Shown here: positions 1-47,343 of the stretch, piece by piece
How positions within the stretch are numbered: the first letter of the stretch is position 1
How the letters are laid out: each line of letters starts with the position of its first letter
From: Cytophagales bacterium
GTDB taxonomy: Bacteria > Bacteroidota > Bacteroidia > Cytophagales > UBA9547
Direction of reading: 5' to 3'
Length of the DNA stretch: 47,343 nucleotides
Assembly: GCA_046152935.1 (NCBI GenBank)
Contig: JBJXGB010000208.1
Span: 1 to 47,343, forward strand
Made by a program: the position numbers and the translations under genes
Notes under the pieces: model-generated
Database searches by the model: none
Told to the model about the DNA's origin: nothing
Seen by the model: only the letters and a program-made list of their open reading frames with translations

Positions 1-2424
1 TTTGTCAATACAAAATTCTGCCCTGTGCGTATTGCCTGTGAGGTCGACCAAAAGATTGCGTAAAAGCCTATCGGTAAGCCAGTAAGGCACATTTTCTTTG
101 TCATGGTCTGGTATTTGACTTAGGGCAATTTCCATTTCGTAAAGACGATCGTCTCGGCCTTCGTCAAATCTTGGCGCTTGGCTAGTAGGGCCGATAAATG
201 CCCCTGAAAACATATAAGACAGACCTGGATGGTGTTGCCAATACGTAATCAGACTTTTTAGTAAATCTGGTCTACGCAATAGTGGGCTATCAATAGCATT
301 GGCTGCACCAATGGTTACATGGTTTCCGCCACCAGTACCAGTATGTCGGCCATCGGTCATGAATTTTTCTGTTCCTAATCTCGATAAACGTGCTTGCTCG
401 AAAAGTTTTTCATAATTGGTGGTCAATGCCGACCAGTTCAAAGCTGGGTGAATATTGACTTCTATCACACCAGGATCAGGTGTAACTACCAGACATTCAA
501 CTCTTTGGTCTCTTGGAGGCTCGTATCCTTCGAGCACGATTGGATATCCTAAAGTATCCGCGATGGTCTCGATAGCTGAATATAATTCTAAGAAGTTTTC
601 AAATAAAGGTATTGGAGGAAAGAATATGTGTAGTCTTCCATCTCGTGGCTCAATGCACAATGCAGTTCGCACAATGTAATTTGACTTGTCTTTTGTTGGT
701 ATTTTTTCTTTTTTACTGGCTTTTTGATGGTACAAATCTAAAGAAGGCAAAATCTCCATCGGATCATGCTCAAATGGTTTTTCTCTTTCCGACTCGTCTT
801 CCATCTTTTCAATCGAATCTAAAGGTAATCTTAGACCCATTGGAGAATTGCCTGGCACCAGAAACAGGTTATTTTTCCTAAATTTCCAAATACTGCTCAG
901 CCATTGGTTTTCAGTATGGCTCCATTCCAATGGAATAACATATCCCGTGACTTCACCCAATCCTTTGGTTAATAAATCGGCCAAAAACTGCCTCTCAAGC
1001 GATTCTTTTATGTCTTTTTTAGTTGGATCAATATTTACGGGCACTTTACCTTCGCTCCAAAAGTAATAAAGTACGTCTTCGTAAGCAGGCTGGATGTATT
1101 TTGAATCTAGATCAAGGGTATTAATCAGACTTTCGGAGAATTTCAATGCCTCCTTTGTTCCAAAGCCATAATTTATGTTAATATCGGCAATGGTATTGGG
1201 CTTGTGGCAAATAGGCAAACCATCTTTACGCCAATAAATGCTGTTTTTCCATCGCGGCAGCGGCTCTCCAGGATACCATTTTCCCAAGCCATAATGAAGT
1301 AGTCCGCCTTTTGTAAATACTTCTTTGAGCTTAATTGTCAGCTCGTTGGCCAATTTTCGTTTCTGTTCTCCATCTGCACCCGTATTCCACTCTTCGGCTT
1401 CCATATCATCAATAGAAACAAAAGTTGGCTCGCCACCCATTGTCATGCGAACATCATTTTTTTCAAGATCATGGTCTACTTTATAGCCTAAAGCTAGAAT
1501 TGCAGCCCATTGTTCTTCAGTGTAAGGCTTAGTTACGCGGGGGTCTTCAAAAATACGCTCAACAGAATTGGCATAGTCCATTACTGTTTCGCAAAAATCA
1601 AGCACGCCAGAAACTGGAGCCGCACTTTCGTAATGCGGAGTGCAACAAAGCGGAATATGACCTTCGCCAGCAAATAAACCAGAGGTAGGGTCGAGACCAA
1701 TCCAGCCGGCACCTGGCACATATACTTCGCACCAAGCGTGCAAATCTGTAAAATCTGCGTCAGGGCCAGAGGCACCATCCAAAGCTTTAATATCAGCTGT
1801 TAATTGCACCAAATATCCAGAAACAAAGCGAGCGGCCAGCCCTAAGTGCCGTAATATTTGTACCAAAAGCCAGCCTGTATCTCTGCAAGAACCTAGTGCA
1901 TTGCCCAAAGTTGTTTCGCAATTTTGAACTCCATGTTCAAGCCTTACGGTATAATTTATGTCTTTCCAAAGTTTTTGGTTGATATAAACCAAAAAATCAA
2001 CAATTTTTTTGGGCGATCTGTCTACCGTTTCCAGCCATTTAGTCAATAATGTACCATTTTCTGCTGGCTTCAAATATGCAACCAATTCTTCTGCCAATTT
2101 TGGTTCGTAAGTGAATGGGAATTTCTCAGCATACTCTTCTACAAAGAATTCAAAGGGATTAAAAACCTCTAAATCGGCAATAATGTCTACTTCGACCAGA
2201 AGTTCAGTCGTTTTTTCTTTAAAAACGAGCCTTGCTTGGTAATTGCCAAAAGGATCTTGTTGCCAATTGATGAAATGCGAATCGGGAGAAACTTTGAAAG
2301 AATATGATTCTATTTTGGTTCTGCTATGAGCTGCTGGTCGCAAACGAAAAACATGAGGCCCTAGATTAACTAGTCTATCATATTTATAATGTGTTTTGTG
2401 GTTTATCGCAACTTTTATTCCCAT
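1..2424 (-). CDS. Transglutaminase-like domain fused to DUF2126 putative amidoligase (3' end runs off the window)
   Basis: Absent from the ORF track; translated by hand from ATG at 2424 and spot-checked in the same frame at 1440 and 1-3. Reads MGIKVAINHKTHYKYDR...GSCRD (catalytic Cys)...RFVSGY...DLHAWCEVYVPGAGWIGLDPT, then DUF2126 motifs MGGEPTFVS, KWYPGEPLPRW, DPGVIEVNIHP, TGTGGGNH, GNTHRAEFCIDK. Confidence 0.9.
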   Translation of the reverse strand, partial: MGIKVAINHKTHYKYDRLVNLGPHVFRLRPAAHSRTKIESYSFKVSPDSHFINWQQDPFGNYQARLVFKEKTTELLVEVDIIADLEVFNPFEFFVEEYAEKFPFTYEPKLAEELVAYLKPAENGTLLTKWLETVDRSPKKIVDFLVYINQKLWKDINYTVRLEHGVQNCETTLGNALGSCRDTGWLLVQILRHLGLAARFVSGYLVQLTADIKALDGASGPDADFTDLHAWCEVYVPGAGWIGLDPTSGLFAGEGHIPLCCTPHYESAAPVSGVLDFCETVMDYANSVERIFEDPRVTKPYTEEQWAAILALGYKVDHDLEKNDVRMTMGGEPTFVSIDDMEAEEWNTGADGEQKRKLANELTIKLKEVFTKGGLLHYGLGKWYPGEPLPRWKNSIYWRKDGLPICHKPNTIADININYGFGTKEALKFSESLINTLDLDSKYIQPAYEDVLYYFWSEGKVPVNIDPTKKDIKESLERQFLADLLTKGLGEVTGYVIPLEWSHTENQWLSSIWKFRKNNLFLVPGNSPMGLRLPLDSIEKMEDESEREKPFEHDPMEILPSLDLYHQKASKKEKIPTKDKSNYIVRTALCIEPRDGRLHIFFPPIPLFENFLELYSAIETIADTLGYPIVLEGYEPPRDQRVECLVVTPDPGVIEVNIHPALNWSALTTNYEKLFEQARLSRLGTEKFMTDGRHTGTGGGNHVTIGAANAIDSPLLRRPDLLKSLITYWQHHPGLSYMFSGAFIGPTSQAPRFDEGRDDRLYEMEIALSQIPDHDKENVPYWLTDRLLRNLLVDLTGNTHRAEFCIDK

Positions 2425-2732
2425 AATGCTAAAATTTCAAGGCTAAGTGAATGAATTATATACTTTTTTGATCTCAATGCCATAGAATCAAAACTATGGT
2501 TTTAAATTCTATTAATCAAATACAATAAAAACTAAGTAGCTATTCACCTTACAAAAACTTCTTCCATGTTCGTGCCATAATATTCAAAGGAGATCAAAAA
2601 TAATGTGTTTCATAATTTTATGCTTTGATTTTTTATCAATGTGTTAGTTTTTTAGTTCATTTATGATTTTATTCGTTATTTTTCGACCGTAATTTCAGAA
2701 AATACCAGCTTATCTAAACTTCATCATTTTAA

Positions 2733-5504
2733 ATGGATGCCACACTATCACTCTTACAAGAGAAACTTCCCAAAACATACAAAGACTTACAGTTTCTGCT
2801 CGAATGCCTTCGTGATGTGCTCTTAGAAAACGAAGAAATCGAATTGGCTTCGCAGATTCCGTGGATAAATGAGCTCAAGGGCATTGAACCAACACTTTTT
2901 ACTGAAAAGCATATTCAGCTGTACAGCATTGCTTTTCAAATATTAAATATGTGTGAAGAGAATGGAGCTGTGCAAGCTAGACGAAAAATTGAAGAACAAA
3001 AAGGGATGTCGAGTGTGAGTGGGCTTTGGGCTGCCAATTTGCAAATGTTGAAAGAAAACGGTGTCTCACAAGTAGATATCGCCAGGAATCTAGCTGAAAT
3101 ACGCATTGAGCCTGTTCTTACTGCACATCCAACAGAGGCAAAAAGAGCTACTGTTTTGGAGCATCACAGGGCATTGTACATTCTACTCGTAAAGAGAGAA
3201 AATAGCATGTGGACAGAAATGGAGCAAACAGATATTACCAGAGAAATAAAATTGGAGATATACAGATTGTGGAAGACTGGCGAAATATTTCTCGAGAAAC
3301 CCGATGTACAAACCGAGCTGAAAAACATTCTTCATTATTTGGTAAATGTGTTTCCCGAAGTGCTCGATTTGCACGATCGTAGGTTGGTACAAGCCTGGGA
3401 ATCAGTTGGTTTTGATAGTGGTTTGATAAAAGATGCGGACGCTTTACCCCAAATTCGTTTTGGTGATTGGATAGGTGGCGATCGAGACGGCCATCCATTC
3501 GTCACCAGCGATGTTACCAAAACTACGCTGCAAACTTTGCGAATCAATGCTTTTATTATCATAAGAAGAGAGTTGATAAAGCTGATTAAGAACCTGAGTT
3601 TTAGTCTCCCAATGGAAAATGCAGACGAGCCTTTGCGATCCAGAATTGAGCAGATAAAGTTACAATTTAGTGAAAAAGGAGAAGCGACAGTTAACCGCAA
3701 TAAGGGCGAAGCTTTCCGTCAATTTTTAAATCTTATTCTTCTCAAGCTTCCTGTCGATATCGAGCGTGAGCACATAATAAACATAGCTGAACAGGAAAAC
3801 GATTATGTTTTTGCTGCAGAGTTGGAAAGCGATTTGAAATTATTGCAAAATTCGCTTCTAAAATATGGTGCCAAAGCGGTGGCATACGCAGATGTGCACC
3901 AGGCTATTCGTTTGGTACAAACCTTTGGATTTCATGTTGCAGTACTAGATATCCGCCAAAATAGTGCTTTTCACGACAAAGCCATTGCCCAATTGATGAG
4001 TGCCGCAGGCTTAGATGGCAGCAAGTTTGCCACTTGGAGCGAAGAAGAAAGGGTGTCGTTCTTGAATAAAGAATTGATCTCAAACCGGCCTTTTACACAC
4101 CCAAATATGAAGCTAGAGCCTGAAGCTGAGGCAGTTACCAAATGCTTGCAAGTTGTTGCCGAGTATGTGGCTAAATATGGTGTTTTTGGTATTGGGTCGT
4201 TGATCGTAAGCATGACACGCAGTTTGTCAGATTTATTGTCGGTGTATGTTTTGGCAAGAGAAGTAGGGCTAACCACGCTCACCGAAAATGGAATTGTGTG
4301 CAAATTGCCCGTAGTTCCTTTGTTTGAAACGATTGAAGATTTGCAGGAAAGTCCTAAAATATTAACAGCTTTTTTGGCACATTCTTTCACCACCAGAAGT
4401 TTAGATTATCACTGCAAATTTAAATCTGAAAAGGAGCCAGTACAGCAAGTAATGATTGGCTACAGCGATAGCAACAAAGATGGTGGGATATTGGCTAGTG
4501 TGTGGAATTTATTTGAGGCGCAGCAAAATCTTTCTCAAATAGGCAGGGAATTTGGCGTAAAAGTGCGTTTTTTCCATGGAAAAGGTGGCTCGATAAGCAG
4601 GGGAGCCGGTCCTACTCATTGGTTTATCCGCACTTTGCCGCACTCTTCCATCAATGGCGACTTGCGGCTTACCGAACAAGGCGAAACCATTGCCCAAAAA
4701 TATTCAAATCCAATGAATGCTACCCTTAATATTGAGCAGCTTTCATCTGGCACGGCTGGCTATTCTATTTTGCACAAATTTACAAACAAAGTGCCTTATT
4801 CTTTCTCTAAAGAATTTAATTGGATGGCCAATGAAAGTAAAAAAATATACAACGAACTCATTCAGAACGAGCACTTTATCACTTTTTTTGGTGAGGCCAC
4901 ACCGATCGATGCTATCGAATCGAGTAGAATCGGCTCAAGGCCAAGCCGCAGAACTGGCACACGCACGTTGAAAGATTTACGGGCCATTCCATGGGTATTT
5001 AGCTGGAGCCAATCTCGCTATAATATTACGAGTTGGTATGGTGTTGGCAGTACTCTTGAACGATTTCAAGCTCAATTTCCCGAAAGATTTGAGGAATTGT
5101 GCAGTCTCATTGCCACCGATACCTTGCTAAAATATGTTTTTACCAATGTTGATACCAGTTTGGCAGCCACCGATGAGGAAATAATGAAAGATTATGCATC
5201 GTTGTGCGAAGATTTGGACGCAAAAGAGGTGATCTTGAATATGTTGCTGAGCGAATTGAGCAAAACAAGAAAAATGTTGCTCCTTTTCTTCAAAACACCT
5301 ATTGAAGAACGGAGAAATGCCCATTATTTGTCAAATATGTTGCGTTCAAAAGCGATGGATCAGTTGCATAAAAACCAAATTTTTAGGTTAAAAAAATGGC
5401 GTAAGTTGAAAACCCAAGATAAAAAAGAGGAAACTGAAAAGGAATTATTGTCTTTGTTGATGACCATCAACGCCATTGCGAGTGCAATGCGTAATACCGG
5501 TTGA
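2733..5504 (+). CDS. ppc: Phosphoenolpyruvate carboxylase
   Basis: Motifs VLTAHPTE, WIGGDRDG, QQVMIGYSDSNKDGG, LRAIPWVFSWSQ and C-terminal MRNTG; 923 aa. Confidence 0.97.
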   Translation: MDATLSLLQEKLPKTYKDLQFLLECLRDVLLENEEIELASQIPWINELKGIEPTLFTEKHIQLYSIAFQILNMCEENGAVQARRKIEEQKGMSSVSGLWAANLQMLKENGVSQVDIARNLAEIRIEPVLTAHPTEAKRATVLEHHRALYILLVKRENSMWTEMEQTDITREIKLEIYRLWKTGEIFLEKPDVQTELKNILHYLVNVFPEVLDLHDRRLVQAWESVGFDSGLIKDADALPQIRFGDWIGGDRDGHPFVTSDVTKTTLQTLRINAFIIIRRELIKLIKNLSFSLPMENADEPLRSRIEQIKLQFSEKGEATVNRNKGEAFRQFLNLILLKLPVDIEREHIINIAEQENDYVFAAELESDLKLLQNSLLKYGAKAVAYADVHQAIRLVQTFGFHVAVLDIRQNSAFHDKAIAQLMSAAGLDGSKFATWSEEERVSFLNKELISNRPFTHPNMKLEPEAEAVTKCLQVVAEYVAKYGVFGIGSLIVSMTRSLSDLLSVYVLAREVGLTTLTENGIVCKLPVVPLFETIEDLQESPKILTAFLAHSFTTRSLDYHCKFKSEKEPVQQVMIGYSDSNKDGGILASVWNLFEAQQNLSQIGREFGVKVRFFHGKGGSISRGAGPTHWFIRTLPHSSINGDLRLTEQGETIAQKYSNPMNATLNIEQLSSGTAGYSILHKFTNKVPYSFSKEFNWMANESKKIYNELIQNEHFITFFGEATPIDAIESSRIGSRPSRRTGTRTLKDLRAIPWVFSWSQSRYNITSWYGVGSTLERFQAQFPERFEELCSLIATDTLLKYVFTNVDTSLAATDEEIMKDYASLCEDLDAKEVILNMLLSELSKTRKMLLLFFKTPIEERRNAHYLSNMLRSKAMDQLHKNQIFRLKKWRKLKTQDKKEETEKELLSLLMTINAIASAMRNTG

Positions 5505-5589
5505 TTTGCGTACTATTAGATTTTGAAGTGAGCCTCGGCTAATTTGATTATTAGTCGAAATGCTTGTTAAGAATTGAATCTTTTCAAAA

Positions 5590-6615
5590 CTAGAGCATTG
5601 CTTTGATTATGAAAAAGGCATTTATAAGCACATAAGTAGAAGCTATTATTTTAAATGCTTTCATGTCGGCTGCTACCAGTTCTTTGATTCCAGACTTGTA
5701 TGCGGCTGGCTTTACTACATATATGTTGATAGCAGAGTACAAAATAATCAAAAATATAAAGATAAATGTAACCGCATGAAGAATGTCGGCAAGGGTGAGC
5801 GAATTTACATTTGGCAACAATGCATCTACAAAATATTTATTTCCCACAGCGGCAAATAAGCTACCTACAGGCAGCGAAAACCGCGTGCTCAGATCACGTG
5901 GATGCACAAACAGAGAAATAATCGCGATAAAAAAGCTCACATAAAGGCCCGTAAAGAGTTTTAAAAATAAGAAACCCACTTCACGCTGCACGTCTACCGT
6001 GGCCACGACTCTGTCAAAGGCTTCTTTGTTTTTGAGAGCTTTGGGGTTGCCAAAATTATTGTTGTATTTGTGTTGCTCGTGGGCAATATGAAAGTTTGAT
6101 TTTATCTTTATTCCGTTGATATGCAGGTTGTTATCAATGCCAGATTTTGAAAATGGCGTTTCAGAAAGTATGAATTTTAGCCTGCGTTTTTCATTTTCAG
6201 CATCTTCAAATTTGAGGTGCAATACCTGGTTATCGAAAGGAAAATCACGTACATCAAAATCATTTCTGATTTTGGCCGACACCTTTTTGAGTACGTAGAA
6301 ATCGTTTTTGAGCGAACTGTCAATTTTCACGTACGATTCGGCAACTTCACCATTGTATATGTTGAGGAGATTTACTGTTTTCAATGGATTTAGCCCAAAT
6401 TGTTTAGCATATTCTTTCCGATAAACATACCAAACCCAAAAATCGACACCGAAATAATTTTCCTGCAACTTAATATCGTGAATCGAAGTGATATAAATTC
6501 CCATTGTTACCGTTTTTGCCAACTCTTTAGGCTTTTGTGTTTTTGAAAATCCGCAGAAATAGTTGAAGAAACAAAAGCAAAAAAGAAAGATTAAGATAAA
6601 ATGTTTTTGCTGCAT
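5590..6615 (-). CDS. Prokaryotic pentameric ligand-gated ion channel (GLIC/ELIC-like Pro-loop receptor)
   Basis: Signal peptide; beta-rich extracellular domain (VTMGIYITSIHDI...FGVDFWVWY); Pro-loop DVRDFPFDNQ; four C-terminal hydrophobic helices with an LP in the M2-M3 loop. Confidence 0.85.
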   Translation of the reverse strand: MQQKHFILIFLFCFCFFNYFCGFSKTQKPKELAKTVTMGIYITSIHDIKLQENYFGVDFWVWYVYRKEYAKQFGLNPLKTVNLLNIYNGEVAESYVKIDSSLKNDFYVLKKVSAKIRNDFDVRDFPFDNQVLHLKFEDAENEKRRLKFILSETPFSKSGIDNNLHINGIKIKSNFHIAHEQHKYNNNFGNPKALKNKEAFDRVVATVDVQREVGFLFLKLFTGLYVSFFIAIISLFVHPRDLSTRFSLPVGSLFAAVGNKYFVDALLPNVNSLTLADILHAVTFIFIFLIILYSAINIYVVKPAAYKSGIKELVAADMKAFKIIASTYVLINAFFIIKAML

Positions 6616-6760
6616 TGGAATTTACTAGTCAGAGTTCAAGTCTTTAAAATTACTAATCGAGATCGATTCGATGACTGCAAGTTGTTAAATAATAATTAAT
6701 TAGAGCTTTTTTGTTTCGAGTTGAAAAAACAAATATTTTATTTTGATCTTGCAATATCAT

Positions 6761-6768
6761 TATATTTG
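6761..6768 (+). promoter_or_regulatory. Bacteroidota -7 promoter element TATATTTG for the leader/mbnPH operon
   Basis: Exact match to TAnnTTTG followed by CA. It lies inside the track ORF, so the real start is probably downstream (TTG at 6787). Confidence 0.6.
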
Positions 6769-6786
6769 CAGCGAATTTATAAGTTT

Positions 6787-7176
6787 TTGAAAAGCACGCG
6801 CACAAACTTTCGATTTTTTTTGGCAAGTACTTTGCTATCGGTCTATTTGATGTGTTCGTTTAAGATGTACACTCCGTATATCAATTATAAAATCAACTAT
6901 AAATATATAGCAGGCGTGCTTTGCGAAAACAAAGCAAAACCCAAAATGCAATGCAACGGCAAATGCCACTTAAAAAAGGAACTGAAAAAAGCAGCAACTG
7001 AAGAATCCAAAAGCAAAGCTGAGCTAAAAAATATTGAGCAAGAAGAATTTTTAGAGATAAATGTGTTTTTGTTGCATAATTTTCAATTTATCGCTGAAAA
7101 CCAATTGTATTTTTTCCATTCAAATAGATATGCTTCATTTTCTTTAGAGCATATTTCCCCACCGCCACAGGCTTAG
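6787..7176 (+). CDS. Small membrane-targeted Cys-motif protein ending in PPPQA; putative metal-responsive leader (CruR/CutF/DUF2946-like architecture)
   Basis: N-terminal hydrophobic segment, CENKAKPKMQCNGKCHL, a charged linker and C-terminal HISPPPQA. First gene of the metal operon. The start codon is uncertain (track gives 6721). Confidence 0.7.
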   Translation: MKSTRTNFRFFLASTLLSVYLMCSFKMYTPYINYKINYKYIAGVLCENKAKPKMQCNGKCHLKKELKKAATEESKSKAELKNIEQEEFLEINVFLLHNFQFIAENQLYFFHSNRYASFSLEHISPPPQA

Positions 7177-7293
7177 TTTCATTTTGTAAATTTTAGTATT
7201 TTTTGGTGATTCGGTTACTAACCGTCATTAAAGTTTTTGTGCTATTATTTATTTGTCAAAAGAAATATTTATTCATTTTTAATTCTCGAGAAT

Positions 7294-8388
7294 ATGAACA
7301 GCAACCTGCAAAGGCTATGGCTTCTGTTTACCATATTTGGCGTTTTCTTATTAGTAAGAGTTGAGCCTTTATTGGGACAGAACGCTGAATCTGCAAACGA
7401 TAAACATGGCTCGTGCCATTCGCACGATCAAAGTCCAGTTGGAGTAATGTTTAGCCACATTCATCCTTCAAAAAGTTTTATGTTTTCTTATCGATTTATG
7501 TCGATGGCTATGAATGATAAGTTGAGTGGAACCAGAAATGTAGCTGATAATGAGGTGTTTACCAATTATTTGATGTTACCAAAACAAATGCGAATGGATA
7601 TGCACATGCTAATGGCAATGTATGGCTTATCAAACAAAATCACATTGATGGCAATGGTCAATTACAATGTGTTTTCGATGGAAATGAGCATGCTTCCGAG
7701 CAATGCAAATGCCAGCAGTTCGCATTCTCAGCACAACCATTCCGACCACGACCACATGGCGATGAAAACCTCTGGCATTGGCGACACAAAACTGTATGTT
7801 TTGTATGATTTAATTCAGAAAAACGAGTACCAGTTTTTATTGAATTTTGGTGTTAGTATTCCTACTGGCGATATAAATATTGCTGGAAATGAGGCAAATA
7901 TGTACCCTTCATCTCGTTTGCCATACTCGATGCAATTAGGCTCTGGCAGTTATGAATTATTGCCAGGAATCACTTACAGTACCAAATTTCGATCTATTTC
8001 CGCTAGTTTACAGGCATTGTATATTCATCGAATACATGCCAATTCTGTTGGTTACAGGCTTGGAAATGAATGTGTTGCAAATGCTTGGGCTGCTTATCAG
8101 TTGACTAAATGGCTAAGTTTTTCAATGCGAGCAGAAGGCATATTTTCTAGTCCAATTCGCGGTGCAGACAATTCAATTTATTACTTATCTGAGCCAGCAG
8201 CAAATACGGCTAATTATGGTGGGCAGAAAGTCAATGCTTTCGGAGGCCTGAATTATTTTCCCAAAATAGGTTTTTTGCAAACTGCAAGATTGTCGCTAGA
8301 ATATGGGCTGCCAGTATATCAAAATTTAAACGGCATTCAATCTGCTACTTCTGGTACGTTAATAGCTGGATTGCAAGTCGATTTCTAA
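7294..8388 (+). CDS. His/Met-rich outer-membrane beta-barrel protein (plug-less transporter-like)
   Basis: Signal peptide; HGSCHSHD-SPVGVMFSHIH, MRMDMHMLMAMYG and HSQHNHSDHDHMAM; GIGD motif; alternating strands; terminal Phe (GLQVDF). Confidence 0.75.
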   Translation: MNSNLQRLWLLFTIFGVFLLVRVEPLLGQNAESANDKHGSCHSHDQSPVGVMFSHIHPSKSFMFSYRFMSMAMNDKLSGTRNVADNEVFTNYLMLPKQMRMDMHMLMAMYGLSNKITLMAMVNYNVFSMEMSMLPSNANASSSHSQHNHSDHDHMAMKTSGIGDTKLYVLYDLIQKNEYQFLLNFGVSIPTGDINIAGNEANMYPSSRLPYSMQLGSGSYELLPGITYSTKFRSISASLQALYIHRIHANSVGYRLGNECVANAWAAYQLTKWLSFSMRAEGIFSSPIRGADNSIYYLSEPAANTANYGGQKVNAFGGLNYFPKIGFLQTARLSLEYGLPVYQNLNGIQSATSGTLIAGLQVDF

Positions 8389-8418
8389 TCTTTACTAATT
8401 ATTTAATCTTCTAAAAAA

Positions 8419-9189
8419 ATGAAAAAATTAAATTTATACCAACTCATGCTTGGCATTTTTGTCTTTTACACATTGAATTGCTGTAAAGATAAAGACAATA
8501 CTGCTACACCAATAGCTCCCACTGGTTCGCTGGAATTTCACATCCACACTAATGTGGGCAATAGCGAAGTAGAAGAATATGGTGTTGAATATTATGCCAA
8601 CAACAGAAAAATGATTATCGTCAAGTCTCAAATGTATATTTCTGGCATAGAGCTTGTAAAATTAGATGGCAATATTGTGAATGCACCCAACCAGTCTTTT
8701 TTGATTGAAAATGCAAACGATGAGTATAAAATTGTGAATTTGCCCGTTGGTAATTATCGCTCGATTAGATTTTATGTTGGGTTAGATGAAATTACCAATC
8801 AAAAAAAAGCGGGTATTTCAGATACACTTATTAATAGAGCTGATATGTGGTTTGGCAACAGTGCAGAACCAAATAAATATGTGTTTTTAAATTTTCAAGG
8901 CTCAATAGACACCACAGATGCGAAAAATGGTAGCACTTTGGTGAATTTTGACTTTAAAATAGGCACTATTAGCAATAGAAAGCAAGTTTTCATGCCAGAT
9001 CTCAATTTTACAATTGCTGCTAATCAGATCGCAGTTTTACACATGGCAGCCGATTACAATCGGCTCTTTGATGGCATTAATCTAACTAATAATGGGAATT
9101 TGATACTAAATACGACATCTGATAATTCAAGTGATCTTGCGGCCAAATTGGTGTCGAATATTTCGTTGGTGCTAGACTATGAAAAGTAA
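8419..9189 (+). CDS. MbnP-family lipoprotein, paralogue 1 (lacks the WxW motif)
   Basis: Lipobox Cys followed by KDKD; YISGIELVK; PVGNYRSIRFYVGLD; DMWF...YVFLNFQG. Visibly paralogous to the next gene. Confidence 0.7.
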   Translation: MKKLNLYQLMLGIFVFYTLNCCKDKDNTATPIAPTGSLEFHIHTNVGNSEVEEYGVEYYANNRKMIIVKSQMYISGIELVKLDGNIVNAPNQSFLIENANDEYKIVNLPVGNYRSIRFYVGLDEITNQKKAGISDTLINRADMWFGNSAEPNKYVFLNFQGSIDTTDAKNGSTLVNFDFKIGTISNRKQVFMPDLNFTIAANQIAVLHMAADYNRLFDGINLTNNGNLILNTTSDNSSDLAAKLVSNISLVLDYEK

Positions 9190-9279
9190 GGTTATCGGTT
9201 AAATACCTACTAATTTACTTCTGACAATTACATTTACTCAAAATCCAATCTTAATTCAAATTTTAACAAGAAAACGAAA

Positions 9280-10056
9280 ATGAAAAATACATTCAAATTT
9301 GCATCTACAATAGCTTTAACAGTTTCATTATTAACAAGTTGTACAAAAAAGGAGGACCAACCAGCACCAGTTTCTACTCCTCAGACCCAGAAAGTATCGC
9401 TCAACTTTAGTCATGTGGCTGGTGATAAAACTGTAAATTTCGCAGACGTTTTTACCTCAACTAAGGGTGCAAAATTTACACTTAGTATGTTTCGATATTA
9501 TGTGTCAAATGTTCGTTTCGTAAAAGCGGACAATACCGAACAGACAGTTCCTGGAACGTATTTTTTGGTAAGTCCAAACAATCCAGTTTGTGATTTGGGT
9601 CAAGTGCCTGTGGGCGATTACAAGGGTGTCAAATTTGCTGTGGGAGTCGATTCTGTCACCAACCATGCCGATATTACAAAATACCCAGCAAGCAATCCAT
9701 TGGCCGTGCAAAGCCCGGGCATTCACTGGAGTTGGAATAGTGGCTATATTTTTGTGATGGTGGAAGGGACGGTCGATACAACTGCTGGCAACATCGATGT
9801 ATTGACTTTTGGCCAGTATTCAAAAGGTATGTTTTTTCATTTGGGAACAGATAAATTGTATAAAAAAGTCGAACTTTTGCAGCCAATATCAGTTAAAAAA
9901 GAAGGTGAGAAAACTGTTTCTATCAAAACAGACATAAATACCTTATTCGCCAATATTGATCTGAAAACCCAAAATGCAACGCATACATTTTCCAACAATT
10001 CAATAGCAACGTTAGCTGGCGCAAATATTCCATCGATGTTTTCAATTGCACAATAA
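9280..10056 (+). CDS. mbnP: MbnP-family copper-binding lipoprotein, paralogue 2
   Basis: Lipobox LTSC; FRYYVSNVRF; PVGDYKGVKFAVGVDSVTNH; HWSWNSGYIF (WxW); FHLG; adjacent to a di-heme enzyme gene. Confidence 0.85.
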   Translation: MKNTFKFASTIALTVSLLTSCTKKEDQPAPVSTPQTQKVSLNFSHVAGDKTVNFADVFTSTKGAKFTLSMFRYYVSNVRFVKADNTEQTVPGTYFLVSPNNPVCDLGQVPVGDYKGVKFAVGVDSVTNHADITKYPASNPLAVQSPGIHWSWNSGYIFVMVEGTVDTTAGNIDVLTFGQYSKGMFFHLGTDKLYKKVELLQPISVKKEGEKTVSIKTDINTLFANIDLKTQNATHTFSNNSIATLAGANIPSMFSIAQ

Positions 10057-10125
10057 CAGAGGCTATTTGCCGTATTGTTGATTGAAATGACGTATCTACT
10101 TTGATTTACAATTTATCACGTAAAG

Positions 10126-11202
10126 ATGAATTATTTAGCAAAATACATCAGCCGACCCTTTTGGTCGGCTCTTTTTTACACTCTTTTTAATAAAAATAGG
10201 TCAATACTTCCAATTGTAGTACTGATTCTGGTAAGTGCTTGTAAAAAAAATGAAGTATTGGACGAATTGGGTAGTAAAACAGACGATGCTGGCAGTAAAA
10301 CTATTCAGCTCACTGTTCCAAAAGGTTTTCCATATCCCGAAATTCCTTTAGACAATTTGCCCACCCAAAATCGGATAGATTTGGGTAAAAAGCTGTTTTT
10401 CGACCCAATTTTATCCCGCGATTCTACTATTTCGTGTGCTTCGTGCCACCATACAGACAAGTTTTTTACTGATAATCAGAAACTTAGCAAAGGTATCGAT
10501 GGGCGATTGGGCAAAAGAAATGCTACCTCACTTATAAATGTGGCTTATTTGACTGATATATTTTGGGATGGGGGAGTTCCCAATTTAGAGCAACAGGTTT
10601 TGGCACCTATTGAAGACCACACCGAAATGGATTTTGATGCCAATAAAGTAGTGGAAAGGTTAAAAAAGCATTCAAATTACTCAATATTGTTTCAGAAAGC
10701 ATACCAACAAGAGCCAACAATTTTTGCATTGACTAGAGCTATTGCTTGCTACGAACGCACTTTGATTGGCGGCACCTCGAGATTTGACCGTTTTTTGAAT
10801 GAAAATGACAGTTCTGCTCTTTCTGAGTCAGAAATTAGAGGTCACAATTTGTTTTTAAGTGAAGATGGTGAATGTTTTCACTGCCACGTTGGATTTAACT
10901 TCACAGATAACAGCTTTAGAAACAATGGTTTGTATCGTACATATCCAGATTCTGGCAGGGCTCGAATTACCATGGATGATGCCGACATTGGCAAATTTAA
11001 AGTGCCTTCGCTCAGAAATATCACCAAAACAGCACCATATATGCACGATGGAAGTTTGGCTACGCTCGATCAAGTTTTAGATCATTACATTAGTGGTGGC
11101 AAACGCCATCCCAATAGAAGCCCGATCATAAAGCCGCTGCCGCTTAATTTGAAGCAAAAGCAAGACATTATTAATTTTCTTTCTTCCCTTACAGATGAAT
11201 AA
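10126..11202 (+). CDS. mbnH: Di-heme cytochrome c peroxidase/MauG-family enzyme (MbnH-like), lipoprotein
   Basis: CASCH and CFHCH heme motifs, LGKKLFFDPILS, FWDG, FKVPSLRN-TAPYMHDGS, VLDHY. Confidence 0.88.
   Translation: MNYLAKYISRPFWSALFYTLFNKNRSILPIVVLILVSACKKNEVLDELGSKTDDAGSKTIQLTVPKGFPYPEIPLDNLPTQNRIDLGKKLFFDPILSRDSTISCASCHHTDKFFTDNQKLSKGIDGRLGKRNATSLINVAYLTDIFWDGGVPNLEQQVLAPIEDHTEMDFDANKVVERLKKHSNYSILFQKAYQQEPTIFALTRAIACYERTLIGGTSRFDRFLNENDSSALSESEIRGHNLFLSEDGECFHCHVGFNFTDNSFRNNGLYRTYPDSGRARITMDDADIGKFKVPSLRNITKTAPYMHDGSLATLDQVLDHYISGGKRHPNRSPIIKPLPLNLKQKQDIINFLSSLTDE
10150..10177 (+). terminator. Intrinsic-terminator-like hairpin inside the 5' end of mbnH
   Basis: AGCCGACC-ctttt-GGTCGGCT (8-bp perfect stem) followed by CTTTTTT. 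Confidence 0.6.
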
Positions 11203-11247
11203 TTGGAGAAATACGGAATTAAATTTAAGTTGAAAAACCATCTTAAA

Positions 11248-11278
11248 AAATAAAGCCCTGATAATCAGGGCTTTATTT
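11248..11278. terminator. Bidirectional terminator between mbnH and tRNA-Leu
   Basis: AAATAAAGCCCTGA-taa-TCAGGGCTTTATTT. Confidence 0.85.
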
Positions 11279-11288
11279 GTAGCTTAAG

Positions 11289-11372
11289 TACCCAGAGCCG
11301 GAGTCGAACCGGCACGAGTGTAACCTCATTGGTGTTTGAGACCAACGCGTCTACCGATTCCGCCATCTGGGC
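11289..11372 (-). tRNA. tRNA-Leu (anticodon CAA), CCA not encoded
   Basis: Reverse complement GCCCAGATGGCGGAATCGGTAGACGCG-TTGGT-CTCAAAC-ACCAA, long variable arm, GCCGGTTCGACTCCGGC-TCTGGGTA. Confidence 0.96.
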
Positions 11373-11394
11373 ATTTGGTACTGTGTTTTCAAAC

Positions 11395-11409
11395 GGAGTG
11401 CAAAATTAG
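11395..11409 (-). promoter_or_regulatory. -7 promoter element (TAATTTTGCA) of tRNA-Leu
   Basis: CTAATTTTGCACTCC on the minus strand; the same 15-mer precedes tig. Confidence 0.75.
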
Positions 11410-11464
11410 AGAAACTGCTCTAATTCACAAATTTTATTTTTTTATTTTTTATTGAGGGGCCATA

Positions 11465-11495
11465 AAAAATCCCGCTTGCTGCTAGCGGGATTTTT
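11465..11495 (-). terminator. Intrinsic terminator after tig
   Basis: AAAAATCCCGCT-N7-AGCGGGATTTTT immediately after the stop. Confidence 0.85.
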
Positions 11496-11497
11496 GA

Positions 11498-12841
11498 CTA
11501 CTTTTTTGCTTCTCTTATTTTCTTATATTCTTCTACATCTATCGCTTTTTCTTTCAATTTCACTTTAGAAATAATATGATCTAACACTTTTTCACCAAAA
11601 GCCTCTTCATAAAATCTACGATATTCTTTGCCATTGTCTCTTTTAAGCACATTGTCCGCAAATTGATTTACCAGCTTAGCCATTTCGCCATCTACTTGTC
11701 CATCGGCCAAACCAAATTGTGCTTGAACCAAATTTTTGGCTTTGGCTACCACTTCTTCATTATCAACATGAATATTGGCCTCTTTTGATATTTTATTTTT
11801 GATCAAATCCCATTTCAAAGTAGATTCAAAACCTCCAAATTGAGTGTTGATTTCATCTTTAGCTATTTTTCCTTCGTTTACAATAAAAAGCCATTCTTTC
11901 AAAAACGTTTCTGGCAATTCGATATGCGTATTTTTTGTGAAATAATCAAATACATCGCTGTAAAGAGTGTTTTTAGCTTCAATTGCATAATTTGTAGCAA
12001 CATTTTCTCTTATTTTTGCTTCAAATTCCTCAAAAGTAGCAATTTCCGTCCCCCGAAATACTTTTGTGTAGAATTCGGTATTCAAATCTGCATTGGTTGG
12101 ATGGCTTATTCTCGTGATTTCAAAACTAAAATTTCCACTTACAAATGGGGCTTCTTTCTTGTCGATTCCTAACACATGTGCAATCGCGGCATCGTCAGCA
12201 AAAGCAGAGCGTACGTTTGCTTCAATTTTATCGCCTTTTTTAGCTCCTAAAAATCGGTTGCGGCTAGGCTCTTCAATTCTGTATTCTGGAATAATGGCAT
12301 TGTACAATTTAGCATTTTCATCATTTGCATTTGCGTAGATAATATCCTCTAATTCAACTACTTCACCATCGGTATGTACGCCAAATTGCTTGCGAAGATT
12401 ATCAATGGTTTCTTTTACAACTGAATCTTTAAACGTGATTTTATATTGCTCTAAAATTACTTTTTCTGAAATATCTAAGTTAAAGTCTGGTGCAAGCCCC
12501 AAATTGTAAGTAAAGTCAAAATCCTTTTGTGTATCCCAATTGATGGCAGCCATGTCTTTCGCATCTGGCATGGGGTCTCCTAATATTTCTACATTGTTCT
12601 CCTTGATGTAATTATTTACGGTTTTCGAAACAAGGGTGTTTATCTCTTCAACCAAAATATTTTTTCCATACATTTTTTCGATCAGCCCAACTGGCACATG
12701 GCCAGCACGAAAGCCTTTCATTTGTACTTTCTTACCATATTCTTTTATTTTGGTATTGTATGTAGATTTGTAATCAACTTCTTCCAGTCGAATTCTGAGG
12801 GCTGCATTTACCTTATCTTTTTTCTCTAAAGTAATTTCCAT
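11498..12841 (-). CDS. tig: Trigger factor
   Basis: MEITLEKKD...MKGFRAGHVP ribosome-binding signature. Start moved to the ATG at 12841, downstream of the promoter. Confidence 0.95.
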   Translation of the reverse strand: MEITLEKKDKVNAALRIRLEEVDYKSTYNTKIKEYGKKVQMKGFRAGHVPVGLIEKMYGKNILVEEINTLVSKTVNNYIKENNVEILGDPMPDAKDMAAINWDTQKDFDFTYNLGLAPDFNLDISEKVILEQYKITFKDSVVKETIDNLRKQFGVHTDGEVVELEDIIYANANDENAKLYNAIIPEYRIEEPSRNRFLGAKKGDKIEANVRSAFADDAAIAHVLGIDKKEAPFVSGNFSFEITRISHPTNADLNTEFYTKVFRGTEIATFEEFEAKIRENVATNYAIEAKNTLYSDVFDYFTKNTHIELPETFLKEWLFIVNEGKIAKDEINTQFGGFESTLKWDLIKNKISKEANIHVDNEEVVAKAKNLVQAQFGLADGQVDGEMAKLVNQFADNVLKRDNGKEYRRFYEEAFGEKVLDHIISKVKLKEKAIDVEEYKKIREAKK

Positions 12842-12870
12842 TGAGGTGTTTTTTAACGTTTTTTGCAAAA

Positions 12871-12885
12871 GGAGTGCAAAATTAG
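12871..12885 (-). promoter_or_regulatory. -7 promoter element of tig
   Basis: CTAATTTTGCACTCC, about 30 nt before the ATG. Confidence 0.75.
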
Positions 12886-12988
12886 TATATTATAGTCTAA
12901 TAGCTAGTTGTTTTGCAATAATTATGACAAAACAATTAAAAATATCGCTTTTTGCAACTTATTTGATCTAAAAACCGTACTCGGAACG

Positions 12989-13915
12989 ATGAGAAAAATT
13001 GCCGCCATTGGCGAAGTTTTGTTCGATAGCTATAAAGGCAATGAAATATTGGGTGGTGCACCGTTCAATTTTATTTATCACATTCATCAGATAAACAAGC
13101 AATTTAATTTAGGCTACGAAACTGGTTTTATTTCCAAAATAGGAGCAGACGCTCGAGGCGAGAAAATCAAGTTTTTCTTTGATGAGATTGGGCTTCCCCT
13201 TCAACTTTTGCAAACAAACGACACTTATGATACAGGCGTAGTCCATGTAAAAATAAATGGTTTTGGTACACCAGAATACGAAATCGTAGAGCAGGTAGCT
13301 TACGATTACATTGATTTTACGCCAGAAATTAAGACATTCATCTCAAATGACATGGCTTTTCTGTATTTTGGTACACTTTTTCAAAGAAGTGGGCACAATA
13401 GGAAGACGCTTTCCAAGTGCCTACCCGAAGAAAATATTTTCCATCAAAAAGTGTTTTTCGACATCAATCTGAGGCAAAATTACTTTAGTTGGGAAGTCAT
13501 CGACAGCAGTTTGCTAGAGGCTGATTATCTGAAAGTTAACCAAGACGAATTGTATCTTTTGCGCACAAAATATTTCGCAGAAAAGCAATTTTACTACGAT
13601 AAAGATTTTATCGATTTTTTGATGGAAGAGTATGTATTAGATGCCATAATCGTGACCAAAGGCGGCAAAGGTGCTTCGATTTATATGGATGAATTTAATT
13701 TTTGGGAACATGAAGGTAAGTTTTGCTACGATCTAAAAGATACTGTAGGTGCTGGCGATGCTTTTTCCGCTATTTTTACTTTGGGGACTTTATTGGAATG
13801 GAAAGGCAATAAGATATTAGACAGAGCCATCGATTTTTCAACCGAAATATGCAAAATTAAAGGTGCTATTCCTCTTGATAAAGATTGGTACCGTCAGTTT
13901 AAGGATTGGTTTTAA
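12989..13915 (+). CDS. PfkB-family carbohydrate kinase (fructokinase-like)
   Basis: IGEVLFD, GGAPFN, FDINLR, DTVGAGDAF. Confidence 0.92.
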   Translation: MRKIAAIGEVLFDSYKGNEILGGAPFNFIYHIHQINKQFNLGYETGFISKIGADARGEKIKFFFDEIGLPLQLLQTNDTYDTGVVHVKINGFGTPEYEIVEQVAYDYIDFTPEIKTFISNDMAFLYFGTLFQRSGHNRKTLSKCLPEENIFHQKVFFDINLRQNYFSWEVIDSSLLEADYLKVNQDELYLLRTKYFAEKQFYYDKDFIDFLMEEYVLDAIIVTKGGKGASIYMDEFNFWEHEGKFCYDLKDTVGAGDAFSAIFTLGTLLEWKGNKILDRAIDFSTEICKIKGAIPLDKDWYRQFKDWF

Positions 13916-14003
13916 GCTTTGCAAATAAAAAGGTTACTTAAAGTTCAAGATAGATTTCTGCTTTCAAACCTTTAGATTTGCAAAAAAATGAAATTGCAAA
14001 AGG

Positions 14004-15197
14004 ATGTTTGATATCACAATAATTGGAGGAGGCATTGTAGGGCTCGCCACAGCTTACCAACTGAAAGAAGCAAAACCAGAATTAAAAGTAGCATTACTTG
14101 AAAAAGAAGGTGAATTGGTAAAACACCAAACTGGCAATAATAGTGGTGTTATCCATTCTGGACTTTATTATAAACCAGGCAGTTTGAAAGCCATCAATTG
14201 CATCAACGGCTACAATATGCTGCTCGAATTTGCAGATAAACACAATATTAAGTACAATTTGTGTGGAAAAGTAGTGGTGGCAACCAGAAAAGAGGAATTG
14301 CAAGGCTTAGAAAATCTTTATCAAAGAGGCATTGAAAATGGATTGACCAAAATCAAAAAACTCAATTTGGAAGAGTTAAAGGCCATTGAGCCGCACGTAA
14401 ACGGTATTGAAGGACTCCAAGTTCCTTATACAGGTATTATCGATTATGTGGCTGTTTCATTGAAAATGGCAGAATTATTCAAAGCCAAAGGCGGAGAAAT
14501 ATTTTTGAATAGCAAAGTGACCCATATAAAGAATCATACCGATTTTTCTGAGGTAATTACCAGTTCACAAATATTGAAAACCAAACTGATCGTAAATTGC
14601 GCAGGATTATATTCCGATGCCATTGCTGCAATTAACAAGGACAAGATCAATCTTCGCATTATTCCTTTTAGGGGCGAATATTTTTTATTGAAGCCCGAAA
14701 AACGCTACTTGGTAAAAACTTTGATTTATCCTGTTCCTGATCCTAATTTCCCATTCTTAGGAGTACATTTTACCAATATGGTAAATGGAGATGTGGAATG
14801 TGGGCCCAATGCAGTATTTGCCTTTAAGAAAGAAGGCTACAAGCTTTTCGATTTTGACTTCAAAGAATTTTGGGATGCCATTACTTGGCCAGGCTTTCAA
14901 AAAGTAGCGTTGAAATATTGGAAAACAGGCATTGGCGAATATTATCGTTCTTTTTCAAAACGTGCTTTTACCAAAGCATTACAAAGATTGATTCCCGAAG
15001 TTCAAATGGACGATTTAATTCCGACCCATGCTGGCGTTCGAGCACAAGCTTGTGATAGGGAAGGGGGTCTATTAGACGATTTTTCAATTATTGAAGATAA
15101 ATTCATTATCAATGTCTGCAACGCGCCATCTCCCGCTGCAACTTCCTCATTATCAATTGGAATGGCAGTAAGCGAAATGGTTTTGAAGCGATTTTGA
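14004..15197 (+). CDS. lhgO: L-2-hydroxyglutarate oxidase
   Basis: GGGIVG, HQTGNNSGVIHSGLYY, PFRGEY, PFLGVH, NAPSPAATSSL; TAGATTTG -7 element at 13973-13980. Confidence 0.93.
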   Translation: MFDITIIGGGIVGLATAYQLKEAKPELKVALLEKEGELVKHQTGNNSGVIHSGLYYKPGSLKAINCINGYNMLLEFADKHNIKYNLCGKVVVATRKEELQGLENLYQRGIENGLTKIKKLNLEELKAIEPHVNGIEGLQVPYTGIIDYVAVSLKMAELFKAKGGEIFLNSKVTHIKNHTDFSEVITSSQILKTKLIVNCAGLYSDAIAAINKDKINLRIIPFRGEYFLLKPEKRYLVKTLIYPVPDPNFPFLGVHFTNMVNGDVECGPNAVFAFKKEGYKLFDFDFKEFWDAITWPGFQKVALKYWKTGIGEYYRSFSKRAFTKALQRLIPEVQMDDLIPTHAGVRAQACDREGGLLDDFSIIEDKFIINVCNAPSPAATSSLSIGMAVSEMVLKRF

Positions 15198-15205
15198 TTG
15201 CGCAG

Positions 15206-15234
15206 CTTTGACAACTTTTGAAAAGTTGTCAAAG
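15206..15234. repeat. Perfect 14-bp-arm palindrome (REP-like) overlapping the Uma2 stop codon
   Basis: CTTTGACAACTTTT-g-AAAAGTTGTCAAAG. Confidence 0.75.
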
Positions 15235-15774
15235 TTTTTGAAATAATTCGCTCAACTCAAATTCAAAGCCAACAATTACATCAGATTTAATAAGTCCATT
15301 CTCTTTAGTTTTTGAAACCAAATCAAATTCAGCATTTTTATTGTGGTAAATTTCCAAAGACCGCTTGTTTGGATTGATAATCCAATATTCTTTTACGCCA
15401 TATTTGGCATATATTTCCTTTTTTTCTTCCCAATCGTAGTAAGCTGTCGAAGGCGCAAGCACTTCAACTACTAAATCTGGTGCTCCATAAATCCGATCTT
15501 TTATAATGTGTTTATTTTCATTCGATACATATAAAAGATCTGGCTGAAACACATTTTCTTCATCCAAATGAACATCTAAAGGCGCAAATCGTGCAACTCC
15601 TATTTTATTCTGAAGGAGAAAATTTCCTAATTTTACTGTTAATATGAATAATACTTCTTGATGATAATCTGTCGGGCTAGGCATTTCTATGATTTCTCCT
15701 TTAATTAATTGATATTTAGCTCCTTCGGGAAGCTGTAAATATTCGTCAAGCACGGTTTTCTGTAAAGTCAACAT
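15229..15774 (-). CDS. Uma2-family (DUF820) putative endonuclease
   Basis: YQLIKGEI-MPSP-HQ, QPDL, GAPDLVVEVL, K-Y-GVKEYWIINP. Confidence 0.92.
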   Translation of the reverse strand: MLTLQKTVLDEYLQLPEGAKYQLIKGEIIEMPSPTDYHQEVLFILTVKLGNFLLQNKIGVARFAPLDVHLDEENVFQPDLLYVSNENKHIIKDRIYGAPDLVVEVLAPSTAYYDWEEKKEIYAKYGVKEYWIINPNKRSLEIYHNKNAEFDLVSKTKENGLIKSDVIVGFEFELSELFQKL

Positions 15775-15917
15775 CTTTTCATTCTTTGATATTCCAAATT
15801 ACAACTTATTTGCGAAAAGTCATAATATAGCAACATTTTCAAAAGGGGATCATTATTATTTAGTGAAATTTTGGAATCTTTATGATGCAGAGTCTGTTAT
15901 TAACCCAAATTCAAACC

Positions 15918-16625
15918 ATGCAATTAATAAATCTTAATAAGAAAACCATCTCTGTTGATATCGTTTCAGATGTAGTTTGTCCTTGGTGCTATGTTGGTAA
16001 AAAACGCCTCGAAAAAGCCATGGATGAGTTGAAAGACGAATATAATTTTGAAGTAAACTACCATCCTTTTCAATTAGATGCCACTGTTCCTGAATCTGGT
16101 ATCGACCAAAAAACGCATTTTATAAAGAAATTTGGCAGCGCAGATCGGGTTGAAGAAATATTCCGCCATGTGGAAAACGCAGGTGCCTCGGTTGGCATTG
16201 ACTTCAAATTTAGGGAGATTCCAAAAGCCATAAATACCATTGGTTTGCACCAAATACTGCAAGTTGCCAAAGAGGAAGGCATTCAACTGGCTGTAAAACA
16301 AGCTTTATTCGAAGCCTATATGGTAAATCCTATTGATTTGACAGATAGAAACAACATTGCTTCAGTACTTGCCCCTTTTGGTTGGAACAAACAAAAAGTG
16401 AATGAAGTATTGGATAATGAAGAGTTGAAATATGGGGTAATGCAAGAAATAAAGCAATACCAGCAAATGGGCATTAGTGGTGTTCCTTTTTTTATCATCA
16501 ACAATAAGTATGGAGTTTCCGGTGCGCAACCTTCAGAAATGTTCAGAGATGCATTCAAATCTTTGAAAGAAGAAGACTTCCCTCAGTTAGAAAGTGCTTC
16601 TTGCGATGTAGACGGAAATTGTTGA
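15918..16625 (+). CDS. DsbA/FrnE-family oxidoreductase
   Basis: SDVVCPWCYVG, GISGVPFF, SGAQP, and the C-terminal Cys pair CDVDGNC. Confidence 0.92.
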   Translation: MQLINLNKKTISVDIVSDVVCPWCYVGKKRLEKAMDELKDEYNFEVNYHPFQLDATVPESGIDQKTHFIKKFGSADRVEEIFRHVENAGASVGIDFKFREIPKAINTIGLHQILQVAKEEGIQLAVKQALFEAYMVNPIDLTDRNNIASVLAPFGWNKQKVNEVLDNEELKYGVMQEIKQYQQMGISGVPFFIINNKYGVSGAQPSEMFRDAFKSLKEEDFPQLESASCDVDGNC

Positions 16626-16657
16626 TAATTTTAATCTCAACTAAATATTTTGAAAAC

Positions 16658-16692
16658 AAAAAAGGATATTCACCAATTGAATATCCTTTTTT
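16658..16692. terminator. Bidirectional terminator
   Basis: AAAAAAGGATATTCA-ccaat-TGAATATCCTTTTTT between convergent genes. Confidence 0.85.
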
Positions 16693-16719
16693 TATGATCT
16701 TACTGAGCGAATTATCAGG

Positions 16720-16926
16720 CTATTCTGCTGCTGGTGCCTCTTCGAGCACCGCTTCTTCCTTTTTCTTTGAAGATACTGCAGCAGTTGCTACAGGAGTTGC
16801 AAATTGTTTTTTCAAATCTTCAATATCAACCTTCTTTATAATTGGTTGCTTGCTAAACATTTTGATCGTTTGAGTGTATTTATCCCAAGCTTTTAACCTG
16901 TTTAATTTTCTTTGTGTATGTGACAT
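16720..16926 (-). CDS. Small protein (68 aa) with a basic N-terminal half and an Ala/Glu-rich tail; function unknown
   Basis: Intergenic ORF with its own TACTTTTGCA -7 element (16952-16961) and a downstream terminator. Confidence 0.75.
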   Translation of the reverse strand: MSHTQRKLNRLKAWDKYTQTIKMFSKQPIIKKVDIEDLKKQFATPVATAAVSSKKKEEAVLEEAPAAE

Positions 16927-17116
16927 GATATGGTATCTTTAGAAAAAGGACTGCAAAAGTAGCGTTTCGTTTTTCATTTACCAAATTACTATCCAACTTT
17001 TTGCAAATTTTAATGCCAAAGCATTAAGTTTGTGAATCAGAAATCGAAAATTGTACGAAATCGTGGCATTTCTTAACTAATGAAAGAAATATCGCAATCA
17101 AAAATAGCGTAAAAGC

Positions 17117-18493
17117 ATGAGCAAACCATCATTACCCAAGGGCGTAAGAGACTTTGGTGTTTCAGTAATGGCAAAAAGAGAATTTATTTTTGCCACCATC
17201 AAATCTGTCTATCAAAAATATGGTTTTTCGCCCATCGAAACGCCAGCGATTGAAAATTTGAATGTGCTTACGGGCAAATATGGAGATGAGGGCGATCAAT
17301 TGATATTTAAAATACTCAATTCTGGCGATTTCTTATCTGACATCAGAACACAAAATACCAATGTTTTGAACGAGGATTTGAAGAAAATACTGCCGCTAAT
17401 TTCTGAAAAAGCACTCAGATACGATCTTACGGTGCCGTTCGCTCGCTTCGTGGCGATGAACAGGAACGATATTATATTCCCATTCAAGCGTTACCAAATA
17501 CAGCCTGTGTGGCGAGCTGATCGCCCGCAAAAAGGCAGATACAGAGAGTTTTACCAATGCGATGCAGATGTGGTGGGTACAGATTCGCTTATTTGCGAAG
17601 CCGAAATTGTGTTGATGGTACAAGAAGTATTGGAAAATTTGGGAATCAATGATGTCCTTATAAAAATCAACAATCGTAAAATTCTTACTGGAATAGCTGA
17701 AGTAATTGGTGCAGAAGGTAAAGAGGCGACCATTTGCGTAGCGATAGATAAATTAGACAAAATTGGTGAAGAAGCTGTAATAAAAGAATTGCTCGAAAGG
17801 GGAATTTCCCAGAATTCGGTCGATAGATTATTGCCTATTTTAAAAATAGATGGCTCAAATGAAGGAAAATTAGCGGCTTTAGAAATAGCTCTAGCCTCCA
17901 GTGAAATAGGAAAACAAGGCATTGATGAATTGAAAAAGGTATTTAGTTATACTTTAGCATTTAGCAGCGAAGTATCTCAATTACAGATCGATATATCATT
18001 GGCCAGAGGCTTGAGCTATTATACTGGTGCTATTTTTGAGGTCAAGGCAATGGGCGTACAAATAGGTAGCATTTCAGGTGGAGGTAGGTACGACAATCTT
18101 ACTGGTCTTTTCGGGCTCGATGGCGTTTCGGGAGTAGGTATTTCTTTTGGCGTTGATCGAGTATTCGATGTAATGACTGAATTAAATTTATTTCCAGCGA
18201 GCACAGAAAATGCCACCAAAGTAATGGTGACAAATTTTGATTCAACTAGTGAACTCGTAAGTTTAGGTGTATTGGCTGCTTTGCGAAAAGCCAATATTGC
18301 TTCAGAAATCTACCTTAAATCAGAGAAGCTGAAAAAGCAATTTGGTTATGCAGACAGCAAAAAAATACCTTATGTGTTGGTGATAGGAGAAGAAGAAATA
18401 AAAACTGGCGAATTTGCATTGAAAAATATGCAATCGGGTGAACAAAAAAAGCTTAATTTGCAGCAATTAATTGAAGCATTGCATGAAGTTTAG
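17117..18493 (+). CDS. hisS: Histidine--tRNA ligase
   Basis: PKGVRDF, LRYDLTVPFAR, GRYREFYQCDAD, LARGLSYYTG, GGGRYD. Confidence 0.98.
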   Translation: MSKPSLPKGVRDFGVSVMAKREFIFATIKSVYQKYGFSPIETPAIENLNVLTGKYGDEGDQLIFKILNSGDFLSDIRTQNTNVLNEDLKKILPLISEKALRYDLTVPFARFVAMNRNDIIFPFKRYQIQPVWRADRPQKGRYREFYQCDADVVGTDSLICEAEIVLMVQEVLENLGINDVLIKINNRKILTGIAEVIGAEGKEATICVAIDKLDKIGEEAVIKELLERGISQNSVDRLLPILKIDGSNEGKLAALEIALASSEIGKQGIDELKKVFSYTLAFSSEVSQLQIDISLARGLSYYTGAIFEVKAMGVQIGSISGGGRYDNLTGLFGLDGVSGVGISFGVDRVFDVMTELNLFPASTENATKVMVTNFDSTSELVSLGVLAALRKANIASEIYLKSEKLKKQFGYADSKKIPYVLVIGEEEIKTGEFALKNMQSGEQKKLNLQQLIEALHEV

Positions 18494-20471
18494 ATTTTGG
18501 ATTTTATTTTTTCTTGTGGGCTTTCAAAATCTGGCGATCGCCCAATTCCAAATTTCTTTTTCTCAAACCAGAGGTTGTGGTACTTTTATAACTGTTGTTA
18601 CACTCACCAATAATGGATTTTGCAATGCTCCAGATCCTGTGGCAAGTATCGAAGGTCCTGGCCTTCCAATTAATGGGTTGAGTTTTACAGGGATTGGTGG
18701 CAATAATTTTACGCAAAGCTATCCAGTGAATGCAGCTGGAATTTTTAACGTTACTTTAACTTGTAGCAATGGTGGAACTGCCACAAAAGGGAATTTAGGA
18801 ATTTACCAAATCCAAGGGCTAGACAACAGAGTCTCAAACTTCACCATTTCTTCTTGTCAGGGCAACGAAACGAGCGTAATTCTAAACAATCCAGTTTACG
18901 ACAAATACCAGGTCAATTGGGGCGATGGCAATACTTCTACCGTTGGCAGAAATTCTTCCACAACCCAGCAAATAAGACACACCTACGGAGACCAAATCAC
19001 CAAAACTATCTCTGTTACAGGTATTTACGAATACACAGTGGCTGGAACTGGTTTGGTAAATACTTGCAGAAAAGATAGTGTCGGAACGGCTACTCCCTAT
19101 CCCGCACTCACGCCTCCCGAATTATTTCAATTGGCAGTAAATAATCTCAATAGTATAACTGGGCAAGCTACGCTTGATATTAGAACTGATGAAAGGTTGA
19201 AATATAGAATTTCACAGAGAACCTCTACCTCCGCTTACCTAGGAATAGTTACCATACCAAATATCACGTTTGGCGTGCCAAATACCAATGCTACCCAATC
19301 TGTGCAAGTTGGTGGGCTAAATACATTAGGCAATACGTATTGCTACAAAATTGAAGCTTTTGACGATTGTGGTAATATCGCACCAACTTCTACTCCAGTT
19401 CAGTCCGAAAATCAGTTGTGTACGTTGCCGATTTTTGGAAATGCAATCGCCACTGGGAATGATATAAGAGTAGGCAATTACGATAGACCCACTGCGGATT
19501 TTTCACTTTCAGTTTCGGGCTTTGCACTTGTAGACACCACTATAAGTCGCGGCTTTAATTATTTAGATGAAAATGTGTTGTGCGGCCTCAATTATGAATA
19601 CAGGGCAAGTGCCAAAACGGAATTTCCCACTATTGAACAAGTGTCAATATCTGCTCCATTATCCATTTTGGCCATCAAAAAGAGTGCATTGGTTGTCAAT
19701 CCACCTACTGATTTTTTAGCAAGCTACGGAAAAACAGATCAAAATTTAACATTAAATTGGACTCCTCTTACATCTACAGGAGTCACCTACGTTATTTATG
19801 CGGAAGGCAATACAAAGCCGTTGGTATCCGTACAAGGCACAAATACATTCAAAGCCCCTGTGCCATTGGCCAAATGTTATTTAGTCAGTTCTTCAACAGA
19901 TTGTGGTACCAGCAACACCTTGAGAGCTTGTCCGCCAAATTTGCAAGCTCAAAAAGATAATTTAGAGCAAAATTCAGCCCAATGGACCGATGCCGTTACA
20001 GGAGACAATGACTTGGTAAGCAATTATGCCTTAGAGTTTTACGTGCAGGGTGGTGGTACGATTCCCTACAAAACGTTGCCAATTTCTACAAATAGTTACA
20101 TTCACAATCCGATCGATACCAATAGCCAAGTAACTGTATATAGAGTGATAGGTTTTTTGCCCGATGGAGTTACAGAAGTAAGATCAGATTTTATAGCAGT
20201 AAAGCAAGATGTGCGGCTATTTATGCCTACCGCTTTTTCTCCAAATAGCGATAATTTGAATGATGTTTTTAGTCCAAAAGGGCTTTTTTGGGAAGAATTT
20301 GAGTTGAGCATCTTCAATCGTTGGGGGCAAAATGTGTTTTATTCTACTGACAAAAATAAAGGATGGGATGGTGGCCAATTTAATCCAGATCTCTATCATT
20401 ATGTAGCAAAAGTAAAAGACCAATTTGGCGATGAATTGGTAAAAAATGGCACTTTTCAATTGATAAAATAA
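18483..20471 (+). CDS. Secreted beta-rich protein with gliding-motility-associated (T9SS type B) C-terminal domain
   Basis: Signal peptide; PKD-like VNWGDG; C-terminal FMPTAFSPNSDNLNDVF...IFNRWG...WDG...GTFQLIK. Confidence 0.88.
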   Translation: MKFRFWILFFLVGFQNLAIAQFQISFSQTRGCGTFITVVTLTNNGFCNAPDPVASIEGPGLPINGLSFTGIGGNNFTQSYPVNAAGIFNVTLTCSNGGTATKGNLGIYQIQGLDNRVSNFTISSCQGNETSVILNNPVYDKYQVNWGDGNTSTVGRNSSTTQQIRHTYGDQITKTISVTGIYEYTVAGTGLVNTCRKDSVGTATPYPALTPPELFQLAVNNLNSITGQATLDIRTDERLKYRISQRTSTSAYLGIVTIPNITFGVPNTNATQSVQVGGLNTLGNTYCYKIEAFDDCGNIAPTSTPVQSENQLCTLPIFGNAIATGNDIRVGNYDRPTADFSLSVSGFALVDTTISRGFNYLDENVLCGLNYEYRASAKTEFPTIEQVSISAPLSILAIKKSALVVNPPTDFLASYGKTDQNLTLNWTPLTSTGVTYVIYAEGNTKPLVSVQGTNTFKAPVPLAKCYLVSSSTDCGTSNTLRACPPNLQAQKDNLEQNSAQWTDAVTGDNDLVSNYALEFYVQGGGTIPYKTLPISTNSYIHNPIDTNSQVTVYRVIGFLPDGVTEVRSDFIAVKQDVRLFMPTAFSPNSDNLNDVFSPKGLFWEEFELSIFNRWGQNVFYSTDKNKGWDGGQFNPDLYHYVAKVKDQFGDELVKNGTFQLIK

Positions 20472-20537
20472 TCACAAAATATCCCGATATTTTGACACCA
20501 TTAATTGCTCTCTTCGGGGATAGAGGCATTGAAATTT

Positions 20538-20876
20538 ATGTTTGATATGTTTAGCATTCTTGGTAAAGTAAAAGAAGCCCAAGAAAAAATGAAAAATGCC
20601 CAAAAAGCCATTGTTAACATCACTTTAACAGCCGAATCGGGTGGGGGAATGGTGAAAGCGACCGTAAATGGCCACAAAAATGTGTTGAAAATTGAAGTTG
20701 ATCCTGAAATTGGCAATGATTTTGAATTGATGCAAGATTTGATAGTTGCGGCTGTAAACAAGGCACTGAATGATATTGATGTGCTGGTAAAAGAAGAATT
20801 GGCAAAGTCGATCGATGGGGTAATTCCCAATATTCCGGGTCTCGATTTGAAAGGCTTGATGAGTGGAATGAGATAA
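20538..20876 (+). CDS. ybaB: YbaB/EbfC nucleoid-associated protein
   Basis: ESGGGMVKATVNG, QDLIVAAVNKAL. Confidence 0.93.
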   Translation: MFDMFSILGKVKEAQEKMKNAQKAIVNITLTAESGGGMVKATVNGHKNVLKIEVDPEIGNDFELMQDLIVAAVNKALNDIDVLVKEELAKSIDGVIPNIPGLDLKGLMSGMR

Positions 20877-20922
20877 AAAGACGGCAGAGAGGTTAAAAAT
20901 TAGTTCATTTTATGCCAGTAGT

Positions 20923-21921
20923 TTGAAAGTTGCAGTTGTTATTTTAAATTGGAATGGGAGAAATTTCCTAGAAAAATTTCTCCCCAATGTTGTCAAATAT
21001 AGTGAAAGTGCCCATATCTCGATTGCTGACAATGCTTCGACAGACGATTCAATTGCTTTTTTGAAAAACCATTATCCGCAAATAAAGATCATTCAAAACA
21101 CTAAAAATGAAGGATTTTGCAGGGGCTACAATTTGGCATTGAATGAAATAGAAGCAGATTATTATGTGCTTCTAAATTCTGACGTAGAAGTGACCCAAAA
21201 TTGGCTTTTTCCTGCCATTAATTATTTGGAAAACAATCAAAATATTGCGGCTTTACAGCCCAAAATCAAATCGTATTATCAAAAGGAGCAATTTGAATAT
21301 GCGGGTGCTGCTGGAGGATTCTTAGATCGCGATGGCTATCCATTTTGCAGGGGACGGTTGTTCGACACGCTTGAAAATGACCATAACCAGTTTGACGAAA
21401 TTGCCGAAATTGGCTGGGCTTCTGGTGCTTGTTTTTTTGTGCGAGCATCTGTCTTTAACCAATTGGGTGGCTTAGACGAAGATTTTTTTGCTCACATGGA
21501 AGAAATCGATCTTTGCTGGCGTATTTGGAATGCAGGCTATCGCATCGTGTATTACCCACACTGTGAGATTTTTCATATTGGGGGCGGCACTTTGCCAAAG
21601 AAAAATTCGCACAAAACATTTCTCAATTTCAGAAACAGTTTATATTTATTTCACAAAAACTATCCTGGCAAAGATTTGCCTATAAAGTTTCTTAAAAGGT
21701 TGTTGATGGATGGTTTGGCGGGTGTCAAATTTTTATTGCAAGGCTATCCACTCGATACTTTGGCGATTGTAAAAGCACATTTTGCTTACTATATAGCCAT
21801 TCCTCTATTGCACAAAAAAAGAAGTGCCTCGAACCATAATTCACACAAAATGTTGAAAAAATACAGCATCGTGTGGGGGTATTTTGTGCTCAGAAAGAAG
21901 ATATTTGCTGATTATAAATAG
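20923..21921 (+). CDS. Glycosyltransferase family 2
   Basis: ILNWNG, DNASTD, LLNSD, WASGA, FFAHMEEIDLCWR. Confidence 0.93.
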   Translation: MKVAVVILNWNGRNFLEKFLPNVVKYSESAHISIADNASTDDSIAFLKNHYPQIKIIQNTKNEGFCRGYNLALNEIEADYYVLLNSDVEVTQNWLFPAINYLENNQNIAALQPKIKSYYQKEQFEYAGAAGGFLDRDGYPFCRGRLFDTLENDHNQFDEIAEIGWASGACFFVRASVFNQLGGLDEDFFAHMEEIDLCWRIWNAGYRIVYYPHCEIFHIGGGTLPKKNSHKTFLNFRNSLYLFHKNYPGKDLPIKFLKRLLMDGLAGVKFLLQGYPLDTLAIVKAHFAYYIAIPLLHKKRSASNHNSHKMLKKYSIVWGYFVLRKKIFADYK

Positions 21922-21947
21922 ATATTTATAGTATTAATGTATTGATA

Positions 21948-22364
21948 ATGAACGAATTAACACTTACCACACCAGCGATCCTATTTCCTGCTATTTCACT
22001 TTTGCTATTGGCATACACCAATAGATATGTGGCCATTAGCAATCGAATACGGACTCTACATGCACAGTATTCGAAAGAGAAAAGCTCAATTATTTTGGAG
22101 CAAATAAAAATATTAAAATTACGAATCAGGCTTATCAGAGATATGCAATTAATGGGTATTTTGAGCATGCTTTTTGCATCGCTCACCATGTTTCTTATTT
22201 TTGAGAAAATCAATTATTTTGCTGGCTATATCTTTGGCGTCAGTCTTGTTTTATTGATTGTTTCTTTGGCATTTTCAGCCTACGAAATTATGCTTTCAAA
22301 CAAAGCTTTGCTTATCTTACTCACAGATATAGAAGAAGAAGTAATATTGAAAGAAAATATATAG
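21948..22364 (+). CDS. DUF2721-family membrane protein
   Basis: LTTPAILFPAISLLLLAYTNR; three hydrophobic segments. Confidence 0.8.
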   Translation: MNELTLTTPAILFPAISLLLLAYTNRYVAISNRIRTLHAQYSKEKSSIILEQIKILKLRIRLIRDMQLMGILSMLFASLTMFLIFEKINYFAGYIFGVSLVLLIVSLAFSAYEIMLSNKALLILLTDIEEEVILKENI

Positions 22365-22407
22365 GTAAAAATTTCAAGGTAGCATAATTTTCTAAACATT
22401 CAGCTAG

Positions 22408-23391
22408 ATGCAAATCCGACCACGTAGAAATCGCAAATCGCAAGCCATTCGCGATTTGGTGCAAGAAACCAACGTGACTGTTAATGATCTATTATTTCCT
22501 ATTTTTTTAACAACAGGAACAAATAAAAAGTTCGCAATTGCCTCAATGCCAGGTATTTATCGATATTCACTCGATTTGTTGTTAGTGGAAATTGACGAAT
22601 GTGCCCAGCTTGGAATCAAAGCTTTTGATGTGTTTCCGCAATATGATGAAAGCTTCAAAGATAAATTTGCTACTGAAAGTTGGAATGAAGATGGTATGTA
22701 CATCAATGCCATCAGAGAAATCAAGCGAAATTTTCCACATATTTGTTTGATGACAGACGTAGCTATGGATCCATATAGTAGTGAAGGGCATGATGGTTTT
22801 GTCGAAAATGGCTCGATAAGAAACGATGAAACTTTGGAAATATTAGGTAAGATGAGCCTCGCCCAAGCAAAAGCGGGGGCAGATATTTTAGGTCCTTCAG
22901 ATATGATGGATGGTAGGGTAGGCCATATTAGAAAACTGCTAGATATAAATGGATTTATGGATACCAGCATTATGAGCTATACCGCCAAGTATGCAAGTGC
23001 TTTTTATGGGCCGTTTCGCGATGCCTTAGATTCTGCTCCTAAATTTGGAGATAAAAAAACGTATCAAATGAATCCTGCAAATAGCAAAGAAGCTTTGATC
23101 GAGGCAGAATTAGATGCGATGGAAGGTGCTGATTTTCTGATGGTGAAGCCCGCATTGGCTTATTTAGATATTATCAAATTGCTAAAAGACAATTTCAATT
23201 TGCCTATTTCTGCCTATAATGTAAGTGGTGAATATGCGATGATAAAGGCCGCATCACAAAACGGTTGGCTCGATGGCACAAAAGCAATGAACGAAACGCT
23301 TTTGAGCATAAAAAGAGCCGGAGCAGATATTATTCTTACCTATTTCGCTAAAGAATTTGCGATCAATTCCAAAATGATAAATGGCTTGTAG
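22408..23391 (+). CDS. hemB: Porphobilinogen synthase (Asp-rich, non-Cys-triad type)
   Basis: RPRRNR, DVAMDPYSSEGHDG, PSDMMDGR, SAFYGPFRDA, MVKPA. Confidence 0.97.
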   Translation: MQIRPRRNRKSQAIRDLVQETNVTVNDLLFPIFLTTGTNKKFAIASMPGIYRYSLDLLLVEIDECAQLGIKAFDVFPQYDESFKDKFATESWNEDGMYINAIREIKRNFPHICLMTDVAMDPYSSEGHDGFVENGSIRNDETLEILGKMSLAQAKAGADILGPSDMMDGRVGHIRKLLDINGFMDTSIMSYTAKYASAFYGPFRDALDSAPKFGDKKTYQMNPANSKEALIEAELDAMEGADFLMVKPALAYLDIIKLLKDNFNLPISAYNVSGEYAMIKAASQNGWLDGTKAMNETLLSIKRAGADIILTYFAKEFAINSKMINGL

Positions 23392-23502
23392 TTGTTTAAA
23401 GTCTACGTATTTTGCAGATAAGCATTTACTTTTATCAATTTTAAAGTATTCACAAAATAATCATACATTCGCAAAACTTATTTTGATCTAAAAACCAAAA
23501 CC

Positions 23503-24060
23503 ATGAAATACTATTTTACTGTACTCTGTTTTTCAGTTGTATCATTTTTGACGCTATCTGCTCAAGAAATTAATTATCAAAAACTAGGTGTGCCTTCAGT
23601 CGATGGTGGCGGCATTATTTTTGATGCCGACAAAAACCAAATTGGTAGAGTAGATAAAGATGGTGCAATTTATGACGCTAAAGGTACGAAAATTGCCAAA
23701 TTTGACGCTTTTGGTAACGTAATTGAAGATATAACTGGCGGAAATTTTGGCAAAAGCGATGCAGAAGGCAATCACATGATTGTAAAAAACAAGAAAGTGA
23801 TAAGCTGGAATTCGGCCTATCCAGAAAATGCTGGGGTGCAAATTTGTCTAGTCAAAAATAAAAGCGGTAAATTGATGGGTGCGGTGAACAAAGTTCACAA
23901 ACAGTATGGAACTGGAGCGATGTATTTTTTGGTTGTCAAGTTTGTAAAAGGTTCTGAAAAAGAGACTACAACGACCATCACAAGCAAAAAAACAACCAAA
24001 AAGTCTACTATCAAAAAAACTACCACTAAAAAGGTGGTAAAGAAGAAAACAATAAAATAG
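23503..24060 (+). CDS. Exported protein with short beta-hairpin repeats and a Lys/Thr-rich tail
   Basis: Signal peptide; FDADKNQIGRVDKDG / YDAKGTKIAKFDAFG repeats; KKTTKKSTIKKTTTKKVVKKK tail. Confidence 0.7.
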   Translation: MKYYFTVLCFSVVSFLTLSAQEINYQKLGVPSVDGGGIIFDADKNQIGRVDKDGAIYDAKGTKIAKFDAFGNVIEDITGGNFGKSDAEGNHMIVKNKKVISWNSAYPENAGVQICLVKNKSGKLMGAVNKVHKQYGTGAMYFLVVKFVKGSEKETTTTITSKKTTKKSTIKKTTTKKVVKKKTIK

Positions 24061-24067
24061 AAATAAC

Positions 24068-24400
24068 ATGAAAACAGTATATCTTTTCGTAGCATTGTTG
24101 CTAACTATTGCCAAAATTTCTGCCCAGTCGGAAACTACTACAGTCAAGTTCAAGGTTTTGGGCAATTGTGAGATGTGTAAAAAAACAATTGAAAATTCGC
24201 TAGCTATCAAAGGCGTAAAATCTGCAAATTGGAACCAAGAAACTAAAATGATACAGGTAGTTTACAGCAATTCAAAAATAAGTGAATTGAAAATACATGA
24301 ATCAATCGCTGCAGCTGGTTACGAGACCGAAAAGATGAAAGCAAGTACAAAAGCATACGCAGATTTGCCAGAATGTTGCCAGTATTCACAATCGAAGTAA
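24068..24400 (+). CDS. Exported heavy-metal-associated (HMA) domain protein
   Basis: Signal peptide, GNCEMC, AGY, and C-terminal LPECCQY. Confidence 0.9.
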   Translation: MKTVYLFVALLLTIAKISAQSETTTVKFKVLGNCEMCKKTIENSLAIKGVKSANWNQETKMIQVVYSNSKISELKIHESIAAAGYETEKMKASTKAYADLPECCQYSQSK

Positions 24401-24568
24401 TAAGCTCTGGTGGCATTTTATTGGATTTGATAAGTTTTAATAAACTGTCAAATCTTTTTTTTGTAAATAATTGGGTAACATCGTTACTAGTCAAAAAAAT
24501 ATTATGAAATTGCTATTCACAGTGCTTTACTGCGTATAAGACCACATCTTTTATTTTATCATTTTCAA

Positions 24569-24970
24569 ATGGAAGCTTCTGTAAATAGGTTTAAAAAAGT
24601 GCTAATTGTTGACGATGAGTTTGTAGATACGTTCATCACCAAGCATTTGATGCTCAAGTGCAATTTTGCAGATGTGTATATTTTGATCGATTCATCGCAA
24701 GATGCCTACGATTATATTAGTGAAGAACTTACTTTGGGGTCGAAACTACCTGAATTAATTTTTTTAGATATTAATATGCCCATGTACAATGGTTTTGAAA
24801 TTTTAGAAAAGATTGAGACTTTCGTGAAAATGAATAACCTGAACACAAGAGTATTTATATTAAGTTCATCTGATAATATTGACGATATTAGAAAAACAAA
24901 GGCTTTCAACTGTGTGGAAGATTATTTTGTCAAGCCTTTGAATGAAGAGATGCTGTTGAATATCAAATAA
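24569..24970 (+). CDS. Stand-alone response regulator receiver domain
   Basis: LIVDDE, IFLDINMPMYNGFE, LSSS, KPL. Confidence 0.92.
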   Translation: MEASVNRFKKVLIVDDEFVDTFITKHLMLKCNFADVYILIDSSQDAYDYISEELTLGSKLPELIFLDINMPMYNGFEILEKIETFVKMNNLNTRVFILSSSDNIDDIRKTKAFNCVEDYFVKPLNEEMLLNIK

Positions 24971-25202
24971 TAAATGCAGTGTTCACAATATTTCTTTGCT
25001 TTTATAGACGGTAAAATCAGTTATTTTTAGATCTTCAGACTATTCAGTAGCTTGATATTCTCTATTTTTTGCTAAGCGAGTGTCGACACAGCTGTGGCTG
25101 TCATAAAATTGTTTTGATCTATTGTGGTGATAATTTACATGAGAAAGCGTTCCGTTTATATTTGAAAAAAAGTAAATTTGTGGGTAAATAAGAACCAGAA
25201 TA

Positions 25203-26087
25203 ATGGAAGGTGGAGCTTTAAAAGACATTCTCAAAAAACTTAGAAGTTACGAAATAAAAATTCGCAAGGCTGTAAATCAGCAAATGCACGGAGATTTTAG
25301 GTCGGTTTTTAAAGGCTCTGGTATTGAGTTTGACGATATTAGAGAATACCAATATGGTGATGATGTGCGAACCATTGATTGGAATGTGACTGCCAAGGGG
25401 CACGGTACCTTTCTGAAAACTTTCAAAGAAGAAAAAGAGCAAACAGTTTACTTTATTTTAGATGTGAGCGCCTCGCAAGATATTGGCAAAGTAGGTCAAA
25501 AAAAGATCGATATTGCCAAGGAGATATGCGGAGTTTTGGCTCTTTCTGCCATTCACGAGCAAAATTTAGTAGGAGCTCTCTGCTTTACAGATACCAAAGA
25601 GAAATACATAAAACCAGGAAAAGGTGTAAAATTTGGCTACGAATTTATCGCTGGTATTTATAATCTCAAGCCCAAATCGCTCAAAACAGATATCAATAAA
25701 GCATTGGGTTATGCACTCAATTTGGTTAAAAAGAGGAGCGTTGTAATTTTAATCTCCGATTTCATAGACGACCAATACCAAAAAAACTTGCAGGCATTGG
25801 CAAGCAAGCACGATTTAGTGGTGATTCACCTCTCTGATAGGAGAGAGGCAAAGCTGCCCAAAATGGGAATTATTCCTGTTTTTGATAAAGAAGCTCGGAA
25901 AACGATATGGATAAACACTTCTTCGTCCGATTTTAGGAATGGTATTACCAGGAAATTTACATTAAGTAAAAATCAATTGGAAGATACGTGCAAAAAAACT
26001 AATTCAAGTTATATGCAGATTTTTACCAACGAAGATTATGTAAATAAATTAATCAGGCTATTTCAGATCAGGAACATAAAAAAATGA
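25203..26087 (+). CDS. DUF58 (vWA-like) protein
   Basis: SVFKGSGIEF, REYQYGDDVRTIDWNVTA, LDVSAS, ISDF. Confidence 0.92.
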   Translation: MEGGALKDILKKLRSYEIKIRKAVNQQMHGDFRSVFKGSGIEFDDIREYQYGDDVRTIDWNVTAKGHGTFLKTFKEEKEQTVYFILDVSASQDIGKVGQKKIDIAKEICGVLALSAIHEQNLVGALCFTDTKEKYIKPGKGVKFGYEFIAGIYNLKPKSLKTDINKALGYALNLVKKRSVVILISDFIDDQYQKNLQALASKHDLVVIHLSDRREAKLPKMGIIPVFDKEARKTIWINTSSSDFRNGITRKFTLSKNQLEDTCKKTNSSYMQIFTNEDYVNKLIRLFQIRNIKK

Positions 26088-26108
26088 AATACCAAAATAG
26101 GCTAATTT

Positions 26109-27380
26109 TTAGCCAGCTACTACCTCAATTAAGCTGGTGGAATCAAAATATTTTTCGGCCAATTGTTGCAATTCACTAGCTGTAATTTTCTTGATGGTCT
26201 CTGTGTATTTGGTATAAAATTCGTAATCTAAGCCTGAGTAGTGGATGCTTTTGAATTTTTCTGCCAGTTGAAAAGGCGTATTTAAAGAACTGATATAGGT
26301 GCCAAGCATATAATTTCGCACAGTATCAAGTTCCTCTTGGTTCACAAGTTCATTTTTTAGCTTTTCTATTTCTTTGTATATTTCCTCAAGTGCTTGAGCC
26401 ACCAATTCTTTTTTTACATCTGTGCCGATTATAAAAAATCCTTCATTCACCATGCTCACCGATTGGGCGTATATGCCATAAGTAAGACCCTTTTCTTCTC
26501 TGATATTTTTCATTAATCTAGAGCCAAAATAACCTCCCAAAATTTCACAAAGCACCAGAAATTTGATATAATCTGGGTGGTTTTTGGTGAAAAGCTTTCT
26601 ACCGATCCGTATCGAACATTGAGAATTATCTTCTTTAGACCAAGTGATTTTGTTTTTTCCAGAACCTCTGGCCTCTTTTTTGATCGTGATCGAAGTAGGA
26701 AACTTCATTTTCTCAGCACCAAAGATGCGATCTATGTCTTTTATCACCGCATCTGTCACCATTCCAGAGGCTATGATTTCAAAGCTATTTTCTCTTATTT
26801 TGCCGTTGTAATAAGCCAAAGTATCGGCATAAGTTATTTTTTCGATCGTTTCTACATCTAAAAAATAACCGTATGGATGGTTTTCTCCAAAAATATTCTT
26901 TTTGAACAACCCAGATGCTTGGTAGGAAGTTTTTTCGAGATTGATTAATAATTGCTGACTTTGGATATTTTTAAGATTATCGAAATTCTCCTCAGGGAAA
27001 ATTGAATCTTTCAAAATTTCATTTAAAAGTGGTAGTAGAAATGGCAGGTGTTTTGTAAGCGACACCATCGAAATGCTGATTTTGTCATTTCCAGGATACA
27101 ATTCTAAACTTGCACCGTAGTAAGCAATTTTTTCTGCTAAAGCTTTTGCTGTATGGTTTTTTGTGCCTTCATTTAGCATTTTGGTAGCTAAAAATGCCAA
27201 ACCTGCCGATGGTTCGTAGTAATTGCCAGCATTATACACCAATTCTATTTTTACCACTTCTTGGCTTCCATTGCGTATAAAATGCAAGGGCAATCCGTTG
27301 GCTAACTTTACTGTTTGGGCTTTAATTAATGGAAAAGAAGTAAGTGCATGTACTTCTGGAGCTTCGGTTCTGTTTAGCAT
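26109..27380 (-). CDS. M16-family peptidase, non-catalytic subunit
   Basis: LANG, EGT, LGGYFGSRLMKNIREEKGLTYGI; no HxxEH. Confidence 0.88.
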   Translation of the reverse strand: MLNRTEAPEVHALTSFPLIKAQTVKLANGLPLHFIRNGSQEVVKIELVYNAGNYYEPSAGLAFLATKMLNEGTKNHTAKALAEKIAYYGASLELYPGNDKISISMVSLTKHLPFLLPLLNEILKDSIFPEENFDNLKNIQSQQLLINLEKTSYQASGLFKKNIFGENHPYGYFLDVETIEKITYADTLAYYNGKIRENSFEIIASGMVTDAVIKDIDRIFGAEKMKFPTSITIKKEARGSGKNKITWSKEDNSQCSIRIGRKLFTKNHPDYIKFLVLCEILGGYFGSRLMKNIREEKGLTYGIYAQSVSMVNEGFFIIGTDVKKELVAQALEEIYKEIEKLKNELVNQEELDTVRNYMLGTYISSLNTPFQLAEKFKSIHYSGLDYEFYTKYTETIKKITASELQQLAEKYFDSTSLIEVVAG

Positions 27381-27446
27381 CAAAATAATTCAATCAATAA
27401 TCTCTCGCACAAATCTACAAATACCTTTCCAAAATAGACTGATTTA

Positions 27447-28694
27447 TTATTCAATTACAGAATCAAGTTGCTTGGTTTTATTCTCAAAGTTGAACGATAA
27501 CGCAAATCTAAACGATTCTGCCAATGGGTTAGTACGCTCAGTAGCAATGAGATACGCCATGTCTAAGCCCACTGTTTGATAGCGAACACCAATGCCAACA
27601 GTGAAATATTTTCTGCCACCTTTTTGTACATCTTCGTAGAAATATCCACCACGTACCGCAAACATGTTATCGTACCAGTATTCCATACCGACACTGTACA
27701 TTATTTCCCTCAACTCTTCTTGCGCACCAAAAGGAGCATCTGAAAAAGAGCTAAACATGCCATTTACCAAGTTTTTATTTGGAGCTGCTAAATATGGTAG
27801 TCTTTGCTTGCCACCTGTAGTGTCCGTGTAGAGTACTTCCGAAGATGGCACCATCAATTTGGTGGCTTGCAAAGCCAAACTAAACTTGTTGTATTCATCG
27901 ACTTGATGTGTGAGAACTGTACCCAAACGCAACGTAGTAGGAATAAAATCGGCACGAGACGAGCTAGAATACGATATTTTGTTGCCAATGTTGGTGATGG
28001 CTATTCCTGCCGCAATATTGAAATCTCGGTCGTCTATTACCAAATCGCGATTGTAATAAAAACCAATATCGGCTGCTGCTGCTTGCCCTGGTCGGGTTTG
28101 CGTGCCAGCATTGTTGCTAAAGTTGCCAGAAAGATCGGAAAATATATATTTCAAACTCAAACCACCACTAAATCCTTTGCCCAATACCCTTGAATATGTG
28201 CCCATTGCAGAAAATTCGCGAGGATTGTAATCCAATACTACACCACCATTATTATCAGTAAACGTTATTTTGCCAAGATTGAAGTAGGTCAAAGACAAAC
28301 TAATGGCATCTACTTTTCTCAGTTTGTAGTAGCCGGTAAGGTAAACAAGTGACATATCATCTACTATTTTTGCCAACCAAGGATTGTAAGTGAGTGCAAC
28401 ACCAAAGTCTTTGTTTATTTGTGCCAATTTACCTGGATTCCAATGGGCAGAATACTCATCTGGTGTAGTGGCTACACCTTGGTCGCCAAGCGAAGCACCT
28501 CGTGCATCGGGGGCAATGGTCAAAAAAGGAACTGCGGTTTGTATGGGTTTCAAACCATTTTCAATTTCTGTCAATCGACCTGTTACGTCTGCATTGGTGT
28601 TATTGATGCTATTTTGAGCAAAAATGATTGTGGAAGAATAAAAAAAGATAGAAATGCTAGTAAAAATTGACTTTTTAAGCGAATGAAACTTCAT
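27447..28694 (-). CDS. porV: T9SS outer-membrane shuttle PorV
   Basis: TAVPFLTIAPDARG, WNPGK, PWL, RGGYFYE, KGGRKYFT; directly downstream of porU. Confidence 0.93.
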   Translation of the reverse strand: MKFHSLKKSIFTSISIFFYSSTIIFAQNSINNTNADVTGRLTEIENGLKPIQTAVPFLTIAPDARGASLGDQGVATTPDEYSAHWNPGKLAQINKDFGVALTYNPWLAKIVDDMSLVYLTGYYKLRKVDAISLSLTYFNLGKITFTDNNGGVVLDYNPREFSAMGTYSRVLGKGFSGGLSLKYIFSDLSGNFSNNAGTQTRPGQAAAADIGFYYNRDLVIDDRDFNIAAGIAITNIGNKISYSSSSRADFIPTTLRLGTVLTHQVDEYNKFSLALQATKLMVPSSEVLYTDTTGGKQRLPYLAAPNKNLVNGMFSSFSDAPFGAQEELREIMYSVGMEYWYDNMFAVRGGYFYEDVQKGGRKYFTVGIGVRYQTVGLDMAYLIATERTNPLAESFRFALSFNFENKTKQLDSVIE

Positions 28695-28728
28695 TATGCA
28701 AATTATAAAATTATGTAAAAGAAATACG

Positions 28729-31700
28729 TCAACGAATAACAACCAATTTTTCTATGCCCAAGGCTTCAGAATTATTGGTCATCGATCGCACTTTGCAACG
28801 GTAAACGTAAGTTCCCGCTGCAATATTGTTGGTCGCTGCTATATCCCAACGATAATCGATGGTGCCAGAGCTATTAATGATGATGTCTGAAATTTTGTAA
28901 ACCAATTTACCAGACCTATCTATTATATCGATGTCAAGAGCCAAATCTTGCCCAGCATAATTGTGAATAAATTGAAACGTAGTAGCTTCGTTGGCGGGAT
29001 TTGGGTAATTTAACAGGCTTTCTAATTTAATTTGAGCGGTATTTGATACAATAAAATCTACTTTTTGTTCGGATGAATTGTTGTAAGTATCCCAAGCTTT
29101 AAGTGTTAAAGTGTGATTTCCCTCTGCTAATGTGCTTAATTGATAGTTTACTTTTCCTTTTTGGTAGGTGTTCAAGGCATTTTCGTAAAAATCGTTTAAT
29201 ATCACTGGGTTGTTGCTTTCACCATCGATGATAGCTGTAATTTCATGGCCTACTGATGAACGCGCAATATTTATACCACTTTTATCGTACAGATTTGCCA
29301 ATAGATACGGAGCATCATTTGTGAGGCCACCATTTTTGAAAGTAGAATCGTTCATAAAAAGCCTTATTTCTGGAGCAGTATCGTCATTTGGTGCGGTGAG
29401 TGAGCCGCCTCCGATGATAAAATCGGTTTTGTAGCCTCCAGCATCTATTTTTTGGTTTTTGTCGAATGCATAAATGCTTATTTTCCCAGAACCAAAACGG
29501 TAATTAATATCTTTTGGTACGATAAAATTGGTGGAAAATTTACCATTTTTCACTTCTGTTTTACCAGCATAAAAAATGCTCGATCTTTGAGCGATTTTTG
29601 TTGCAACACTGTACTGTTGGCCTAAAGTGTTGAAAGTATCTGCTTTGTCGTATATTTCAAATACTATTTCTCCATTAAAATCTGATTTCAACGTTGAATC
29701 ATTGTCGGAAGCAATGATGCCTTCAATTTTCATTTCCGACAATGCCCTTACTGTATCTGTTTGCTTGTCATTTATTTTGGTGACAAAGGCCTTGTATTTT
29801 GGATAATTCAATGTCATCGATGGGTCGCCAATGAGTGAATAGCTTCGGTTTGATATTCCGGCTGTGCTTTGGTTTTTAGTTCGTTTAATAATTTCGCCCA
29901 ATGTTGGCATATTTCCATCTTCCGTAGGCTTGAAAGCGGCATCGTAAAAAGCATTGTTCAACAAATAATTTGTATTGGAATAAACGGCTCTGGTGGCAGA
30001 AATCACGCCAATTCCACCACCATCTGGTTTGGTTAGCATTATTACCCCTCCTGAAAGTTTAGACGGGTCGTCATACGTGCTGAAATCGCAAGTGGCCGTA
30101 ACCCAAAATGGCAAGCGATCGATATTTTCCCAACTTTCTAACGTTGGTTTTGTAATTACGCCTTCCTGCGAAAGGCCTTCAGTGCCACCATGCCCTACAT
30201 AATTCACAATCAAAGCCCCTTGGTTGATCGATTTTCGTATCGCTTCGGCTGCCCCTGGCGTTTCGATGCCTTTTGGAGTAGATTTATCTTGATAGGCATC
30301 AAGGTATATTTTCCCTACATTTATATTTGGGTAAAGTGCTGACGACTTGTTTGAGAGCCTTTCGCTATCATTTGAAAATGTATTCCCTTCTCCAGGGTTA
30401 CTACCATTATCGGCAATAAAAGATATTTTATTGCGCCATTTGCCAAAAGAATTGCCTGTTTCGTAAGCAATCAGCTTGTTTACTACGTTTTGGGCTTCTA
30501 CAGAATTTCTTACTGGAATTCTACCAATTCCAATCTGCATATTGTAGTTGTCTGAGCCATTTTCTTCCCAATTACCTTCATTATCTCCGAAAAAAGCAAA
30601 ATAGTCTTCTGAAGAATAGCTACTTATTGAATTGAATGAATTTTTAGCTTCGTAGCAAGGCACAAAATTTGTGTTATTATCTATTCTGTCTTTGTAATCG
30701 AATGAACAACCCCCAAAAAGAAGCAGATTTTTCAATCCCCCGCGTTTATAAAACATTCGGCATGCATCTCGAATGGCTGTAATATCCTGCCCACCACTTG
30801 AAAATTCGTTGTAGACTTGATCTGTAGTTACCACCTCAGTTTTTATGCCTTGGATTCTTCGGTACGTAGCTAGTTCATTTGCTTGGACTAAGAACGAATT
30901 GTGTGTTACGATCAATAAATCGGGAGTAGTCAAGCCATGAATATTTTGATTGGTAACTTTCCCTACAAAAGCAGGAGTTAAATTGATTGATTGTGGTGTA
31001 AAAGCTACATATTCGTGCAAGACTGAATCTGTCTTCGATAGAAATTCTATCTTTGTGCCGAGCGAATTTGCTACTAAAATTGGATTGTAAGGCGTGGTTA
31101 CATTCCAAACCTTTGATCTTGCAGAAGCATCAGATACTTGATAGTTGGTTTCGGATGTTGGCTTTAATAATCGAAACAAAACCTGTCCATTATTACCAAG
31201 AGCAAGTTTTTTCTTGAAATTTATGTTTAAGTAATTCAAATAGCTTTTGCCTTCTGGGTCAGCATTTGGGTTGGCAGATACTGATATTGGCACACTCGCG
31301 GCATTGCTAATATTATTTGGAATAATGTTAAAAAGAGCCGATTGAATGGTGCCAAGCTGGTAGCAATTGTTGCATTTAATGCTACTTCCGATCGATAAAG
31401 TTCCAAATGCTGCTCCATTTAATTTGTATTGAAAATTGATGGTTGCCGATTGTCCATTTGCTAATCCAAATTTCAATGCGGCTTCAGTTTTTAATTTTAC
31501 AGTTGTGCCAGTCACATAGCCAGACATATCAAAAGCTTGTGTAAAAGTATTTGAGGTGGTAAAATCGTGGCCTAGCCACTCTCTGCCAGATTTCAACAAA
31601 TTTATGGCATCGTTTTCATAAAAAGTACGCTCATCAAATTCGGTTTGGAATTCCAGGCCAGTGGCCACGGAAAGTTTGGTTTCGATTCTTTTTCCATCAT

Positions 31701-32139
31701 TTTCACCGTATGTGATGAAATAATAAGCAAAATCGCTGTAAATATTTTTTTGGTGGATGAATATTCCCGCATTTACATCAGCCTTCCAAGTGGTCGGACC
31801 GTGGGCATAAAATAATATATAATCTTCTGGATTGAATTTTCCATCAGCTTCTCCTACGATTTCAATCGGATTTTCGGCCAGATCATCAACCCTGAAAGTT
31901 TTGTTCATTTGAGGAAGCATTCCGCCTCCATTTCCGTATATTTTTATTTTTCTCGGGTCGATATTGTCAATACCAATACCTATATTTTTTAGGAAATTAT
32001 AGTCTATTTTATGAACTCCAGTTTCAGAAACACTGATTTTGTACCAATTTCCTTTCGCAAGCACTGATTCTGGGGCATTTGAAAAAGCAAAAAATGAAAT
32101 GCATACAAAAGCAAAAAGCAAACCTTTCGTAAAAGTCAT
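28729..32139 (-). CDS. porU: T9SS sortase PorU
   Basis: SVLAKGNWYKI, YGNGGGMLP, YNEFSSG, C25 dyad YVGHGG / ATCDF, KAWD, type-A CTD ending KLVVIR. Alternative start at 32160. Confidence 0.95.
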   Translation of the reverse strand: MTFTKGLLFAFVCISFFAFSNAPESVLAKGNWYKISVSETGVHKIDYNFLKNIGIGIDNIDPRKIKIYGNGGGMLPQMNKTFRVDDLAENPIEIVGEADGKFNPEDYILFYAHGPTTWKADVNAGIFIHQKNIYSDFAYYFITYGENDGKRIETKLSVATGLEFQTEFDERTFYENDAINLLKSGREWLGHDFTTSNTFTQAFDMSGYVTGTTVKLKTEAALKFGLANGQSATINFQYKLNGAAFGTLSIGSSIKCNNCYQLGTIQSALFNIIPNNISNAASVPISVSANPNADPEGKSYLNYLNINFKKKLALGNNGQVLFRLLKPTSETNYQVSDASARSKVWNVTTPYNPILVANSLGTKIEFLSKTDSVLHEYVAFTPQSINLTPAFVGKVTNQNIHGLTTPDLLIVTHNSFLVQANELATYRRIQGIKTEVVTTDQVYNEFSSGGQDITAIRDACRMFYKRGGLKNLLLFGGCSFDYKDRIDNNTNFVPCYEAKNSFNSISSYSSEDYFAFFGDNEGNWEENGSDNYNMQIGIGRIPVRNSVEAQNVVNKLIAYETGNSFGKWRNKISFIADNGSNPGEGNTFSNDSERLSNKSSALYPNINVGKIYLDAYQDKSTPKGIETPGAAEAIRKSINQGALIVNYVGHGGTEGLSQEGVITKPTLESWENIDRLPFWVTATCDFSTYDDPSKLSGGVIMLTKPDGGGIGVISATRAVYSNTNYLLNNAFYDAAFKPTEDGNMPTLGEIIKRTKNQSTAGISNRSYSLIGDPSMTLNYPKYKAFVTKINDKQTDTVRALSEMKIEGIIASDNDSTLKSDFNGEIVFEIYDKADTFNTLGQQYSVATKIAQRSSIFYAGKTEVKNGKFSTNFIVPKDINYRFGSGKISIYAFDKNQKIDAGGYKTDFIIGGGSLTAPNDDTAPEIRLFMNDSTFKNGGLTNDAPYLLANLYDKSGINIARSSVGHEITAIIDGESNNPVILNDFYENALNTYQKGKVNYQLSTLAEGNHTLTLKAWDTYNNSSEQKVDFIVSNTAQIKLESLLNYPNPANEATTFQFIHNYAGQDLALDIDIIDRSGKLVYKISDIIINSSGTIDYRWDIAATNNIAAGTYVYRCKVRSMTNNSEALGIEKLVVIR

Positions 32140-32205
32140 ATTAAAATGATGTAAAAACATTCATACAAGATGGTACAGTAAAGGTTGTTTTCGATAGGGT
32201 ATAAT

Positions 32206-32457
32206 TTAGAGATTGGATATTTTGAAAGAGTAGCTTTCCATTATCATATTGGCCAATAGCTTTTTGCAAGCCATTTCTACATCATTTTCAGCTTCAGCAA
32301 GCGAATTAGTATCAAGAGTGATGACAATATGTTTGCCAATTCGAACGTCTAATGCAGTATTTATTCCCAAATTTCCTAGTCCTAACAATACCGCTTTGCC
32401 TTGTGGATCTAAAATTTCCTTGAGCGGCATTACATCAATTTCAGCAATAAATTTCAT
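32206..32457 (-). CDS. purS: FGAM synthase subunit PurS
   Basis: LDPQGKAV, VRIGK, CKKLLAN. Confidence 0.95.
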   Translation of the reverse strand: MKFIAEIDVMPLKEILDPQGKAVLLGLGNLGINTALDVRIGKHIVITLDTNSLAEAENDVEMACKKLLANMIMESYSFKISNL

Positions 32458-32548
32458 TCCTATATGTGTTGCTTTTTAATTTTATTAGTTGCGGAAGCAG
32501 AAGATACTTACACAATCTTTTCAAATATTGAAACTTTTCTAAATCACA

Positions 32549-33244
32549 TTATGATTTGTACATCAGATTTTTAACTAACGACAAAAGTATATACAATATT
32601 ATAATTAAAGGTAAGGCAGTATAAAATAAAGTAAAAAAAAGTGCATTTGAAATGATGATTAGTAGAAGTGGGAACAGGTTATCTTTCCAATTCATTTTTT
32701 TGAATTTTAGGGAAAATAGTTTCAGATCTGATACCAAAAGCAGGCAAAATATGATTATGATGGCACTTAAAGTATTTTGGGTGAATATAAAATTGAGTAA
32801 ATGAGATTTGTCGTTGAATAAAATCAAAGGAAATGACACGAAAAATATAGCATTGGCTGGTGTTGGTAAGCCAAAAAAATCGACAGATTGGCGTGGATCG
32901 TTGTTGAATTTGGCCAATCGCAAAGCCGAAAATACTGGAATAAGCAAGGCGATATTAGGCAAATATGGGTTTGTAGCGTAAATACCCAATATTTTATACA
33001 TCACAAAACCAGGCAGCACGCCAAAAGTGACCATATCGGCCAAAGAATCGAGGTCTTTACCAATCGTAGATTGTACTTTTAATAATCTGGCGGCAAAACC
33101 ATCAATAAAATCGAAAAAAGCACCAGCAAACACAAAATAAGCGGCATTCATTAAATTATTATTGAACACCTGAATAATGCCAAGCAAGCCACAAACGATA
33201 TTGCAACAAGTAAGGAAATTGGGAATATGACGAATGAAAAACAA
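32549..33244 (-). CDS. pssA: CDP-diacylglycerol--serine O-phosphatidyltransferase
   Basis: IPNFLT, DFIDGFAAR-GKDLDSLADMVTFG, RLAKFN, FGLPTPA. Confidence 0.9.
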   Translation of the reverse strand: MFFIRHIPNFLTCCNIVCGLLGIIQVFNNNLMNAAYFVFAGAFFDFIDGFAARLLKVQSTIGKDLDSLADMVTFGVLPGFVMYKILGIYATNPYLPNIALLIPVFSALRLAKFNNDPRQSVDFFGLPTPANAIFFVSFPLILFNDKSHLLNFIFTQNTLSAIIIIFCLLLVSDLKLFSLKFKKMNWKDNLFPLLLIIISNALFFTLFYTALPLIIILYILLSLVKNLMYKS

Positions 33245-33266
33245 GGCTTTGTGTGTGTCTATTAAG

Positions 33267-33308
33267 TTTTCTCTTTTCTCTTTATTCTTATGTCTTTTCT
33301 CTTTGGTC
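33267..33308. repeat. Six-unit degenerate heptamer tandem array (TTnnnTC)
   Basis: ttttctc ttttctc tttattc ttatgtc ttttctc tttggtc. Confidence 0.75.
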
Positions 33309-33309
33309 T

Positions 33310-33960
33310 TTAAATAATCACGCCATCTTTCATTTCAAGCTTGCGATCGGCCATATTTGCCAAATCTTGGTTGTGTGTCACGATCACAAACGATTGCCCC
33401 AATTCATTTCTTAATTTGAAAAACAAATGATGCAATTCTTCGGCATTTTTTGAGTCGAGATTGCCACTTGGTTCATCGGCAAATACGATTTCGGGGCTAT
33501 TTATCAAAGCCCGAGCTACGGCAGTTCTTTGTTGCTCGCCCCCCGACAATTCAGATGGTTTATGATTTGTACGGTGCTCAATATTGAGCAATTTCATCAA
33601 TTCTAAAGCTTTTTTTTGGGTTTCAGCCTCTTTTTTATTGCCAATATAGGCAGGAATACAAATATTTTCCAGCGCTGTAAACTCTGGCAATAAATTGTGA
33701 AACTGAAATATAAATCCGATTTGCTGGTTGCGAACTTTGGCTAGTTCATTGTCTTTGAGTTTGAGTAAATCTACATTATTCAACATCAAATTCCCTTCAT
33801 CGGCCTTGTCTAGCGTGCCAATAATATGCAATAATGTGCTTTTGCCAGCCCCAGACGAGCCCACAATCGATACCACTTCGCTTTTCTCGATAGTGAGATT
33901 GATACCTTTGAGTACTTGCAAAGGGCCATAAGTTTTTTTGATGTTTTGGGCGATAAGCAT
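33310..33960 (-). CDS. lolD: ABC transporter ATP-binding protein, LolD-like
   Basis: GSSGAGKST, FQFHNLLPEFTALEN, LSGGEQQR, ADEPSGNLD. Confidence 0.85.
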   Translation of the reverse strand: MLIAQNIKKTYGPLQVLKGINLTIEKSEVVSIVGSSGAGKSTLLHIIGTLDKADEGNLMLNNVDLLKLKDNELAKVRNQQIGFIFQFHNLLPEFTALENICIPAYIGNKKEAETQKKALELMKLLNIEHRTNHKPSELSGGEQQRTAVARALINSPEIVFADEPSGNLDSKNAEELHHLFFKLRNELGQSFVIVTHNQDLANMADRKLEMKDGVII

Positions 33961-34027
33961 TCAATTTATTTCAGTTACGCAATTCAACACTACTACAAGA
34001 TGGATGGCAAGCAAAAGAGTATTTGGC

Positions 34028-34774
34028 TTACATGTAGTTCAAATCGTTGTTGGCCTTCAATTTTATTACCCCAATGGCATTGAGGCCCAGTATTATTGGA
34101 TAAGTAGGGTCAAATTCAAACCACTTTTTGCCGAAATTTGCCCTGCCACCAAATTTGTGGTGATTATTATGATAGCTTTCGCCCATCATCAAAAAATCGA
34201 CAGGCAATAAGTTTTTGGCTGTATCGCTCATTTGGTAGCTTACATAGCCGTATTTGTGTGCGAAATAATTGATAATCGCACCATGAACAGGCCCCATGAA
34301 AAAGTGGATAGGTAGCAATAGATACTGCCACCAAGCTGTAGCAAATTGCACATAAAACAAAACATAAAATACGCCCCAAGCAATTCGGCTAAGGTATTGA
34401 CTGCCAAGCCATTCGATGAACTTAAAATCAGGCACTCCTTTCTTGAATTTTGGGTCTATATCAGCAATATCAAGTCGTATATCGTGGTATATTTTTTTTG
34501 TTTTCCACATCATATCAAAAAGCCCATCTGAATACATGGGCGAATGCGGGTCTTTTTCGGTATCGGCAAAGGCATGGTGCATTCTGTGCATGATGCCATA
34601 GCCTTTTGGGCTTAAAAAAGAAGAACCTTGGAATATATAGGTGAGTACATAAAATACTTTCTCGGCCGATTTGCTCATGGTGAACATTTGGTGGGCTGCG
34701 TAGCGATGCAAAAAGAAAGTCTGGGCAAAAAGAGATAAATACCAGTGGGCGAGGAAGAATATATAAATGGCCAT
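34028..34774 (-). CDS. Membrane fatty acid (acyl-CoA) desaturase
   Basis: His boxes HRYAAH, HRMHH, HNNHH; DPHSP; TAGATTTG -7 element at 34806-34813. Confidence 0.92.
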   Translation of the reverse strand: MAIYIFFLAHWYLSLFAQTFFLHRYAAHQMFTMSKSAEKVFYVLTYIFQGSSFLSPKGYGIMHRMHHAFADTEKDPHSPMYSDGLFDMMWKTKKIYHDIRLDIADIDPKFKKGVPDFKFIEWLGSQYLSRIAWGVFYVLFYVQFATAWWQYLLLPIHFFMGPVHGAIINYFAHKYGYVSYQMSDTAKNLLPVDFLMMGESYHNNHHKFGGRANFGKKWFEFDPTYPIILGLNAIGVIKLKANNDLNYM

Positions 34775-34993
34775 TTTGAGAGTATTTTTTGATTGTATAC
34801 GGTTGCAAATCTAAAAAACTATTAACTAAAGCGTGTATTTTTTATAATTGTTTTCGTTTTGTGTTGTATAAAGCACCAAAGTATTTCAAAAATCGAAGAT
34901 TTTGTAGTGTTTCTTTATTAGTGTGAATTAAATCAAACTATTTTTTGATTATCTGTAAATAAAGCCAAATTTGCTGGGAAAATATTAAATGCT

Positions 34994-35905
34994 ATGTCGG
35001 TACAAATCACAAACCTCACCAAACTATACGGAGAGCAAAAAGCGGTAGATAATATCAGTTTTTCAGTTGCTAAAGGCGAAATTGTTGGTTTTTTAGGGCC
35101 AAATGGGGCAGGGAAGTCTACCACGATGAAGATTGCTACTTGTTTTATACCACCAACGCTAGGTGAAATAAAAGTTTGCGGCTTTGACGTGACTAAGCAG
35201 GCATTGGAAGTGAAAAAAAGAGTGGGTTATTTGCCAGAGCACAATCCTTTATATACCGAAATGTACATTAAAGAGTATCTGCATTTTATTGGTAGTCTTT
35301 ATGGGTTGCATGGTAAAGTTTTGGATGCCAAAGTAGCCGAAATGATAAAAATAACGGGGTTATCGCCCGAAAAACACAAAAAAATAGGCGAATTAAGCAA
35401 AGGCTATCGCCAGCGAACAGGCTTGGCTGCGGCTTTGATTCACAATCCTGAAGTGTTGATTTTAGATGAGCCAACCACGGGTCTCGATCCCAATCAAGTA
35501 GTGGAAATTCGCCAATTAATCAAAGAAATTGGAAAAGAGAAAACTGTGATACTTTCCACCCATATCATGCAAGAGGTCGAAGCCATGTGCAGTAGGGTTA
35601 TCATCATTAATCAAGGAAAAATAGTAGCCGACAATTCGGTGTCGAACATCGCAGAGACGGTAGTTCAAAAGGCTTTTAAAATTGTACTTCAATTTGAAAA
35701 CAATGTGCAAATAGCTGATTTACAGATGATTGAGAACGTGGAATCAATTAAGGAACTGGGCAATATCAAATTTGAATTGATAGCAACGAAGGACATTAGA
35801 AACCAATTGTTCAAATTGGCAAGCGAAAGAAACTGGTCGTTGGTAGAATTGAAATTGGAAGAAACTACATTGGAATCAGTTTTTCAACAACTTACTAAAA
35901 TCTAA
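34994..35905 (+). CDS. gldA: Gliding-motility ABC transporter ATPase GldA
   Basis: GFLGPNGAGKSTTMK, GYLPEHNPLY, LSKGYRQR, STHIMQEVEA. Confidence 0.88.
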   Translation: MSVQITNLTKLYGEQKAVDNISFSVAKGEIVGFLGPNGAGKSTTMKIATCFIPPTLGEIKVCGFDVTKQALEVKKRVGYLPEHNPLYTEMYIKEYLHFIGSLYGLHGKVLDAKVAEMIKITGLSPEKHKKIGELSKGYRQRTGLAAALIHNPEVLILDEPTTGLDPNQVVEIRQLIKEIGKEKTVILSTHIMQEVEAMCSRVIIINQGKIVADNSVSNIAETVVQKAFKIVLQFENNVQIADLQMIENVESIKELGNIKFELIATKDIRNQLFKLASERNWSLVELKLEETTLESVFQQLTKI

Positions 35906-35935
35906 TTTATTTGCACAAAGGAATGATGGTTTTCA

Positions 35936-36367
35936 CTATTTATCCTCCAATTTTTTTAATAATATTTTCACAAATTCCCGCTCGGCATAGTACAGTTTTG
36001 CCGCTTGCCTTTGGGAAATGATCTTGGTAAATTTCAACATGTATTCCTTTTCTAGTTGAATTTTCGCTTCTTTGAAAGAAAAGAGCGTTTTGATGTCTTG
36101 TGAAATTTGGTCTTCATTAAGCTGATCTATTTGCTTTTCCATCGACAAAGCCGCTATTTTTGACTTTAGTTCCTTTCTTTTAGCAGAATATTCGTTGTAC
36201 ATAGGCCAGAAACTAGCAGCTTGATTCGAGCTTAAGTCAAGCCTATCGGTAAGAAACCCAATCTTGATGGCTTCCATTTTATCTTTAGTAGAAGTGGCTT
36301 GTCCATGTATCGTGATGGAAAAACCGAACCACAAAAAAAGTAAAATAAGGATGTATTTATAATTCAT
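35936..36367 (-). CDS. Exported helical protein (Spy/CpxP-like), third gene of the ECF operon
   Basis: Signal peptide; KIGFLTDRLDLSSNQAASFWPMYNEY; LYYAEREF. Confidence 0.7.
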   Translation of the reverse strand: MNYKYILILLFLWFGFSITIHGQATSTKDKMEAIKIGFLTDRLDLSSNQAASFWPMYNEYSAKRKELKSKIAALSMEKQIDQLNEDQISQDIKTLFSFKEAKIQLEKEYMLKFTKIISQRQAAKLYYAEREFVKILLKKLEDK

Positions 36368-37016
36368 CTGTCAATATTAAATCGTTCACATCTGATGCTG
36401 ATAATTGATGTTGGTTGATGTTTTCCTCCCAATTTACTGCAGATGGAAGGCTAGAAGCTTCAATTTCGTCACTTTTCATGGCTATATAGCTTGCAATTTC
36501 TTCCTTGCTCAAATTATCAATCAATGCCATTGTGTTTTCTGTATTTTTATTTGTCGTCAATTGCAAGAAAACGTAAGCAAAAGTAAAAATTAGAAACGTT
36601 GCAGCCATCAAATAAATGGGCTGGCTTGCCATATTTGGAAGCCATTCCCATTGCGTATTTGGCTGCTTTTGAACTGGAATTCTTTCTTTTATTTTACTCG
36701 AAAGCTGGTCGAAATAGCCATTAGGCACTTCAAAGTTTATTTCTTGTTTTGAAATAAGCCAAGGTTGCACCTTATAGATTTCGCTTGTTTTTTCAAGAAT
36801 AGTTTCTTCTAATTTGGCAAAATAGCCCTCGTTTATATTAATAGTTTGAAATTCTGCTGGTTTGGAATGCAAAATAAAGACCATTTTCTCTTTCAATTGA
36901 GCCATTGCTACTGTTTTGTGTATGATATTCACCTCCATTTTTTGGAAATAATTATCTGGCACTTCTCCAGTATTTTTGATGAACTGATCGATCGATATAA
37001 TTTTTTTACTTTTCAT
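36357..37016 (-). CDS. Probable anti-sigma factor (single TM)
   Basis: Follows the ECF sigma gene; three xPxxYF-like repeats (VPDNYF, INEGYF, VPNGYF), then one TM helix. Track start is 37031. Confidence 0.7.
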   Translation of the reverse strand: MKSKKIISIDQFIKNTGEVPDNYFQKMEVNIIHKTVAMAQLKEKMVFILHSKPAEFQTININEGYFAKLEETILEKTSEIYKVQPWLISKQEINFEVPNGYFDQLSSKIKERIPVQKQPNTQWEWLPNMASQPIYLMAATFLIFTFAYVFLQLTTNKNTENTMALIDNLSKEEIASYIAMKSDEIEASSLPSAVNWEENINQHQLSASDVNDLILTDEL

Positions 37017-37023
37017 TTTGTAT

Positions 37024-37051
37024 TTGGACAATCAAATAAGGCGTTGGTTTA
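37024..37051 (-). promoter_or_regulatory. Candidate ECF promoter TAAACC-N15-TGTCCAA overlapping the sigma stop codon
   Basis: Same boxes and spacing as 38665-38692. Confidence 0.55.
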
Positions 37052-37588
37052 AAGTTTGTTGACATATTCTTCGATTTTTTTTGTGGCATGATGGTAAGAA
37101 GCTTTCAACGCCCCAACCGAAGTGCCAAGTACTTCCGATATTTCTTCATATTTCATCTCATCAAAATATTTCATGTTGAAAACCAATCGTTGTTTTTCGG
37201 GCAATGTGAGCAGTGCTTTTTGGAAATGTTTTTGAATTTCATCTCCATCTAGGGGCGAACTATTGTCGATCTTATTTTTTAATTCGCCTTCTACATCGCC
37301 AATGGGCAGAAAAAACCGCCTTCTCTTTTTTGCCAAAAAATTAAGGCTTTCATTGGTAGCAATGCGATATATCCACGTATAAAGTGCGGATTGACCTTGA
37401 AAATTATCTAATCCTTTCCAAATTTTAATAAAAGTTTCTTGCACTAAATCGTCTGCATCATCATGATCGACCACCATACGCCTGATATGATAGTAGACTT
37501 TTTTCTGGTATTGTTTTACCAATACATGAAAAGCCCAGTTTCTAGAAGTGGGTTCATAAAATTTATCTAAAATTTCCTGGTCCGTCAT
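37049..37588 (-). CDS. ECF RNA polymerase sigma factor
   Basis: DADDLVQETFIKIW, TWIYRIATN, LPEKQRLVF, YEEISEVLGTSVGALKASYH. Confidence 0.95.
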   Translation of the reverse strand: MTDQEILDKFYEPTSRNWAFHVLVKQYQKKVYYHIRRMVVDHDDADDLVQETFIKIWKGLDNFQGQSALYTWIYRIATNESLNFLAKKRRRFFLPIGDVEGELKNKIDNSSPLDGDEIQKHFQKALLTLPEKQRLVFNMKYFDEMKYEEISEVLGTSVGALKASYHHATKKIEEYVNKL

Positions 37589-37608
37589 TGCACAGATTTA
37601 GCGTGGAT

Positions 37609-37651
37609 AAAAATAAAAAAACAGGGCCATAAACCCTGTTTTTTTATTTTT
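37609..37651 (-). terminator. Intrinsic terminator after the lipoprotein gene
   Basis: AAAAATAAAAAAACAGGG-ccataaa-CCCTGTTTTTTTATTTTT. Confidence 0.8.
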
Positions 37652-37662
37652 ATTTACAATGA

Positions 37663-38622
37663 TTAGTAAGTAACTGTACGGCTTCTTACTTTTCCGCTTT
37701 TATTCGTGGTTGTAATTGTAAATCCGTTTCCACAGCCATCGCTTCCTGTATTTACTACTGCATCAGAAGTAAAAAGCACGCTTCCATCGGTGGTTTCGGT
37801 CAAGATGTGTCTGCGTTGTCCACTTGTAGGTCTGTACCAGCCGCAAGCTGAATTTGCTACAATTGGTGACAATATTTGTGTGTAAAATGTGTAGCCAGCC
37901 CTGTTGATACCTGTAGATACTACATTTGAATATCCATTTACAGATTTGTTTGAATTTACCGTGAAACTCAATACTCCAGCATTGTTTGCCCAAGTCAATT
38001 CACGATCGATACTCCAGTTTCTAGTGCCTGCAGCTTCGCTTAAAGTAAGACTCATATCGCCTGATACTTTGTGCATTACGGTGGAAAATTCACTAGGTCT
38101 TGCGATCACGAATCTTGGCAATCCTCCACTCACATTTATTACTGTTTGTGTACCTGAAAGTGTAGCTGTTTCACCATTTCTTGTTACGCCAAACCCAGCA
38201 AAAACCAATTTGTAAGTAGCACCTTTATCTTTGAAAAAGTTGCCACTGATCAAAGTTGCTGTTATTGTTCCGGTTCTCGTAGCTCCATTACAAAGTGTGT
38301 TTGTAAATGTATAGACAACTGTTTTTTGAGAAGTTCCTGGCAAAGTGCTGTTGTAACTGGTGCGGTTTACTGTAAAACCACAAGATGCCGCTTCTGCTTC
38401 CATTCTTCCATTTGGGTCTGTTTCTGCCAAATCTGTGTTTACTATGTCCAAAGCATCATCTATACTGCTCGAAACATTATCGTTATCCGATACTTGAGTG
38501 CTAGTTGTGTTCAGTTCTGCATCTGTCAAACCTGGTTCTGCCTCTTCTTTGTTTCTACAAGAGTTCATTGCAAGCAAAGCTGCAATAGAAAGTGTCATTA
38601 AGCTGATTGTTAATTTTTTCAT
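37663..38622 (-). CDS. Thr/Gly-rich beta-sheet lipoprotein of unknown function
   Basis: Lipobox MNSC followed by RNKEE; four further Cys. Confidence 0.75.
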   Translation of the reverse strand: MKKLTISLMTLSIAALLAMNSCRNKEEAEPGLTDAELNTTSTQVSDNDNVSSSIDDALDIVNTDLAETDPNGRMEAEAASCGFTVNRTSYNSTLPGTSQKTVVYTFTNTLCNGATRTGTITATLISGNFFKDKGATYKLVFAGFGVTRNGETATLSGTQTVINVSGGLPRFVIARPSEFSTVMHKVSGDMSLTLSEAAGTRNWSIDRELTWANNAGVLSFTVNSNKSVNGYSNVVSTGINRAGYTFYTQILSPIVANSACGWYRPTSGQRRHILTETTDGSVLFTSDAVVNTGSDGCGNGFTITTTNKSGKVRSRTVTY

Positions 38623-38664
38623 GGCTTTTACTGTTTTAATTGGTTTTTAAAGTTTTTACACAAC

Positions 38665-38692
38665 TTGGATGCAAGTCGAGATCAAAGGTTTA
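38665..38692 (-). promoter_or_regulatory. Candidate ECF promoter TAAACC-N15-CATCCAA upstream of the lipoprotein
   Basis: About 43 nt upstream of ATG 38622; matches the motif at 37024-37051. Confidence 0.55.
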
Positions 38693-38835
38693 ATTGTGTA
38701 ATGAAAATATTTATCAGTTGAATAAAATAGTGTTCTAAAGCAACGATTGTTTAATTTCAAAAATACCTTCAAAAATGTATGGCATGATTGTTTTATCCTG
38801 ACAATAAAATTAAATCATTTATAAAACTTACAATT

Positions 38836-39678
38836 ATGAAAAACTTTATTTGGATTACAATTCCTTTGTCAGCCATCATTTATTTTATGTCTACCTCGTG
38901 CGTGCCCACTAGAAAACTAAAGCAAGCTCAAATTAAAATTGACACTTTAAAATCTGATAGTTCTCGCACCCACACCTCGCTAGATGCTTGCAACACGCAA
39001 GTTAAAAATTTGATGACAGATAAAAGAGGTCTGCAAAATGAAAAGGCGGGCTTAATTGACGATAAAACAGGTTTGCAAAATGAAAACTTGAATATTCAGA
39101 ATAATTTGAATAATCTGTCTACTACCTCGAACATGACGATTGCCGACCAAGCAAAACGATTAAAAAGCCTTCAAGATTTGATTCAGGCTCAAAGAGATGC
39201 CTTGAATAAACTCAAACAAACGATGACAGACGCACTTATCAATTTCAAGGCAGATGAATTGAGCGTAACCATTAAAGATGGCAACGTATATGTATCAATG
39301 CAAGAAAAATTGTTGTTCAAATCTGGTAGCTCCGAAGTTGACCCCAAAGGAAAACAAGCATTGGCAAAGTTGGCTGTGGTATTGAATACGACAAGCAAAG
39401 ATATCAATGTAATGATCGAAGGCCATACAGATAATGTGCCAATGAAAACTGCTAAGTTTGAAGACAATTGGGCTTTGAGTTCCGGAAGGGCACTTTCTAT
39501 TGTAAGGATATTGACAAAAGACTATGGTGTAGATGCTTTTAGGGTTGTAGCTACGGGCAGTGGAGAATACCATCCTGTCAAAACAAATGATACTGAAGCT
39601 GGTAAGGCCAGCAATCGCAGAACAGAAATCATTCTTTCGCCAAACCTTTCTGAATTATATAAATTAATCAACCAATAA
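38836..39678 (+). CDS. OmpA/MotB-domain lipoprotein with a coiled-coil stalk
   Basis: STSCV lipobox, heptads, LLFKSGS, IEGHTDN, DNWALSSGRA, NRRTEI. Confidence 0.9.
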   Translation: MKNFIWITIPLSAIIYFMSTSCVPTRKLKQAQIKIDTLKSDSSRTHTSLDACNTQVKNLMTDKRGLQNEKAGLIDDKTGLQNENLNIQNNLNNLSTTSNMTIADQAKRLKSLQDLIQAQRDALNKLKQTMTDALINFKADELSVTIKDGNVYVSMQEKLLFKSGSSEVDPKGKQALAKLAVVLNTTSKDINVMIEGHTDNVPMKTAKFEDNWALSSGRALSIVRILTKDYGVDAFRVVATGSGEYHPVKTNDTEAGKASNRRTEIILSPNLSELYKLINQ

Positions 39679-39724
39679 TTCAAACAATGTTTGGTTAAGT
39701 GTTAATTAACAGTTGCTTGTAATA

Positions 39725-39764
39725 AAAAAACGCCCACTATTAAAACATAATATGGGCGTTTTTT
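39725..39764. terminator. Bidirectional terminator
   Basis: AAAAAACGCCCA...TGGGCGTTTTTT between convergent genes. Confidence 0.8.
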
Positions 39765-39780
39765 AATTTAGTAAATGCGA

Positions 39781-41064
39781 CTATCTCTTACTAATAACAG
39801 TAAAATCACGTTTTGTAGCACCAGTGTATATTTGTCTGGGGCGGCCAATAGGTTCTTTATTTGCTCGTAATTCTTTGTATTGGGCTATCCAACCAGGAAG
39901 GCGACCCAAAGCAAACATTACGGTAAACATGTTGACGGGTATGCCTAGTGCTCTGTAAATAATACCAGAATAAAAATCTACGTTTGGGTATAATTTTCGC
40001 TCGATAAAATAAGGATCGTTCAGGGCTGCATCTTCTAGGCCTTTGGCTATATCCAAAACTGGATCATCGACACCCAATTTGTTCAATATTTGATCGCAAG
40101 CACCTTTGATAATTTTGGCTCTGGGGTCGAAATTTTTATAAACTCTGTGTCCAAATCCCATCAAACGAACAGTCTTTTTCTTTACTTTTTCAATATAATC
40201 TTTTGTGCTCACCCCAGAGATGCGAATTTCTTCCAACATTTCGATCACTTCTTGGTTGGCACCACCATGTAGCGGCCCCCAAAGCGCATTGATGCCGGCC
40301 GAAACCGAGCCGTACAAACTTGCTTGCGAAGAGCCTACAATTCTTACGGTAGAAGTAGAGCAATTTTGCTCGTGATCTGCATGAAGAATCAGCAATTTGT
40401 TTAATGCGCTCGTGACCGCTGGGTCGATTGTGTACGGTTCTGTTGGATGGGCAAACATCATTTGAAGGAAGTTTGAGCCATAATCCAAACTATTTTTTGG
40501 GTAATTGTAAGGCATACCCTTCGATTTTCGATAAGACCAAGCTACCATGGTAGGCATTTTGGCAAGCAACCTTATTATCTGTACATCTAATTCTTCTGGT
40601 GAAGGACTTGGGTTTAGCGATTCTGGATAAAACGCTGTCATTGAGCATACTAGCGAAGAAAGCACACCCATTGGGTGGGCATAAGATGGGAAACCATCTA
40701 AAATGATTTTCATGTCTTCGTGTACTAGCGAACGTTTTGTAATTCGATTGGTAAAATCCTCGAGCTCTGCTTTATTTGGCAAATTGCCATAAATGAGCAA
40801 ATAAGCCACTTCGATAAACGAGGAAGTTTCGGCCAGTTGCTCAATAGGGTAGCCTCTGTATTGCAAAATACCGTTTTCACCATCCAAATAGGTGATTTCG
40901 CTCTTGGTAGCACCCGTATTTTTGTAGCCCGGATCGTAGGTTATGAAGCCAGTTTCATCTCTAAATTTCGAAATGTCGATGGCTTTTTCATTTTCAGAGC
41001 CTACTACAATTGGAAACTTGTACGATTTTCCTTCTAAGATAATTTCGGCTGTTTGATCTGACAT
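39781..41064 (-). CDS. gltA: Citrate synthase
   Basis: DPGY, HADHEQN, GPLHGGAN, GFGHRVY, YPNVDFYSG. Confidence 0.98.
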   Translation of the reverse strand: MSDQTAEIILEGKSYKFPIVVGSENEKAIDISKFRDETGFITYDPGYKNTGATKSEITYLDGENGILQYRGYPIEQLAETSSFIEVAYLLIYGNLPNKAELEDFTNRITKRSLVHEDMKIILDGFPSYAHPMGVLSSLVCSMTAFYPESLNPSPSPEELDVQIIRLLAKMPTMVAWSYRKSKGMPYNYPKNSLDYGSNFLQMMFAHPTEPYTIDPAVTSALNKLLILHADHEQNCSTSTVRIVGSSQASLYGSVSAGINALWGPLHGGANQEVIEMLEEIRISGVSTKDYIEKVKKKTVRLMGFGHRVYKNFDPRAKIIKGACDQILNKLGVDDPVLDIAKGLEDAALNDPYFIERKLYPNVDFYSGIIYRALGIPVNMFTVMFALGRLPGWIAQYKELRANKEPIGRPRQIYTGATKRDFTVISKR

Positions 41065-41267
41065 ATTTAATAAGGATTATAGGAATTTTATACAAATAAT
41101 AATTTCGAAATATAATGAAAAAAATATAACTCCTACGAGGGCAGATGTTTTTTAAGGGTAATTATTGAAAAAATTCTGCGGATTTGAAAAATATCCTTCA
41201 ATTTAAAATTGATTACCACAAGAAGTAGTCAAATAAATATCTATAAATAGATTTATTCAAAACTAAA

Positions 41268-41684
41268 TTACCATCCTCCCATTTTCATTACAGTCAATAT
41301 TGTGCTAATGACGGCAATTGTGGTGCCGATAATTAGCCCAAAAAGCCATCTGATCATTTCAGATTTTGAATCTGAAATGAGCTTAATGACTTCTACTTTT
41401 GAATCCGATATTTGCTTTTGACAATCTGCCACCTGCTTTTGACATTCACCAATCTGTTTTTGACATTCACCAATCTGTTTTTGAGTCTCTTGGGTGTTTT
41501 TGTGAATGCTTTCCAAAATTTTCAATTCTAATCTAAGCAAATCTTCTTTGGTTGCAAACACATTTTTTGCTTCCAGATACTTGTCTTCAACTTTCGACTC
41601 AATGTATTCCACGAGTGTTCGAGCTTCCTCTTCACCCATCTTATCTCGAAGAATATCTACCAATCTAAAATCAGAAATATACAT
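41268..41684 (-). CDS. Coiled-coil protein with C-terminal TM anchor (DUF1640/CCDC90-like)
   Basis: Short helical head, ATKEDL neck, heptad stalk, IRW followed by a TM segment. Confidence 0.7.
   Translation of the reverse strand: MYISDFRLVDILRDKMGEEEARTLVEYIESKVEDKYLEAKNVFATKEDLLRLELKILESIHKNTQETQKQIGECQKQIGECQKQVADCQKQISDSKVEVIKLISDSKSEMIRWLFGLIIGTTIAVISTILTVMKMGGW
41400..41483 (-). repeat. Four 21-bp in-frame tandem repeats
   Basis: Two exact copies of acattcaccaatctgtttttg (41442-41483) plus two diverged copies; encode QKQIGEC QKQIGEC QKQVADC QKQISDS. Confidence 0.85.
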
Positions 41685-41722
41685 TGAAAATCTATTTTGA
41701 CCGAAATATAGGAACGAAGGAT

Positions 41723-42883
41723 CTAAAATGCTACGAAATCAGTGTATAAGAGGTACTTTTTTCTAGTTTTCTTATACCTTGCTAAATCTGCCTTCCAAGA
41801 TGCTCTTATTTTAGTTTCTGAAATCCCTGCTTTTATTTGCTGCATCAAATGGTCATTTCCAGCTAATTTATTGAAAAATGGATTAAAAAAAGTATCCTTA
41901 TTTTGCGATTTGTTATAGAAATCAATTAAATGGCTTAGATTAAATTTATGGTTTGGCTTGGCTTGTCGTAAATCAATTCCATAGCATTTTTTTCCAATAT
42001 GCACTGGTTCTTTCGCCATGCCATCAATACTTTGGGGAATAAAATAGTACTCTCCAAATGTGCTATCTGGAAAGCCAATGGCTTGAAAAGGGAAATAGGT
42101 ACCCCTTGCCACACTTATATTCGTGCCTTCAAATAAACATAAAGAAGGATAAAGGGCAATTGATAAGTCGTTTGGTAAATTAGGTGACGGTTTTATTGGC
42201 AAACTATAAGTAGAATCGTGCGTATAATTGACACACTTTATTATTTCTAAATCGCATTGTAATCCATTTTTGAGCCATTTTTCCCCATTTATCATTCGTG
42301 CCAATTCGCCAATTGTCAAGCCGTGCACAATGGGTATAGGGTGCAATCCTACGAAAGATGTAAAGTTGGTATCTAGAACAGGTCCATCGATGTACATGCC
42401 GTTGGGGTTTGGCCTATCTAAAATTATCAAAGTTTTATGACTTTGGGCACAGGCTTCCATAACATAATGCAGCGTGCTAATATAGGTGTAAAATCGTGCG
42501 CCAACATCCTGAATATCAAACACTATGATATCTAAATCTAGAATTTGTTCTGGGTAAGGTTTTTTATTTTTTCCATACAGTGAAACTACAGATATGCCAG
42601 TTTTCGCATCTACATCATTATTTACTTTTTCGCCCGCATCTGCCTTCCCTCTAAAACCATGTTCTGGGCCAAATATCCTTACAATATTTACTTTCGAGGC
42701 TAGTAAAGTATCTAATAAGTGGGTATTATGAACAACTGAGGTCTGGTTTACAACCAAACCTACTTTTTTATTCTTCAATAAACGTAAATAGTCATTCAAT
42801 GCGTTTGCCGCTGGAAACGGTTGCGACAGACTTACGAATGTCGAAAAAGTAAATGTCATTGTGGCTACTAAGTTTTTTAGCAT
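41723..42883 (-). CDS. DUF1343 / NamZ-like exo-beta-N-acetylmuramidase
   Basis: VGLVVNQTS, FGPEHGFRG, FDIQDVGARFYTY, DRPNP, PSPNLP. Confidence 0.9.
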   Translation of the reverse strand: MLKNLVATMTFTFSTFVSLSQPFPAANALNDYLRLLKNKKVGLVVNQTSVVHNTHLLDTLLASKVNIVRIFGPEHGFRGKADAGEKVNNDVDAKTGISVVSLYGKNKKPYPEQILDLDIIVFDIQDVGARFYTYISTLHYVMEACAQSHKTLIILDRPNPNGMYIDGPVLDTNFTSFVGLHPIPIVHGLTIGELARMINGEKWLKNGLQCDLEIIKCVNYTHDSTYSLPIKPSPNLPNDLSIALYPSLCLFEGTNISVARGTYFPFQAIGFPDSTFGEYYFIPQSIDGMAKEPVHIGKKCYGIDLRQAKPNHKFNLSHLIDFYNKSQNKDTFFNPFFNKLAGNDHLMQQIKAGISETKIRASWKADLARYKKTRKKYLLYTDFVAF

Positions 42884-42934
42884 TTCAATCTCATTTAAAA
42901 GCGATCAGAATAGATTTTTCTCTTCCCAATAATA

Positions 42935-42965
42935 AAGAAAGCCAGGATTTTGTCCTGGCTTTCTT
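42935..42965 (-). terminator. Intrinsic terminator after the 61-aa ORF
   Basis: AAGAAAGCCAGGA-ttttg-TCCTGGCTTTCTT. Confidence 0.8.
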
Positions 42966-42988
42966 CAAATCGATGATGTTGCACTCAA

Positions 42989-43174
42989 TTAAAACGTGAT
43001 TACTCTTGCCAGACCAGCTTTGTAGTTTTTCAAATCGTAACCAGCCATGTTTGAGTAGCTATTGGCTTTGATTTTTTCAGCATATTTCTGTGCTACATCT
43101 TCTTTTCCATCAAACAAATCTGTGTTGCTGATGTGTTTGCTTATTTGCGGAATTCCAAAATTTTTATCTTCCAT
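42989..43174 (-). CDS. Small hypothetical protein (61 aa)
   Basis: Intergenic, co-oriented with mdh, ATG start, followed by a terminator. Confidence 0.65.
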   Translation of the reverse strand: MEDKNFGIPQISKHISNTDLFDGKEDVAQKYAEKIKANSYSNMAGYDLKNYKAGLARVITF

Positions 43175-43288
43175 GAGACTCTTGATTATGAATTATGAAT
43201 TATTAATTATTTGAAGAATGTGTAGTATCTGATTTACTACAAAAAACAGAGTAGAATTATTAGCAACGAGTAAATTACTAGATCCTAA

Positions 43289-44227
43289 TTATTTAACAAC
43301 TCTTTGGCTATCAAGTACTTGCATTACAGATTTTACTGCTTTCTCAGAATCTTTCAACAATGCCAATTCGGCATCATTTAACTTGATTTCTAAAATGCGT
43401 TCTACTCCGTTTCTACCCAACACTACAGGCACGCCCAAGTAGCAATCGCTAATTCCGAATTCGCCCTGTAATTGCATACAAACCGGAAATACGCGTTTTT
43501 GGTCTTTTACAATAGCTTCAACCATTTGCGCAGCAGCCGAACCTGGTGCATACCAAGCAGAAGTACCCATCAATTTTACTAATTCGCCACCGCCTCTTTT
43601 GGTTCTTTCCAAAATGGCTTGCAATTTATCAGCATCGATCAATTCAGTAACTGGAATACCGCCAACTGTTGTGTAACGTGGAAGAGGCACCATGGTGTCG
43701 CCATGTCCGCCTAGCAATACGGCTTGAATATCTTTTGGAGAAACGTTTAATTCTTCGGCAATAAATGAACGATAACGAGCAGTATCCAAAATTCCTGCCA
43801 TTCCAATTACCTTATTTCTAGGCAATTTCGATACAAAATGGGCTTGGTAAGTCATCACATCCAATGGATTCGATACAATAATAATGACTGCATTTGGAGA
43901 GTATTTCACTACTTGTTCAGTAACAGAACCTACTATTCCGGCATTGGTGGCGATAAGGTCGTCACGCGTCATGCCTGGTTTGCGAGGCAAGCCCGAAGTG
44001 ATAACAACCACATCTGAATTGGCTGTTTTTGTATAATCATTGGTAGAGCCAATCGTTTTTGTATCGTACAAATCGATTGGAGCTTTTTGAGAAATATCGA
44101 GCGCCTTGCCCTCTGCGAAACCTTCGCGAATATCTAACAATACGACTTCGTTGGCTATTTCTCGGTATGCCAACACATCGGCACACGTGGCGCCTACGTT
44201 TCCTGCACCTACTACAGTTACTTTCAT
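43289..44227 (-). CDS. mdh: Malate dehydrogenase (LDH-like type)
   Basis: VVGAGNVG, PRKPGMTRDDL, SNPLD, LDTAR, GGHGD. Confidence 0.97.
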   Translation of the reverse strand: MKVTVVGAGNVGATCADVLAYREIANEVVLLDIREGFAEGKALDISQKAPIDLYDTKTIGSTNDYTKTANSDVVVITSGLPRKPGMTRDDLIATNAGIVGSVTEQVVKYSPNAVIIIVSNPLDVMTYQAHFVSKLPRNKVIGMAGILDTARYRSFIAEELNVSPKDIQAVLLGGHGDTMVPLPRYTTVGGIPVTELIDADKLQAILERTKRGGGELVKLMGTSAWYAPGSAAAQMVEAIVKDQKRVFPVCMQLQGEFGISDCYLGVPVVLGRNGVERILEIKLNDAELALLKDSEKAVKSVMQVLDSQRVVK

Positions 44228-44335
44228 TTGGTTTTTATTAGTTTGTTGATGGATGTAAAAATAATATCGATTTTATTAATGTCAGAAATAAAATCAGACA
44301 AAAATAGAAAACAGCGTTTGATTATTTTATGATTT

Positions 44336-44821
44336 TTAATAATGATTAAAATTTATTTTACTTTTTTCAGTAGTGGTCTTTTTAATTAAATCGATTACAA
44401 TATCTGCCTCAAAGCCTTTGCCCATCAGAAATTTTATCATTTTTTGATTTCTAATGCTGCTATTTTTCTCTTTCATAGCAGGAAGTTTCTTTTCGATCAA
44501 TTTTGTGATCGTTTTTTCATAATCATCACCAGCTATTTCCGCCAACCCCTTTTTAATGCAATAATCGCTCAATCCGTGCTGTTTTAAGCCTTGTTTGATT
44601 TTGATTTTGCCCCATTTTAAGTTTCTAAATTTTCCAGAAGCATACGCTTTGGCAAACCGTTCTTCATTGATGAAATTTTCTTGTATCAGTTCGACAATTA
44701 CCTCTTCAATAGCTTCATCCCAAAGCTCCAATTCTCTTAATTTATTTCTCACCTCGGCTTGGGTACGCTCTTGGTAAGCACAATAGCGACTGGCTTTGGC
44801 AAATGCCGTTTTCTTATCCAC
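44336..44821 (-). CDS. recX: RecX regulatory protein
   Basis: YCAYQERTQAEV, FINEERFA, KWGKIKI, KGFE. Confidence 0.9.
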   Translation of the reverse strand: MDKKTAFAKASRYCAYQERTQAEVRNKLRELELWDEAIEEVIVELIQENFINEERFAKAYASGKFRNLKWGKIKIKQGLKQHGLSDYCIKKGLAEIAGDDYEKTITKLIEKKLPAMKEKNSSIRNQKMIKFLMGKGFEADIVIDLIKKTTTEKSKINFNHY

Positions 44822-44931
44822 ACTAGTTTTTTTATTTTGAATTCAAATATTATCCAAATCAGAATTAAATTTCATCAAAAATTGTAGATTTGTGAGATTT
44901 GACAAATAAAACAAAACTTAATTTTACAATC

Positions 44932-45060
44932 ATGGGAAAAGGCGATAAAAAATCGAGAAAAGGCAAAGTTTGGAAAGGCACTTTTGGTGTTCGCAGAAGA
45001 AGAAGAGCATTGAAAGTAACTGTTGATGCAACTTCAAAGGCAAGCGCGAAGGCTAAATAA
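44932..45060 (+). CDS. thx: 30S ribosomal protein bTHX (42 aa)
   Basis: Below the track cut-off. MGKGDKKSRKGKVWKGTFGVRRRRRALKVTVDATSKASAKAK fits the THX pattern GKGDxK(T/S)xxGK...G(T/S)(Y/F)G. TAGATTTG at 44885-44892 upstream and a hairpin downstream. Confidence 0.9.
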   Translation: MGKGDKKSRKGKVWKGTFGVRRRRRALKVTVDATSKASAKAK

Positions 45061-45075
45061 AATGTGGAATTTTGA

Positions 45076-45103
45076 ACATGGTTTAATTTTTTTTAAACCA
45101 TGT
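45076..45103 (+). terminator. Hairpin after thx
   Basis: ACATGGTTTAA-tttttt-TTAAACCATGT. Confidence 0.6.
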
Positions 45104-45143
45104 CCTTATTGTTGCAATTCATTCTAAACACCAAATTAAAGAC

Positions 45144-45908
45144 GTGAAAATTCCCTTTTTTAGCAGTAAAACTGAAGAAAAACAAGTTTTAGGCATCGAT
45201 ATTGGAGGCTCTGGCATTAAAGGAGCTGTGGTCGATGTAGTTTCTGGCGAAATATTGACTGAAAGATTACGTTTAGAAACCCCCCAACCAGCTACCCCCC
45301 AAGCTGTTATCGATACCATCAAGACTTTGGTTAGTGATTTGAAATGGACAGGTGCGATTGGTTGTGGTTTCCCTGCCGTCATTCAGCAAGGAGTAGCCAA
45401 AACAGCCGCCAATGTCGATGCGAGCTGGATAGGAACGAACATTGAGCAGTTGATAACAGAGCAAATTAAATGTCATGCACGCGTAATCAACGATGCCGAT
45501 GCTGCAGGTCTTGCTGAAGTGAAATTTGGTGCTGGTCAAGGAGTTGAAGGGGTAGTCTTGATGCTCACCATTGGCACTGGCATTGGTTCTGCCCTGTTTA
45601 TTGATGGTTTGCTAGTGCCAAATACTGAATACGGACACTTATATTATAAGGATATTGTGGCAGAAAAATACTGCTCAGATGCTGCTAGAAAAAAATATGA
45701 ACTGGAATGGGATGTGTGGAGTGATCGATTCAATAAATATTTGAGGCACTTGGAAAGAACTGTCAATCCGGACTTGTTCATTATTGGCGGTGGAATTAGT
45801 AAAAAGCCAGAGAAGTTTTTACCATTTCTTACCATAGATACTCCTTTGAAAATTGCAGAACAGCAAAATAATGCTGGTATTGTTGGGGCTGCGATGGCTG
45901 CCGCATGA
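45144..45908 (+). CDS. ppgK: Polyphosphate/ATP glucokinase (ROK family)
   Basis: [49 protein letters not shown]. Confidence 0.9.
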
Positions 45909-45970
45909 TTTCAAACCATGAAAATTGGATTAGATACACCAAACCTACACTTACCTTTTAATCAATAAAA

Positions 45971-46546
45971 ATGAAATATAGCAAAAAACTCATTGGGCAG
46001 AAATGCTATTTGGCACCGGTGAGAGTTGAAGATGCCGAAAAATATTTTGAGTGGCTCAATGATTTGGAAGTATCTGTAAATCTTAGAACTTATAGCCAGC
46101 AAATACCTTTTGAAATTGACAAAGAATATTTGGAAAAATTTGCCAAAAACCAAACAGAAGACTATTTATTTGGCATCATTTCAAAAGACACAGACACTTT
46201 GATTGGCAATTGTGCGTTGATGAATCCTGATTTTATCAACAGAAATGCAGAATTGGGCGTATTTGTGGGTGACAAAAATTTCTGGGGAAAAGGTATAGGT
46301 ACCGAAGCAACATTATTACTTTTAGATTTTGGATTTAATGTGTTGAATCTTCACAATATTTGGCTTAGTTTTTTCGATTTTAATACAAAAAGCAAACGAA
46401 TTTATGAGAAGTGCGGGTTTCAAGTACTCGGACGTAGACGAGAAGCTAAAATAATTGGAAATCTTAAATTTGATATTGTATTTATGGATGTATTGGCAGA
46501 TGAATATAAGTCTGTTTACATCAAAAACCTCTTGCACATTGAATGA
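45971..46546 (+). CDS. GNAT acetyltransferase, RimJ/RimL-like
   Basis: AELGVFVG, WGKGIGTEA, YEKCGF. Confidence 0.88.
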   Translation: MKYSKKLIGQKCYLAPVRVEDAEKYFEWLNDLEVSVNLRTYSQQIPFEIDKEYLEKFAKNQTEDYLFGIISKDTDTLIGNCALMNPDFINRNAELGVFVGDKNFWGKGIGTEATLLLLDFGFNVLNLHNIWLSFFDFNTKSKRIYEKCGFQVLGRRREAKIIGNLKFDIVFMDVLADEYKSVYIKNLLHIE

Positions 46547-46610
46547 TTTTTTCGCCTGTATTGCAATGATTCTCTCAAATATTATTCGATTTTCATAATT
46601 TCTTATTGTT

Positions 46611-47343
46611 TTGAACGTACTTGTTTTTTTGAGTTTAGGAGTTGTACTTTTCCCTTTTTTCGTATTACTGCTTTATACCATCACAAGAAGTAAGAGTTCG
46701 TTATTTCCATGGTTTGCGATTGGAATACAAGCTATTACGTTTACAATCTCCATTTATTTATTCATTAGTATTTTTGGTTATACACCTGTAAATCAGTCGT
46801 TTGATTGGCTTAAGCTCACCGAAGGCATTAGCTTTAGTTTTGGTTTGTATCTTGACGACCATTCGGTCCTCATGCTTTTAGTAGTGCAGTTGGTGTCTTT
46901 GTTAGTGCATATTTATTCGTTCGTTTACTTCGAGGGAGAAACTTCAAGAAACCGCTTTTTTGGATTTCTGGGTTTATTTATCTGTGCGATGAATGGCTTA
47001 GTATTAGCAGATAACTTACTAATGCTGTTTGTTTTTTGGGAATTAGTGGGTTTTGCTTCTTATTTGTTAATAGGCTTTTGGTTTGATAGGGACGGAGCTG
47101 TGGCGGCAAGCAAAAAGGCGTTTATAATTAATAGAATAGCAGATTTAGGCTTTATGGCTGCGATTGTAATCTTTTGGTCTCAATACGATACTTTAAATAT
47201 TCATCAGTTAAAGTATGTAATTTTTCATTTTCACGAATCATTTGCTTGGCTGCACATTGCGGGTTTTGGCTTATTTCTGGCCTGCATGGGCAAATCTGCT
47301 CAATTTCCATTTCAAATTTGGTTGCCAGATGCGATGGAAGGAC
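46611..47343 (+). CDS. nuoL: NADH-quinone oxidoreductase subunit L-like antiporter subunit (partial, runs off the right edge)
   Basis: Absent from the track. From TTG at 46611: LVHIYS, FVFWELVGFASYLLIGFW, KAFIINRIADLG, GKSAQFPFQIWLPDAMEG. Confidence 0.88.
   Translation, partial: MNVLVFLSLGVVLFPFFVLLLYTITRSKSSLFPWFAIGIQAITFTISIYLFISIFGYTPVNQSFDWLKLTEGISFSFGLYLDDHSVLMLLVVQLVSLLVHIYSFVYFEGETSRNRFFGFLGLFICAMNGLVLADNLLMLFVFWELVGFASYLLIGFWFDRDGAVAASKKAFIINRIADLGFMAAIVIFWSQYDTLNIHQLKYVIFHFHESFAWLHIAGFGLFLACMGKSAQFPFQIWLPDAMEG

Follow-up and report, generated by a model that had tools for sequence, protein, structure and literature searches.

The proteins CutF of Rhodobacter capsulatus and CruR of Bordetella pertussis, both members of the DUF2946 family, are encoded by the small first gene of copper operons; both begin with a segment for export or membrane insertion, which is followed by a cysteine motif, a spacer of fixed length and, at the very C-terminal end, prolines. 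In these proteobacterial systems, copper supply has been shown to set the expression of the genes located downstream; CutF includes a Sec signal, a CxxxC motif and a proline-rich C-terminus, and CruR carries a CXXC motif followed by 45 residues and by the sequence RAPP, three residues before the end of the protein, its genes heading operons that include TonB-dependent receptor (TBDT), PepSY_TM, Sco, PCuAC and MbnPH-like genes (PMC9973294; PMC9426467). Ozturk et al. 2023 selected CutF-like proteins by four traits: a length of less than 150 aa, a PP among the last 15 residues, a signal peptide, and a neighbouring gene on the same strand at no more than 1000 nt. Of the 5,334 proteins obtained, 19% came from Bacteroidota (PMC9973294), and the family described here may be among these.

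Two other known systems are relevant for this work. In Methylosinus trichosporium OB3b, the copper-related protein MbnP (PDB 7L6G) is found beside MbnH (6E1C), a di-haem MauG-like enzyme. When a methanotroph loses mbnP or mbnH, its copper-bound methanobactin stays outside the cell, and a role of MbnPH in the release of copper from methanobactin has been suggested (PMC13729199). The channels of COG4313 (Pput2725, PDB 4RL8; PF13557) are 12-stranded outer-membrane barrels with a segment inserted in the lumen. The members characterised so far have been linked to trichlorophenol or sphingosine, the group has been connected with hydrophobic molecule uptake, and the lumen that remains around the inserted N-terminus is very narrow (PMC4493636).

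In this work we analyzed a stretch of 47,343 nucleotides, referred to as the window, from a bacterium of the order Cytophagales (Bacteroidota). Translation of its open reading frames revealed, between positions 6787 and 11202, five co-oriented genes on the forward strand that encode a leader peptide, a barrel, two MbnP-like lipoproteins (MbnP1 and MbnP2) and a di-haem enzyme (Table 1). These genes probably form a single unit, a copper-handling operon of the cell envelope. We favour, with moderate confidence, copper acquisition as the most likely function of this operon, by a route that would need neither a chelator nor TonB.

Table 1. Coordinates and main characteristics of the features of the locus
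Feature	Position	Strand	Characteristics
-7 promoter-like motif TAnnTTTG, TATATTTG	6761..6768	+	19 nt before the leader TTG; consensus match only
Leader ORF, 129 aa	6787..7176	+	Membrane segment, C-x9-CNGKC, 64 residues, S-P-P-P-Q-A-stop
Hairpin (7202-7232, 13 pairs, 2-nt bulge) followed by GUUUUUGUG	7202..7241	+	In the 117-nt leader-barrel spacer
Predicted 12-stranded outer-membrane barrel, COG4313/PF13557 type	7294..8388	+	364 aa from ATG; predicted model and homologues
MbnP1, MbnP-fold lipoprotein without WxW	8419..9189	+	PF20243, E 5e-21, 75.8 bits (cut-off 27)
MbnP2, canonical-type MbnP lipoprotein	9280..10056	+	PF20243, E 3e-41, 142 bits (cut-off 27)
MbnH-like di-haem lipoprotein, bCcP/MauG family	10126..11202	+	PF03150, E 3e-54, 184 bits; CASCH, CFHCH
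8-bp GC-rich hairpin followed by CTTTTTT	10150..10170	+	Within the first 15 codons of mbnH
Perfect 10-bp stem with 3-nt loop	11252..11274		T-rich on both flanks; between mbnH (+) and tRNA-Leu (-)
tRNA-Leu	11288-11372	-	Beyond the 11252..11274 hairpin

The sequence TAnnTTTG is the -7 promoter consensus of Bacteroidota. Three copies are present on the forward strand between 6400 and 11300, and the only one in an intergenic position is that preceding the leader. A TTTG is placed 15 nt 5' of this motif (6742-6745), and given that the two-part promoter pattern demands a gap of 17-21 nt, it missed the site. Generic scans were uninformative both for promoters, with 25 candidate sites where 19.3 were expected, and for terminators, with 5 candidate sites where 3.8 were expected. 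A first-pass annotation of this DNA had described five co-oriented genes enclosed by a -7 promoter and a terminator, and both the promoter-like motif and the 10-bp hairpin at the distal end are indeed present. The RNA fold of the region that covers the hairpin of the leader-barrel spacer (7130-7310) has a z of -2.8; a comparison of 30 leader-downstream spacers from relatives revealed no conserved or shared terminator and no common RNA element. The hairpin located at the start of mbnH occurs once in the genome and may be an internal attenuator of this gene.

The reading frame of the leader is open from position 6721, and public gene callers place its start at a later ATG. We assign the start to the TTG at 6787, because the N-terminal segment is conserved in the relatives; the product then has an MK-type N-terminus, like that of these proteins. 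Members of this family were detected in 141 of the 401 Bacteroidota genomes that we sampled. In the alignment of the family (A1), three cysteines and one glycine, arranged as C-x(8-11)-C-x-G-x-C, and the PP are invariant. In this arrangement the last two cysteines form a CxxxC. The cysteine motif is present in 32 of 34 leaders, at 64-70 residues from the last PP, and in 30 of these 32 the PP is found 2-4 residues before the stop codon; in the window, the PPP codons are at 7159-7167. The residues that separate the motif from the prolines are poorly conserved, and many members show a His-rich stretch after the motif. By the operational filters used for CutF/CruR, the protein has less than 150 aa, a signal or membrane segment, a cysteine motif and a PP within its last 15 residues, and its gene is the first of a same-strand metal operon.

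From this anatomy we infer that the leader is a copper-sensing arrest-type peptide similar to CutF and CruR. The first-pass annotation had already pointed out the gene as a Cys leader, but this likeness, which is evident in the motif, the spacer and the terminal prolines, had escaped it. The differences from CutF and CruR are also clear: there is a third invariant cysteine upstream of the motif, the spacer has 64-70 residues instead of the 45 of CruR, the protein ends with S-P-P-P and those of its family with S/T/H-P-P(P), in contrast with the R-A-P-P of CruR, and the downstream gene encodes a COG4313-type barrel or an MbnP. Besides, no family in Pfam or NCBIfam matched the leader at E<=1, and none of 19 members of its family matched the DUF2946 profile (PF11162) at the same threshold, unlike CutF and CruR. 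This absence of a sequence relationship, together with the missing Arg of RAPP, the length of the spacers after the leaders (0 to 244 nt, and less than 100 nt in 15 of 30), the lack of a common RNA element and the His-rich stretch, which a metal-binding protein might have, would fit a stable protein, which could be a membrane-anchored chaperone for copper or an accessory subunit in the barrel system. We consider this rather unlikely, given that a PP held next to the stop codon, at an almost fixed distance from the cysteines and with a variable sequence in between, is the pattern of an arrest peptide and differs from that of a folded domain. In agreement with a regulatory role, the gene is the first one in 13 of the 15 cassettes with adjacent genes that were fetched, and the Atlas structure model of the leader is poor (pTM 0.38).

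The gene-neighbourhood survey, which had been proposed as a check of conserved synteny, showed that this type of operon is widespread in Bacteroidota. Among the 401 genomes, an MbnP was found in 95 and a barrel of the type defined by our alignment A2 in 68. Of the 95 genomes with an MbnP, at least 33 carry a leader within approximately 1 kb upstream of the MbnP gene or of a barrel-MbnP pair, and 24 of the 95 have a related barrel within approximately 2 kb of MbnP. The locus had been presented as a candidate new system; combinations of leader, MbnP, MbnH and barrel recur in the phylum, and the design is not unique. In the window's own family the order leader, barrel, MbnP1-type gene was observed in the three orthologous loci. 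The distribution is patchy, with clear barrel orthologues in 3 of 21 genomes of the same family and none in the single genome examined from the same genus.

The neighbourhoods also provide the main tie of the operon to copper. SCO1 and PCuAC are chaperones for the assembly of cuproenzymes. In the family designated f32, the leader and the barrel are followed by SCO1/SenC and PCuAC in 13 of 13 loci, and because the barrel belongs to the same subfamily as that of the window, the copper link of our operon appears strong, but indirect; it supports the assignment to copper made by the first-pass annotation. A gene encoding DUF411 is found nearby in 12 of these 13 loci. In two loci the barrel gene is beside a TonB receptor gene, followed in one of them by PepSY_TM and DUF2911; the other locus also holds DUF2911.

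These neighbourhoods bear on the direction of transport as well. The operon could serve for copper defence, with the barrel and the MbnPs removing or sequestering periplasmic copper in the way of PcoB/CopB-type systems, and with the leader turning on the operon at high copper, as CutF does for CutO. A gene for CDF efflux, which immediately precedes 7 of the 13 loci of f32, together with the nearby DUF411, a CusA/CzcA-type pump near one alphaproteobacterial homologue of the barrel, and the PPP ending of the leader, which is closer to CutF than to CruR, are in line with this possibility, as is the fact that CutF-like leaders precede efflux genes more often than others (PMC9973294). Nevertheless, the CDF gene precedes the leader and is consequently outside the leader-headed unit, whereas the genes that invariably follow the barrel in f32 encode chaperones for cuproenzyme assembly. 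The TBDT and PepSY partners and the CruR-type operons that hold MbnPH-like genes are of the uptake type, and the phenotype of the methanotroph mbnP and mbnH mutants points to acquisition. For these reasons defence seems unlikely to us, and copper uptake would be the likelier direction.

The barrel was described by the first-pass annotation as rich in His and Met, in agreement with its content of 36 of these residues in 364, which places it at the 99.5th percentile of the 2239 ORFs of at least 150 aa in the genome. In contrast, the suggestion that it is plug-less found no support. The predicted model (pLDDT 90.5) aligns by VIA with 4RL8 over 253 of the 267 residues of this structure (Z 25.6, rmsd 2.6), residues 50-364 corresponding to residues 2-268 of its chain; in a Foldseek search the top matches were FapF and 4RL8. 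The segment that precedes strand 1 aligns with the N-terminus that fills the lumen of 4RL8. From this comparison, the protein is predicted to be a COG4313-type channel with its N-terminal segment in the lumen. The barrel itself gave no match to PF13557 in Pfam at E<=0.01, and this domain was found in some of its 427 homologues. What sets this type of barrel apart from the known COG4313 channels is the presence of N-terminal extensions that bear His or Cys (in the window, the His segment SPVGVMFSHIHP), a Met ladder (QMRMDMHMLMAMYG) and its copper-chaperone neighbours; it also has a His-rich loop (SSHSQHNHSDHDHM). In the alignment of 54 barrel sequences (A2), M99 and M109 are invariant, M101, M103, H104 and M105 are present in at least 90%, and P48, G50 and H57 are conserved. 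PcoB/CopB (PDB 7PGE) is likewise a small outer-membrane barrel with a Met/His-rich region proposed to pass copper, but it belongs to a different family and its likeness to our model is that of barrels in general (Z 12.7, rank 20).

The fold of the barrel brings up another possibility, namely that it lets in a copper ligand of small size and of organic or hydrophobic nature, such as a chalkophore of foreign origin or a piece of one, from which the MbnPs would strip the metal. Such piracy would be in accordance with the hydrophobic substrates of COG4313 channels and with the suggested release of copper from methanobactin by MbnPH, and the only metagenome runs in which the DNA of the window was found are from biofilters, all in a single study. 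We regard it as improbable, given the narrow lumen reported for these barrels, the conservation of Met, His and Cys, which are typical of direct metal ligation, and the fact that the partners in other families, SCO1 and PCuAC, are ion chaperones.

Downstream of the barrel, the two MbnP-like proteins differ from each other. MbnP2 conserves the WxW motif (H-W-S-W, aligned with AWNW) and the conserved His (F-H-L-G) of 7L6G, with an Ile before WxW where at least 90% of its relatives have Met. In contrast, MbnP1 shows MWFG in place of WxW, its subfamily has MW[FL] or MFF, and the conserved His of MbnP is absent; instead, H41, H43, M143 and H208 are invariant in its subfamily (alignments A3 and A4). 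Therefore, the MbnH/MbnP chemistry that had been ascribed to both proteins may hold for MbnP2, and it is not supported for MbnP1. In spite of these changes, the only significant PDB match of the MbnP1 model was MbnP 7L6G (E 2e-8, TM 0.46-0.49). Both proteins score below the equivalog level of NCBIfam TIGR04052 (cut-off 140 bits), with 16 bits for MbnP1 and 64.8 bits for MbnP2. Each has two cysteines, including the lipid Cys, and the four-Cys motif that gives its name to the molecule in 7L6G is absent from both.

In the three orthologous loci, the MbnP1 gene is directly 3' of the barrel gene. A predicted complex of both proteins reached an ipSAE of 0.59 (best control, 0.02), with runs that agree in at least 79% of the contacts and a partner pLDDT of at least 84. 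Of 80 solved complexes, 58 reach the mark for a complex, as do 2 of 110 mismatched pairs, and at ipSAE <=0.60 it is passed by only 7 of the 80 solved complexes and by both of these mismatches, so this prediction weakly suggests that the barrel and MbnP1 may form a complex.

The three proteins MbnP1, MbnP2 and MbnH were also proposed to carry a signal similar to that for surface export of Bacteroidota lipoproteins, C-X-K-(D/E)2-X (PMC5080379). Their lipoboxes are readable; in contrast, the match to the signal is only partial, given that the lipid Cys is found in the context C(C)-K-D-K-D in MbnP1, C-T-K-K-E-D in MbnP2, where the acidic pair is one place late, and C-K-K-N-E in MbnH. Clearer acidic runs, such as SCKDDDD, occur in several relatives.

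The closest solved relative of the di-haem enzyme is MbnH 6E1C (E 9e-51, over its full length, residues 62-358), and its best NCBIfam match is the MbnH family TIGR04039, with 287.7 bits, under the cut-off of 362.85. The pair differs from that of strain OB3b in that its members are lipoproteins, in the presence of a second, WxW-less MbnP paralogue, and in its context, without matches to methanobactin synthesis in the genome and without an MbnT receptor beside it. In this genome, which is 100% complete by markers, no match to MbnB (PF05114) or MbnC (TIGR04160) was detected, the negative for MbnC being weak since its control was silent in all 14 control genomes. No TonB-dependent receptor was found by family search within the operon or in either of the two MbnPH loci of the genome. 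The first-pass annotation had already noted that the unit contains neither mbnABC nor a TonB-dependent receptor, and its view that the operon does not depend on methanobactin synthesis is supported.

The enzyme is also a close relative of peroxidases, as its match to 1IQC (E 3e-43) indicates, and it could be argued that the operon handles a different metal or that it represents a peroxide or redox defence built on cytochrome c peroxidase. Some CutF-like leaders appear to be tied to other metals (PMC9973294), and one of the TonB receptors that neighbour the barrel scores best as ZnuD type, with 184.7 bits, far under the cut-off of this family. We consider a function other than copper very improbable: Met ladders accompanied by His and Cys point to Cu(I), the partner genes belong to copper families (SCO1, PCuAC and DUF411), and the best solved relatives of the enzyme and the MbnPs are MbnH and MbnP, whose sole known chemistry is a copper site.

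Taking copper uptake as the function, the genes, folds, motifs and neighbourhoods suggest the following working. Translation would begin with the leader, which would enter the membrane, where the cysteines of CxGxC would sense copper; the C-terminal PPP of the leader would stall the ribosome, in such a way that copper supply would determine how much the genes behind it are expressed, as occurs with CutF/CruR. The barrel would pass copper ions over the outer membrane along a path formed by the His-bearing inserted N-terminus, the Met ladder and the His-rich loop. MbnP1, with its own set of His and Met, would take the metal at the barrel, and MbnH would oxidise a Trp of the WxW of MbnP2 to kynurenine, and in this way a second site for copper would arise, similar to that of methanotrophs, which would serve to deliver or buffer the metal.

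We only tentatively propose the most complete version of this scheme, a full outer-membrane copper import system that dispenses with TonB and chalkophore, formed by a copper-ion path of COG4313 fold with a Met ladder and a metal-binding N-terminus, a docked WxW-less MbnP with a new kynurenine-free His/His/Met/His site, a kynurenine-type MbnP behind it, and a copper-sensing PPP arrest-peptide switch specific to Bacteroidota. No description of this cassette was found in the searchable literature, and earlier surveys of MbnPH neighbourhoods may already list such operons. The parts are of known kinds, and the design is common in the phylum.

The five-gene unit proposed in the first-pass annotation was confirmed; five ORFs lie head to tail on the forward strand and encode a small cysteine-containing protein (the leader), an outer-membrane barrel, two MbnP-domain lipoproteins (MbnP1 and MbnP2) and a di-haem enzyme of the CCP/MauG type, MbnH (table). 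The operon is flanked upstream by genes for PEP carboxylase and a ligand-gated-channel-like protein, and downstream by genes for tRNA-Leu and trigger factor. The sequence TAnnTTTG has a sole intergenic copy on the operon strand, and the unit is closed by a perfect 10-bp hairpin. A -33/-7 pattern with a gap of 17-21 nt gave no match at the promoter region of the operon, and scans for sigma-70 promoters and terminators gave matches no better than shuffled sequences. The closing hairpin lies head-on and is common to the operon and the tRNA-Leu(CAA) gene of the opposite strand, which is preceded by a -33/-7 promoter-like match. The divergent upstream gene encodes a pentameric ligand-gated ion-channel-like protein (TIGR00860, E 2e-11, below the cut-off), and no link between it and the operon was seen. 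The DNA of the window is present in four DNA runs of one study, and no RNA run is listed.

Coordinates of the operon, its surroundings and features of related loci
Feature	Location	Strand	Size
Ligand-gated ion-channel-like gene	5590-6615	-	
TAnnTTTG	6761-6768	+	
Leader	TTG 6787 to 7176	+	129 aa
Hairpin and U-run, leader-barrel spacer	7202-7241		
Barrel	7294-8388	+	364 residues
MbnP1	8419-9189	+	
MbnP2	9280-10056	+	
MbnH	10126-11202	+	
Hairpin and CTTTTTT within mbnH	10150-10170		
Closing hairpin	11252-11274		
-33/-7 match of tRNA-Leu(CAA)	11401-11431	-	
Leaderless MbnP3 module (G000:C225)	L071 213-3367		
Protein after MbnP1-type gene, same-family genome	L036 7250-7642	-	130 aa
Paired leader-family genes	L054 588-950, 2967-3338		
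Paired leader-family genes	L064 5168-5536, 7645-8007		

The barrel contains 23 Met and 13 His in its 364 residues, a composition at the 99.5th percentile of the ORFs of the genome. A word-indexed search returned 427 homologues, the closest with 59% identity and some carrying PF13557, and an exhaustive search 2117 cluster representatives; as a query for related loci, the single protein retrieved only two, both distant and alphaproteobacterial. The family profile matched nothing meaningful among PDB sequences (FapF, E 0.48). The AlphaFold model, built from 54 sequences (pLDDT 90.5), superposes best on 4RL8, a COG4313 channel (Z 25.6 and rmsd 2.6 over 253 residues), followed by FapF with a Z of 24.9. 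Assignment to PcoB was rejected, given that its Z of 12.7 denotes generic barrel likeness only. The lumen of 4RL8 is reported to be filled by 14 N-terminal residues (PMC4493636), and the equivalent segment of our barrel includes an invariant P48 and the nearly invariant G50 and H57. The earlier description of the barrel as plug-less is wrong, because this segment corresponds to the lumen-filling N-terminus of the channel that the model matches. On the strands that follow lies the ladder M99-x-M101-x-M103-H104-M105-x-x-x-M109, and the path through the barrel may be formed by the inserted metal-binding N-terminus together with this Met ladder.

In MbnP2, the motifs H-W-S-W and F-H-L-G align with AWNW and VHVG of the methanotroph MbnP 7L6G, whose copper site is described in a review as composed of a His, a Met, water and the kynurenine that derives from a Trp of the WxW motif (PMC11951088). 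The residue before WxW is Ile in MbnP2 versus Met in at least 90% of the relatives. MbnP1 and its nine closest relatives have the MbnP fold, and 7L6G is the only significant PDB hit of the MbnP1 model (E 2e-8, TM 0.46-0.49). In these proteins WxW is replaced by MW[FL] or MFF and the His of the 7L6G type is absent; H41, H43, M143 and H208 are invariant and W144 is found in at least 90%. The predicted complex of barrel and MbnP1 scored 0.59 (best control 0.02). Of 80 solved complexes, 58 reach the mark, only 7 of the 80 doing so at 0.60 or under; of 110 mismatched pairs, 2 reach it, both at 0.60 or under. The runs agree to at least 79%, with a partner pLDDT of at least 84, and the modelling lends weak support to a barrel-MbnP1 complex.

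The best solved relative of MbnH is the methanotroph MbnH 6E1C (E 9e-51), with peroxidases ranking behind, and both CxxCH motifs are present. An 8-bp hairpin rich in GC, with CTTTTTT after it, lies within codons 9-15 of mbnH and is unique in the genome. Since no canonical in-frame start occurs between this hairpin and the lipobox, the signal region of mbnH seems to span 39 residues and to hold a terminator-like element, which may tune MbnH against the MbnPs. The reported surface-export rule, C-X-K-(D/E)2-X (PMC5080379), is only partly matched by C-T-K-K-E-D of MbnP2 and C(C)-K-D-K-D of MbnP1.

The genome of the window (279 contigs, 100% complete by markers) gave no match in searches for MbnB and MbnC; the MbnC result is a weak negative because its positive control matched nowhere. 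Three MbnP genes are present. The third, MbnP3, lies on another contig in a leaderless module that comprises MbnP3 (with WxW), MbnH2, whose signal peptide is of the ordinary kind, and a YHYH protein that bears a T9SS sorting domain; this module, like the operon of the window, has no TonB receptor. A TerC gene follows the YHYH gene.

Barrels of the Met-ladder subfamily were found in 20 of 401 sampled genomes of the phylum. Wide contexts were fetched for 17 of the 19 other than the window's own genome (G176 and G340 were left out), and those of three same-family genomes were added. All 13 loci of another family (f32) show the order leader, barrel, SCO1/SenC, PCuAC; 12 of them have DUF411 in the vicinity, and in 7 the leader is preceded by a CDF gene. 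In two loci the barrel is joined to a TonB receptor, with DUF2911 in both and PepSY_TM next in one; no metal genes were seen at the barrel loci L038 and L051. Three loci of the window's own family carry, in this order, leader, barrel and an MbnP1-type gene; one of the three has an MbnP2-type gene and MbnH 2.7 kb further on, and in one MbnH is absent within 8 kb. In one same-family genome, the position that MbnP2-MbnH takes in the window, after the MbnP1-type gene, is occupied by a protein that matches cytochrome c weakly (PSCyt1, E 5e-4). Of 21 same-family genomes, 3 have a clear barrel orthologue; the sole same-genus genome has none.

MbnP was detected in 95 of the 401 genomes and any barrel of the type covered by our alignment of barrel relatives in 68. 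From coordinates cross-read by eye, the barrel lies within about 2.1 kb of MbnP on the same strand in 24 genomes, the window's included, and at 4.6-6.1 kb in two further ones; among the matches listed, at least 33 genomes have a leader no more than about 1 kb upstream of MbnP or barrel-MbnP. Among 17 fetched cassette loci, 13 have a leader match; the order is leader, MbnP, MbnH, barrel in 11 and that of the window, leader, barrel, MbnP(, MbnP), MbnH(, MbnH), in 2, a leader match is missing from two adjacent loci, and in two the barrel is several kilobases from MbnP. The barrels adjoining MbnP-MbnH (L054-L070) form a sister subfamily that has a CDxCGC-type motif with an invariant Cys directly after the signal peptide and is devoid of the Met ladder; these sequences suggest that a single barrel fold has accommodated two distinct ways of binding metal. 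The barrels of the commoner cassette belong to this sister subfamily, and the operon of the window is thus two modules joined, one with the leader, the Met-ladder barrel and MbnP1, and the other with MbnP2 and MbnH.

The leader was aligned with small ORFs adjoining related barrels (upstream in 17 of 18 loci, in a different order in one). Apart from a hydrophobic segment at the N-terminus and the invariant C, C-x-G-x-C and PP, little is conserved in the alignment. In a survey of 34 ORFs the Cys motif is present in 32, the last Cys and the last PP are 64-70 residues apart, and PP lies 2-4 residues before the stop in 30 of the 32 with the motif. Membership in DUF2946 was tested and rejected, as 19 members gave no match to any Pfam or NCBIfam family, DUF2946 included, at E<=1. 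In the Protein Atlas the nearest clusters are unnamed Bacteroidota proteins, with DUF6660 only at 0.88, a lead and no finding. A profile search placed the family in 141 of the 401 genomes and 68 of 180 genera. The window's genome has one copy; several genomes have two or three, and therefore the family heads other operons too. Some genomes, as at L054 and L064, have two leader-family genes in a single locus, separated by about 2 kb.

By analogy, this anatomy is that of two experimentally shown proteobacterial copper sensors. CruR is reported to have CXXC, then 45 residues (versus 64-70 in our family), then RAPP three residues before its end, and to stall until copper relieves the arrest and Rho terminates (PMC9426467). 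CutF combines a Sec signal and CxxxC with an end rich in proline, and copper is described as prolonging its stall, which unmasks the ribosome-binding site of the next gene (PMC9973294; bioRxiv 10.1101/2025.02.05.636593). Ozturk et al. attribute to Bacteroidota 19% of 5,334 CutF-like proteins (PMC9973294). Given that Bacteroidota ribosomes are reported not to use Shine-Dalgarno pairing (PMC9976891), the CutF mechanism cannot apply here unchanged. The leader is best called CutF/CruR-like by design. The 117-nt spacer after the window's leader contains a hairpin with a U-run, and the 3' end of the leader ORF is able to pair with the barrel start region (z = -2.8). Spacer lengths at 30 loci run from 0 to 244 nt, as minimum values with the downstream start taken as the first start codon, and 15 of the spacers are at least 138 nt and strongly structured. 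An intrinsic terminator is no feature of the family, since only four weak candidates were found in the 30 spacers.

The operon might serve copper defence, as would be suggested by the CDF and DUF411 genes near related loci, by the CutF precedent and by one alphaproteobacterial homologue that has a CusA/CzcA pump in its neighbourhood. The SCO1/PCuAC and TonB/PepSY partners favour acquisition instead, as does the precedent of CruR, whose genes are reported to stand first in operons that also encode TonB receptors, PepSY_TM, Sco, PCuAC and MbnPH-like proteins (PMC9426467). Methanotrophs lacking mbnP or mbnH are likewise reported to accumulate copper-bound methanobactin (PMC13729199). Together, these partners and analogies point to a role in copper acquisition.

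Every part of the operon is of a known kind. Their combination, in which a copper barrel of the COG4313 type replaces a TonB receptor and is accompanied by an MbnP that lacks WxW and by an arrest-type leader of Bacteroidota, was not found described in the searchable literature, outside which lie two key MbnPH papers and one supplement. Among the papers listed, none of those on MbnP and MbnH deals with Bacteroidota and none of those on Bacteroidota mentions MbnP; literature on Bacteroidetes copper, PCuAC and outer membrane yielded nothing relevant, and the titles and abstract openings on COG4313 or 'MetA-pathway of phenol degradation' proteins no copper transport.

Copper is known to cross the outer membrane in a few bacteria through OprC-type TonB receptors, general porins or methanobactin receptors. 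Bacteroidota are dominant in many soils, waters and guts and possess enzymes with a high demand for copper, and we know of no established outer-membrane copper route in this phylum. The operon and its relatives, which occur in roughly one sampled genome in ten, represent a defined and testable candidate for such a route. The natural MbnP pair, with and without the kynurenine motif, can probe what the modification is for, and the leader belongs to a large Bacteroidota family of candidate arrest peptides that would sense metal.

Follow-up and report, generated by a model that had tools for sequence, protein, structure and literature searches.

A candidate copper-sensing arrest leader ahead of an MbnP/MbnH-type operon in Bacteroidota

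A small open reading frame (ORF) at 6787-7176 of a 47,343-nt stretch of DNA from a Cytophagales bacterium (contig JBJXGB010000208.1; hereafter, the window) may be a cis-acting arrest leader that senses metal, probably copper, on behalf of the operon behind it. We hold this reading at slightly better than even odds (about 55%). What we infer is metal binding, arrest, action in cis, and the direction of control. The case is built on an architecture kept across a large Bacteroidota family, on a nearly constant position ahead of copper-linked genes, and on the predicted folding of the RNA between leader and operon.

The leader gene, its operon, and its family

The features of the window that enter the argument are as follows.

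6761..6768, + strand: promoter-box match TATATTTG, fitting TAnnTTTG, 19 nt upstream of the TTG
6787..7176, + strand: leader ORF, 129 aa, TTG start, member of an unnamed Bacteroidota family
6811..6879, + strand: N-terminal hydrophobic segment, approximately residues 9-31, putative signal anchor (family profile and AF2 helix)
6922..6969, + strand: Cys motif C46-x9-C56-x3-C60-H61, CENKAKPKMQCNGKCH, residues 46-61 (204/207 homologues)
6970..7158, + strand: linker of 63 residues between H61 and P125, length kept, sequence poorly conserved
7159..7167, + strand: PPP (CCA CCG CCA), proposed arrest site, followed by Q, A, and the stop
7177..7293, + strand: T-rich spacer (by composition), 117 nt, from the leader to the first structural gene
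7201..7238, + strand: 14-pair hairpin (7201-7233) then TTTTT (7234-7238), candidate terminator or pause element
7294..8388, + strand: outer-membrane channel with His-rich loops, 12-strand FapF/COG4313-like fold (AF2 and Foldseek)
8419..9189, + strand: MbnP-family protein (PF20243, E 5.2e-21)
9280..10056, + strand: MbnP-family protein (PF20243, E 2.7e-41; TIGR04052, E 7.7e-18, under its cut-off)
10126..11202, + strand: MbnH/MauG-like di-haem peroxidase (PF03150, E 3.2e-54)

The leader runs from TTG at 6787 to the TAG stop at 7174-7176, and its start was placed by aligning homologues whose N-terminus reads MKK.... The automatic gene call, P0001, opens at ATG 6865 and gives 103 aa, 26 codons too short, and the hydrophobic segment is missing from it because the called start lies too far downstream. 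We take TAnnTTTG to be the Bacteroidetes -7 promoter box, whose consensus is matched by TATATTTG just ahead of the TTG. Family searches returned no Pfam or NCBIfam match for the leader protein, and a search of its own genome found a single copy. A preliminary description of this DNA had listed a hydrophobic N-terminus, a Cys motif, a gap of ~65 residues, PPP, a T-rich spacer, and a palindrome, and all of these are present in the sequence.

The first structural gene encodes a protein for which no Pfam or NCBIfam family was found; its AF2 model (pTM 0.73) matches FapF (5o65, E 3.6e-13) and 4rl8 (E 3.4e-11) in Foldseek. Two MbnP-family genes follow, and then the peroxidase, which also matches the MbnH family TIGR04039 (E 1.1e-85, under its cut-off). 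The operon headed by the leader looks like an uptake system.

The leader family has 3955 representatives in Bacteroidota, and of 301 genomes sampled from the phylum, 105 contain it. Motif counts rest on 207 fetched homologues. In the family profile, the N-terminus opens with M-K-K/R, continues with 15 hydrophobic positions, and reaches K/R-P; in the AF2 model of the window leader, residues 4-36 are helical, at a pLDDT above 90. The pattern C-x9-C-x-[GC]-x-C, found in 204 of the 207 homologues, sits inside the conserved block PxxxYxxNYxYIxxxLCENKxKPxMxCNGKCHLKKELKK, and the third Cys is followed by H in 149 of these 204, by Y in 48, by F in 4, and by Q in 3. Conservation is strong over the first 80 residues, which are modeled with pLDDT 81-97. 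From residue 81 on, pLDDT drops to 54-73 (54-60 at residues 81-120), and the C-terminal half has no globular fold in the model.

The linker carries just 0.3-0.7 bits of information per column in the family alignment, and its length is kept: the last Cys and the last Pro are separated by 65-77 residues, and by 66-72 in 185/197 homologues. Of the 204 homologues with the Cys pattern, 197 have PP no more than 12 residues from the C-terminus, and in 185 of those 197, the last Pro is followed by two to five residues. Across the 197, the position just before PP (-1) holds P in 80 homologues, H in 78, and R in 19, and the position ahead of that (-2) holds F in 98, T in 39, and S in 15, so that the terminal motif of the family can be written [F/T/S][H/P/R]PP. 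The layout stands above chance, since nearly all homologues have the Cys pattern and nearly all of those end in PP.

Gene context is similarly constant. In 76/78 genome loci, the window included, the next gene on the same strand encodes an MbnP, a YtkA-like protein, a FapF-like channel, or a TonB receptor, and such a copper-linked gene lies directly downstream in 53 of the 55 metagenome loci with a complete downstream gene called; two further loci (L107 and L163) have partial, cut TonB receptors in this position. Strict adjacency and shared orientation of leader and next gene are kept across orders, with a median gap of 110 nt, and the upstream neighbor is on the opposite strand in 50/81 loci. 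The preliminary description had asked whether homologues keep the terminal prolines and whether they stand first, ahead of metal genes, and the counts above bear out both.

Spacer structure and possible control of the next gene

The spacer at 7177-7293 contains 32 A, 11 C, 15 G, and 59 T (50% T vs 32% window-wide) and folds with a z-score of -2.0. Its hairpin at 7201-7233 has a predicted energy of -9.3 kcal/mol, and the palindrome CGGTTA-C-TAACCG (7212-7224) forms the top of it. A simple scan for promoters and terminators gave nothing above chance on the + strand of the spacer, and the hairpin with its TTTTT was also unreported by it. There was no TAnnTTTG match in the spacer, and Rfam had no match at E<=1 in 6600-7450; in 11 related loci, Rfam returned only Flavo-1 RNAs, distant from the spacers.

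Among relatives, 19 of the 78 regions upstream of a leader contain a perfect TAnnTTTG box, and none of the 76 spacers does. The spacers are structured (mean z -2.7, n=67, vs -0.68 in upstream controls, n=65). Most relatives have leaders of the HPP/RPP type, and in these, folding predicts a helix between the last ~12 nt of the leader with the first spacer nucleotides on one side and, on the other, the start of the next gene, an A-rich region lacking a Shine-Dalgarno site that lies 40-200 nt away across the structured spacer. Pairing between the 3′ end of the leader and the next start region reaches a mean probability of 0.47 (n=67), against 0.06 for 70 other gene junctions in the same loci, and it peaks at -11 to 0 relative to the leader stop. 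Metagenome loci gave 0.35 (n=43) vs 0.057 (n=19). When set against unrelated start regions, the native one fell within the best 10% at 62% of 115 loci. These locus comparisons considered ATG start codons only, and the loci are mutually related, so p-values overstate the case.

Leaders of the PPP type mostly lack such a helix, with a mean probability of 0.12 (n=5) and, in metagenomes, 0.14 (n=6), and the window leader is of this type. Here, the predicted pairing probability between the leader 3′ end and the next start is 0.0, with a duplex energy of -2.0 kcal/mol. The minimum free energy structure pairs 7131-7150 with 7283-7302 (z -1.9), and in the ensemble, the start region pairs locally with no outstanding long-range partner; blocking 7151-7181 in silico left it unopened. 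An alternative helix, 7175-7192 with 7250-7267, was set aside, being equaled by 27% of shuffles. The preliminary description had proposed that control works through termination or polarity in the spacer, not through occlusion of the start site. For most relatives, the predicted start masking speaks against this proposal; for the window itself, with a hairpin and U5 and no masking helix, it may hold.

Terminator-like hairpins were found in 31/75 spacers and in 12/75 reverse complements under a loose criterion. We rejected intrinsic termination as a general output, as this enrichment is weak. Three stems in Flavobacterium spacers covary, with 15/21 pairs changed on both sides, which fits an RNA structure and not a fixed protein-binding site; this three-stem structure was written by hand, and RNAalifold on a MAFFT alignment recovered only its middle hairpin. 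Whether structure begins right after the stop was uninformative, with the first paired base at a median of 6 nt vs 5 nt in shuffles. The tail codons are U-rich, and selection for hydrophobic residues could produce this as a side effect.

Proposed mechanism and its alternatives

In the arrest-leader reading, the hydrophobic N-terminal segment would carry the nascent chain to the membrane, and the Cys block (46-61) would bind or fail to bind metal at a time when the ribosome has advanced ~68 codons to the terminal prolines. How long it pauses there would depend on the metal state of the chain, and the position of the ribosome, 2-5 codons before the stop, would in turn set expression of the next gene. 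In leaders of the HPP/RPP type, the paused ribosome would cover the leader arm of the helix, thereby freeing the start region. For an operon that resembles an uptake system, scarce copper would likely bring pausing and expression, and bound copper release. As to the output at the window, our rough split gives 40% to termination at the hairpin-U5 or of the Rho type, or polarity, within the spacer, 20% to masking of the start site, and 40% to something else.

Plain PP and PPP pauses are normally relieved by EF-P. The genome from which the window comes encodes EF-P, and this counts against the arrest-leader reading, as do the missing RAPP arginine, the absent helix at the window, and the conserved, confidently modeled first 80 residues, which would also suit a stable membrane protein. 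Counting in its favor is DUF6660, a second Bacteroidota family with the same layout, which precedes RND pumps in 10/10 loci.

A stable small membrane-anchored protein that acts in trans, with PP as a structural or interaction motif, is an alternative that we consider unlikely yet worth weighing closely. Such a protein could be a copper-binding chaperone, a sensor, or an assembly factor for MbnP/MbnH or TonB-receptor uptake systems, and it would be encoded in one operon with the proteins it possibly serves. The 40-residue block around the Cys is conserved beyond the cysteines themselves, with 3-4 bits in many columns, residues 1-80 are modeled as a membrane helix, a Cys loop, and a long helix, and the window has no RNA feature that ties ribosome position to the next gene. 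However, the C-terminal 50 residues are modeled with low confidence, and a function in trans leaves unexplained why a barely conserved linker is so constant in length, why PP lies 2-5 codons from the stop, why the gene is constantly first and followed by a structured spacer (median 110 nt), and why in most relatives the next start is the specific partner with which the last codons are predicted to pair.

We regard it as improbable that leader and operon are separate transcription units, with spacer hairpins that end the leader transcript or bind a regulator and with the operon under its own promoter. The hairpin followed by TTTTT in the window, the excess of terminator-like hairpins over reverse complements, and a divergent Crp-family regulator directly upstream of the leader in 10 loci would all fit this arrangement. 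Against it stand the absence of perfect TAnnTTTG boxes from all 76 spacers against their presence in 19 of 78 upstream regions, the covariation of the Flavobacterium stems, and the strict adjacency and orientation across orders. The ORF might also encode the precursor of a copper-binding peptide that contains Cys and is secreted or modified, given that MbnP/MbnH genes accompany methanobactin genes in some organisms and that here, too, a small Cys-containing product is encoded beside them. This is very improbable: the conserved neighbors of the leader included no modifying-enzyme family, the conserved part lies after a hydrophobic segment that looks uncleaved, and the length and layout are unlike those of short precursor peptides.

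Comparison with known systems

Copper-sensing leader peptides, namely CruR and CutF, are a recent discovery. CruR (Bp2923 of Bordetella pertussis; DUF2946, PF11162) combines an export signal and a Cys motif with a PP that lies three residues from the end, at a fixed motif spacing, and it stands first before TonB receptor, PepSY_TM, and MbnPH genes with long intergenic regions (PMC9426467). The present family resembles it in being a small first ORF that has a Cys motif and, just short of the stop, PP, and whose hydrophobic N-terminus may be an export signal or an Nin-Cout segment, in the fixed Cys-to-Pro spacing, and in the long intergenic region ahead of an uptake-type operon with the same kinds of downstream genes. 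Of the DUF2946-type features, the terminal Pro-rich motif, the fixed Cys-Pro spacing, and the first position before copper-handling genes are all found. The family differs in its C-x9-C-x3-C-H/Y motif (CXXC in CruR), in its terminal [F/T/S][H/P/R]PP (RAPP in CruR), and in a Cys-Pro spacing of ~68 residues rather than 45; the output of CruR is Rho-dependent termination. Neither the CXXC of CruR nor the CxxxC of CutF describes the metal motif of the family, C-x9-C-x-G-x-C-[H/Y], of which C56-x3-C60 in the window leader has CxxxC spacing.

Similarity to DUF2946 was not detected. The window protein had no PF11162 match at E<=0.01, none of 28 family members had one at E<=10, and none was found in the window's own genome. 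An hhalign comparison of the family with a DUF2946-type alignment gave a probability of 0.8% over 8 columns, for a comparison set that is thin, consisting of six ORFs from the phylum Bacteroidota that end in SRAPPxx or RGPPxxxx and match PF11162 weakly.

CutF, encoded in cutFOG of Rhodobacter capsulatus, likewise joins an export signal and a Cys motif to PPP at the C-terminus (PMC9973294), and a stall at PPP is reported, in a later preprint, to melt a helix that hides the next start site (10.1101/2025.02.05.636593). The present family shares the Cys motif and, in the window, the C-terminal PPP, its hydrophobic N-terminus may likewise be an export signal, and a similar start-hiding helix is predicted in most relatives. 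In contrast, CutF is switched on by copper and controls a detoxifying oxidase, while the operon here looks like an uptake system. The site that CutF masks is a Shine-Dalgarno site, and the intergenic region between is short; in the relatives here, the region predicted to be masked is an A-rich start without such a site, 40-200 nt away across a structured spacer, and the window itself has no helix. In the same work, Ozturk et al. 2023 count 5,334 "CutF-like" proteins, 19% of them from Bacteroidota (PMC9973294), and the present family is possibly among them.

RAPP/RGPP peptides (ApdA, ApdP, SecM-like peptides, and RAPP uORFs before metal genes) are also small proteins of secretory or membrane type whose PP lies close to the C-terminus, and they are encoded ahead of genes thought to be under their control, as a 2025 survey describes them (PMC12992588). 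The Arg two residues before PP, described there as irreplaceable in RAPP arrest peptides (PMC12992588), is not conserved in our family, and R-[A/G]-P-P near the C-terminus is not the pattern of its 197 homologues with terminal PP. Within the portion of it used here, that survey places copper-related uORFs in many lineages, not in Bacteroidota (PMC12992588). If the arrest-leader reading is true, the family would fill this gap with an arrest motif that does without the RAPP arginine, with a different Cys sensor at a different distance from the stall, and with translation-start control in organisms that do not use Shine-Dalgarno sites. There is also a gain for annotation, in a family that has no Pfam or NCBIfam model and whose gene in the window was called short. 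Our literature search found nothing relevant on MbnP in Bacteroidota, and for DUF6660, HYC_CC_PP, and CutF-like proteins, it returned only CutF papers and a review.

DUF6660 (PF20365, Bacteroidota) pairs a hydrophobic N-terminus with a Cys-rich motif and ends in WQPP plus 2-3 further residues; its gene precedes a metal-type gene of the same strand by 89-253 nt. It is nevertheless a separate sequence family, with the Cys motif CSPFCxCxCC and with an RND efflux pump as the downstream gene. PF20365 was absent among the matches of 28 members of our family at E<=10, and DUF6660 was not found in the window's own genome. In this comparison, an Atlas feature score of 0.88 is a lead only.

Bacteroidota ribosomes ignore Shine-Dalgarno sites. 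We tentatively suggest, at somewhat less than even odds, that Bacteroidota evolved metal-sensing arrest-leader families of their own, independently of DUF2946, one for uptake (C-x9-C-x3-C with [H/R/P]PP) and one for efflux (DUF6660, ending in WQPP). Each family would rely on a long-range helix that otherwise hides the A-rich start of the next gene; by pausing 2-5 codons ahead of the stop, the ribosome would occupy the 5′ arm of this helix and so unmask a start lacking a Shine-Dalgarno site, and the RAPP arginine would be unneeded. Judged by sequence, the family of the window leader is an analogue of CruR and CutF and not a detectable member of DUF2946. The preliminary description had called it a Bacteroidota analogue of these two leaders; this is supported in part, by architecture, gene context, and spacing; no similarity to DUF2946 was found, and the RAPP arginine is missing.

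The proposed leader ORF and the genes that follow it

Four same-strand genes lie 3' of the window's proposed leader ORF, encoding a channel, two MbnP-family proteins and an MbnH/MauG-like di-haem peroxidase. The features of the leader and the start of this gene series are the following:

6761-6768 (+): putative promoter box TATATTTG, fitting the Bacteroidetes -7 box consensus
6787-7176 (+): leader ORF, TTG to TAG, 129 aa, begins MKSTRTNFRFFLASTLLSVYLMCSFKMYTPY
6922-6969 (+): Cys motif CENKAKPKMQCNGKCH in the leader ORF sequence, residues 46-61
7159-7167 (+): PPP codons, then Q, A and the stop
7201-7233 (+): hairpin of 14 pairs, -9.3 kcal/mol, topped by the palindrome 7212-7224, with TTTTT directly 3'
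7294-8388 (+): outer-membrane channel gene, the first structural gene, with His-rich loops HGSCHSHDQS and SSSHSQHNHSDHDHMAM

The ORF, Cys motif, PPP, spacer and palindrome reported in the preliminary description were all borne out in every detail. Alignment to MKK-starting homologues with the same hydrophobic segment points to TTG 6787 as the probable start. In the public protein collection the leader is present solely as the 103-aa P0001, which starts at ATG 6865 and, lacking 6787-6864, has lost the hydrophobic N-terminus; several relatives have also been called short. C-terminal to the Cys motif are a K/E-rich stretch and then a 63-residue linker, and the spacer (7177-7293) comprises 117 nt, 50% of them T.

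The channel belongs to no family in Pfam or NCBIfam. Its AF2 model has 12 strands (pTM 0.73) and a fold like those of FapF (Foldseek E 3.6e-13) and the COG4313 channel (E 3.4e-11), and 50 of its relatives adjoin MbnP/MbnH genes. Upstream of the leader, a divergent gene (5590-6615, -) encodes a 341-aa product whose hits to models of pentameric ligand-gated ion channels are weak: TIGR00860 (E 1.6e-11) and NF033918 (E 7e-08) each fall far under the cut-off.

A proposed leader family ahead of copper-linked genes

The leader ORF has no match in Pfam or NCBIfam. Of 78 candidates from a word-indexed search with it, 63 were relatives at E<=0.001, and an exhaustive search returned 3955 cluster representatives at that threshold, including 337 at E<=1e-10. 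The family profile matched in 105 of 301 sampled Bacteroidota genomes, covering 58 of 144 genera. A single copy is present in the window's own genome. Some genomes carry two, in tandem or 2-4 kb apart (locus L046, 5926-6363 and 6583-6978; also genomes G211, G027, G271, G051, G022, G095 and G227), and these apparently head successive copper operons.

Among 207 fetched family sequences, C-x9-C-x-[GC]-x-C is present in 204, the others being a 77-aa fragment (P0008), a 76-aa fragment (P0098) and a protein with Ser in place of the first Cys (P0177). The last Cys and last Pro are 65-77 residues apart (n=197; 66-72 in 185), and the last Pro has 2-5 residues after it in 185/197. Column statistics give a strongly conserved block, PxxxYxxNYxYIxxxLCENKxKPxMxCNGKCHLKKELKK, a linker of about 45 columns at 0.3-0.7 bits, and an end of the form [I/V][F/T][H/P/R]PP. 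The AF2 model of the leader (141-sequence alignment) consists of a long helix at residues 4-36, the Cys loop and a second long helix, with pLDDT dropping to 54-73 from residue 81 onward.

Retention of the terminal prolines and proximity to metal genes, whose lack in homologues the preliminary description had said would refute its reading, both held up across the family. PP is found C-terminal to the Cys motif and at most 12 residues from the C-terminus in 197 of 204 members, the seven without it being P0007, P0073, P0117, P0153, P0169, P0188 and P0200. In the best 80 of 588 confirmed genome loci plus the window (81 loci), the next same-strand gene fell into one of four classes at 76 of 78: MbnP (41 loci), YtkA-like (13), TonB-dependent receptor (12) and FapF-like channel (10). 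Loci L003, L010 and L021 were left out, as their contigs end before any complete same-strand downstream gene, and L063 and L076, the only exceptions, may be fragmented versions. Neighbour ORFs were called by a crude rule (ATG start, 100 aa or longer) and clustered by blastp, and each cluster took its name from a single representative scanned against Pfam. A TonB receptor and PepSY_TM pair also lies downstream of the leader at L042 and L069. Upstream, the leader has an opposite-strand neighbour at 50 loci, a same-strand one at 25 and none at 6; the gap from leader to next gene has a median of 110 nt (10th-90th percentile 72-210; L046 and L076 dropped).

In an independent metagenome scan, 73 of 80 loci contained a total of 75 leader ORFs, with the same classes at 53 of the 55 that have a complete downstream gene; one of these, L124.1, has MbnH as its first called gene, at a distance of 1195 nt. 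Of the 20 leaders lacking a complete downstream gene, 18 lie at most 1.3 kb from a contig end, and at L107 and L163 TonB receptors extend past the locus edge.

Predicted RNA structure between leader and next gene

The most informative RNA result is a thermodynamic prediction, made across related loci, that the leader's end masks the next gene's start region (-18 to +6). Adding the leader's last 75 nt lowered start-region accessibility, compared with a shuffled ORF end, at 56 of 67 loci. The partner is the leader's last ~12 nt, the stop codon and the first spacer nucleotides (mean pairing probability 0.44-0.68). The mean leader-end/start-region pairing probability was 0.47, against 0.06 at 70 other gene junctions in the same loci, and the metagenome set gave 0.35 (n=43) against 0.057 (n=19). 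The complementarity is locus-specific, with native duplexes averaging -7.5 kcal/mol versus -4.2 for swapped pairs and the native start region ranking within the best 10% of unrelated ones at 62% of 115 loci.

Sorted by the residue before the terminal PP, helix probability averages 0.50 in HPP-type loci (n=52) and 0.54 in RPP-type loci (n=9). The window is of the PPP type, where the values are 0.12 (n=5) and, in the metagenome, 0.14 (n=6). Two PPP-type loci pair clearly: at L156, codons after PPP pair with sequence directly 5' of the next ATG, and at L161 (metagenome, ~2845-2930) CAGGAGG, 4 nt 5' of the ATG, pairs with the Pro codons CCACCUCCUG, so that these would themselves mask an SD-like site. 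Given the usual footprint of a ribosome, a pause 2-5 codons short of the stop, with the P and A sites on Pro codons, would place it exactly over the helix arm, and the predicted helix would explain the conserved PP-to-stop distance. Such masking would amount to the CutF mechanism without an SD. SD sites are described as not being used by Bacteroidia ribosomes (PMC9976891).

The spacers fold more stably than their shuffles (mean z -2.7, 55% under -2, n=67; window spacer -2.0), compared with a mean z of -0.68 and 12% under -2 for equal-length regions upstream of leaders (n=65). Nucleotides just 5' of the next ATG are mostly open, with a median unpaired tail of 18 nt versus 5 nt in shuffles. In 15 Flavobacterium-type loci (L025, L079, L039, L060, L029, L056, L053, L071, L072, L013, L011, L058, L036, L054 and L076), three spacer hairpins are kept with covariation in a MAFFT alignment and are common to MbnP-type and YtkA/TonB-type operons. 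For these loci, which were chosen by eye and from which the structure itself was derived, paired cells reach 85% versus at most 59% with partners slid, both sides change in 15 of 21 pairs, and 0 of 500 shuffles match the observed values. Neither the window spacer (at E<=1) nor the spacers of 11 related loci matched an Rfam family, and the three-hairpin element has none. A perfect TAnnTTTG box occurs in 0/76 spacers versus 19/78 regions upstream of the leader.

The window spacer is an exception. Its leader-end/start-region pairing probability is 0.0 (duplex -2.0 kcal/mol), its start region pairs locally inside ATTCTCGAGAAT, and that region stays closed when the nucleotides under a paused or terminating ribosome are blocked in folding. 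The best long-range helix (7175-7192/7250-7267) was matched or beaten by 27% of shuffles. Because the masking helix is absent, leaving hairpin 7201-7233 and its U5 as the sole candidate output element, the termination or polarity originally proposed as the output may still apply at this locus. Terminator-like hairpins are weakly enriched generally (31/75 spacers versus 12/75 reverse complements).

Competing readings and known copper leaders

The best explanation, to which we give a probability of roughly 55%, is that ORF 6787-7176 encodes a cis-acting metal-sensing arrest leader. The main rival, distinctly less probable, holds that the ORF makes a stable small membrane protein acting in trans; it draws on residues 1-80 being strongly conserved and confidently modelled, and on [H/R/P]PP being no more than a putative arrest motif in a genome that encodes EF-P.

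Novelty of an arrest-leader family is limited because 19% of the 5,334 CutF-like proteins listed by Ozturk et al. 2023 are from Bacteroidota (PMC9973294). The neighbours named in that text are efflux components, TonB-like proteins and PCuAC, and "MbnP" appears nowhere in the text. Much of this share may be explained by DUF6660 (PF20365), which turned up in 20 of 121 Bacteroidota genomes and not in the window's own. DUF6660 has the same layout, with a hydrophobic N-terminus, a Cys-rich CSPFCxCxCC and a C-terminal WQPP 2-3 residues from the stop, and an AcrB-type RND pump follows it after 89-253 nt at all 10 loci (L170-L179, in genomes G091, G063, G020, G095, G035, G010, G013, G051, G040 and G079). 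Our literature search returned no relevant paper tying MbnP to Bacteroid* and none naming DUF6660.

CruR/DUF2946 leaders are described as having an export signal, CXXC and RAPP three residues from the end, and as standing first, with long intergenic regions, before TonB receptor, PepSY_TM, MbnPH and other copper genes; Roy et al. 2022 proposed that arrest is lifted by copper, which lets Rho terminate transcription (PMC9426467). Since 7 of 301 genomes of the phylum, and just these, have PF11162 matches, with DUF2946-like ORFs (L082, L084-L088) ending in SRAPPxx or RGPPxxxx, the classical type also exists in some of its lineages. None of 28 leader-family members matched PF11162 at E<=10, there was no NCBIfam match, and hhalign of the family against the six ORFs resembling DUF2946, which come from other lineages in the phylum, gave a probability of 0.8%. 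The Arg of RAPP has been described as irreplaceable (PMC12992588), whereas column statistics give it no conservation in the leader family. CutF is reported to stall at PPP during export with copper present, the stalled ribosome melting a stem that hides the next SD (PMC9973294; preprint 10.1101/2025.02.05.636593); the masked start site predicted in relatives of the window leader would be of a different kind. The leader family differs from CruR and CutF in Cys motif, terminal motif and spacing, with no detectable homology; what they have in common is not sequence but architecture and gene neighbours.
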